The notes below the pieces were generated by a model that was given only the letters and a program-made list of their open reading frames with translations, was not told where the DNA came from and ran no database searches. A stretch of 61,469 nucleotides of DNA, counting the filler, from Sluysia triapertura (lineage: Eukaryota), in assembly GCA_046118255.1 (NCBI GenBank). It is 5 parts of 5 records of this genome, joined end to end, with 100 filler letters (N's around TTAATTAATTAA, not from the genome) between each part and the next. Parts side by side here need not be neighbours in the genome. Positions count along the whole stretch, not along the records: positions 11,967 to 25,311 come from JBJNIA010045237.1; 4 more parts are not named here. The stretch is one strand, 5' to 3'. Both the position numbers and the translations under genes were made by a program. Positions within the stretch are counted from its first letter, which is position 1. Every line of letters starts with the position of its first letter. Shown piece after piece: positions 1 to 61,469 of the stretch.

Positions 1-13835: not shown

Positions 13836-15054
13836 ATACAAAATTTGGCAACCAAGATGAATATTTCATTGACACATAATAAACATGTGATAATAAACAA
13901 GGTGATAGGTTGAATGTGAAATTACTGGATGATTATGAAATATTGAAGAAAAAGACAAAGTTCCTTCTGATTCAGAAATATTATGGTGAATGATTTACTT
14001 TAAGCGCTTTTGAGTACTTACTTTGTAGTAAATATGAGGGCAATATAAATTAATATATTATTATTATTATTACATGTATCGTGTTAGTCGGCGTGAATTA
14101 GTAAATCAAGTATCAGGTTTTAATTTAACTAAATGTATAATGCCAAATATTATCGCAGATTCACCGACTTCAACGAAAAACAATTATCTGGCTACTGCGT
14201 TTGCATATAAATCTCAGATTCTTATTTTCGAAAAAATGAATCAGACATTTACTTTCTGAATTCAACACGCTCAATTTGTATTACCAATTTAGAGTATGAT
14301 GATGAAAAAAATGTTTATTCGTTAAACAATATGTAGAGTGAATTAGAAGTAAAATCAATGAATATGATGCAGCAGATATTCGTCTCATGTACAAATTCCA
14401 AAAGATGTGCAATGCAATTATGTAAATAAATGGATGAAAATTTAGTTCAAAATGGTGGAAATGTGTAAAAATCAACACGAAAAGGGTTTCTTACGATTTC
14501 ACCTGATAAATCTCGCCGAAATGATCATCGCAGATCTAAAATTACTGCTACGATCGCTTACCAAAATGGTTAATACCCTTAAAAAGACAACTGAAATACT
14601 ACAAGACATAATATTTGGTCTAAGAACTGATAAAAATACAATTTCATTATAATAAAAGCGTATTTGGTTATGTCTTTATTACTAATTATTTATCTTTATG
14701 TTATAAATGTGTCACAAATAAAGTTCTCCAAGTGTGTACAATGGAGACGACCGATTTCAATTTAATTAAATTAAAAATAGATAAATTTTTTTCTAGCAAT
14801 CTATTCATGTTAAAGGTAATTAAGAAGTGTAAACGAAATCCAAATTCCTATATTAAAAATCACGCAAGATTAACTTCAAACCTAGTTTAATTATCTTGAA
14901 TTCAAATTTAATTTAAATTACATTTTGAAATTGACTATACTATTAAAATATAGTATGTCGCTCTATAGGTCTTTGGTGAACTGAATTTGCTGATTATTCT
15001 CCAATCCACAAAAATTCCGTCTTTTCTAATTATATATCATTGATGTTACTTTAT

Positions 15055-15279
15055 TTATAATATTAACATTGAGTCATCAGCGTGTAAGAGTTCATTTTCT
15101 GTTAATAATTTATATGATTGTGATAAAATTAAGATAAGAAATTCATAATCAACTAATTTCGCGAATTTAGTATTTACCTTAATTTGATCAATGTTTTGAA
15201 ACTCATAATACGTTACTGAAATGTTATCAAAATAATCAGAGTCATTATTAGGTCTCATCATTATTAGGCCTGGTATCAT
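15055..15279 (-). mobile_element. Degenerate piggyBac-like transposase fragment
   Basis: KFAKL...L--SY...ELLHADDSM resembles the piggyBac DKxxKxR...L-vDEsM block containing the first catalytic Asp. Confidence 0.45.
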
Positions 15280-16689
15280 CTCTGATCATTATTTTGAATA
15301 TTTTCCAATATTGAATTGGAATATAATTAATGAATTTTTGTAACTATTGATTTTACGATTTATTATTTCGTACTTAATATCTAACAATAATTATAATCAT
15401 AATAATATTACAATAAAATTAACAATAATTATAAAAATAATAATTGTTATAAATAATAATAAAAATTAAACATTTACTAATTACTGACTCTGGAGAGCTT
15501 TTTATTTTTTAATATTAATAAATTATTAAAAACACTAAACTTTTTAATTAACTTATTCAACAAATTTGAAAAAAATCTTGAAAATTTTAATTATTAGAAA
15601 ACAAATTAACAAAATAGGCTTAAGGCCTTTAAACAAATAACGAAAAACAAAAATTTAATGTTGCTTTATTAAATAACAAAAACGATCTCGAATAATTACA
15701 TACAATCATACTTGATAAAAAAGGGATTACTGGAGTATGAAATAAACTGTTATCACTTAATGTATCATAATTTAACGGAACGTATAATAATCTTTTTAAA
15801 TTACATTTATGATAACTGATCTAATGTCGTTTTATCAATTTCTTTAGTTGACATAAAAGTATCGTTAAGTGATAATCTACGATTCAGTATTTTGTGACAT
15901 TGACGAAATTTAAATCGTCGACGTAACAAATGAATATTTAAAATGGTGAAAGAAAAATATTGATAAATAAACGACTTACTTAATCTAATTCATATTGGTT
16001 AAATGAAATTAAATGTTGTAAATAGTTTGAGTAATTACTACGTATAAATTTCGTAATGAGAATATTACAAAAACTTATCATCCAATAGACTTATAAGCCA
16101 ACTAAATATTATCGTTATATGACATTCTAAAATTTCTAATAAGTAAAGTAGTTTCTTTACGTTTATCACAACATGCAATTTCAGCTAACAGCACTTTCAC
16201 AATTATATCCAAATTAGAATTAGATTTATCGGGTGATTTTAAAACTGCTTTAATTATAGCCTATGTTGGGTATCGATTCATATTATTAGGTAAACTGTAC
16301 TTTTGCAATAGAGGACTAATCGCGATTCAAATTCCGAGCTGCTAAATTATAATAGGAGCAATCTTTTATTTCTCATTCGGGTTAATCACTTGTTTTGTAA
16401 TCTTTTCGTATTCAAATATGCACAAACGTTTCATAATATCAGAAATGTCATATTTTATATCATGTACAAAATATAAACTAAGACGATGAAGAATTGCATT
16501 AAGTTCTAATTTTTTCAACAATTCTACATTTTGTCTCGAAATAAAATAAGTTTAGTTCGGTTATTACAGTCTTCTAACACTAAATTAATCCAGTTATTTG
16601 TAACTAGCATGGAAAAGACAATAAAAATGTAATAAAATATAATAATAGGAAGATTGCATAAGAATAACATATATACGTATTATTATTGA

Positions 16690-19112
16690 ATCAGTCGAAC
16701 CGCGACAACAATATATCTCCCAGGAACCCAATATTGTGAGAACCAGAACCAGAACCACATTGTACAAATTAATCAATGGGAAAATCGCCAAATACTATGA
16801 TACAGCGACCCAAACAGCCACACCCAACAGTCTACTGCATCATTGAGCAATTGTATGCAAATCAGATTCAACCAAATGAAGCGTTTAACATGTTCTGTGA
16901 CTTAATATACCAAGTCAAGGATCAGGACACATAATATCCTGAACAAGTACAATAACGCTCGTTCTGGTAAATACACTAAGTCTCTAGAAGATGTCAAGCT
17001 CAACAAAATCTATCTATCTGACACGACTAGATCATTTCAGTTAATAATGAATGATGGAATTCCTGCCAATCGACCCAGTGAACATCAAATCCTCAAACAT
17101 TACAATAAAGACGAAGTACCTGAATTTAATTCGAAATCAATGCCCAATCTCCCAAACTTCAAGACACATTCACAGGAGAAATGGTCATCCCACAGGAAGT
17201 AAGTCATACCATGAACCAATGTCAAAATACCGCACCAGGGCAAAACAAAATCACCCTGAATGATATTCGGAGAATGGACCTGAAAGGAGAATTTCTAGCA
17301 ATCCTGTTCAACAAGATAATGGAAACTCAATAAATACCGCTCTCCTGGAAACAATTTAACACACTACTAATTATCAAACCTGGTAAAATCCAACAAGCTG
17401 ATGATCTTTCCAACTGGCGACCAATTGCTGTACTGGACATGTGCTATAGGATATTTGTCAAACTGCTAAACGGACGTGTACTGCATTGGATTAAACTTGA
17501 AAAACTTCTACATCCCCATCAAGGAGCAAATCAATAGATCCGATGGATGTATTGAGCATAACTTTGTAATCAGAACGCTCCAAGAAGTAACTGATGCAAA
17601 GAATTATGCCAGAAAGAACAAGCAACAGATTCACATAACCCTACTCGATCTAGCCAACTCATTCGGCTCCGTTCCTCATCAGTTGTTGTGGTATACTCTA
17701 GAAAGAATGGGCATGGATCTAATAACCTTAACTGTCATCAAAAAGCTTTATGACAACAGTTCCACCAGATACTTATGCAATGAATTGCTTACACAATCGG
17801 TGACGATAAAATATGGAGTCAAACAGAGATGCCCACTATCGATGACCCTGTTCTGTGTAGAAATTGATTATTTGTTCAAAAACTTAGAGGAACACAGATT
17901 TATAGAAGGCTATCAATGATGATGACATCGCCTTAATTGGAACAACAAATCTAGACCTACAAACGACAATCGACAAAATTACAACTGATGCCAAAACTGC
18001 AAATCTACTCTTTCGACCAACGAAGTATTATTACTATCATAACTGCCAACAACATCAGCAATACGGAATCAACATACAGGGCATGTCAATTAATAATGTC
18101 CTCCCGGACCAAAAAGATCAAATACTATATCTAAGTGTTCCTTTCGTTGAAACCTATAAAAGACAAGATATTAGTATAATAATCAATAAAAACCTAACCG
18201 ATCTAGAAAAAGTGGTAATATGCAATCTCGATGAAAAATACAAATATAAACTATATAATATCTATATAATAATCCATATAATAATCTATATAATAATCTA
18301 TATAATAATCCAATCGAGATTGCCTTTCCACTTCAGAAATTTGAACATCAATACACAAATCCTCAGCAGTCCACATGCACGACAATCGTCCTCATTAACA
18401 CAGGAAGTTGGATATGATGAGAAAATTCAAAGACTTCTTAAAAGGATCCTGGACTTGGAAAAATATCCTCTTAACAACCACTTCCTGTATCAGCATATGA
18501 TGATTATATTTGCCAAAGCATCATATGTGCGTTCCGACTCCTAACAGCAGCAAATCCCGACACGAAAACTACGGCGAGAATGGAATTGATTCGAGTAACA
18601 AAAGCTCGAAACCCAACTATAGCTAATCTACACGATGCTCTCAACTGGCTTAATGGCTCTCCAGCACATCATCCAGCAAAACTGCAAACGTGGTGGAGCA
18701 AAATACGAAAAGGTGTGGAAAATGTAAACCGCAAATACCACATCAAAATATGCTTCATGTTCGAGGATCCCGTGATAGCAATATATATGGGATCCATACC
18801 ACGTATATTCAACCATAAAAACAAATCAAAGGCTGGAAAGTATCTCCATGAGCTTATTAATATTGCTCAGACAGAACACTGGAAGAACCTGAAACACAAG
18901 GACGTACAATCCATATAACGTCCATGTCACTATATTCCAATAGGTTGTACAATTTACAGATTGGCAACCATTGTTGGAAATTCCTCCTGAAAGCCAGAAA
19001 TAATATTCTACAGTTGAATTACAGCCCAGAAAATGTCCGGAAACAGATGCCAACTACATGCCGCTGGTGTACATTCCCTATCAAATCTTTGCAGCATGTC
19101 CTTTGTCAGTTG
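16690..19112 (+). mobile_element. R2-superfamily (NeSL-like) non-LTR retrotransposon copy A: degenerate RT to CCHC knuckle, truncated before the restriction-like endonuclease
   Basis: Across frameshifts and stops: TAPGQNKI, IPLSWK, SNWRPIAVL, DGCIEHNF, LDLANSFGSVPH, GVKQRCPLS, DDIALIG, WKFLLKARNNIL and CRWC-x8-HVLCQ. These motifs are typical of RLE-class LINE RTs. Confidence 0.88.
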
Positions 19113-22100
19113 CGTCTCTTACCTTTTCCATTGCGCTCTCTTTTTACAGTCGCTTGAAAAGCAATTTAAACTCGATTGCGCTACATCTTTTAAAGTGCAA
19201 CACGCACAACACACTTTTTCCACATGTAATGCACGGGAATACACATTTTTACAAGCCTGGCTAGCTCAGTTGGCAGAAAACGCATTATGTTAGAACTTCT
19301 CTTTGGTTCCGCAATTTTGGAGGCGTGTGGTGACTGCGAACATTTTTCCAGAGTTCACCTACCGGTTACGCCGTGATATCCTCGATGGCAAATCTAAGGG
19401 CTTCCTCCATACTCATTTTGACTTCACCCTGAAGAAAGTATGGAGTGAAGCTTTTCAGATCAATTAATTTTTGAATCATCAATGGTATTCCGACGCAATG
19501 GGAAGATTTAATGAAGACCTTTATGATCATCAAATGGTCGTGAATTCGGGAGTTCCTTCCTTGGTCACTCGCAGTTCGGCGTCAAAGAATATGATCTCGA
19601 TTTTGGTGGTAATCAGATGAACTGCTCTGGCCTAATGGATTGTGAATATTCGTGCCTGGTGGAAAGATTTATTGAAAGCCTTTATGATCGTCAAATGTAT
19701 ATGGACACAATTGGCGGTGAATTCGGCAGCTCCCTCCTTGGTCACTTGCAATTGGGCGTCAAAGAATATAATCTCGATTTTGGTGGTAATCAGATGAACT
19801 GCTCTGTCCTAATGGATTGTGAATGTTCGTGCCTGGTGCAAACTGGTTGGATCGTGAAAGCTCGTGGCGACCAGACAGTCGGTGCTCCTCAGCAGTCAAT
19901 GCCAAGCGGTATCCAGATAGTGGCTTGTCGCTGTTATGAGAAGACCAGTCCAAGATGCAGAGCTTGTTACGCACGGGGTCCTTATGCTGCTGGACCATCC
20001 TTTCCTGAGCATCCAGATATCCATGCTCGTGAGGCGCATGCTGTTGGCCTTGGTGATCCAGCAATCCCGCTCCTTGTACCAGTTTGTATACTTTCTTCAT
20101 ACTCTATTTTGATCCGATCTTTCTTCTGTGAATGTTTGATCTGTCAATGTGTGTATGATGTTTTTATTTATTTTGTACCATATTATTTTTATGTCTTGGT
20201 TTCTTTTTCTTCCTTTAATATCTTTGCCAATCAGTCAGTTACTCCTTCTTATTATCGCGGTTCCCTCGGCGGCGGTCCAGGACCTTCTGACCTGTGGCTC
20301 TACGAGGATGAGATAGAGGCCTTCTTTTCCTCCCTACATAGTAAGAATTCTTGCCTCATTTCTTCCGTTGTACAACCCTTCCTGGACAGCCCGCGCTATT
20401 TTAAAAAATCTATAATTGGGTATAATCCGAAGTGCTCCTGCGCCATCCTTTGCATCAATAACCACTTTTCCCTCCTTGTTATTGATGCAACTGAAAAACT
20501 TTCTTTTGTTCTTGATCCTCTGTGCCCTAAGAACACAAAGCGTACCATATCTTAAGGCAAATTACTTTCGGCCCAAATCTGCACGTTATTAAATATTCAG
20601 GGAATAACATACCTGAATAACGCCCCCTGCCCTTTCCGCCTACAATCTAATTCTTATGACTGTGGGGTCATGGTCTGTGGCTATCTAGTGGCGCTCTCCC
20701 TCGGACATGACCTCACTCGCGTTAACACCAACGCAATACGTCAGATGCTTCGCCCTGGCCAATCTATTGAGACATTCAAATTCAAACTTTACCAATACGG
20801 CCCATCAATCGCGCTCTAAAAATGATAAAAAAACTGGGACAACCTGGCAACGTCCTGTAAACAATAAAACTACTTCAGACGTAAAGGACCACAAAAATAA
20901 TTCCCTCCGGTGGTACTCCCCTAAGAAGGTGAGGAGTAATCAGATACGCCTACGACAGAATTCTTACCCTGTTAATAAGTCTGAGCGTACTGTTGCAATC
21001 TTCAACACATCTTCATTCCCCTTTAATCTCCGCGTTAGCGTACCTAATAACAAAGAACAAAAGAAATGCCTTCCTCAGACTACTGAGCCCTACTATTTTA
21101 CTAAGAGTTTCTTTACACGAAACTTCATCGTATGGGAAGGGGATGAAGTTTTCTTTTGCCAACCACTTGGTGATTGTCCTCCCCAACCTATTATCCCAGC
21201 TCCAACAGTGGTTGCACCTACTACAGTGGAGGTTACTCAACTCGAACCAACTGTAACTGCTACTCTGGTTGAACCTCCGTCTTCCATATTACTTACTGAA
21301 TCTGATCCTATTATGGTTGCTGAAGATTCCAATGTTGTTTCTGATTCTGCCCTAGTCAGTACTGACATACTGATGGATCCACCTACACCTGTCGCCCCAA
21401 CAGACTCCGTTGACTTGGATGAAGTCTGTACAACTCTACTATCCACCTCAGCAAATTCTAAAGTGCCTTCCGTTGACCACCACATGAAGGTAACTTCTAA
21501 GGGTCTGATTCGCTGTGTGAGTAAGAATTGTAAAATGAGGGGTATATCAATTCTTAATGTCCTCGAACTCCGCAGACACTTCACACACAAACATGGTTTT
21601 ACGACCCCAGTTAACAACCTACTTATACTCTGTCCCACTCCTCCGTTCTTAACCCTATCATTCGGGGAGCTGGTCGACTTGCTCTTCCGACTCTGCCTGA
21701 AAATCCTGACCAAATCTTATATACGGTCATCGACCTCTCCACGGTTAGATGTAACACTTGTGACATCACCCAAAAATTCAACCCCATCGATAACAGCAGT
21801 CTTCGGGGCCACCTCCGTTCTAAACACCAAATCCCTGGTACAAAAATCTTAATAAAGTGCACTTGCTCCCTCACTTTCGAATGGCACTCCACACTTGCAA
21901 AGCACCTCCTTACTCACACTTACCCCAATAATAACAATAATACTACACCTACTTCAAAGGATCTCGATTCTGTACATGAATCGGATTGACTATCCCTAAA
22001 TGCGATCATGACCTTTTTTTAACGCCTACATAGTTGACTCTTGTGCTGTTGTGGTGGACTCGGTTACGGCCAACTTTGCTTTGTTCAATGATGAACAGGC

Positions 22101-22766
22101 TTTGCTTAATAACTTCCCCTTTTCCAAATGTTCGGCCTGGCTTCACCTCTTCTGGATCCTTAATTTGGAGTCGCATTGGATCCTTCTAATATTCAACAAG
22201 CAGCACAACTTTTACTCTATCATTGATCCCCTGGATTCTCACCCCCGTCATCTCTTCCTTCTAGGGGACTACATCTCGAATGTCATGATCGCTTGTACCT
22301 CCCTACCTCTTTCCATATAAGGAACCTTTAAAACTAAAATTTATCCCATATCCTACTCAGGAAGGCCCTACAGACTGTGGACCATTCATCTGTGATATCG
22401 CATTACAACATAAACGCAATCCTGATATTGTAATGTTTTCTAAACCAGATATTGCTGACACTAGGAAGGTACTATTTAATATAATATCAATTTCTCTTGC
22501 TGACCAACCTAGGGAGAAATCTAACCACCCACATCCTTCTTTACAATCGCTATGCTTAAAACTTAATAAGGATCAGATATCCATTGATGATGCCTTCATT
22601 GCTTTCTGTGATCTTGTCCATAAGTTGTATCCTCCTAAGTTCCCTAATATTATGATACAATCTAAACATCATAATGCCCAGGATACTAATTTAGACAAAA
22701 TCTTTACTAATAATCAAACAAAGGCGTTTCATCTTATTACTGGAACGGACTCTCCTTCTATAACTA
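19113..22766 (+). mobile_element. NeSL-like retrotransposon copy B: 5' half (head, repeats, protease 1, zinc fingers, protease 2, pre-RT linker), disrupted
   Basis: Collinear with copy C from 19232. Protease 1 (WLYEDEI / NNHFSLLVID / LDPL / QSNSYDCG, stop at 20553), C2H2-type fingers, and protease 2 (HWILLIF / IIDPL / QEGPTDCG). Its final ~80 codons are homologous to the start of copy A. Confidence 0.82.
19255..19312 (+). other. tRNA-like segment (5' acceptor strand plus A-box) near the head of copy B; counterpart at 22790-22830
   Basis: GCCTGGCTAGCTCAGTTGGCAGA resembles a eukaryotic tRNA 5' end (tRNA-Lys-like GCCCGGCTAGCTCAGTCGGTAGA). Copy C keeps CTAGCTCAGTT plus a B-box-like TTCGATTCC. 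No complete cloverleaf. Confidence 0.45.
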
Positions 22767-25311
22767 CACGGGAATACACATTTTTGCAACCCCAGCTAGC
22801 TCAGTTATGAAACAACTTTTCTTCGATTCCGCAATTTTGGAGGCGTGTGGTGACTCTGCGAACATTTTTCCAGAGTTCACCTTCCGGTTACGCCAAGACA
22901 TCCTCGATGGTAACTCTGATAGCTCCCTCCATACTCATTTTTACTTCACCCTGAAGAAAGTATGCAGTGGAGCTTATCAGATTATATGTTTATCTAAACG
23001 TCTACTCTATTTTGGCTCAATTGGAAGATTTGGGGCGGTCAGGATTAGTGGTCGGATGGAGAGATGCCTCGTTGGTCGTTCGTGGTTAATAGTCAAGGAA
23101 GTATGGCGAACAGATTTTCATGGTAATGGTATTGACTTTGCTGGCCTGTTCGATTTTTGGATCGTGCAAGTATGGAGTGGAGCTTATCGGATTAAAGCAG
23201 TCATGATTGGTGGTAAAATCGGGAGTTCCCTCGTTGGTCATTCGCGGTTGGTGATCAAGAAAGTATGGAGAGCAGATTTAGGAGCAAAACGGCGAATTCG
23301 TGGTGATGATATCTTTACTGGTCTAATGGATTCTCCTCACCAGAAGATCAGTACTTGTCACGCACGGGGTCCTCATGCGGCTGGACCATCCTTTCGAGAG
23401 TATCCAGATTGCCGTGCTCGAGAGGTGCTTCCAGATTACCTGGGTGATCCAGCTCTCAAACATCATCATCAACACGCTGGTCACATAGTCTGTTACGCAC
23501 GGGGTCCTTATGCAGCTGGACCATCCCTTCCTGAGCATCCAGATATCCGTGCTCGTGAGGTGCATGCTGTTGACCTTGGTGATCCAGCAAACCTGCTCCT
23601 GGTACCAGTTCGTTTACTTTCCTTACTTTCTTCTACTGTGATCCGACCTTTCTTCTGTGAATGTTTGATCTCTAAATGTGTGTATGATGCTTTTATTTAT
23701 TATGTAACACATTATTTTTATATCTTCATTTCCTGTTCTTCCTTTAAAATCTTTACTAACCAGTCCATTACTCATTCTTATTATCGCGGTCCCCTCGGCG
23801 GCGGTCCAGGCCATTCTGACCTCTGGCTCTATGAGGATGAGATAGAGGCCTTCTTTTCCTCCCTGCATAGTAGGAATTCCTGCCTGATTTCTTCGATTGC
23901 ACAACCCTTTCTGGACAGCCCGCGCTACTTTACAAAATCCATAATCGGATATAATGCGAAATGCTCCTTTTTCTGCGCCATCCTTTGCATCAATAACCAC
24001 TTTTCCCTCCTTGTTATTGATGCAACTGAAAAACTTTCGTTCGTCCTTGATCCTCTACGCCCTAAGAACACAAAGCGCACCATATCCTGTGGGAAGCTGC
24101 TTTCCGCCCAAATCTGTGCGTTGTTGGATATTCAGGGAGTGACATATCTGAATAATGCGCCTTGCCCTTTCCGCCTACAATCTAATTCGTATGACTGTGG
24201 GTTCATGGTCTGTGGTTATCTAGCGGCACTCTCCCGCGGACATGACCTCACCCGCGTTAACACCAACGCAATACGTCAGATTCTTCGTCCTGGTCAACCC
24301 ATGGAGTCCTCCACGCGCCGTTCAAATTCAAATTCTACGACCCAGCAATCGCGCCCTAAAAATAATATAAAAATTGGGACAACGTCGCAACGTCCAGTAC
24401 AGTATAAGGCAAACTCAGATATACTTAATAAGGATCACAAAAATTATTCCTTCCAGTGGTACACCCCTAAGAACGTCAGGACTAATAAGATGCGCCTACC
24501 ACAGCATAAGCCTGTGAATGTCTGTGAATAAATCTATGAAAAAGTTTTCTGTGAATAAGTCTGACCGCAGTGTTGCAATCCTCAACACATCCTCATTCCC
24601 CTTCAACCTCCGTGTAAGCGTACGTAATACCAATAAACAACAAAAGAAACCCCTTCCTCGGACTACTGAGCCCTACTACTTTACTAAGGGTTTCTGTACG
24701 CGAAACTTCATCGTATGGGACGGGGATGAAGTTTATCTTTGCCAACCACTTGGTGATTGTTCTCCCCAACCTATTATCCCAACGCCAACAGTGGTTACGC
24801 CTACTAAAGTGGAGGTTAGTCAACTTGAACCAACTGTAACTGACACTCTGGTTGAACCTCCGTCCCCCATCTTACCTACTACCGAAAATGTGCCTACTAC
24901 TGCTATTATTGAAGACTCCAATGTCATTACTGTTTCTGCCCTAAGCAGTAATGACATACAAATGGACCCACCTACACCTGTCGCCCCAACAGACTCCGTC
25001 GACTTGGATGAGGTCTATACAACACTATCATCCACCTCGGCTAATTCTAAAGTACCTTCCGTTGACCACCACATGAAGGTAACTTCCAAAGGTCTCATTC
25101 GATGTGTCAGTAAGAATTGTAAAATGAAGGGCATATCTATTCTTAATGTCCCCGAACTCCGCCGACACTTCGCACACAAACACGGCTTTACGACCCCACT
25201 TAACGACCTCCTTATACTCTGTCCCTGCGGTTCTGTTAAGAGTTGGGAGGAGTTTAATTCCTCACATAGCTCCCATTCTTCCGTCCTTAACCCTATAATT
25301 CGTGGAGCTGG
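22767..25311 (+). mobile_element. NeSL-like retrotransposon copy C: 5' portion (574-aa and 281-aa ORFs separated by one frameshift), cut by an assembly gap
   Basis: Diverged direct repeat of 19232-21673. Intact Ulp1/C48-like catalytic motifs (H...D...Q-x5-C) at ~23818-24240 and the C2H2 finger CVSKNC...HFAHKH. Confidence 0.85.
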
Positions 25312-25411
25312 NNNNNNNNNNNNNNNNNNNNNNNNNNNNNNNNNNNNNNNNNNNNTTAATTAATTAANNNNNNNNNNNNNNNNNNNNNNNNNNNNNNNNN
25401 NNNNNNNNNNN
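25312..25411. other. Assembly gap linker
   Basis: 44 N + TTAATTAATTAA + 44 N. Confidence 0.97.
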
Positions 25412-25499
25412 AAGTAATTTCGAAAGTAGTAATTTCGAAAATTTTTTATTAGATTTGAAAATTAATTCGGGCGACAAGAGGTTAAAATGTCGTCCACCT

Positions 25500-26600
25500 T
25501 TTTTCTAACCTCTATATCCTGTACATACTGATCATTATCTTGCCTTGTTTAAAAAAGGTTACGAAATAGTCAAATAATTTATGAAGTTTTCGTCTTCACC
25601 TTATTGCTTTTCCCCCAACTATTTTTACTCTATGAAATTCCTGTAATACTCTCGCTTCTTCTGTTAAACTGACATTCGTTTTCTTCAAAATTCTCATAGA
25701 AACTATCATAGTTTTCTTATCTTTCCTGTTTATCGTAATAATTATTATTGAACCTACTGTCTTTATCGCTTCTCTTATCAAATATTATTTTTATCAGTGG
25801 TTGATATTCTTGAATTTCATCTAATTCTTGATTATAAGAATTAGATTTTAGATTGTAAGAAACTAGGTTTTAGTTTCTTACAGTTTCGCGCTTAGCGTCA
25901 ATATCTGCCGCAATTATGACAGATTGCTTCTATGTTTATCTGTACCTTATAGTTACTAGCTGCTTCATTGTAATTATTGTTTCTACCAGGACTTTTACTT
26001 CTATTTGTAAAATTAATATTTTACAAATAGGCCGTCTTTGCTTGAATTCTCGCGTACCAGTGCTTGGATTCTTTCGAATTCTTTTGTATTTCATCTTCTC
26101 GGATTATTGTAATTACCCATTACACCAAAATTGTTTGTTTCTTCTGTAATTACTTCCTCGAAAATTTTTTGTACTGGTATAATTATTGTCTGAAGGGTAA
26201 TAGTTTCCTCGAAAATTATCATCAGGAAATCATGATTCTCTTAAGTTATTTCTACATCGATTAACGTTACTAATTACGTAACTTATATTGTCTTTCTTCT
26301 ATATTACCTTTCTATACTTATTCATTTTTTAACTATTTCCTTAAAAGATTGGTTATCTATTAAATTTACATAAATTCTTAATTCTGGGCATAATCCGCTT
26401 TTAAATTTATCTATTAAAGTTGTTTATTTCCTATTTTCTAGGATTTTTGCTCTTTCCACTAAACTTTTAAGTGCGCAAGCGAATTCGTACACAGTTTCAA
26501 GTTGTTTTTGCTTTCTGATGCTTAACTTTTCCTATATCATCCAAAACAATTTATTTTCAACGTTTAACTGCTCTTCGTGTAATATAACTTTATTCAAGTT
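25500..26600 (-). mobile_element. Degenerate Ty3/Gypsy gag remnant
   Basis: Minus-strand translation RKQKQLETVYEFACALKSLVERA...LIDKFKSGL (retrotransposon gag motif), and a decayed CCHC knuckle CHNCGRY*R*ARNC at 25880-25921 with correct C-x2-C-x4-(H)-x4-C spacing. Confidence 0.72.
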
Positions 26601-29080
26601 TCGAAGAAAAATCTCAAATGAACAATTTTTTCGATAAAATACCAACAATGTATATAAATAATTTAACAATTAAGAAATGTTTAAATCAAATATCGACAGT
26701 ATCTATAAGCAGTTTAACTGTGAAATAATAATACCAATAATATATAAAATACAATAGCATTGTACCTAGAAAATGTATAGAAAATTTTACGTGTATTTTG
26801 TATGTCTCTTAAGAGAAATAGATCTTAAAACAATTAACTTACGAATAATTTTAAATCTTGCTACAGGAACGTATCGCTTGACTTGGAAATGAATTGACGT
26901 TAATGCAGTTTTTAGTGGGTTCATTTTTGCTTTTTATATTTAAAGACAAATAAAACAATGCCAAATTGAAATCGAATTTTAACAAGCTTAACTTTAAAAT
27001 ATTCAAATGATTAAGTATCGGCTATTTTAACTATTGAAAATACTAATGCACACAAATTGAGATAACAAAACATAAAGCATTTTATATTATAACAAACAAA
27101 AATTATATAAATAATATCATAAAACATATTAATTAAACCTCTATATTGTATAATGATAGTCACTGTTTCTCGAGTGCTATATATTGAATTACTATGATTC
27201 GATAAATCAAACAGAGTAATAGATAATAAGACATTCTTAGGACTATATATGACACTTTCTTTAATAATATTAGATCCTTTGATATCACTGAATTTTTGAC
27301 ATTTTTGTTAGACAGATGACCTTTCAAATCCGTTTATTTAAACTGGGTCCATTCAGTTTCATTTTTATGTAGTGCATCTTAGGCATTTTGATTTTATATC
27401 ATATTTTACGAGAATAATGAGAACATGAACCATTCTGAGTATATCTGCTGGATTAGTTATTCTGGGTGGTCTCAACTTTTCTAAAATGTGCGAAGAACTA
27501 TTTGCATAAGAAATTGGAGTAGTTCATATTAGAATATTTTCTAATCAATTATTGCTTAGAAATTATTGATAAGTTTTAAAATTTTAAGTTTAATTGAAGT
27601 CTTAGTATTTCTTTAATAATTATGGATTTTTTAATTAATTTTTATAATTATTAAAATTATTATTAAAAAAGGAATGATTCTTTCTGTTTCAGCAATATTA
27701 TAGTGAATGATTTATTTAATTGATTTGAGTACTTATTTTAAGAAGTGAAGTAAACTTGTTTTAAAATTTTATGAAATTTCTTAATAAAATTCCTTTTATT
27801 TCATAAGTGTTGTGATGAATGATTTTGAGAGTAATAATGAAATATAGTAATAGTAGAAGTAGCAGAAATATAAACATAATAAAAGTGATATGCTTTGTAT
27901 GTATTGAGTAGAGTATCGATGTGTTGCAGTTTGTTATTAATTTGTTTGTGTGACATGCGTTGATTTGTGATGAAATGTGTTTATGATTATGATGAGTTGA
28001 TTTAGAGACCACTACACAGTCAATAATTGAATCTCACAATAGCACCGAATTTTTAACCAACAAATGATTTTGTATTTTGTGACCAAACGAATTCCACAAC
28101 AAAAATTTACTTTTTTAGACCGAAAGAATACTCTTTAAATTCGAAATATCACAAACCAAAAATTATGCTTCAAATCTCACGATTTCTATAAAAAAAATTC
28201 CGAGTTTCTAAAAACTAACTACATTTTATATAATTTCTAGCCTTTAGCATATTGCTAAATTTTACAAATAATTAATTTTAATTTCTTGATAAAAATTCAA
28301 ATTATAAATAATTTGTAATCTATTTTTAGATACATATCCGAAATATTAGGCTTTCTAAACTAATACAAAATATGTAATTTAATTAAGATTTTAAGGATAG
28401 TCGAAAGTTCTATGTATTTTACATTGATTTTAATCTTTCCTTGGTACTTGACATGGAAATCTGAAGTTCCTTTCCTTTGAATTGTAGTCCAAATTAATCA
28501 CGATCCCAACGATGTAAAATGATTTTTCTTTGGACGTTTAAAAATCAGATGAATTTCTTATTTGTTAAATACCGCGAATCTATCTCGAAATTTGTTCGAG
28601 AATTTAAACCCCAACCTAAAAACTTTAATTTTTTTGTTGTGTTTGATTTTAAAATTTTGGTACTTTTTACTACTTTTCGGTATGTACAATTTGTCGATAA
28701 TTTTTTATTGAAATAAATCAAAAATAAACTTTTATAAAAAGAAAAAATTTTGTAAAAAATAAAACATTAAATTCAAATATAAAAAATATTTATACGTTAA
28801 TAAATCATTAATAAAATTTTATTAAATAAAACATTAAATTCTGTACATTAAATAAAACATTAAAACAGAATTTCTGTACATTAATAAAATAAAGCTTTTT
28901 ATTTTTATTATTATAATTATTTTTTTATTAACGTTATTTCGTAGTTTGTCATAATACATTCAAACCATAATTAAGTGGCGGTATTAGTATTAATATTTTA
29001 AAGGTATTTTAAAAATTGTTTGGCGAAATTTATATTTTAAATATTTTATTTAGTAATTTGATTACTATTTCATTTTTCAG

Positions 29081-29487
29081 ACGGATTTTTTGATGATTTT
29101 GCTAAAGGATATGTCTCTGACTTATCCGAAAATGAAAATCATTTTGATGAGTGCTACAGTCGATGTTGAACTATTTCAAAATTTCTTTCCAAATCTTTAT
29201 ACTGTAGAAGTAGAAGGCAGAACTCATCCAGTAAATTTTTATTTTTTAGAAGATATTATTGAAATGTTGGAATTTCAATATGATACTACAAGTACCAAAA
29301 AGAAGAAAAGTAAAAAGTCTACAGGCGATGATGATGAAGATGAAGAAAATGTTGTAATAATAGATGATTCTGGTGATATTAATTGTAATGCAATATGTGA
29401 CGCTACTTATAAACCACAAACCAAATTTACTATGAGCAAAATTCCTGAAAAAGAAATTTGTTTCGATCTTATCGAATCTATTTTACA
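29081..29487 (+). CDS. DHX9: DEAH-box RNA helicase A (DHX9/maleless), internal exon
   Basis: TTTTTCAG acceptor, then TDFLMILLKDM...ILMSATVD...VEGRTHPVNFYFLED and the DHX9-type acidic insert (GDDDEDEE...NCNAIC). Phase-2 GT donor at 29488. Confidence 0.9.
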
Positions 29488-31312
29488 GTATGTTTTATTT
29501 TCTTGATGTACTTGATTATTTATTGATTATTTTCTTAGATTTGCTAAAATTTCTAAATATTAGGTTTCGTTTTTATAGCTTAAACTTGAACACCAAGGAT
29601 AATCTAGAGGCATTTTTATTTTTGCTTAAAAATAGAAATAAGGCAAGAATACTTTATAATAATAACAATTATTTTACTATTTTTGAAGTTTATTAAATAG
29701 TGTTAAATTTATATTAATATTGTGAAGAAATTTTAAATGATTATTGTATGAAATAAAATTGTTATAAAATTCTGATTTAATTGTTACAAGATTGTTATAT
29801 ATCAATTTACTTAGTTCAAATAATGTCGTAACTTTATTAGGTCATTTTTAAAGACAAAATAATTAAAGTAAAATCTGAGACATGTATTATGCACAAAATT
29901 TATCCAATTAATAAAAAATTGTTTTATAAACAAAAATTATGTAACAATAAATGTTGATGCATGTTTCAATCCATACACTAGGAAGATACGTAAACACATG
30001 AACACAATAAAAATAAAGAATGGTAATCATCAAGATGTAATAGTAAATGCAAAGAATAATAATATACCTTCAAATAAATTTTTTTATTAAGTATATGGCG
30101 TAAAAGAGTGATGTACCGATCGTCGGTATTTGAAGAGGTTCATTGAACAAGCTTGCGATATATTGACTCATGAATACTGTTTATAAAATTTGTTGTAATT
30201 ACATATATATATCGATCAGGTAGAATTAATGATAAGACTTCATCTGATACACTGTTAGTATCTGATATTAAAGAATCTGACGAGTTGGATTCAACATTCA
30301 TAGTCCAAGATTCTTTTAGAAATATTATTAGGCTAATAATGATATTGTCGTTTGCAGCATTAACTTTAGTTTATTCATCTACATCATGTCTACAATTATT
30401 TGTCCGAACTAATTCATATTTATTTGAATGACCTTTAGCTAAGATATCTTTTATTGCATTAATTCTTAGAAAAATAGTCTAAATCTTTTTTTAATTCAAA
30501 TGAAACAGATAAACAATTCTTTAAATCATAAGAAATCGCTACATAACTAATACTAGACAATTCATTAACTGTAATTAGCATATTATTCATTTCTTTAAAT
30601 GTATTAAGTATATGATTGAGTTAAAATGATCTTTTGAATACGTTCATGACTAGCTCATTGTTCGGTTTGATTAATAAAGTGTGACATTAATTTTTAAAAT
30701 ATTTATCTAAATTCGATTAATAGAAATATAGTCAGTTGCCATTGTTTATTTTAGTACAATTTTTAATTTACTGAACGAGTACGATGATTGCCAAAAATTT
30801 TTGAAGAATACCAATAGTTTTTGATTAACATTGAATTGTATTGTATAAACTGTGATTGCCTAAATTGAGCCAATTATAAATTGTAACAAAAATGTCGCAT
30901 CAATTTTTATGGCCAATGAAAAGCAACTAATTTCGTTGTCAACACAAATCTCACATCGTCACTCAATGAAGCAAAACTGTCAGATGATGACAGTTATAAT
31001 TAGATTTTGACGTTGCCAGGGTCAGTTTGTAATTAAAACTGTCACATTTGAAAATTAAAGTGATGAATGTGATTAATAGCAATGTGAACAACAATTAATA
31101 ATGGCAACAATGAAAATGATAATAATTAATAATGATAATAATGATTATAAATATTAATAATAATAATAAAAATGCAATAATAATAATGTATCACTTTCAT
31201 ATTCTTTTTTCTAAAACTTTATTCAGAATAGTAATAAAGTTTATAGTTATAAAGTTTAATTCGCAAATGTTTTTTTGATTGTTCTAACTCAGATTTTAAA
31301 TATTAATTTTAG

Positions 31313-32817
31313 ATATATTGATTCAATGAGTTCTGACGGTGCAGTTCTTATATTTTTACCAGGATGGAATATAATTCAAATGTTATTAAAACAATTGTCA
31401 CGACACCCGGTTTATGGTAGTTATAGGTATCGATTGTTGGCATTACATTCTCAAGTAAGTAGAGATGATCAACGTCGAGTTTTTCAGCAAGTACCACCAG
31501 GAGTTCGAAAAATTATTTTATCAACTAATATTGCTGAAAGTAGTGTTACTATTAATGATGTTATGTTTGTCATTGACTCATGTCGCGCTAAAATTAAAAT
31601 GTTCACATCTCGAAATAATATGACAAGTTATAATACAGTTTGGGCTTCTCGTACTAATTTAGAACAACGACGTGGTCGCGCAGGTCGCGTACGTGAAGGT
31701 TTTGCATTTCATTTATGTAGTCGTGCTCGGTTTGACCTTTTAGAAGTTCATCAGACACCGGAATTGTTACGCACAGCTCTTCACGAGATTGCTCTTATGA
31801 TTAAATTATTGCGATTAGGTTGTTGTCGGGAATTTTTAGCTAAAGCTATTCAACAACCTCCTATTGATGCAATTATAGAAGCAGAATTTCTTTTAAAAGA
31901 AATGAAGGCTTTAGATCAAAATGATGAATTAACACCTTTAGGAAGAATTTTAGCAAGACTACCAATTGAACCCAGAATGGGTAAAATGTTAATATTTGGT
32001 GCGGCGTTTGGTGTCGGATATTCATGTGCGCTGATTTCGGCTTGTACTTCTTTAGGAGAACCTTTTAATATTCCACCAGATCGTAAACGACTTTCCAGGC
32101 AACAAGTTAGCTTGGCATGTGGTAAGAATTCTGATCATGTAGCCATTTTAAACGCGTTTCAAAAATGGCAACACATTAAACAGCGTGGAACGCAAGCCGA
32201 AGAAGAATTTTGTGAGGAACGTGGCTTGTCATTATCTTTATTAAAAATGACTCACGAAGCAGCTCAACAAGTTTCGTCTATTCTCATTGATTCAGGATTT
32301 CCTGAAGAGGTTATGTACTCAAATAATATCGATTTCTTTAACGAGTCGTCACAATTGAATGTGTTACTTACTTTATTAGTACTTGGTCTTTATCCTAATG
32401 TTTGTTATCACAAAGAAAAACGGAAAGTTTTTACTACGGAAGGCAAAGCAGCACTTGTGCATAAATCTTCGGTTAATTGTACTAATTATGCAACAAATTT
32501 TCCGATGCCATTTTTTGTTTTCGGCGAAAAAGTTGGTTTTTTAATTATAATTAATGAATAATTTATGTCAGATTCGTACTCGTGCGATTTCATGTAAACA
32601 AATGTCAATGGTAAATCCACTTCAGTTATTAATATTTGGATGTAGAAAAGTAAATTATAAGAATAACTTAATTGTGCTTGATGACTGGCTTTGTCTGGAC
32701 ATGGATTTTGAAACTGCTGTTCAAATTCTAGCTTTACGACCTGCTCTTGAAGGTTTGTTAGTAAAAGTGTGTCTTAATCCCGAATTATCAATCATGCCAG
32801 ACGCTGATGATAAACAG
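31313..32817 (+). CDS. DHX9: DHX9 exons 31313-32531 and 32572-32817 (helicase C, HA2, OB-fold)
   Basis: GAVLIFLPGW, LHSQ, KIILSTNIAESSVTIND, QRRGRAGRVREG, LTPLGRILARLPIEPRMG, LYPNVCYHKEKRKV, HKSSVN and FFVFGEK|IRTRAIS, joined across a 40-bp GT-AG intron. The phase matches the 29487 donor. Confidence 0.94.
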
Positions 32818-32909
32818 GTTAGAGTACTAATTTTTTAAATAACTTAGATACATTGTGATTGATTTTGGATACTTTTTAAACCGAAAAATTCCAATTTCTT
32901 ATATACTTT

Positions 32910-33030
32910 TTATTTCTGGGCTTCTGTACGTATTTTTGAATATATAATAATTCTTACACAATTACGTTATTCTTTATTTCTGGGTTTCTATACGTATTTT
33001 TGAATATATAATAATAATTACGTAATTCTT
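32910..33030. repeat. ~64-bp tandem duplication
   Basis: TATTTCTGGG.TTCT.TACGTATTTTTGAATATATAATAAT occurs twice in tandem. Confidence 0.8.
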
Positions 33031-34646
33031 GGCGTGGTGCAAGAAATCTTGAAGAAATCTCAGATTATTAATCTATTCCATAAATTTTATAATTCATTCA
33101 ATTTATTTTATTTTTTCAAATATTAAATAATTGTTAAAGCTTTACCAGTGATGAGCTAATCTAGTCATCACTCAAACTTACATGACGTTTAAAGACTGAC
33201 CTTACTGTATTTATATCTAGATAATTCTCACCAATATTTAAATAACTGTCTCTTACTGTTTCAGACTTTGCCAATGCTTAACAAAAGATCGACTCTCAGC
33301 ACTTGATTTTATCTTCGATCCCATAGATGAAAATAACTTAACATGTCATTTGCGTTGGAAAATTAGAATAGGCATAACTTACATGAAAATTCCTCAATAG
33401 TCTAGAACTTACTCTTATTATCTTGATAAGTAATGAGCACTTAAGTAAGTATAACTGTGTAGAGTTTTTAAGTATACAGTTATAAGTATCTTTAAGTTCT
33501 TTAAATTTAGCATATACATCAGAGCATGACATGTCTAGTGAATTTAGCAGTTCAATTTTTTGAGTCTGAGTTTGATGGAAGCTTAAATAATTCGAAATAA
33601 TTAACACTATTCATTTCGCTCCTGAAAATGTATTTTATTTTTAGCTTACTCTATATGTACATATTCACATGTTTGATTCAAATTTTCTTTAGCTCCATGT
33701 ATTTCGATTTATTACAATTTGTTTCGCATTCTAAATTTTTTTATTTTAAGTCTCAATTTTTTATTTTCTAATTTTATTTTTTATGAAAATTTAAAAGCCG
33801 GCTTAGGGCCTGGCAATACTAAGCAATAAGAATTTAAATGGTCAATTACTTCAACAATAAAAAGAATAAACCAATAAGAATAAATTTAAAAAACAGAAAA
33901 TAATAAATGTTATGCTAACGCTCTCATATCCACGAATAGCGTCCTTTGCACTCGTAATCAAATTAGTGAGAATAAAAACGTGTTATACTGATTAAATTGA
34001 AGAACGTAGAAATTACGAAACATTTAATCTGTTATACTTTCTCATGATAAATATAGAAGTGCAAATTTTGATAGTTAATTTTAATTAAAATCTTTAAGTC
34101 TCTATACTCGGAAAATATTAATAATAACACTAACATTTATTATGGAAGGTATTTCAATAGTTAACAAGGTAATGATAACTATTGATAAGGGATTTTAAAT
34201 AGTTTAGTATTAAGAAATTTGATTTTCGAATTTAGTTATACTTAATGGTTAAGTTCGATAATTCTGCTGCGTTTTTTTATCTTAACAAAATTTTAAACTT
34301 GGGTCTATCTGTAGATAAAGTCTTAGGTTCATCTATAGGATTTGGTAAAATATAATAAGGCTAAATAATTGCTGACAGTTTATGTTACGCGTTTTTACTT
34401 GTGCACTATTAAATAAAAACAATTAAAACGATTAAATTAATATTTGGATCACATGAAATAACAAAAAGAAATATAACAATGTACTAAATGCACGTAATAT
34501 TGATATGAAGTTTATAAAAAATAATAAGTATTTATTGAATTATTTTTATATGTTGATCTATTTTATCAGTACCTTTAAAGTACTTAAGATTTTAAGTCGC
34601 ATTTTCGTACTTGACGCAAACAAGTGAAATCCAATATATACTATCA

Positions 34647-34950
34647 AAATTACTAATAATAATAACTCAGCTGTCACGGACACCGTGGATGATTTGGAAA
34701 TGTTTAACTAGAACATTGTGAAGTTAATAAATAGATTATTTATTGGTAACACCGTGTAAGAAGGAAGGCCTATTCGTCTTTAAATAATTTGTGAGTGATT
34801 TTTATATCTTTATTTTATTGTCCATTAAACTTAGAGTTACTCTTGAAAATTTTTTATTACTCAAAAATATTCAACTTTAATAATTTTCAAAATACTCAAT
34901 TATTTTGCAGTAATTTCAGCCGTGACAGCTGTTTTTAGTAATTTTTTTAA
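34647..34950. mobile_element. MITE-like inverted-repeat element
   Basis: CAGCTGTCACGG (~34668) and CCGTGACAGCTG (~34920) are perfect inverted 12-mers. The outer AAAATTACTAA / TTAGTAATTTT sequences are also complementary. Confidence 0.45.
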
Positions 34951-36196
34951 TTAATTTAATTAGTTACAATAATGTTATCAAACATTAATATTAAATAAAA
35001 TATCGTTATTAAATGAAATTTAACGTATCGTTAAATTAATTTGAACTCCACGTTTTTTGCCAGATTAATTAATAGTAATTTTTGGATAATAATTTACATA
35101 GTAATTGAAAGTATTATGAATTTTTTAATAACATGGTAAGTAATATTGATAATCGTTAAACGAGGTAAAAAATACTATATAGGAAGCACTATTTCAAAAT
35201 TGTATACCATGTTATTGGATTGAAGATATTTCATTATTGCAAGATCTGGAATAACTTAAATAATAATAATATCAATAATAATAATAATAATATAATACTA
35301 ATAATAAAATAATTATATTTATAATAATATATCATAACTAAACTATCTTATATAAAAAATAATATAAAACAATTAAATAATAAACCTGTTATTTCCAGAT
35401 TGTTATTGATTGATAATCTAAAATAAGTAATTATTATTATATGACATATTAATTGGTATAAAGAAATTGAATTGGTATAAAAGCGTAAATTTTATTACTA
35501 AGACGCACAAAAAAATAATTACAAAAAGGGAACGGACCTTTCCAGAAGTCTTATATATGAGTTAATTAGCTACCAATATTCTAAATTACGATTTGGGAAA
35601 GCACTGCTTGTCAAAAGGTTAAGAAAAAGTTGAAACATAGTTTATAGCTGATCACTAATTAAAGACGGAAATTTATTCTATTGTTGATTGTCACTTAGTT
35701 CAATGTTGGAATGATTGAATTATACAGTTGATGCAGAAAAAAATTATAATTTATAAAGGATATAATTTATCTTCGAACTTTTTATTACACGGAAATTCTG
35801 TTAAAGAAATTTATTGGAAAGTTGATTGTTATTAAGGTCTTCTCTGTTAAAAGAAAAATAATATACACTTAAAATAATGTTCACAGCTGGTTTTCGCTAG
35901 TTAGAAAATATTTTTTAATATTTCAAAATCGCTTATAAAAAGTTTGCTCAAAATAATATTATCATTTTATTGTAATTGTAATTTTTATTGTACAAACTCT
36001 CATTTGTATATTGTTTTATTCAATTTTCATATATACCTTCAGTAGTTCACATTTATTTTAATGTTTAGAAGAAAGAGATTATAATAATTAAATCATAATA
36101 GTAGTTAAATTGTATTAAAACTAAAATAAAAGTGAAAGCGTTAAAAGAATCCAAACATTAGAAATTTTATATTAGTTTGAATTAAAGAAAATAAAC

Positions 36197-36267
<71 letters not shown>
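36197..36267. repeat. (TAT)n microsatellite at a contig end
   Basis: Perfect trinucleotide run into the gap. Similar (ATT)n tracts at ~1420-1460 and ~49479-49525, (TA)n at ~8284-8306 and (AGT)n at ~37383-37420. Confidence 0.95.
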
Positions 36268-36367
36268 NNNNNNNNNNNNNNNNNNNNNNNNNNNNNNNNN
36301 NNNNNNNNNNNTTAATTAATTAANNNNNNNNNNNNNNNNNNNNNNNNNNNNNNNNNNNNNNNNNNNN
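36268..36367. other. Assembly gap linker
   Basis: 44 N + TTAATTAATTAA + 44 N. Confidence 0.97.
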
Positions 36368-37388
36368 ACAATTATCTGGAGATAATGAGTTTTGTGAAGA
36401 ACAAACTCATATCTCTTTGAAAGAACTTAATCAAAATTTAATATTTTTAATTTTAATAGCAATTTAATTTTAATAGCAATTTAGAGATAAAAATTTAATA
36501 GCAATGATTTTATCTCTAAAATTTTTTAAAGATTTTAAACACTCTATAAGATTACTCGAAGATCTTAGCTGACTATCGATGTTTGAAGAATGCTTAAAGG
36601 TTAATGAAGTCTCAGATGATCTCAAAGTTCACAAGTTCAAGGGTATTCTAATGCCTTTATAGGTTTTTCAAGTCCATTTCAAACTTTTATAAAGTCTCAC
36701 ACCCTTATATAGGTCTTTGGAATTCCAATGTATTCTTTAATTCTTCCTACATTTATAATTTCATGAGTTTCGCACCCACATTCTGTCCCACAGTTGGGTA
36801 ATCCCAACAAATACACAATCTTAGAAGTTTTCAAATCAGAATGAAGTGATTTTAATTTATGTGATGGTTAATATCAAAAAACTCCTTTGTATGACTTAAA
36901 TCTATTTAAAACTTTAGTTATTTTTATGTACAAATTGTATTCAAAATTTCTTAAACGAATTAAACTTTTAAACACTAATGAATTACGAAACAAAACAGGC
37001 TTAATGCCTTTGAAAACAAAAATTAATTTTGAAAACATGAAAGCAACATAATTTAATAACTTTTTATTATAAAACAAGATAAAGATTAAAAGCATAAAAA
37101 ACATACATCACTGTGTCTAATAATTCAGAAAGTATACCATTTGATAGCAGCTCCATTGATAAGTGTTTTTGTACATTCAGCTTTGTAATTATTTTGAATA
37201 ATATCATAAAAATACCGTCAAAAAAGATTGTTCCAAAAACATTTTTACATAATTTTTTAACATCGATATTTTGCAAATTTTTACGTAGTAATTAATTAAT
37301 TTAAATTTTTATATTTATTTGCTTTATACGATGGTGAAATTGCCGAAAAGCAGTATTAGTTGTAATAGTAGTGGTGGTGGTTGTAGTA

Positions 37389-37421
<33 letters not shown>

Positions 37422-39811
37422 AATTGTGTTATCACATTCTACATGAATAAAATTTCTGTATGTTTTGTATCTCAGTATTTTCATCTATTATTTAACTTTC
37501 ACCAGAATTTCTTCCGAGAAAGTAGTTAGCTTTCAACATTTTAGAACAATGTTTTTATACACTTGTATTCATACACTTTTGATTAATAGTTTCATAATAT
37601 TCTTGAAAATATTAAATTTTATTACAAACAAGGCGTTCATGTTGAGGATTAGTTGATAAATCCGTATTTTCACTACTATTACAACCAACTGTGATTTAAG
37701 CTAATTATTTTAGCTCATGCCCCTACATAGAGCAGTTTTATCACTTTTAATTGGATTCAATAAAGTTTTGTAGTCTGTCTTAGATAGATAAATCTCGATT
37801 CATATGTAAATTTAGTTTGAGTAATAAAATTTAAAATATAAAATATAACACATAACATACAAAAAATGCAGACATACATACATTTTTATACATACACATG
37901 CATACAAACAAGAAAAATGAGAAAGATAAGATGATATAACGAAGTTATAATAATAATAATAATTAAAAAATGAAATGACTGTTATGATAACAATAAATAT
38001 AACTAATGATAATTATGTACTATGTTTGTTTTTGAATAAGTCGAGTAGTTTATTTATTGTTCTGTTTATGTAATGAATGTGTTCGTATGTGATGAAGTTC
38101 GTTTGTAATTTTGATGTAATTCCTTACAACTCCAAATAACTTTTCTTGCTAAAAGTGGTGCGACTGTGCAATGAATTTTCACTGAGAATAAGCTTTCCCC
38201 TTTTCGTGGAAAGCTTATAAAACTAAATTTTTTGTTTTATATTTTTAGTCGCCGAAATAATTTGTAGAAGCAGGACTCGATTTGTTCGCCACATTCGTTG
38301 TTACTGTTGTGGTTCAACTTATTTACTTCAAATTTTATTTAATACAAACACAAAACCAACTTAACAAACTTTAAAACATCTAAATACTTCGACATATAAA
38401 ACCGTTAAACTTTAAAATAACTATTAAATAATGAAATTTCGAACTTTGCTAAACCTTTTTAATGCGAATTTCAAGAACATCTACTAAAATTGGAAATCTT
38501 TTATCAATTAACCCTTCTTTCAGTGTCTCTAACCAAAGATTCTGCATTAATAAACTTCGTATTTTCAGAAACATTCATAATTCTGCAACTATGAATGTAG
38601 TATGAACTCCTATAACTACAACATTTTCTGTAATATACATTAAAGGTGTCACAAAATAAAGAAATAACCTCAGAAGAACTATCGGAATTGAATTAATTAA
38701 TGTTTTTATGTAGTTATATTAATATATTAAATTTAGTTATTCAACAAAATGAGAAAATAATTGACGAAATATTTGACGGTATTTTTGTAGAAGAATCACC
38801 AAATACCTCATAACCTCATTTTAAACTCAAGTAAAGTACTTTTTTATCCTTTCTGTCAAACACTAAAGCTTAAACCAAAAAATCATAAAACTTCGATCAA
38901 TTTAAATTATTATTTTATTAATTAGTTTTATAAATTTCTCACTGCTAGTTATTTTATTGTCATTATTATTATATGCTACATCGAATTCATATAATGAAAA
39001 TTGTCGATTGTTTGTTGAAGAATAAATCGAATTAAATAGTTTTTGAAAATCGTTATAAAATCGTCAAAAAGTGCAGCCGTTTTAAAATAATATTCATTAA
39101 TGATGAAGGGATGGAATGAAACGTGTTCGAATCTTAAAAATGATATTAAAAAGCAATATTTGATACTAAATTGAAGAAAATCTTTCTGGGATATCAAATT
39201 AATTGAGTTGGATTACAATGACTATCTAAAAAATCCGAGAACAAAAGCTTCTTTCGGATACTCAGAAGAATTGCCAATAACAAGTAGCAGTTCGAAATTA
39301 AATACTCCTTTATATTTAAAAGATATTGTGGTCGAAGAATGTAATATCAAAAATGAAGATGCCACAGTAAAATTGTGTCTGGATACTGAGAGGAAGAATA
39401 ATAATTAAAAATAATGTTAATTTTATTAGTTTGTTGTCGAGTTTTGATAGGAAATATAATAAATGTGTTCTCTATTAGTTGTTTTATAATAATTTGGATC
39501 AGCAACATCTATAATATAATAATAATAATAAAAATAAAAATAAATAATAATAACAGTAATTATAATAATTATAATTATAAAAAATTCATTAAAAAACAAA
39601 TAATCTTGCTGATGTAATGATTTAATGTTATGCTCTTAAAGAATTAAGAATGTTATGCTCTTAAAGACATAAAGAATTAGATCGACTACCTTATCATTAC
39701 CATTATATTATGAAAGATCTAAATTTTTGATTAAAGATCCGTGGGATGGCCCTAATGATCTTATCATTATTATTATCCTTGACATTGTATATACATATTC
39801 CTTGGTTAGAG

Positions 39812-40425
39812 CAAAGGTGCGCAAACTAGGGGGCGATCCCTCAGATGGGGCGCTAAAAATTTTAAAATTGTTGGATTTTACAAAGTTTTGTTTTTTCTTT
39901 GAATATTTTTTGCTGTTTTTCACCAATTCAAGTAATTTCATCATCTAATTCCATAATTTACGTTATTGATGTAGAACAATCATCAATAATAAAACTTCAA
40001 AGCAAACATACTTACAAATTCATAAATCAATTATACATGTGCACTGGAGATGTTATGATATTTGGTATTCTGCTATTTTTTAGCTGTTAATTAAAAATAA
40101 CATTAGCAGACACTGCTACCACAGTCGTGAAATGGCAGCTATTAAATAACAGGGACATTGCATTTTTGATATAAAGAATTAAAATTTAATTTTGTTAATT
40201 TTTCTTTATTTTTGATAAAGGATTAAAACTGCTGTTTTTATAATATTTAATTTACAAGAGACAGAAAAATTGTAATAAAATTTTAATAAAATTTTGTTAT
40301 TAAAAAGGTGTTTATTTTATTTATTAAGTTTTTTTATAGTGGCGTTATGATTTTTTATTAAGTTTGGACGTCAAAAATAAATATGTTGAAATTGGAGCGC
40401 CACTTAAAAAATTTGCGCACGGCTG
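39812..40425. mobile_element. Non-autonomous hAT (Buster/Charlie-like) element
   Basis: Imperfect TIRs CAAAGGTGCGCAAACT / AATTTGCGCACGGCTG. The flanking 8-mers GGTTAGAG / AGCTATAG (5/8 identical, central TA) fit a decayed hAT target-site duplication. Confidence 0.62.
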
Positions 40426-41167
40426 AGCTATAGATACACAACGCAATCTTCCCATGTTGTTTCTTATGGAGGTTGATGTACAGATGCACTCCCACAAGCT
40501 ATTGATAGACAAAAAATAAATCTAAAAGCCGTATACCCAAAAAATATTGCAAAACATCAAATTATTAGTCAAACTTCGCATTTTATAACAATTTTTCATA
40601 TTGATGATCGAATAGACATTGCAATTGATTAAAAAATTAAATTACTAAATATATTCAGGCCGATCGTGATGTTACTATTAAGTTTTTGACATTTATATTG
40701 ACACGAGAAATTACTGAAATACAGGTTTTAGTCATACGATTATCATTCCATGAAAAAGCATAAATAAAATTTGAGCATTAACGAAATAAATAGATCGACA
40801 TTGTGAAATGCTAATTTATCTGCTGTATAATTAAGGTGGTACCAATACATATTTAATTGTGAAACCATTTCTTGAAACATCTAAAAAGCAAATTCAATCT
40901 ATTCATTAAATAATTTCAATTCGATTGAATTATTTGAATTTCGTTATTAAACTATATAAATAATTATTCCAAACTTGTAATATTTCTTTAATTTTGTAAG
41001 TACTGAAAATGATTAAAAATATATAATATGAAACTTGTGTATGTTTATATGATTACTAATTCACTGATTTTTCTGTTAAACCTTGAAAATAAGGTTTCTA
41101 ACATGTGCATTAAATAAGATTGTAATTGTAGATACAATAACAAGGATTAATAAATATGTATGAATTA

Positions 41168-41579
41168 TTATAGTCTAGAAACAGATGCTATTTCTGATGC
41201 TTGAGGTTGTTTATAATGAGGGCCAGGCAGTGACTTGTGTTTGGTACTGTTCGATGACTGTAGACAGTAAGGAGAACTAGCATAAGTAGCTACTGAATGA
41301 GGAGGCCCACTGATTAATGAAAGTGGTGGAGAAGTGACTTTAATGTTACTGGATGTGTCACCGTGGCCAATATTATTAGCTGATCCAACTGGTTGAGAAG
41401 TTGCTACATTAACAGGATATAAGGGAGTTGCAGGCGATATTGGATGGTTGCTAGTACCATTAGCAACACCATTATTTAATTGATGGCAGAGAAGAGTTTC
41501 ATGATCTACTGGACTACCGGTGACACCACGAAGAGCATTGGGATTTTTATTACTGTTTTTATTGTATCTATGATGTATG
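41168..41579 (-). CDS. FZD5/8: Probable terminal exon of the Frizzled gene (Ser/Pro-rich cytoplasmic tail)
   Basis: GC-richer stop-free frame after a TTTCAG acceptor (41580-41581), in phase with the 46842 donor. It ends ...PHYKQPQASEIASVSRL*, which resembles the KQ...S-x-hydrophobic PDZ-binding tail of Fz5/8 proteins. Confidence 0.72.
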
Positions 41580-44500
41580 CTGAAATTATAAGAAATATTA
41601 ATAAATTGAATAAGTTAAATATTAATAAAAATACCAAAGCAAAGGTTAATTAAGATTTTTAGTAAAAGTTTGTGTTCCAATTTAAATATTGACTAATATT
41701 TATTTTATAATGAAAAATAAGCAGATTTATTTAATTGGTATGCCTGTCAAATAATGTCAGATTTGAATGGATGATAATACGATTGCTTGATCGCCGGCCA
41801 AATAAATGGATGTATGGCCGGTCGATCGAATTTCTGTTAGATTATCATCACAACCCTTTAAAATCACTAAATTTATTACATAAAGCAACTAAAAATCATT
41901 AAATTCCTTAAAAGAAAATTATTTTCTAAAAAAGAAATCTTACTGCAACAAATAGAGAAAGAAGTTTCTAGAATGTTCTAGAACATTGTCTACATTCAAC
42001 GATGTAATTCATCATATCAAGCTGCTCAATCTGGTTGATAATTCAATTTATTATTAGCTTCTTTTCCCAGTATAATAGCGACATAGTTATATTTTGGAGA
42101 ATTCATACAGATTTATTCCTTCAATCACTTATTCCATATTTTTAGTAAGTTGTTTTTTGTAAGGAATCGGAATAAGAAATCTTTTATTTAATTTATTTTT
42201 TCCCAACCCGATTTAATGAGGGAAAATATTGCATAAATAAAATAAAAATAGATAAGTTAAATATCTTAAAAGATTTAAAATTTTGTTTTCTTTTATTTTG
42301 ATTCATAATAAACCTTGTTTTGATTTTGTGTCAGTTTTAATAATTTTTGTAGCATTCGTTAATTTTTTATTAATTGAGATTAGATTGATCTAGATTTTTT
42401 GAAGATAAATTTTAGATATAAGAATCTCTTTCCGCCACACAAGGTAGGAGTAGATATTGAGGAAAAATGCGTAAGTTAAATTGTAAATTAAAAAGAATAG
42501 ATTTATTAATTTATAGTCGCAGAAGCATCAACTCTCCTCAATTTTTATTTTGTTATAGGTTAAGTGATAAGAAAAATACAACATTTCTTATAATTCGTTT
42601 TGAGATTTTCTTGGTAAAATTTATAGGCTTACATTATCATAAAATCAGAACATTTATTAGCGTTATGCCTTTTAAAAGGGGTATGATATAAAAATTTGTA
42701 ATCATAAAGGGAGAATAATGAACCCTATAAATCACTAATGAAACTTTGTCATTAGGTCTTGAAATTGCTAATTCGAGCGTCTATTATCATAATTATTGTA
42801 GAATAGATAATTACTCGAATTAAAAGTATCCCAAGAATAGAAAATCATTCTCAACTAAAGTTTTAAATGAATAAATCGGTTTTTGTGGCACCAATTATGG
42901 AACATTGTTCATAACAATCGGTTCACAATCGACCAATAACAATCAACTAAATCATGCATACCACTTATTTTTCAAAAATTCACAAAAAGTGTTATCTATC
43001 ATTAAATTATGCAAAAATGAATTAGTTTCACTCGTTTCAGTTAATATAGTGCCAAATTATAATGTTATTCAGTTTTTCTAATAAATTTAGAATAATCAAA
43101 ATATTTATCTAAACTACTAAAACAATTGAAAACGGATTTTAAGGATTTTTATTATCTTTTCATGTAGTAAATAAATTTTTCAATAGTTTGTTTTGACGTT
43201 TTCCTTTACTATTAATTTGTTATTTACAAATTATCGCAATTATCTGTTTGAATTATTAAATTTTGTTCAATTGCGTTAATTTCTGGTGTTGATCTGTTAC
43301 GATCACTGTCGATATAGAGAAGGACTTATTTGAAATTTAATCGTCTTTGTCACCCGAAAAAATTGTATGATTATATCATCTAATTTATTTGATATAATAG
43401 TAACACGTACTATTTATCAATCAAATTATGGATTATTTTCATTAATTTTTAAAAATTTTTACCCATAATAATAAGTAATATATAATTATCTAATAAATAA
43501 ATTAAATAAGTCTGTTTGAATAAATGGAAAAGAAAATCTATTGTAATGAATAAAAATAATGTATAAAAAATAAAATAATAATAACGATAATCGCAACAGT
43601 AAGATAACACAATAACAAAAAAATAACAATAATAAATGATAAAAAGGAAATGATAGTACGACAATAAGGTAAAAATAACAAGAATGATTATTTATTTTGT
43701 TTATGAATTGAATAGAAAAGATTTGTTCATGTCGGTATACAACGAAATAAACAATGTAAGTGTGAATATTATTGTCGTTGTTAAAGTTGTTATTACTGAC
43801 AGAATTTATTAATTTATTAAATGGGTTTCATTGTTGTGTGTGATTGTGTGGTTAAGCTCAGGATGGTTGTATTACACATGTTTTACTCATTTTATGTTTA
43901 GCACTTTTAGTGCAAATTTGTTAATAGGCGTAGTATTAATGATTATTATTATTTGAAGGGTGTAATTAATAGTTACAGCAGTTTTTAATTATTATTAATT
44001 TAATATTGCTGTATTTTTGCATTTATTATAATTATTATTCTTATCGTTATTATTTTATTAATAGTATTATTATCAGATTAATATTTATTATTATTACTAT
44101 TATTATTATTATCCATTATATGTTTTAATTTAGGCAATTATAATAGACTATACACTTAATAATTATACTGATGAAATAAAGTAAAACAGAATTCATAAAT
44201 TAAATCAAAATACTGAAATTATTTGAGTCAAAGGTGTCAGGTTCGATTATTATCCAATCTACTTTTACAGATTAACACATCTCGAAGTGTGTTTAATGTA
44301 AAAATAGTTAATTTTATTTAATGTAGTTTGAAATAAAGCAAAGTTGTTACATTTTAAAGTATAAAAGCTTATTAATTTAAAATAATTTATTTAAAAAATG
44401 ATATTAATAAGATTAATTAATAATAAATCATAACAATCACAAAATAATTATGTTATAACGCCCACACATTAAATTAATGTAAATAATATTTTAAGGTGTA

Positions 44501-46842
44501 ACGCCCATATTAAATTAATTAAGACTTTATAAAAAATAAAAGGCCACCTTGCTGTGATAAAAAAATGATATAAAATAATACATTACTATTCGAGATCATG
44601 TGGAAAAAATGAAGTCAATGTTATACAAACGAAAGCTTCATAGTCACCAATAAAATTAGCATAACAAATTCGTAATTTAGAGAAAATATTATTCCGACGA
44701 AATAAAGCGATATTATTGATCGCTATTGGGAAATCACATCGTGAATACTAAGAATTTTTTGATTGACACCGATTTGGGTAGTTTATATATATATAAAGTT
44801 TCCCTTGGTTAAGGCAAGGTTAAAATAAACTTTATTGTTTAATTATTTTACGGTAGTTTAAAACTATCTTTAAAATCATTGATAAATTGATATTAAGAAA
44901 ATTTATTACAATCATATTAAGAAAGTCTTAATTTAATAATTTACCATTTTTATGTTTGGCTTTATCCACAATTTTGATTTTGTAAATAAAAGCTTAACAA
45001 GTTTCATTCAGTTCATTTATTTCATTAAAGAATAGAATAAAGTTTGGATAAACAGAACCTAAATTAATGCGGAGATACTTGTATTTAATTTAAAAAGTAT
45101 CATAAAGTTCAATGTGGTGGTTCACCTCGTAACTCACAACTCTATCGATCGATCAACTTATAATTCATAATTCTGAGAACTATAGGTGTAGTAGTATCAT
45201 TGTAATTTATCTCAATTCAGACAAAACCTTTACAACATATAAATGACAAGATACTAAGATTTGCTACAAAATACATCCAACGCTTAAGATAAAAGCAATC
45301 ATCATAATATTACTAACCCAAAAAGACTTTAAACATCAATTTATATCATTAATATTACATACTAAAATATTTCTACCAAACTTAAGCCATTAATAAACTT
45401 CAGTTCATCGTGCTTGTAATTTTTGAAGATATGATGTTAAAATAACTATATTTAACTTAAATATCTTTAATTGCTTTATTAAGTTATCCTATATTTATTT
45501 AATAACATTAATAATAATAATAAAATTATTTAAATGCAATAATAATATAGTTATTTTCATCATCTTTGTCATCATTATGTTGCCAATCATGACGAAACTG
45601 AGACTGTATGCTTTTAAGCCAGTGAAATTTGAATTGGTTACAGTAGCCGCCAAATCAATTTCCAATTATTTAACTTATTAGAGATTGGCGATATTTTTTA
45701 AAACTCATTTGGAAATTTTAACCACGCCACAAGCAAGATCGAAATTAATTACGATATGTTCAAAATTAGCTGGAATGACAGATTTATTTTATTATACTTG
45801 TATGTCAAACGAACTTCATAGGATTATTATTAGTTTTAAGATCTGACAATTAAAGTGAGAAAGGAATACGTAAATCCAGATTATGTTCAGGGTTCATAAA
45901 TTTTTCATTACTGGGATGAGTACGTAAGCAAATTCTGTAAATGTACACTATCATATCTTGGTTTGATACATAATTAAGTTAATTGAGATTATTACAAACT
46001 GTTTCCTGAACTAATACGCGAGTCTTGATTGAGACTCAACATCCAAATCACTTTCATTGAAACACTTGAATCATTACTGTACCTTCACATTCAACGACAC
46101 AAATTACTTTGGCACTGCTTTTGCACAAAAATTCTTTCTCTAATAATAGCACGGCAAAATGCAAAATTAGATATTGGACATCGAAAAATAGAAAAAAATA
46201 ACTTTTCATCATAGTCACGTTATGAACACATACACCACACACAAATACACGCTTACTTTAAGTCATTAACGAAGACACACCACGACGCACGAACTTTTTC
46301 TTAATTACTGAAATACACTTTTGCATTTATTTGGGATAAATACAAATATATTGATATTCGAACATAAAGTTATAAGAACTTATTTTAGTAATAGATATTT
46401 TCATAAATGCATTAACTGTTTATACACAGTTAAAGATACTTAGAATCACTTTATTACTGAGATGTACACTTAAAAATTCATTCGAAATTGTGAAGTTGAA
46501 TATACAAAATTATGATTGATAACTTAGTTAAATTACAAATCATAATCAAGGAACAAAGATAGTAATCAGCATGAATGTCTCAAATATTACATCATTAGAT
46601 AAAAAGTAAAGTAAAATAACAAAAGATAAACAGAAAAAAGTATTAATTAAATTAATTACTATTTAAAAGTTAACTTAATAAAAATAAGAAATTTATAATT
46701 TCCGATAATATGTAATAAAAAAGAATGAAAAAAATGTTTTATTTTTTCGCAAATATTTATTTTTATTTTAATTAAATATTTAATTAACACTTATTAAAGT
46801 TTATATTCAATTATTAATTTTATTTTAAATCGAATGTCTTAC

Positions 46843-47014
46843 TTTCCAGTTTTAGTCAACATTTTGCAAGCATTGCACCACGAGTCTAAAGTTTTCAGTG
46901 TCCATATCCAAAACCCGGACGTTATTCCAACAGCGAGGCACATGAAATACTTGAGCATAAATATAGCAAATTCTGGTTCTGTATTTTTAAAAGAATTTTC
47001 ATTATACTGATTAG
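46843..47014 (-). CDS. FZD5/8: Frizzled-5/8-type Wnt receptor, exon with TM7 and the KTxxxW motif
   Basis: Hand translation EPEFAIFMLKYFMCLAVGITSGFWIWTLKTLDSWCNACKMLTKTG matches the Fz5/8/DFz2 TM7 signature (FMLKYFMCL-VGITSG-W-W--KTL-SW). AG acceptor at 47015-47016 and GTAAG donor at 46842. Not in the ORF track. Confidence 0.9.
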
Positions 47015-49474
47015 CTGAATAAGTATAAATAAAGTTTTATTCCTTAAATCATCCAATAAAAATGTTTAAATAATTTAAATTCAGAAAGAAACAATTACGT
47101 TGTTTATTAGACTTATTATAGGTTCCTTTATTATAGGTTTTAATATTAACTTTTACTAACAATTTTTGTAGAACATTTTCCCAACTTCATTATATACTTA
47201 ATGAGCTTCTTTTTACATTAATATCACTATTTTAAAATGGAATCACTTTCACATGAATTTGTTCAGTACAAGTTGCGTCGAGTTATTTCATATTAAAATA
47301 TAGAAAAATAATTAGTTCAGGTTTATTATGTCATCAATAAATTAATATTTTTTTTATTTTATAAACTTACTTGGGTTTTAAAATGACAAACCTTTAGCTC
47401 ATATTTATAATTATTGCTGTTATTACTTGTTTTGAATATCAAGTGTTAATTATTTATGCAAAAAACTACTTCGAAACACCAAATTGATCTGTAATTAATG
47501 ATATTTTCATTAGATTTTCATTAAAAAAATAATTTTGTTTATGAAATGAATTATATAAACAATTTTAAGCATAAAATTTATTAAATTTTAAACAGTTAAA
47601 ATCATTACTAAGACGTTAAAAGTCATTCATCTATGTTATTATGTTTGTAATATTTGAAATACAATAAATTTTTAATAATTAAATTAGTTTAAAATTGTTT
47701 ACTAAATTATATATTTTAAATAAACAAAAACTTAGTTTAATTGTATGTATTTAATTTTTTAAAATTACCCTAAGAAATAATTATTACATCGTATTAATTT
47801 AGTACTACATTGACTGTAATTACTTTTTTGGTAATACAATTTTATTATCATAAATCATATAAAATTTTAAATATGGCGTTCTATGATTTTGTTGTAATAC
47901 ATCATTTGTTTATTTAATTAAAGTGGAATTGGTAAAGCTTCAGTACAATTGCAAAATATGTAATTAGTGAATTAGCGGCTTAAATCCCTGAGAAAGGTAA
48001 CCATATAGAGAAATTTTCTTTATATGGAGGATCAAATTTAATCTAACCTCGAATAGTAATACTAAAATTTGTTAATTTAATAATAATAATGTTTGGAACG
48101 GATCATCTTTAATATTTATGAAGTCGGATTCTCTTTAAATCAATACTTTAATTCAATTATTTTCAATTACTTTATCGAAACTATTCCTATACTTTAACTT
48201 ATATTCTTTTACTTAAACTCTTTTACTTTTTCTGTGACTCAAATTGATCAAATGTTTAAAACAACTACTCGATATAAGACTATATTCACAATCTATTTAA
48301 AGTATGAGTGAAACACAGAGATTAATAGTAACAATAAGATTTTTACAACAATTAATTACATATAACTCAACATGATGAAAATCAAAATGCAAATAATATA
48401 AAAGATTATAATGACAATAGCGATAAGTTGGAGTATTAATGATTTTGTTCTTAACCATTTAACTACAGGTATTTATTTAATAGGCAAGCCGTTCATACGC
48501 AAAAACAGCAAAAAAATTCAAACAAAAATTATATATTTTGTTTTAGAACAATATTTTAGCAAGAATAAAATTTTAAAATACATTCTTCTTGTCTTTAGAA
48601 CGAAATATATTTGAAGAAGTGTCTGTTTATTTTTGGTCAATTTCGTTTACTAAATTTAAAATTTCAATTGAAGTTTTGCGCAAAATGTTTCATTTTAACC
48701 TCCTAGTAGAAATTGTACAATAAAACTTCCATAAAACGAACTCCTAAAATGTATCATTTTCTCTAACTTGATTATTTTTTGTACGGAATAGAAATTCGAC
48801 TTATGTAGATGTATATTTCTATAATAAAATACAGTCTACCTTCCATAAGTTGAACTTCTTCAAATATGAAATTTTCTTACTACTTATCTTAGGTATAAAA
48901 TGAAAATAATTAGACCAAACAGTAATGAATTACGTGAGTTTCTATGTCCTGCGGGTCTAAATGAAATCAGATATTCATAACATAGATAAGCGACACTAAT
49001 TCCCGGACCAATTCATGACAGCCCTACCTCACAAAAATTTCGTTGCCTCGTCTTTTGACGACAGCCTTAATTAAAGGGTTAAGCAAGGAAATCTTACACA
49101 AATAAAGTATTAGGATGACCGCTTTCCTCTAAAATCGATTATTCGTAATTTCTGTCTTTTTGATAAGAGTCATGAATAATAACTAAAACCGACAAAGTAA
49201 ATATTTGATGCTAACTTGCTTGCGAATGATTGCTGTAACTAATGCTTTATATTTCTTAGGTTTATTTATTCACCATGTCTCAGTAGTAATACACCTTTTG
49301 TACTGTCATTATATCGCTTTATCATCGTAATAATTATTGTGTTCTTTTAGGTGTATTTGACTAAATATGGCGTCGTATAAAATTACGAACTTACATCCTA
49401 AAATAATTGCATTACAATGTTAATGGAAGTTACACCCTAATTTGAAAATAATTAATGATTTGCATTATTACTGC

Positions 49475-49522
<48 letters not shown>

Positions 49523-50124
49523 GTTATTAATTTATTATTATAAATGTTTTATTATTATATAATTATTTTAAGACCCAGCTCGGAAATTGAAAATTGTAAT
49601 AAGTGGTTTTTCAAGTAATATTGAAGAAAAGTTATTTAACTTCACTTCTAAAGTTAAACGGTATGATATTATGGATATAAAAATGGTACAACGATAATAA
49701 AGACGTTTAATGCTTAAATCAAAGAAACACCTACTATGTCCTGTATCACATACTTCTTTTGGCAGAAATTCAGTTCAAGGTGTTCAAAAAAGCTACAAAA
49801 TAATCGAAAAATAACAGCTAGGCAAATGTGAGATTTGTCAACTGGTCGTTAAATATCACGATTTGTATTTAATGGACATCTGAAAATAAGAAGAATTGAA
49901 GTTATTATTATTGGTCGTCATGAAGAAATAAACAACAGAAATAAAGATTTTTTGGGCAAGAAAATGCTCAATCTCACACGTCAAAAAAGAAATTATATTA
50001 TACTTGTTTCGCTTAGTGGCTCATTTCTTAAAGAGTATGCCTTCAATGTCGAAGATAGAATAAATAATGGATAGCAAGTATTTTTTGTTTCTAAAATCAT
50101 GTATTGATATTTGAATGTTATTAA

Positions 50125-50186
50125 CCGTTTGAGCGCGGCGAATTTTCTGATATATGTGCTAAAAGCGCTTCGCCGCACTCAAACGG
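50125..50186. mobile_element. Minimal piggyBac-like MITE / GC-rich inverted repeat
   Basis: TTAA|CCGTTTGAGCGCGGCGAA ... TTCGCCGCACTCAAACGG|TTTT: 18-bp TIRs with one mismatch and a TTAA target on the left. Confidence 0.6.
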
Positions 50187-50286
50187 TTTTCGAACAATAT
50201 GAATTCTGCTTTGAGTAATAAATATATAATTTTTATAAAAATATTATTACCTTATTTTCGCAAATCATATATTATTTCTGGGACAA

Positions 50287-50386
50287 NNNNNNNNNNNNNN
50301 NNNNNNNNNNNNNNNNNNNNNNNNNNNNNNTTAATTAATTAANNNNNNNNNNNNNNNNNNNNNNNNNNNNNNNNNNNNNNNNNNNN
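50287..50386. other. Assembly gap linker
   Basis: 44 N + TTAATTAATTAA + 44 N. Confidence 0.97.
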
Positions 50387-51866
50387 AAGGATAGCTTAAT
50401 TATATAAATTTCAAGAAACGTATTTTAAAGAAATTAGACCGTAAAAGGCTAATTTAATATTTATTTTGATCAGTTAGACCGTAAAAAAGCTAACTTAAAA
50501 TCCTTAAAAAATATCAACAAATAATAATAATAATTTAACGAGATAACCGTCATAAATTTATTCATATCTTAAGTCTCTATTTGCTTCTGTCCTTTACATA
50601 TTAAATCCTAATAGGCCGCCGTCGTTCAGACTTAAGACGTTCTTATTAGGTCGAACTCTTCTAGGCTTATTTGCATCGTAGGTTAGGTATAGCCCAAAAT
50701 CGTTGCATATATATTAAAAATAAAATTATTTTTATTAATATTTAAGTAGCAGTAGAAGAAATTCACACAGATAAATATGGGACATTATTTAATTTTTGGA
50801 AAGACATCTAAGAAGATATTTCATAAATCAAGTCATAAATCACAATTCAAAAACAAAAACACGATGTATAAAAGTAATCGCCATTTTTATTGAATTATTT
50901 TTCTTAGATCTAAAAGTCACCAAAAATCTGGATAATTCTTATTTTTCGCCTAATACTTAATATACTTAACTTCAAGTTATTGTTGTAAATTTGAAAGTCT
51001 TATTAAGTGAATTCTATTTCATAAATTTTTAGTTACAATGTAATCATTTTCAGCGCAATAGAGGTTGATTTTCGTCGCTTTACTGATAAAAACGAATTAA
51101 CGCTGATCGAACTCTTTAGGTTAAAATTAATCTGGTTAAACTTCTTATACTAAACATATTGTAATTTAAAACCAGATCTGATCCACTTTAAATTTCGTGT
51201 ATTTAGAACAAAGTATGTTTTAAATTATTCTGAAAATCTTGCAGAGATTACCAACTTAAATATGCTAACTTAATAAGATATTCTGATTATTATATCGATT
51301 ACGTGATTTTTAGATATTTAGACATTTTAATGATTAGAATAAATACACAAATTATGTAGTGTTTTTTATAAAATTCTAAGATAGTGATATAAATATTCTT
51401 AAATTATTGAATTGTTTGTAACTTATTTTATTAATACGAATTAATCACATTTTAAAAAATAGGTTATTATGATTTACATAGTTGCGCAATAGGTATTTGA
51501 ATTTAAGAAAATATTCTATCACAAGAAAATTTCTAAATGAAAAAAGTTATAAAACTAATTTCTGTGCCTACTCTAAATTATGTTTTAGAATATAACAAAA
51601 TAATTATTACCAAATTGGTAACATAAAAATCATAATACATGTAACTAAATTCCAAAAACTAAAAAATAAAAACAGATAAATGTAGGAAGTGTAATTTATA
51701 TTGAATAAATTAGCCTATTTGGATGATCTAAATTTCAATTAAATTTTTTTATTTTTTCTGTTAGAAGTGTTTTAATTTTGATATTTTTTAAATAATCTGC
51801 CATTTTTTTGTAAATTATCAATAACAAACCGTCAATATAGATTATCCGGTAAATAATGCTCGCTTA

Positions 51867-53042
51867 ATGGCACCAGTGATGTCAGGCAATGTGAATGTAA
51901 ATGGCCAACCACCGCCTATGTCGATGCCTCCAATGATGAGTCGGGCTTCCGAGCTGGGTGGAATTTTAGGTGAGCCTCCTGGTCCACCAGGTGCAATGAT
52001 GCATGGGCCACCACCTCCAGGAGCCGGGCCCCCAAATCAGTACGCTCTAGCTAATATGATGGGAGGTGGTCCGCCTCCACCAATGCATGAAAGAGAGTTG
52101 CTATTACCTCCACCTCATGGATTACCACCTATGAGTGGACCGATGATAGGACCTCCACCACCACAGCACGTAGGACCACATCCTGGCATTGCTATGGCAC
52201 GAATAGGTGGAACTGGTAATCCACCTTGTTTAATTTCACCGGAGGCAAAATTTCTAGATTTTAATCGTAGATTGTTACAAAGAAGTGAAGAATGTGATAA
52301 TATTTGGTGGGATAACACCATAAATGACTATTTTGAAGATGATGCTGGATTAATGGTATCTTTCATTGAAGATGGTACAAATAAAAGATATGGTTAGAAT
52401 TGTGTTTTAATTTTGTAAATATGAGCATATGTTAGCCTTATTTTTAATCAACATGCAAATTTAATGTAACACTTTATTACAGTTATTGGTCGAACATTAA
52501 TTCCGCGTTATTTTCGAAGTATTTTTGAGAGTGGATGTACAGATTATTATTATACATTACGTTCTTATCGCGAGAGCTTTCATGGCACAATAATTCGCAT
52601 TGAGAGTGAAGCATGTCAAATGGTAATGACTTTTCCTCGAGCTATGCCATCAGCGATTGTTATCGTTGAAGGTTCGCTTTATCTCGATTTTACCCCAGAA
52701 GAAAATATGAGGATAAGACATTGGAATTTTCAAGTAAAAAATCATCGTGAATATATGCTTAGATCTATTCCTAATTTTAATGTAATTTTGTAATTATGTT
52801 TAATTATAAATTTAAGATGAACCAGGAACAAGTTTTAAGAGATCTCTCTAATAATATTACTGTAAATGGTATTCCTAAAAACACATTGAATTTTTTTCGA
52901 ATATGTAATATTTTGGAGCCAATGCAAGAGTTAATGTCTAGGCAGAAAGCTTACAGCTTAAATCCTAAAGATTGTTTAAAGACAACACTATTTCAGAAAT
53001 GGCAACGCATGGTTGCACCACCTAATCAGCAACAAAAATCAG
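51867..53042 (+). CDS. LDB1: LIM-domain-binding protein (LDB1/2, Chip), exons 51867-52392, 52483-52781, 52817-53042; the 3' LID exon was not found
   Basis: Pro/Gly/Met-rich N-terminus, then FNRRLLQRSEECDNIWWD...YFEDDA, KRY|VIGRTLIPRYFRSIFESG, EGSLYLDF...MRIRHWNF and ILEPMQELMSRQKAYSLNPKDCLKTTLFQKWQRMVAPP. GT-AG introns of 90 and 35 bp. Confidence 0.93.
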
Positions 53043-54708
53043 GTTTGATTTAATTTTCTGATTTTAAGTTAGAAATATTAAATAGATATCTACTTAGAAA
53101 ATATTATGAAAAAGGTTATAGCCGTTTTTCCTTAAAAAATAAGCTTTATTAATGTTGAGTAAAATTTTTGGTATTGTAATGCATTTGATAAATTTGTAAT
53201 TACAAATGGTGTATCTATTTCTTTCGTAAAACATAGATTTAGAAATTAAAAAGTTACTATGCTTGATTATACAAAATCAGTATAAACCATACTGATTTCA
53301 ATATAAACCATAATTTCCCTCTGCTATTAATTTTACATAGTACAATATTTTTCATTGCTCAATTTCCATTTTTTATTAGTATATTAAAGCTAAGCGTTTT
53401 TTATTGAGTTTTTATAAATCATTTGGCAGTGAAATGTCTTTGAAGTTTATTAATTGACACAGAAGATTCAATGTTTGATTAAGGATACAAATGGGAGAAT
53501 AAAACTTAATTAGTTTTCTCATTTATATTACAATTAGAATGGATGTTTCTTTATTATAAATTAAGTTCATAGGAGTGGTTGGTTATCAAATTGGTAAATT
53601 TTAAAATGTTCGTTATTGCTTTATGAAAAGTGTTGATTTAATTCTTTAAATGCACTTTACGCACCATTAAAAAGTATTTTTATTCAGGTAACTTGGTTAT
53701 TTTATAAAGTGATGATACTGTTGAAGTACTAATGTACAAAGTACAGTTAATTAAAGTAAATTAGGTATAAAAATTAAAATAACATTCAATTTCTAATTAG
53801 TATGTAATCATGCAATATTAAGTTTGGGTGTTTTTTTAATGTATAACTGCTGGGTTTATTATGTTTCGCTTCAGTAAGTGGCACAATATTATAACTAAAT
53901 GTAGATTACAATTGTAAGTATTAAAGTTAAGGACAAAATTTTTTGTGTAAAATCTCAACAGAATTTTCCATAAAAGCACTTAATATTGAATTGCACAGAT
54001 GGTAGAAGCGCAAATTTTAGTAATTAAAATTAATTTAGTTTCAAATCGCTATGCTCAAAAATAAATTAAACGCTAATATACTAAAATATATGTTAACTTG
54101 AACTACCGTTTTTTAAAATTATATTTACTCAATATATTAACAGTAAAAAATTAGCATTCACGAAACCAATATTAATCTGTCGTAATATAAGTGAATAAAT
54201 GATTTTACAATTTACCAAAATGGATTCAAATGATGTAATTACAATCATTTATTTAATATAATCACTGAAACGCATTTGATATAACTCAAATCGTTTCCGT
54301 TCTTTGCATGTAGTAATTATATTGGATTTCCCATATTTTAAAACACTATTGTCACTTAGCTGTATGCCCTTTAAATTTAAAGCTGGGTTAAGGTTTGGTG
54401 TAATTAATTAAATATCGTAAAAGGTATAAATAATTATAAAGTGTGGAGGGCCATATTTGATTTTATTTTTATTTTTAAAAATATTCAACTTTAAAAGGAC
54501 AAGTTTAATTAAAATAAGATAATTAACCAAATTTAATTTAAATTTGAACAAGAAGGGCTTAAGGCCCGAAATGATTAACAATAAACATATAATTAAAATT
54601 CCTAAATAGACCACAAGCTTTATTAATGTAAAATTCATGCATAAATATAATAGATATAAAGTTTGTAATATTAACAAAATAAACAATAAATAATTAAAGT
54701 TTTTAACA

Positions 54709-55236
54709 TTAAACATAACTTGCATACCTCGAACAACAAAGTTTATAGCTTCTTTCTCCTTTTTCCGTAACTGCACGTTGATTTAATCGTTCATCATAAT
54801 CAGAATCGCTTATCATCGTCAAATCGTCTAAATCAAAATCCATTTCTATTTTATTTTTATCAGTAACATCAGAACCAGAAGGACCACCACCGACAGTGAC
54901 AGCAATATTATCGTCATCATCGTTTACAGAACATTTATGATCGTCGTCAGCATCAAATGAAAAATGTGTTAATTCATAACTTGTGTAATTAGCTTTTTCA
55001 TTCGAATGTGTAATTAAATCGGATATTTCCGTGTAGTAGAAACTTTTCGTGATGCCTTTGTTTGATGAACAAATGTTTGATTTACAAAATAATACCGTGA
55101 AAGCAATTTTCTCTTTATGAAGAGCATTACTTGTCTTCCAAAATATAAATGTAACAAATAACATTAAAACCAATAAAAATAATACGAAAATTGCAAGCCC
55201 AAAAGCAGTTATAAACCGAACATCGTGATCAAACAT
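54709..55236 (-). CDS. Uncharacterised single-pass membrane protein (175 aa)
   Basis: 175 open codons in very AT-rich DNA. An N-terminal hydrophobic helix (FITAFGLAIFVLFLLVLMLFVTFIFW) is followed by an acidic tail. No family recognised. Confidence 0.45.
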   Translation of the reverse strand: MFDHDVRFITAFGLAIFVLFLLVLMLFVTFIFWKTSNALHKEKIAFTVLFCKSNICSSNKGITKSFYYTEISDLITHSNEKANYTSYELTHFSFDADDDHKCSVNDDDDNIAVTVGGGPSGSDVTDKNKIEMDFDLDDLTMISDSDYDERLNQRAVTEKGERSYKLCCSRYASYV

Positions 55237-57017
55237 TGCTAGTGTTAATTCATATTTCCAATGACAATAAATATTGATTTTATTTTATTCAATTAATTAA
55301 TATTTTTATTTTTAATTTTTGTATATCTTTTAATTCCAGTATTACCAACGCGAAATAACTCTGACAAATATCACATGGAGGATCAAATTTATCACAGTTT
55401 GATAAATCATTATACAACAATCGACGTTAATTCATCGTTTCAAAGGGAAAATAAAACAATCGCGACGATTCTCAAAAACCGTTTTCTTTATATTGTTTCA
55501 GACTGAATATCATTGAATGTAAAAATTATTCAAACTTTATCAATAACAATAAAACTGAATATCTGTATTAGTATTACCGTAGCTCATAACGGTTTCTATT
55601 AAAATCTTTGAAATAATAACTTAATCGAAAAACCCTGGAAAACGAACTTAGAAACTACATCCACATACTGACGACTTAGCTGCACGAATAGATGGAAGAT
55701 ATTTTCTTGAGAACATCTTCAAGAACAACTTTACGTGAGTTTGAAAATTAGCATGCTTTATATGAAATATTTGAGAGAATGAGTGCGTATTAATGAGGCC
55801 GTATCAATATTAAATAAAATCATCATTTGGAAAGTTGTTTGGCATACCGCTAACAGTTGATGAAAATTTATTTTAAATTAAGATATTGAAAATAATAATA
55901 ATAATAAACAGAAATTCCATTCCAAATTGCTTGCGAATCAACTCGAAGATTTAATTTCGAACCTTCTAAATCTGATGTAACAATCGAGTCCTATAATACA
56001 ACTGAAAAATAAGGAAAATTAAGATGAAGCAGTTCGAAATAACAATGTTCTAAATAACAGTTCTGAATAACAATGTTCATTAATAAAACTTAATTTATTG
56101 TTTCAGTAGTATTACAATTAAATATAATTATTAATAATAATAATAAACAGAGAGATAGATTAATAATAAGGATAAAAAAAGAAAATAACAATAATAATGA
56201 TAACATTTATGTAATTTTATGTTCGTTAATACCGAATTGTTGAGATTTATTATGAAATTTTGTCATAAAAATTATTATTAAAGTCATTATAAAAGTTATT
56301 ATTTGATATTTATAATACAACAATAATGATTATAATTTTTAACACAAGTTTTAATGTGATATGAATCGTAATAAAAATAACGATAGTTCATGATAGTTAG
56401 ATGGGATGGTCGTGTTTACTTTTAAATGAGTTTAGTAATTTGTTTAATAGTTTGTATATGTGGAGTGTTTTTATGCGATGAATTGTGATGAATTTTATAT
56501 GATGAATTCCCTACAAGTCACATTCAAAACCATCAATTTACATTTAAAATTTCATTTAAAATATTTTATTCATTATCTCGAAATTAATTTATTCAAATGT
56601 AAATCGATGTAAGTCAAATGTTTTTAATTTAAAGCTGGATTGTTATACACCTCGATTAAGTCCAAATCTTTCAAAAAAAGTAAAAGGAAACTCTCAATAC
56701 AGTGGTTCTGGATTAACTTCATCAACACAAATAAAGTTGAAACATTTATTATCATCGTTAAAATTTATCTTACCAATGATCTTAATTTCGATGAAATCGG
56801 ATTTGACAATTAATGCAATTTTAGATATAGATGGTGGTATTCATGTAAAACAAATTGAATGTGGATCCGTTATGATTAATAATACGTTTACTTTTATTAA
56901 GAATATTAGTAATGAACGATAAGTAAACTTTTGAATGTTATATTCTTGTCTATGCAGAAACTTTTAGAGGAACGTGAAGTGAACTGAAATTTTAAATTAT
57001 CACAATTAGCGTCTGTC

Positions 57018-57660
57018 ATGTTGCAAGGAAATTTACCATTTACATTAAATAATATCTCTTATGTTAGACAGTTATTTAAATCATTATATAGTAAAAATCA
57101 ATTAGATCCGAAGTTTAATTTCCAAACCACAATTGTTAGAAGTAGTATTCGCCTTAATTTACATGATGTAATGACAAACGATGATACAATTATCTCATTA
57201 TCTCAGTCAGCAAGTAATGTGACCAAAATCGAATTTATTACTGAAGTCGTTTACCAACAAATTAAATTCGGAAGATTTAAAGAAATCCTAAGTTTCAAAC
57301 CGCAACAAGATTTGCTAAATAAAGGCAAACAAAAGAATAAATTTAATGCAGTTATCCACTCGAATAAGCAAATAAAAGAAGTGACTAGACCAACATTTAT
57401 TAGTTCCAATCCCATTTTTGTTACACATTATCGTGCAGCATAGTGTAGTTCACAAACTAATGAGTTATGAATGTGCTTGAAATTTGGTCAAAGTTGCAGA
57501 TATTACCATGATATCAAAGAAATTTATCATGACGCTATTGGAAACTCCATTTACATTCAACATATAAATCGTATAAACTGCTCCTTGAAACATTAACATT
57601 TGGAGAATCAAGCAGAAACTCTGCAATCACTACGATTCCAACAAAAGATCAAGTTGTAAC
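57018..57660 (+). mobile_element. Possible decayed LINE ORF1 (gag-like) remnant
   Basis: A 141-aa ORF is followed by degenerate zinc-knuckle-like words (YEC.LKFGQSCRY and INCSLKH), as in I/Jockey-type ORF1. Confidence 0.35.
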
Positions 57661-58646
57661 TACAGCTACAAACAATTTTATACTAAAATTATATTTTAAT
57701 TTGATTTATATGCAATTATTTGACTTTAATTATTTTTACTTAAGAAATCGTCAAGTTATCGTATTAATGGCATGTTCAGAACTCGACGTGAATTTTAAAA
57801 TAATAGAATACTTTACAATAGTGTTTATAGATATTATAATTTCTTGTAATCAAAATAAATTTATGTTATTTAATTTTACTTTCTTTTCGATCACAAATAG
57901 AATTTTTAAATTATTTAAATTAAATCTGGTTGATTTCATTTTATTCAATAATAAACATAATGTTAACTCAATTCTGACAAATTTCAACTTAGAAGTCGAT
58001 TTCAAAACTTTAAAAATAACATTCATAACATATAATTACTTTAAAAATGTATTACATTAGCATATGAAATGAAATGTGATTATTTTTATTTCCAAATTAT
58101 AGATTTAGGCTATGTAGTTAAAAAAATGTGTTTGTGAATCAAAAAACATAAAGAATTGTAGAATTGCACAGTGATGTTTTGGATGGCGGCAAATCCATTT
58201 GCCTAAAGAAAATTTTACACAAGTAATAATAGATAAAATACTAATAACAATAACAAAAACGATAAGAAACAATAAGTGATAGCGATTATAACAACGATAA
58301 CAATTACAATCACAATAATTATAAATTGTTATACTAATCATAAATTATTATGACTGTGTTTATGTTTGTATTGGTGTTCGTGTTCGTGTTTTGTATGTAT
58401 TAAGTAATTCGTTTAGTAATGTAAAATGGGTTGATATGCGTTAAAGTTTGGTTGTGATTGTGGTGAGTTGATTTTGAGTTCACTACATTGCCCTATTCGG
58501 TTTTTTCTCAAATTAATTACACTATCAATTTTCTCAACTCTACATCACTTTATAAAAAGTTTCTTCTATCCTATAAAACATTAATTTATTTTATAAAATT
58601 AAAATCACTGTTATTGGTGTTAAGAATAAATCTAATATGGTAATAA

Positions 58647-59260
58647 TTAACATGAAGAAGTAGAAAAAGGAATCAAAGAGTTGAATGTGAAAATATCTAG
58701 AGCCTCCTCAATGCCGTATAAACTACTAAATAACTTTGGGACCTTTAAACATAAAATAAGGTTACGTCTAAAAATATATTAATTAATTAAAATCTGAATT
58801 AAATTAATTTAAAAAGTATGTTTTTGTGAAAAGTGTTTGAATGCGGAATGCTATGTATGTATTTGTTTTAAGAAGACATGGTTTGACCGAGTTCATGGAA
58901 GGAAAACCTTTAATTAAATTTAATCAAATTTTAATTAATTTTTAATTATGGAATGTTGAATTTTTCATACTCTGAAATCTGAAAATATAATGAATATGAG
59001 ATGATTGTTATGAAAAAGGAGAATCTCGAAGTGAGTTCGAAATGCCTGTTGAGTGATTTAGGTGAGAATAAGAACCTTAAACATTTTCCATAAGGGAATT
59101 AGGTGTGAAAAGCCAAAAATCAATTAAATTCTAAAAACTGAATGTAAATTCATTATTTTTTAAGTATGTTAATAATAATGATTGTTATATTAATGGGAGA
59201 AGTACTTTAAGTAAAATTTGATTGAATAGAATAAAAGAAAATTATGGTTGATAATAATCA
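58647..59260 (+). repeat. Third copy of the ~640-bp dispersed repeat
   Basis: CATGAAGAAGTAGAAAAA...ATCTAGAGCCTCCT...TTTGAATGCGGAATGCTATGT is shared with 11622-11866. GAGTTCATG, TGAATTTTTCATACT and ACCTTAAA.ATTTTCCAT are shared with 11225-11420. Confidence 0.8.
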
Positions 59261-61469
59261 ATTTTTTGTGTTTTGTACCTAATGAAGTTTTACACACCAT
59301 ACCACGTAATTGGCAAAGTTGTTAGTGTCGGATTCTTTCCAAAGAATGTTGCAGTGATTTGTGTGAGAGAATGATTAATCAATAACTTGGAAATGATTGG
59401 ATGATGAAATAATATAAAAAGGAATACCTAAAAATTTCACAATAAGAGCACCAATTAGTAATGCAAGTGAGAAGATCCATGCTTTAAGTAATTTTTGAAT
59501 TTACTTTATAATTAAAAATAATATTATTTTGGGCGGATTTTATTAAAATAGGTTTTGCTTTGTGTTGTTTTGAGAAATTTATATTTGATTACTATTAAAG
59601 AATAAGCGTGAATAATAGTTAATATTTTTCTTAGTGTTGCGTCACCTCTAGTTTCTTTGGATAGATTGTTGTGTCCTTAAAATTATTATAAACATTATTG
59701 TTAATTTTGTGATTTAGTCATTTTTATTATTGTTAAAACGGAAAATTATAATAGCTATTTGTGTTTGAATTTGTAATTATTAAATTATTGAGTCGAATAC
59801 ATATCATCATTAAAATAATAGAATTTATGATAATTTATAATTAATCTAGTGAATATTGAAACTGTGGAGATTCTATTTGAGTAAAGTAAACTTATATTAA
59901 TTATTGTCATTATAACTTCAAATGCACAACAATATTGTTAGAACTTAAACTAGATATATTAAATTAATAAATTACTATTTCTGAAAATTTAAATTTGTTT
60001 CTATTACTCTAAACCCTACGACAATGAATTAAGTTTAAAAAAGCCTCAGTCAAAAAATTACAATATCAAAAAATTGTTACTTATAACGAATTTTTTATTT
60101 TGTTCATTAATAATTTGTTACAATAGTTCTTTTGAAAAAATCATATTTAACGTCCAGTTATAATTTACATAAAAAAGGGGGTTTATATCTCAGGTGAAAG
60201 AAATTATTTACAAAGAATCAAAGACAAAAATAAACTCGCCGCAGAGTAAAAATTTATTATTTGAACCGCTTTTATGAACAGTACAAAAATCTCCTAAATT
60301 AATTTTTGAATAAAAAATAAAAATTAATACGTAAACCGACATTAACGTAATTAAATATTCTTTTCAATAGAATCCTACGTAAAATCCCACTTATAATCTC
60401 GTCGATACGCGGAAATTTAATCTAACTCTTATAGTTTCATACGATTTTTTAAAAAGACCAGATTGTAAATACCTTATTTTCTGTAGATCATTATAAAATA
60501 TCAATAGTTAATCTCGTCTTGATAACGGAGATCTAATCAATTACTAGCATTCAATTATAATAAATTCCATAAATACTTTTTAATTTGGTTAAGAAAAGTT
60601 AATATTAAACATCATTCAACCTTCATAAATTACATAAAATATTTAAAATCCTATGGACTAGCCCTTCGGTGTATAAGTCTAGGATCGTAGGTGAATTCAT
60701 ATCATTTTCTAATCATTGATTGGTGGGTTAAGTAAAACGTTTAAGTTTGCTGGGTTTTTCTTAACAAAAGACTTACCTAACAGCAAAATAAATTATTATT
60801 CAGAGTCCGTTTACAGTATACGACTTATTAATGGCGTACCTGTAAAAATAACATGAAAACAATCCTAAAGATTAACTGTATATAAATACTCCTTGCCTTA
60901 ACGTAAACAATAGAGAACAAAATCGTCGATTATATCGACTGGTAACTAAATAGCTTATAGAGTATAATGTTAACAACGACCAACGCGGGCATCTGTATTT
61001 AAGTTTATATAAGAATAACGGTGAAAATATTCGTATAAATATGTATTTCTCTATTATCTTTAAAACTTCAATTATTTACCAGGTATCACTGTTGCGTCTT
61101 TAAATATTATTAGTTATGATTAATAATATTTATTATTATTAATAAATATTATTAGATATTATTAAATATTATTCCCCAAAAATTAAGCTCTTAAAAATGA
61201 AATCAAAAATAAGACACTAATGTACTTTAAACAAAAATCAAATTAGGATTTATTGTTATTAGTATGACTCTCCATTAAACAACACTAAAAATTACTAAAT
61301 GACAAAATCAACAATAGCGTTTAAAATAATATTAAGAATGCTACTGTTGGGATTGTTGGGATTGTTGGGATTAGGAGACGAGTTAAAGACATATAGAATT
61401 ACAAATGAAGGAAGAATTGATGAGAAGTAATAGATGAAGTATTATAAACATTGTTGAAATAAGAATCAT

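What the first reader, a model, noticed from the sequence alone, without database searches (positions are those of the whole stretch)
19113..25311. Non-LTR retrotransposon with two Ulp1/C48-like cysteine protease domains flanking a zinc-finger cluster
Seen: protease 1 has WLYEDEI...NNHFSLLVID...LDPL...QSNSYDCG (20289-20705 and 23818-24240). A second, highly divergent protease (~21985-22480) has [TGA for W]LSLNAI...ESHWILLIF...IIDPL and, after a frameshift, TQEGPTDCGPFIC. Between them lie a Thr/Pro-rich linker and two finger pairs: CVSKNC..HFTHKH / CPC..H, then (hand-translated) CNTC..HLRSKH / CTC..HLLTH. Copies B and C carry different lesions (B: stop at 20553 and shifts at ~20770 and ~21635; C: shift at ~24520-24550), which implies one ancestral ORF. 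Established: NeSL-clade elements can carry a Ulp1-like protease upstream of RT, and clan CE enzymes use a His-Asp-Gln-Cys order. Inference: I know only single-protease versions, so a dual-protease polyprotein may be an undescribed architecture, for example one protease for self-processing and one acting on host SUMO/NEDD8/ubiquitin silencing marks.
Basis: partly seen in the sequence, partly recalled or inferred. Interest (0 to 1): 0.85.

Follow-up and report, generated by a model that had tools for sequence, protein, structure and literature searches.

The report
Retrotransposon with two Ulp1-like proteases
Two decayed copies of a LINE-type jumping gene, one following the other, encode a single long protein with a SUMO-protease-like domain on each side of four zinc fingers; I found no description of this layout in the literature, but a few unannotated relatives in environmental data share a modified form of it.

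Summary
B (19232-22766) and C (22767-25311, cut by the piece edge) are 87-89% identical copies of one element. Both start at the same base, and B follows an older, distantly related RT-bearing copy, A (~16800-19231).

The B/C reading frame runs: open leader, Gly-Gly-Gly motif, protease 1, Thr/Pro linker, four Cys/His fingers, protease 2, pre-RT motif.

- **Protease 1** is a C48 domain. Pfam scores above threshold, the AF2 model (pLDDT 87.6) matches Ulp1, and B-vs-C dN/dS is 0.10.
- **Protease 2** is present only in B and is split over three frames. A profile built only from database relatives detects it (E 1.5e-8 and 0.004), and it keeps His, Asp, Gln and Cys. It was not folded.

B and C carry different lesions, which supports one ancestral ORF.

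The nearest proteins, all from metagenomes, pair two or three C48 domains with RT and a restriction-like endonuclease. So multiple proteases are a trait of this lineage, not an accident of copy B. In those relatives the two domains are adjacent and the second is a pseudoprotease.

A Gly-Gly-Gly motif precedes protease 1 here and precedes the second domain in the relatives. Self-cleavage there is my favoured mechanism, and it is untested. NeSL membership was not testable. This is a new variant of a known kind.

The parts
16800..19231 (+). Copy A: an older, heavily decayed, 5'-truncated RLE-type non-LTR element of a distantly related family. Features: pre-RT motif at 17005, RT about 17154-18049, CCHC knuckle 19059-19106. 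The RLE domain is missing.
   Evidence: Pfam RVT_1 E 7.7e-10 on 17476-17916. tblastn finds 35-43% identity to the RT of P0003/5/7/11, with alignments ending at the CCHC about 170-200 aa short of those proteins' C-termini. Only one weak tblastx match to B. GC is 31-40%, against 42-46% in B/C. The 5' limit is approximate.
19232..20264 (+). Copy B leader/5' region. It has conserved end blocks and a variable middle with 177-nt tandem repeats (19499-19842). A conserved ATG lies at 19287. The frame is broken by a 2-nt gap after 19333 and by other indels.
20265..20282 (+). Leu-Gly-Gly-Gly-Pro-Gly motif directly before protease 1 (copy B); candidate cleavage site.
   Evidence: The same GG[G/S] motif precedes the homologous domain in eight relatives (P0011 has Gly-Asp-Gly there).
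20289..20780 (+). Protease 1, copy B (C48/Ulp1-like), interrupted by TAA at 20553-20555. A 5-nt gap after 20778 shifts the frame.
   Evidence: Family profile hits E 6e-10 (N-terminal half) and 5.6e-15 (C-terminal half). Lesions.
20790..21513 (+). Thr/Pro-rich linker, copy B, in one frame with finger 1.
   Evidence: ORF 20707-21852. dN/dS 0.42 against C.
21514..21917 (+). Finger cluster, copy B: finger 1 at 21514-21594, finger 2 mostly removed by the 49-nt deletion after 21632, finger 3 at 21750-21827, finger 4 at 21858-21917. The layout is a duplicated two-finger module.
   Evidence: Finger 1 dN/dS 0.10. Pfam recognises none of the fingers. Finger 3 has a weak pairwise match to an R2 C2H2 finger, E 0.017.
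21966..22480 (+). Protease 2 (C48/Ulp1-like), copy B only, spread over three frames. Breaks: TGA at 21987-21989, stop at 22020-22022 with a frame change, stop at 22318-22320 with a second frame change. Catalytic residues: His in ESHW (22168), Asp in IIDPL (22219), Gln and Cys in TQEGPTDCG (22355).
   Evidence: A profile built only from database relatives hits 22012-22317 at E 1.5e-8 (profile positions 19-98) and 22289-22807 at E 0.004 (positions 127-144), in collinear order. Pfam C48 E 0.029 is below threshold. Alignment and tree.
22481..22766 (+). Pre-RT region of copy B (KIFTNNQTKAF at 22697), in frame with the C-terminal part of protease 2. It ends abruptly where copy C starts.
   Evidence: Matches the pre-RT region of relatives and of copy A.
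22767..23793 (+). Copy C leader. The ORF is open from ATG 22807 through 330 codons. It contains 135-nt repeats at 23349 and 23484.
   Evidence: 0 stops, against 9-25 in the other five frames; 0 of 2000 shuffles were stop-free. No codon-position bias against B.
23794..24300 (+). Gly-Gly-Gly motif (23794-23811) and intact protease 1, copy C.
   Evidence: Pfam PF02902 at 24.0 bits, above the 20.7 cut-off, E 3.9e-5. AF2 pLDDT 87.6, pTM 0.85. Foldseek top hit Ulp1 1euv, E 1.7e-7, TM 0.76. dN/dS 0.10.
24301..25311 (+). Copy C linker with a 34-nt frame-breaking insertion (24504-24537), then finger 1 (25103-25183) and finger 2 (25220-25276). Cut by the edge of the piece.

Best explanation
B and C are two diverged copies of one family of non-LTR retrotransposons of the restriction-like-endonuclease type (the R2/NeSL supergroup). 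They most likely arrived as nested full-length insertions: C into B, and B into the older relative A.

The family's single ORF encodes, in order:
1. a poorly constrained leader of about 330 aa;
2. a Gly-Gly-Gly motif;
3. C48 protease 1;
4. a Thr/Pro-rich linker;
5. four Cys/His fingers;
6. C48 protease 2;
7. the pre-RT region.
RT, a CCHC knuckle and the endonuclease are expected to follow, but this is inferred from relatives and not seen for this family.

Carrying more than one C48 domain is inherited in this lineage, not an accident of copy B.

The mechanism I favour is polyprotein self-processing, and it is inferred. At least one protease would cut after the Gly-Gly of the conserved motif. 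Ulp1/SENP enzymes cut after Gly-Gly, and the clan-CE proteases of adenovirus and African swine fever virus cut polyproteins at Gly-Gly-X. Cutting there would free the leader from the enzymatic part. In the relatives it would free the active first protease. An added role on host SUMO-like conjugates is possible and untested.
For: - **Architecture.** In-frame stretches overlap from protease 1 to the pre-RT motif across B and C. The frame-breaking indels of 5, 34 and 49 nt, and the stop, differ between the copies.
- **Selection between the B and C lineages.** dN/dS is 0.10 for protease 1, 0.10 for finger 1 and 0.42 for the linker. Off-frames give 1.1-2.2.
- **C48 identity.** Pfam scores protease 1 above threshold. 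The family profile matches SENP2 and Ulp1 at E about 1e-15. The AF2 model with Foldseek matches Ulp1. Protease 2 is detected by a profile containing no window sequence, and its His, Asp, Gln and Cys align.
- **Lineage trait.** Of the 6 hits among 1.84 billion representative proteins, 5 have two or three C48 domains, and the long ones have RT, CCHC and RLE. Three more such proteins were found later.
- **RT relationship.** Copy A's RT is 35-43% identical to theirs.
- **GGG motif.** It is conserved before the homologous domain in 8 relatives; P0011 has Gly-Asp-Gly there. It lies in a low-confidence, exposed linker in the AF2 model of P0007. Coding constraint in B/C begins exactly there.
- **Nesting.** Both junctions fall at the identical first base of the downstream copy. 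Decay increases from C to B to A.
Against: - Protease 2 is seen in only one copy. It is broken in three places, falls below the Pfam threshold, and was not folded.
- No RT of the B/C family itself is inside the piece.
- Relatives place the two proteases side by side with no fingers between them. In the tree, protease 2 groups with their first domain, not their RT-proximal one. The window's domain order is therefore not simply theirs.
- Nothing shows cleavage. AF2 did not dock the GGG linker into either active site (pTM 0.53).
- Ulp1-type enzymes normally need a folded SUMO domain before the Gly-Gly.
- The leader is open in C but broken in B, and it shows no codon-position bias. It may be an RNA or DNA element rather than a protein.
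Confidence: 0.6

Rival explanations
1. Copy B is a chimera or rearrangement. Under this reading, protease 2 came from another element or from a local duplication or insertion, and the functional family has one protease, like NeSL-1.
For: Protease 2 is seen in a single decayed copy. Copy C is cut before that region. The locus is a nest of elements. The domain order differs from that of the relatives.
Against: - Finger 4 runs in the same frame into the N-terminal helix of protease 2.
- The C-terminal part of protease 2 runs in frame into the pre-RT motif.
- There are no flanking repeats or composition break around 21950-22500.
- There is no DNA similarity between the two protease regions.
- All long relatives carry two or more C48 domains before RT.
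Confidence: 0.12
2. The proteases act mainly on the host. They would remove SUMO, NEDD8 or ubiquitin from chromatin or silencing factors at or near the integration site. The GGG motif would then be incidental.
For: The profile and the fold are closest to SENP1/2, Ulp1 and SENP8, and also to bacterial CE-clan deSUMOylases and deubiquitinases. Two catalytically complete domains are kept, and protease 1 is under purifying selection.
Against: There is no direct evidence. The Gly-Gly-Gly motif is conserved at one fixed position across very divergent relatives, at 15-33% domain identity. That is hard to explain without a role in cis. The two functions do not exclude each other.
Confidence: 0.2
3. 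One of the two window domains, most likely protease 2, is a non-catalytic binding module, like the second domain of the relatives. Its catalytic residues would then be only incompletely lost.
For: In seven relatives the RT-proximal C48 domain has Cys replaced by Ser or Thr, has lost Gln and has mostly lost His. Protease 2 is also RT-proximal and has a very long branch in the tree.
Against: Protease 2 keeps His, Asp, Gln and Cys in the aligned columns despite the decay of copy B. It groups with the catalytically complete first domains at 83/87 support, not with the pseudoprotease clade.
Confidence: 0.1
4. The head-to-tail A/B/C arrangement is an assembly artefact, or the product of template switching during one reverse-transcription event, rather than nested insertions.
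For: All three units share one orientation. Each junction lies at the exact 5' end of the downstream unit. R2-type RTs are known to jump between templates (established knowledge).
Against: The units differ strongly in decay and GC content: A is far more decayed than B, and B more than C. B and C differ by about 12%, with signs of selection, so they are not copies made in one event. This rival concerns the locus only, not the protein architecture.
Confidence: 0.08

Closest known systems
NeSL-1 of Caenorhabditis and Utopia-1_TSP of Trichinella (RLE-type non-LTR elements with an N-terminal Ulp1-like protease; PMC4640811)
   Same: A single ORF with an Ulp1-like cysteine protease and zinc fingers upstream of RT. 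Relatives and copy A carry a C-terminal CCHC (plus RLE in the relatives).
   Different: Those elements are described with one protease. Here there are two, separated by four fingers. Rfam found no spliced-leader or U2 snRNA target in the piece. The RT relationship to NeSL or Utopia was not tested.
Unannotated metagenome proteins P0003, P0005, P0007, P0009, P0010, P0011 (full length) and P0002, P0006 (fragments)
   Same: They are the nearest relatives of protease 1. Their RT is 35-43% identical to that of copy A. They have two or three C48 domains before RT and the conserved GG[G/S] motif before a C48 domain.
   Different: Their C48 domains are adjacent, with no finger cluster between them. Their RT-proximal domain is a pseudoprotease, whereas both window domains keep the catalytic residues. 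Domain identity to the window is only 15-33%.
R2 elements (nearest named protein: R2 of the spider Araneus ventricosus, P0025)
   Same: RT, CCHC and RLE backbone with N-terminal C2H2 fingers. E 1e-58 to the RT-RLE part of P0003.
   Different: R2 has no protease (Pfam on P0025) and targets 28S rDNA, which is absent from the piece.
Cellular Ulp1/SENP proteases, and the clan-CE processing proteases of adenovirus (adenain), poxviruses (I7L) and African swine fever virus (pS273R)
   Same: The fold and the His-Asp-Gln-Cys order. These enzymes cut after Gly-Gly or at Gly-Gly-X, which fits the conserved GGG motif (established knowledge, used here as an analogy).
   Different: They are not part of a retroelement. 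Cleavage by the window's domains has not been shown.

Membership tests
Peptidase C48 (Ulp1/SENP, clan CE): protease 1 | Match to Pfam PF02902 above its gathering score | tested here: met
   24.0 bits against a cut-off of 20.7, E 3.9e-5, on the copy C ORF.
Peptidase C48 (Ulp1/SENP, clan CE): protease 1 | Ulp1-type fold | tested here: met
   AF2 pLDDT 87.6, pTM 0.85. Foldseek top hits are Ulp1 1euv (E 1.7e-7, TM 0.76), SENP1 and SENP2.
Peptidase C48 (Ulp1/SENP, clan CE): protease 1 | Catalytic His, Asp, Gln, Cys in that order | tested here: met
   NNHF, VLDPL and QSNSYDCG align with the catalytic columns of the relatives and of SENP2.
Peptidase C48 (Ulp1/SENP, clan CE): protease 2 | Match to Pfam PF02902 above its gathering score | tested here: not met
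   14.6 bits against a cut-off of 20.7, E 0.029. Only the middle piece could be scored, because the domain is split over three frames. A lineage-specific profile with no window sequence detects it at E 1.5e-8 and 0.004.
Peptidase C48 (Ulp1/SENP, clan CE): protease 2 | Catalytic His, Asp, Gln, Cys in that order | tested here: met
   ESHW, IIDPL and TQEGPTDCG fall in the catalytic columns. The alignment read the breaks through as X, inside a script only.
Peptidase C48 (Ulp1/SENP, clan CE): protease 2 | Ulp1-type fold | not tested
   The broken domain has no single reference, so it was not sent to structure prediction.
Peptidase C48: both domains | Peptidase or isopeptidase activity after Gly-Gly | not testable with these tools
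   This needs an enzyme assay.
RLE-type non-LTR retrotransposon (R2/NeSL supergroup) | Reverse transcriptase of the non-LTR type | tested here: inconclusive
   It is present in copy A (RVT_1 E 7.7e-10; 35-43% identity to the relatives' RT). B stops at the pre-RT motif and C is cut, so the B/C family's own RT is not seen.
RLE-type non-LTR retrotransposon (R2/NeSL supergroup) | C-terminal CCHC knuckle followed by a PD-(D/E)xK endonuclease | tested here: inconclusive
   Copy A has the CCHC at 19059-19106 but ends before the endonuclease. Relatives P0003/5/7/9/10/11 have both.
NeSL clade | RT groups with NeSL-1 in a phylogeny | not tested
   No NeSL or Utopia reference sequences were obtainable with these tools. 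The nearest named protein is an R2.
NeSL clade | Insertion into spliced-leader genes | tested here: inconclusive
   Rfam at E up to 1 found no SL RNA. However, both visible 5' junctions lie inside other element copies, so the native target cannot be read.
Utopia | Insertion into U2 snRNA genes | tested here: inconclusive
   Rfam found no U2 snRNA. The same caveat applies as for NeSL.

The most novel reading that the evidence does not exclude
The element is translated from a conserved ATG through a long, freely evolving, repeat-bearing leader. That leader is then shed by cleavage at the Gly-Gly-Gly site by one of the element's own Ulp1-like proteases. The second, RT-attached protease (a pseudoprotease in the relatives) would serve as a SUMO- or ubiquitin-like-binding or -removing module that steers the RT complex on chromatin. 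This would be a two-protease division of labour not known for any retrotransposon.
Probability: 0.15. Interest if true: 0.75.

Novelty: new variant of a known kind. Interest (0 to 1): 0.5.

Why it matters
Proteases are rare in non-LTR retrotransposons, and their role in NeSL-type elements has never been tested. This lineage keeps two or three Ulp1-like domains, a conserved Gly-Gly-Gly junction and, in some members, a dedicated pseudoprotease. That makes it a tractable system for two questions: whether LINE-type polyproteins are self-processed, and whether they tamper with host SUMO-like marks. It also shows that public metagenome protein sets hold a poorly sampled, undescribed branch of site-specific-type retroelements. 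That class is currently of interest for genome engineering.

Tried and rejected
- **Word-index protein search** with the copy C ORF (protease 1 region): no hit.
- **Metagenome DNA scan** with protease 1 plus P0001: three short loci with unrelated Ulp1-like fragments, uninformative.
- **Rfam at permissive E-value:** no ribozyme, snRNA, SL RNA or rRNA. The single lncRNA hit at E 0.18 is chance.
- **ARAGORN:** no tRNA.
- **Pfam on the finger pieces:** nothing, even at E up to 10. The fingers rest on pattern, enrichment and selection only.
- **Remains of protease 2 in copy A:** none significant. A is too distant and too decayed to serve as a second witness.
- **AF2 of a natural two-domain relative (P0007:1-370):** intended to show whether the GGG linker docks in an active site. 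Both domains fold, but the linker is low-confidence and the domain arrangement is unreliable.
- **RNA folding of the conserved 5' block:** z -2.6 for C but -1.2 for B, so not convincing.
- **Supplementary protease alignment of PMC4640811:** not held as text.
- **'TGA codes for Trp':** rejected. It is one of several ordinary lesions in a decayed copy.
- **A host SENP pseudogene:** rejected. The domains cluster with retroelement proteases and lie in frame with the fingers and the pre-RT motif.

Full report
**Layout of the piece.** From 11967 to about 16450 the DNA is AT-rich (22-31% GC) with no long ORFs. From about 16500 the GC content rises to 38-46%. Repeat finding and a pairwise alignment show two units that share 87-89% identity. 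B runs 19232-22766. C runs 22767-25311 and is cut by the edge of the piece. Their similarity begins at exactly the same base, CACGGG. In front of B lies copy A, a third and much more decayed unit.

**Copy A.**
- It carries a reverse transcriptase (Pfam RVT_1, E 7.7e-10).
- It has a pre-RT motif at 17005 and a CCHC knuckle at 19059-19106.
- It has many stops and frame changes.
- tblastn with the nearest database proteins aligns A from the pre-RT region to the CCHC at 35-43% identity in the RT. A ends about 170-200 residues short of their C-termini, so the restriction-like endonuclease is missing.
- A shares only one weak protein-level match with B: 32% over 38 aa in the pre-RT region.
- A is therefore a distant cousin of B/C, not an old copy of the same family.

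**Reading frame of B and C.** The order is:
1. a leader of about 1 kb;
2. Leu-Gly-Gly-Gly-Pro-Gly;
3. protease 1;
4. a Thr/Pro-rich linker;
5. fingers 1 and 2;
6. fingers 3 and 4;
7. protease 2;
8. a pre-RT region ending in KIFTNNQTKAF.

At that point B stops and C begins. Continuity is shown by overlapping in-frame stretches:
- protease 1 into the linker, in C;
- the linker through finger 1, in both copies;
- finger 2, in C;
- the end of finger 2 through fingers 3 and 4 into the first helix of protease 2, in one frame of B;
- the C-terminal part of protease 2 into the pre-RT motif, in one frame of B.

**Lesions.** The frame-breaking differences between the copies are distinct.
- B has a TAA at 20553, a 5-nt gap after 20778 and a 49-nt deletion after 21632 that removes most of finger 2.
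- C has a 34-nt insertion at 24504-24537.
- Each indel length accounts exactly for the frame change seen.
- B has additional breaks inside protease 2: TGA at 21987, and stops with +1 frame changes near 22020 and 22320.
- C is the least decayed copy, then B, then A.

**Selection.** A Nei-Gojobori comparison of B and C was run in the coding frame.

| Region | dN/dS | dS | dN |
|---|---|---|---|
| Protease 1 | 0.10 | 0.44 | 0.043 |
| Finger 1 | 0.10 | 0.40 | 0.042 |
| Linker | 0.42 | 0.29 | 0.12 |

The two wrong frames give 1.1-2.2. B and C therefore descend from different active lineages, and protease 1 and the finger were kept by selection. Third-position bias starts at about 23780, right at the Gly-Gly-Gly motif. 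Protease 2 cannot be tested this way, because only B holds it.

**Are both domains C48?**
- *Protease 1.* It passes the Pfam gathering score (24.0 against 20.7). A profile of the lineage's domains matches SENP2, Ulp1 and SENP1 at E about 1e-15, and SENP8 at 1e-8. Its AF2 model (pLDDT 87.6, pTM 0.85) finds Ulp1 1euv first (E 1.7e-7, TM 0.76), followed by SENPs and other clan-CE enzymes.
- *Protease 2.* Its middle piece gives Pfam E 0.029, below threshold. I built a profile only from database relatives, with no window sequence. It hits the piece 22012-22317 at E 1.5e-8 (profile positions 19-98) and the next-frame piece 22289-22807 at E 0.004 (positions 127-144), in collinear order. In the alignment its His, Asp, Gln and Cys fall in the catalytic columns. 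The TGA lies where several relatives have Trp.
- *What was left out.* A read-through of protease 2 has no reference. It was used only inside scripts, with X at each break. It was not sent to the structure or database tools. Its fold is therefore untested.

**Fingers.**
- Pfam recognises none of them.
- The Cys/His pattern occurs 7 times in the six-frame translation, against 0.6 expected. Five of those seven are these fingers.
- The two pairs look like a duplicated module.
- Finger 1 is under purifying selection.
- Finger 3 weakly resembles a C2H2 finger of a spider R2 protein (E 0.017 in a single comparison).

**Relatives.**
- An exhaustive HMMER search of 1.84 billion representative proteins with protease 1 found only six proteins. 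All come from metagenome or run assemblies, and none carries an organism name.
- Five of the six have two or three C48-like domains. The long ones continue into RT, CCHC and an RLE-like C-terminus.
- A profile search added three more such proteins.
- In these relatives the two domains are adjacent. The first is catalytically complete. The second has Ser or Thr in place of Cys, has lost Gln and has mostly lost His, so it is a pseudoprotease.
- P0005 has three C48-like domains.
- In a domain tree the pseudoprotease domains form one group (support 83/80). Window protease 2 falls with the active first domains (83/87, on a long branch). Window protease 1 pairs with P0001 (90/94).
- The nearest named protein to the RT-RLE part is an R2 protein of Araneus ventricosus (E 1e-58, 26% identity).
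- No NeSL or Utopia reference was available, so clade membership was not tested.

**The Gly-Gly-Gly motif.**
- GG[G/S] sits a few residues before the N-terminal helix of window protease 1 and of P0001.
- It sits in the same position before the second domain of seven of the eight two-domain relatives. P0011 has Gly-Asp-Gly there.
- This holds despite only 15-33% domain identity.
- In the AF2 model of P0007:1-370 both domains fold, and the linker holding the motif is low-confidence, which fits an exposed loop. No docking is predicted (pTM 0.53).
- From established knowledge, Ulp1/SENP enzymes cut after Gly-Gly, and the clan-CE proteases of adenovirus and African swine fever virus process polyproteins at Gly-Gly-X sites.
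- I therefore favour self-cleavage at this motif. This is an inference, not a result.

**The leader.**
- In C, the protease 1 frame is open for 330 codons from an ATG that is conserved in B (22807 and 19287).
- That frame has no stops, against 9-25 in the other five frames. None of 2000 dinucleotide shuffles was stop-free.
- The internal repeat periods, 177 and 135 nt, are multiples of three.
- Yet B and C show no codon-position bias there (dN/dS about 1). Their divergence (0.13-0.16) is lower than the synonymous divergence of the coding part.
- So the leader is either translated without constraint on its residues, or it is constrained as RNA or DNA. I could not decide which.

**The locus.**
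- Both junctions lie at the exact first base of the downstream unit.
- All three units point the same way.
- Decay grows from C to B to A.
- Nested full-length insertions (C into B, B into A) explain this best.
- The missing 3' parts would lie beyond the piece, so this cannot be checked here.

**Literature.** Five full-text searches found only the single N-terminal Ulp1-like protease of NeSL families and Utopia-1_TSP (PMC4640811). No paper describes two such domains in a retrotransposon. Repbase and Dfam could not be searched.

**Verdict.** The dual-protease architecture is real as far as one copy and its relatives can show. It is a lineage trait, and its finger-separated, doubly catalytic form is a new variant of the known NeSL/Utopia-type design. 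The proposed functions remain untested.

Noticed in passing
window 22807-23796 (C) and 19287-20264 (B): The leader before the Gly-Gly-Gly motif is an open frame of 330 codons in C, starting at an ATG conserved in B. None of 2000 shuffles was stop-free, and the repeat periods (177 and 135 nt) are multiples of three. Yet B and C show no codon-position bias there, and they diverge less than the synonymous sites of the coding part.
   Followed up: partly
window 19259-19285: B carries a stretch (GCTAGCTCAGTTGGCAG...) that resembles a tRNA D-arm or a Pol III A box. Fifteen of its bases are absent from C, and ARAGORN calls no tRNA. Probably chance or a relic.
   Followed up: partly
P0002, P0003, P0006, P0007, P0009, P0010, P0011 (second C48 domain); P0005: In the metagenome relatives the RT-proximal C48 domain has Ser or Thr in place of the catalytic Cys and has lost Gln and usually His, so it is a conserved pseudoprotease. 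P0005 has three C48-like domains.
   Followed up: partly
window 19100-19142 and 18246-18310: A 22-nt tandem duplication lies just upstream of the A/B junction. A 12-nt microsatellite (5.5 copies) lies inside copy A's coding remnant.
   Followed up: no
window 21657-21677 and 25295-25309: An Ile-Ile-Arg-Gly-Ala(-Gly) stretch, conserved in B and C, lies between fingers 2 and 3. It fits the adenain-type (M/I/L)-X-G-X/G cleavage pattern known from the literature. It may be a second processing site or may be chance.
   Followed up: no
L001 1-336, L002 1-513, L003 3-707: The contigs of the full-length relatives carry a separate upstream ORF, cut by the contig end. The one in L002 has CxxC pairs, and L002 ends in poly(A), so it is probably a transcript. 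These relatives may therefore have two ORFs.
   Followed up: no
window 15382-15466: A (TAA)n microsatellite lies in the AT-rich flank. The host genome background is about 22-30% GC, and the organism was not identified.
   Followed up: no
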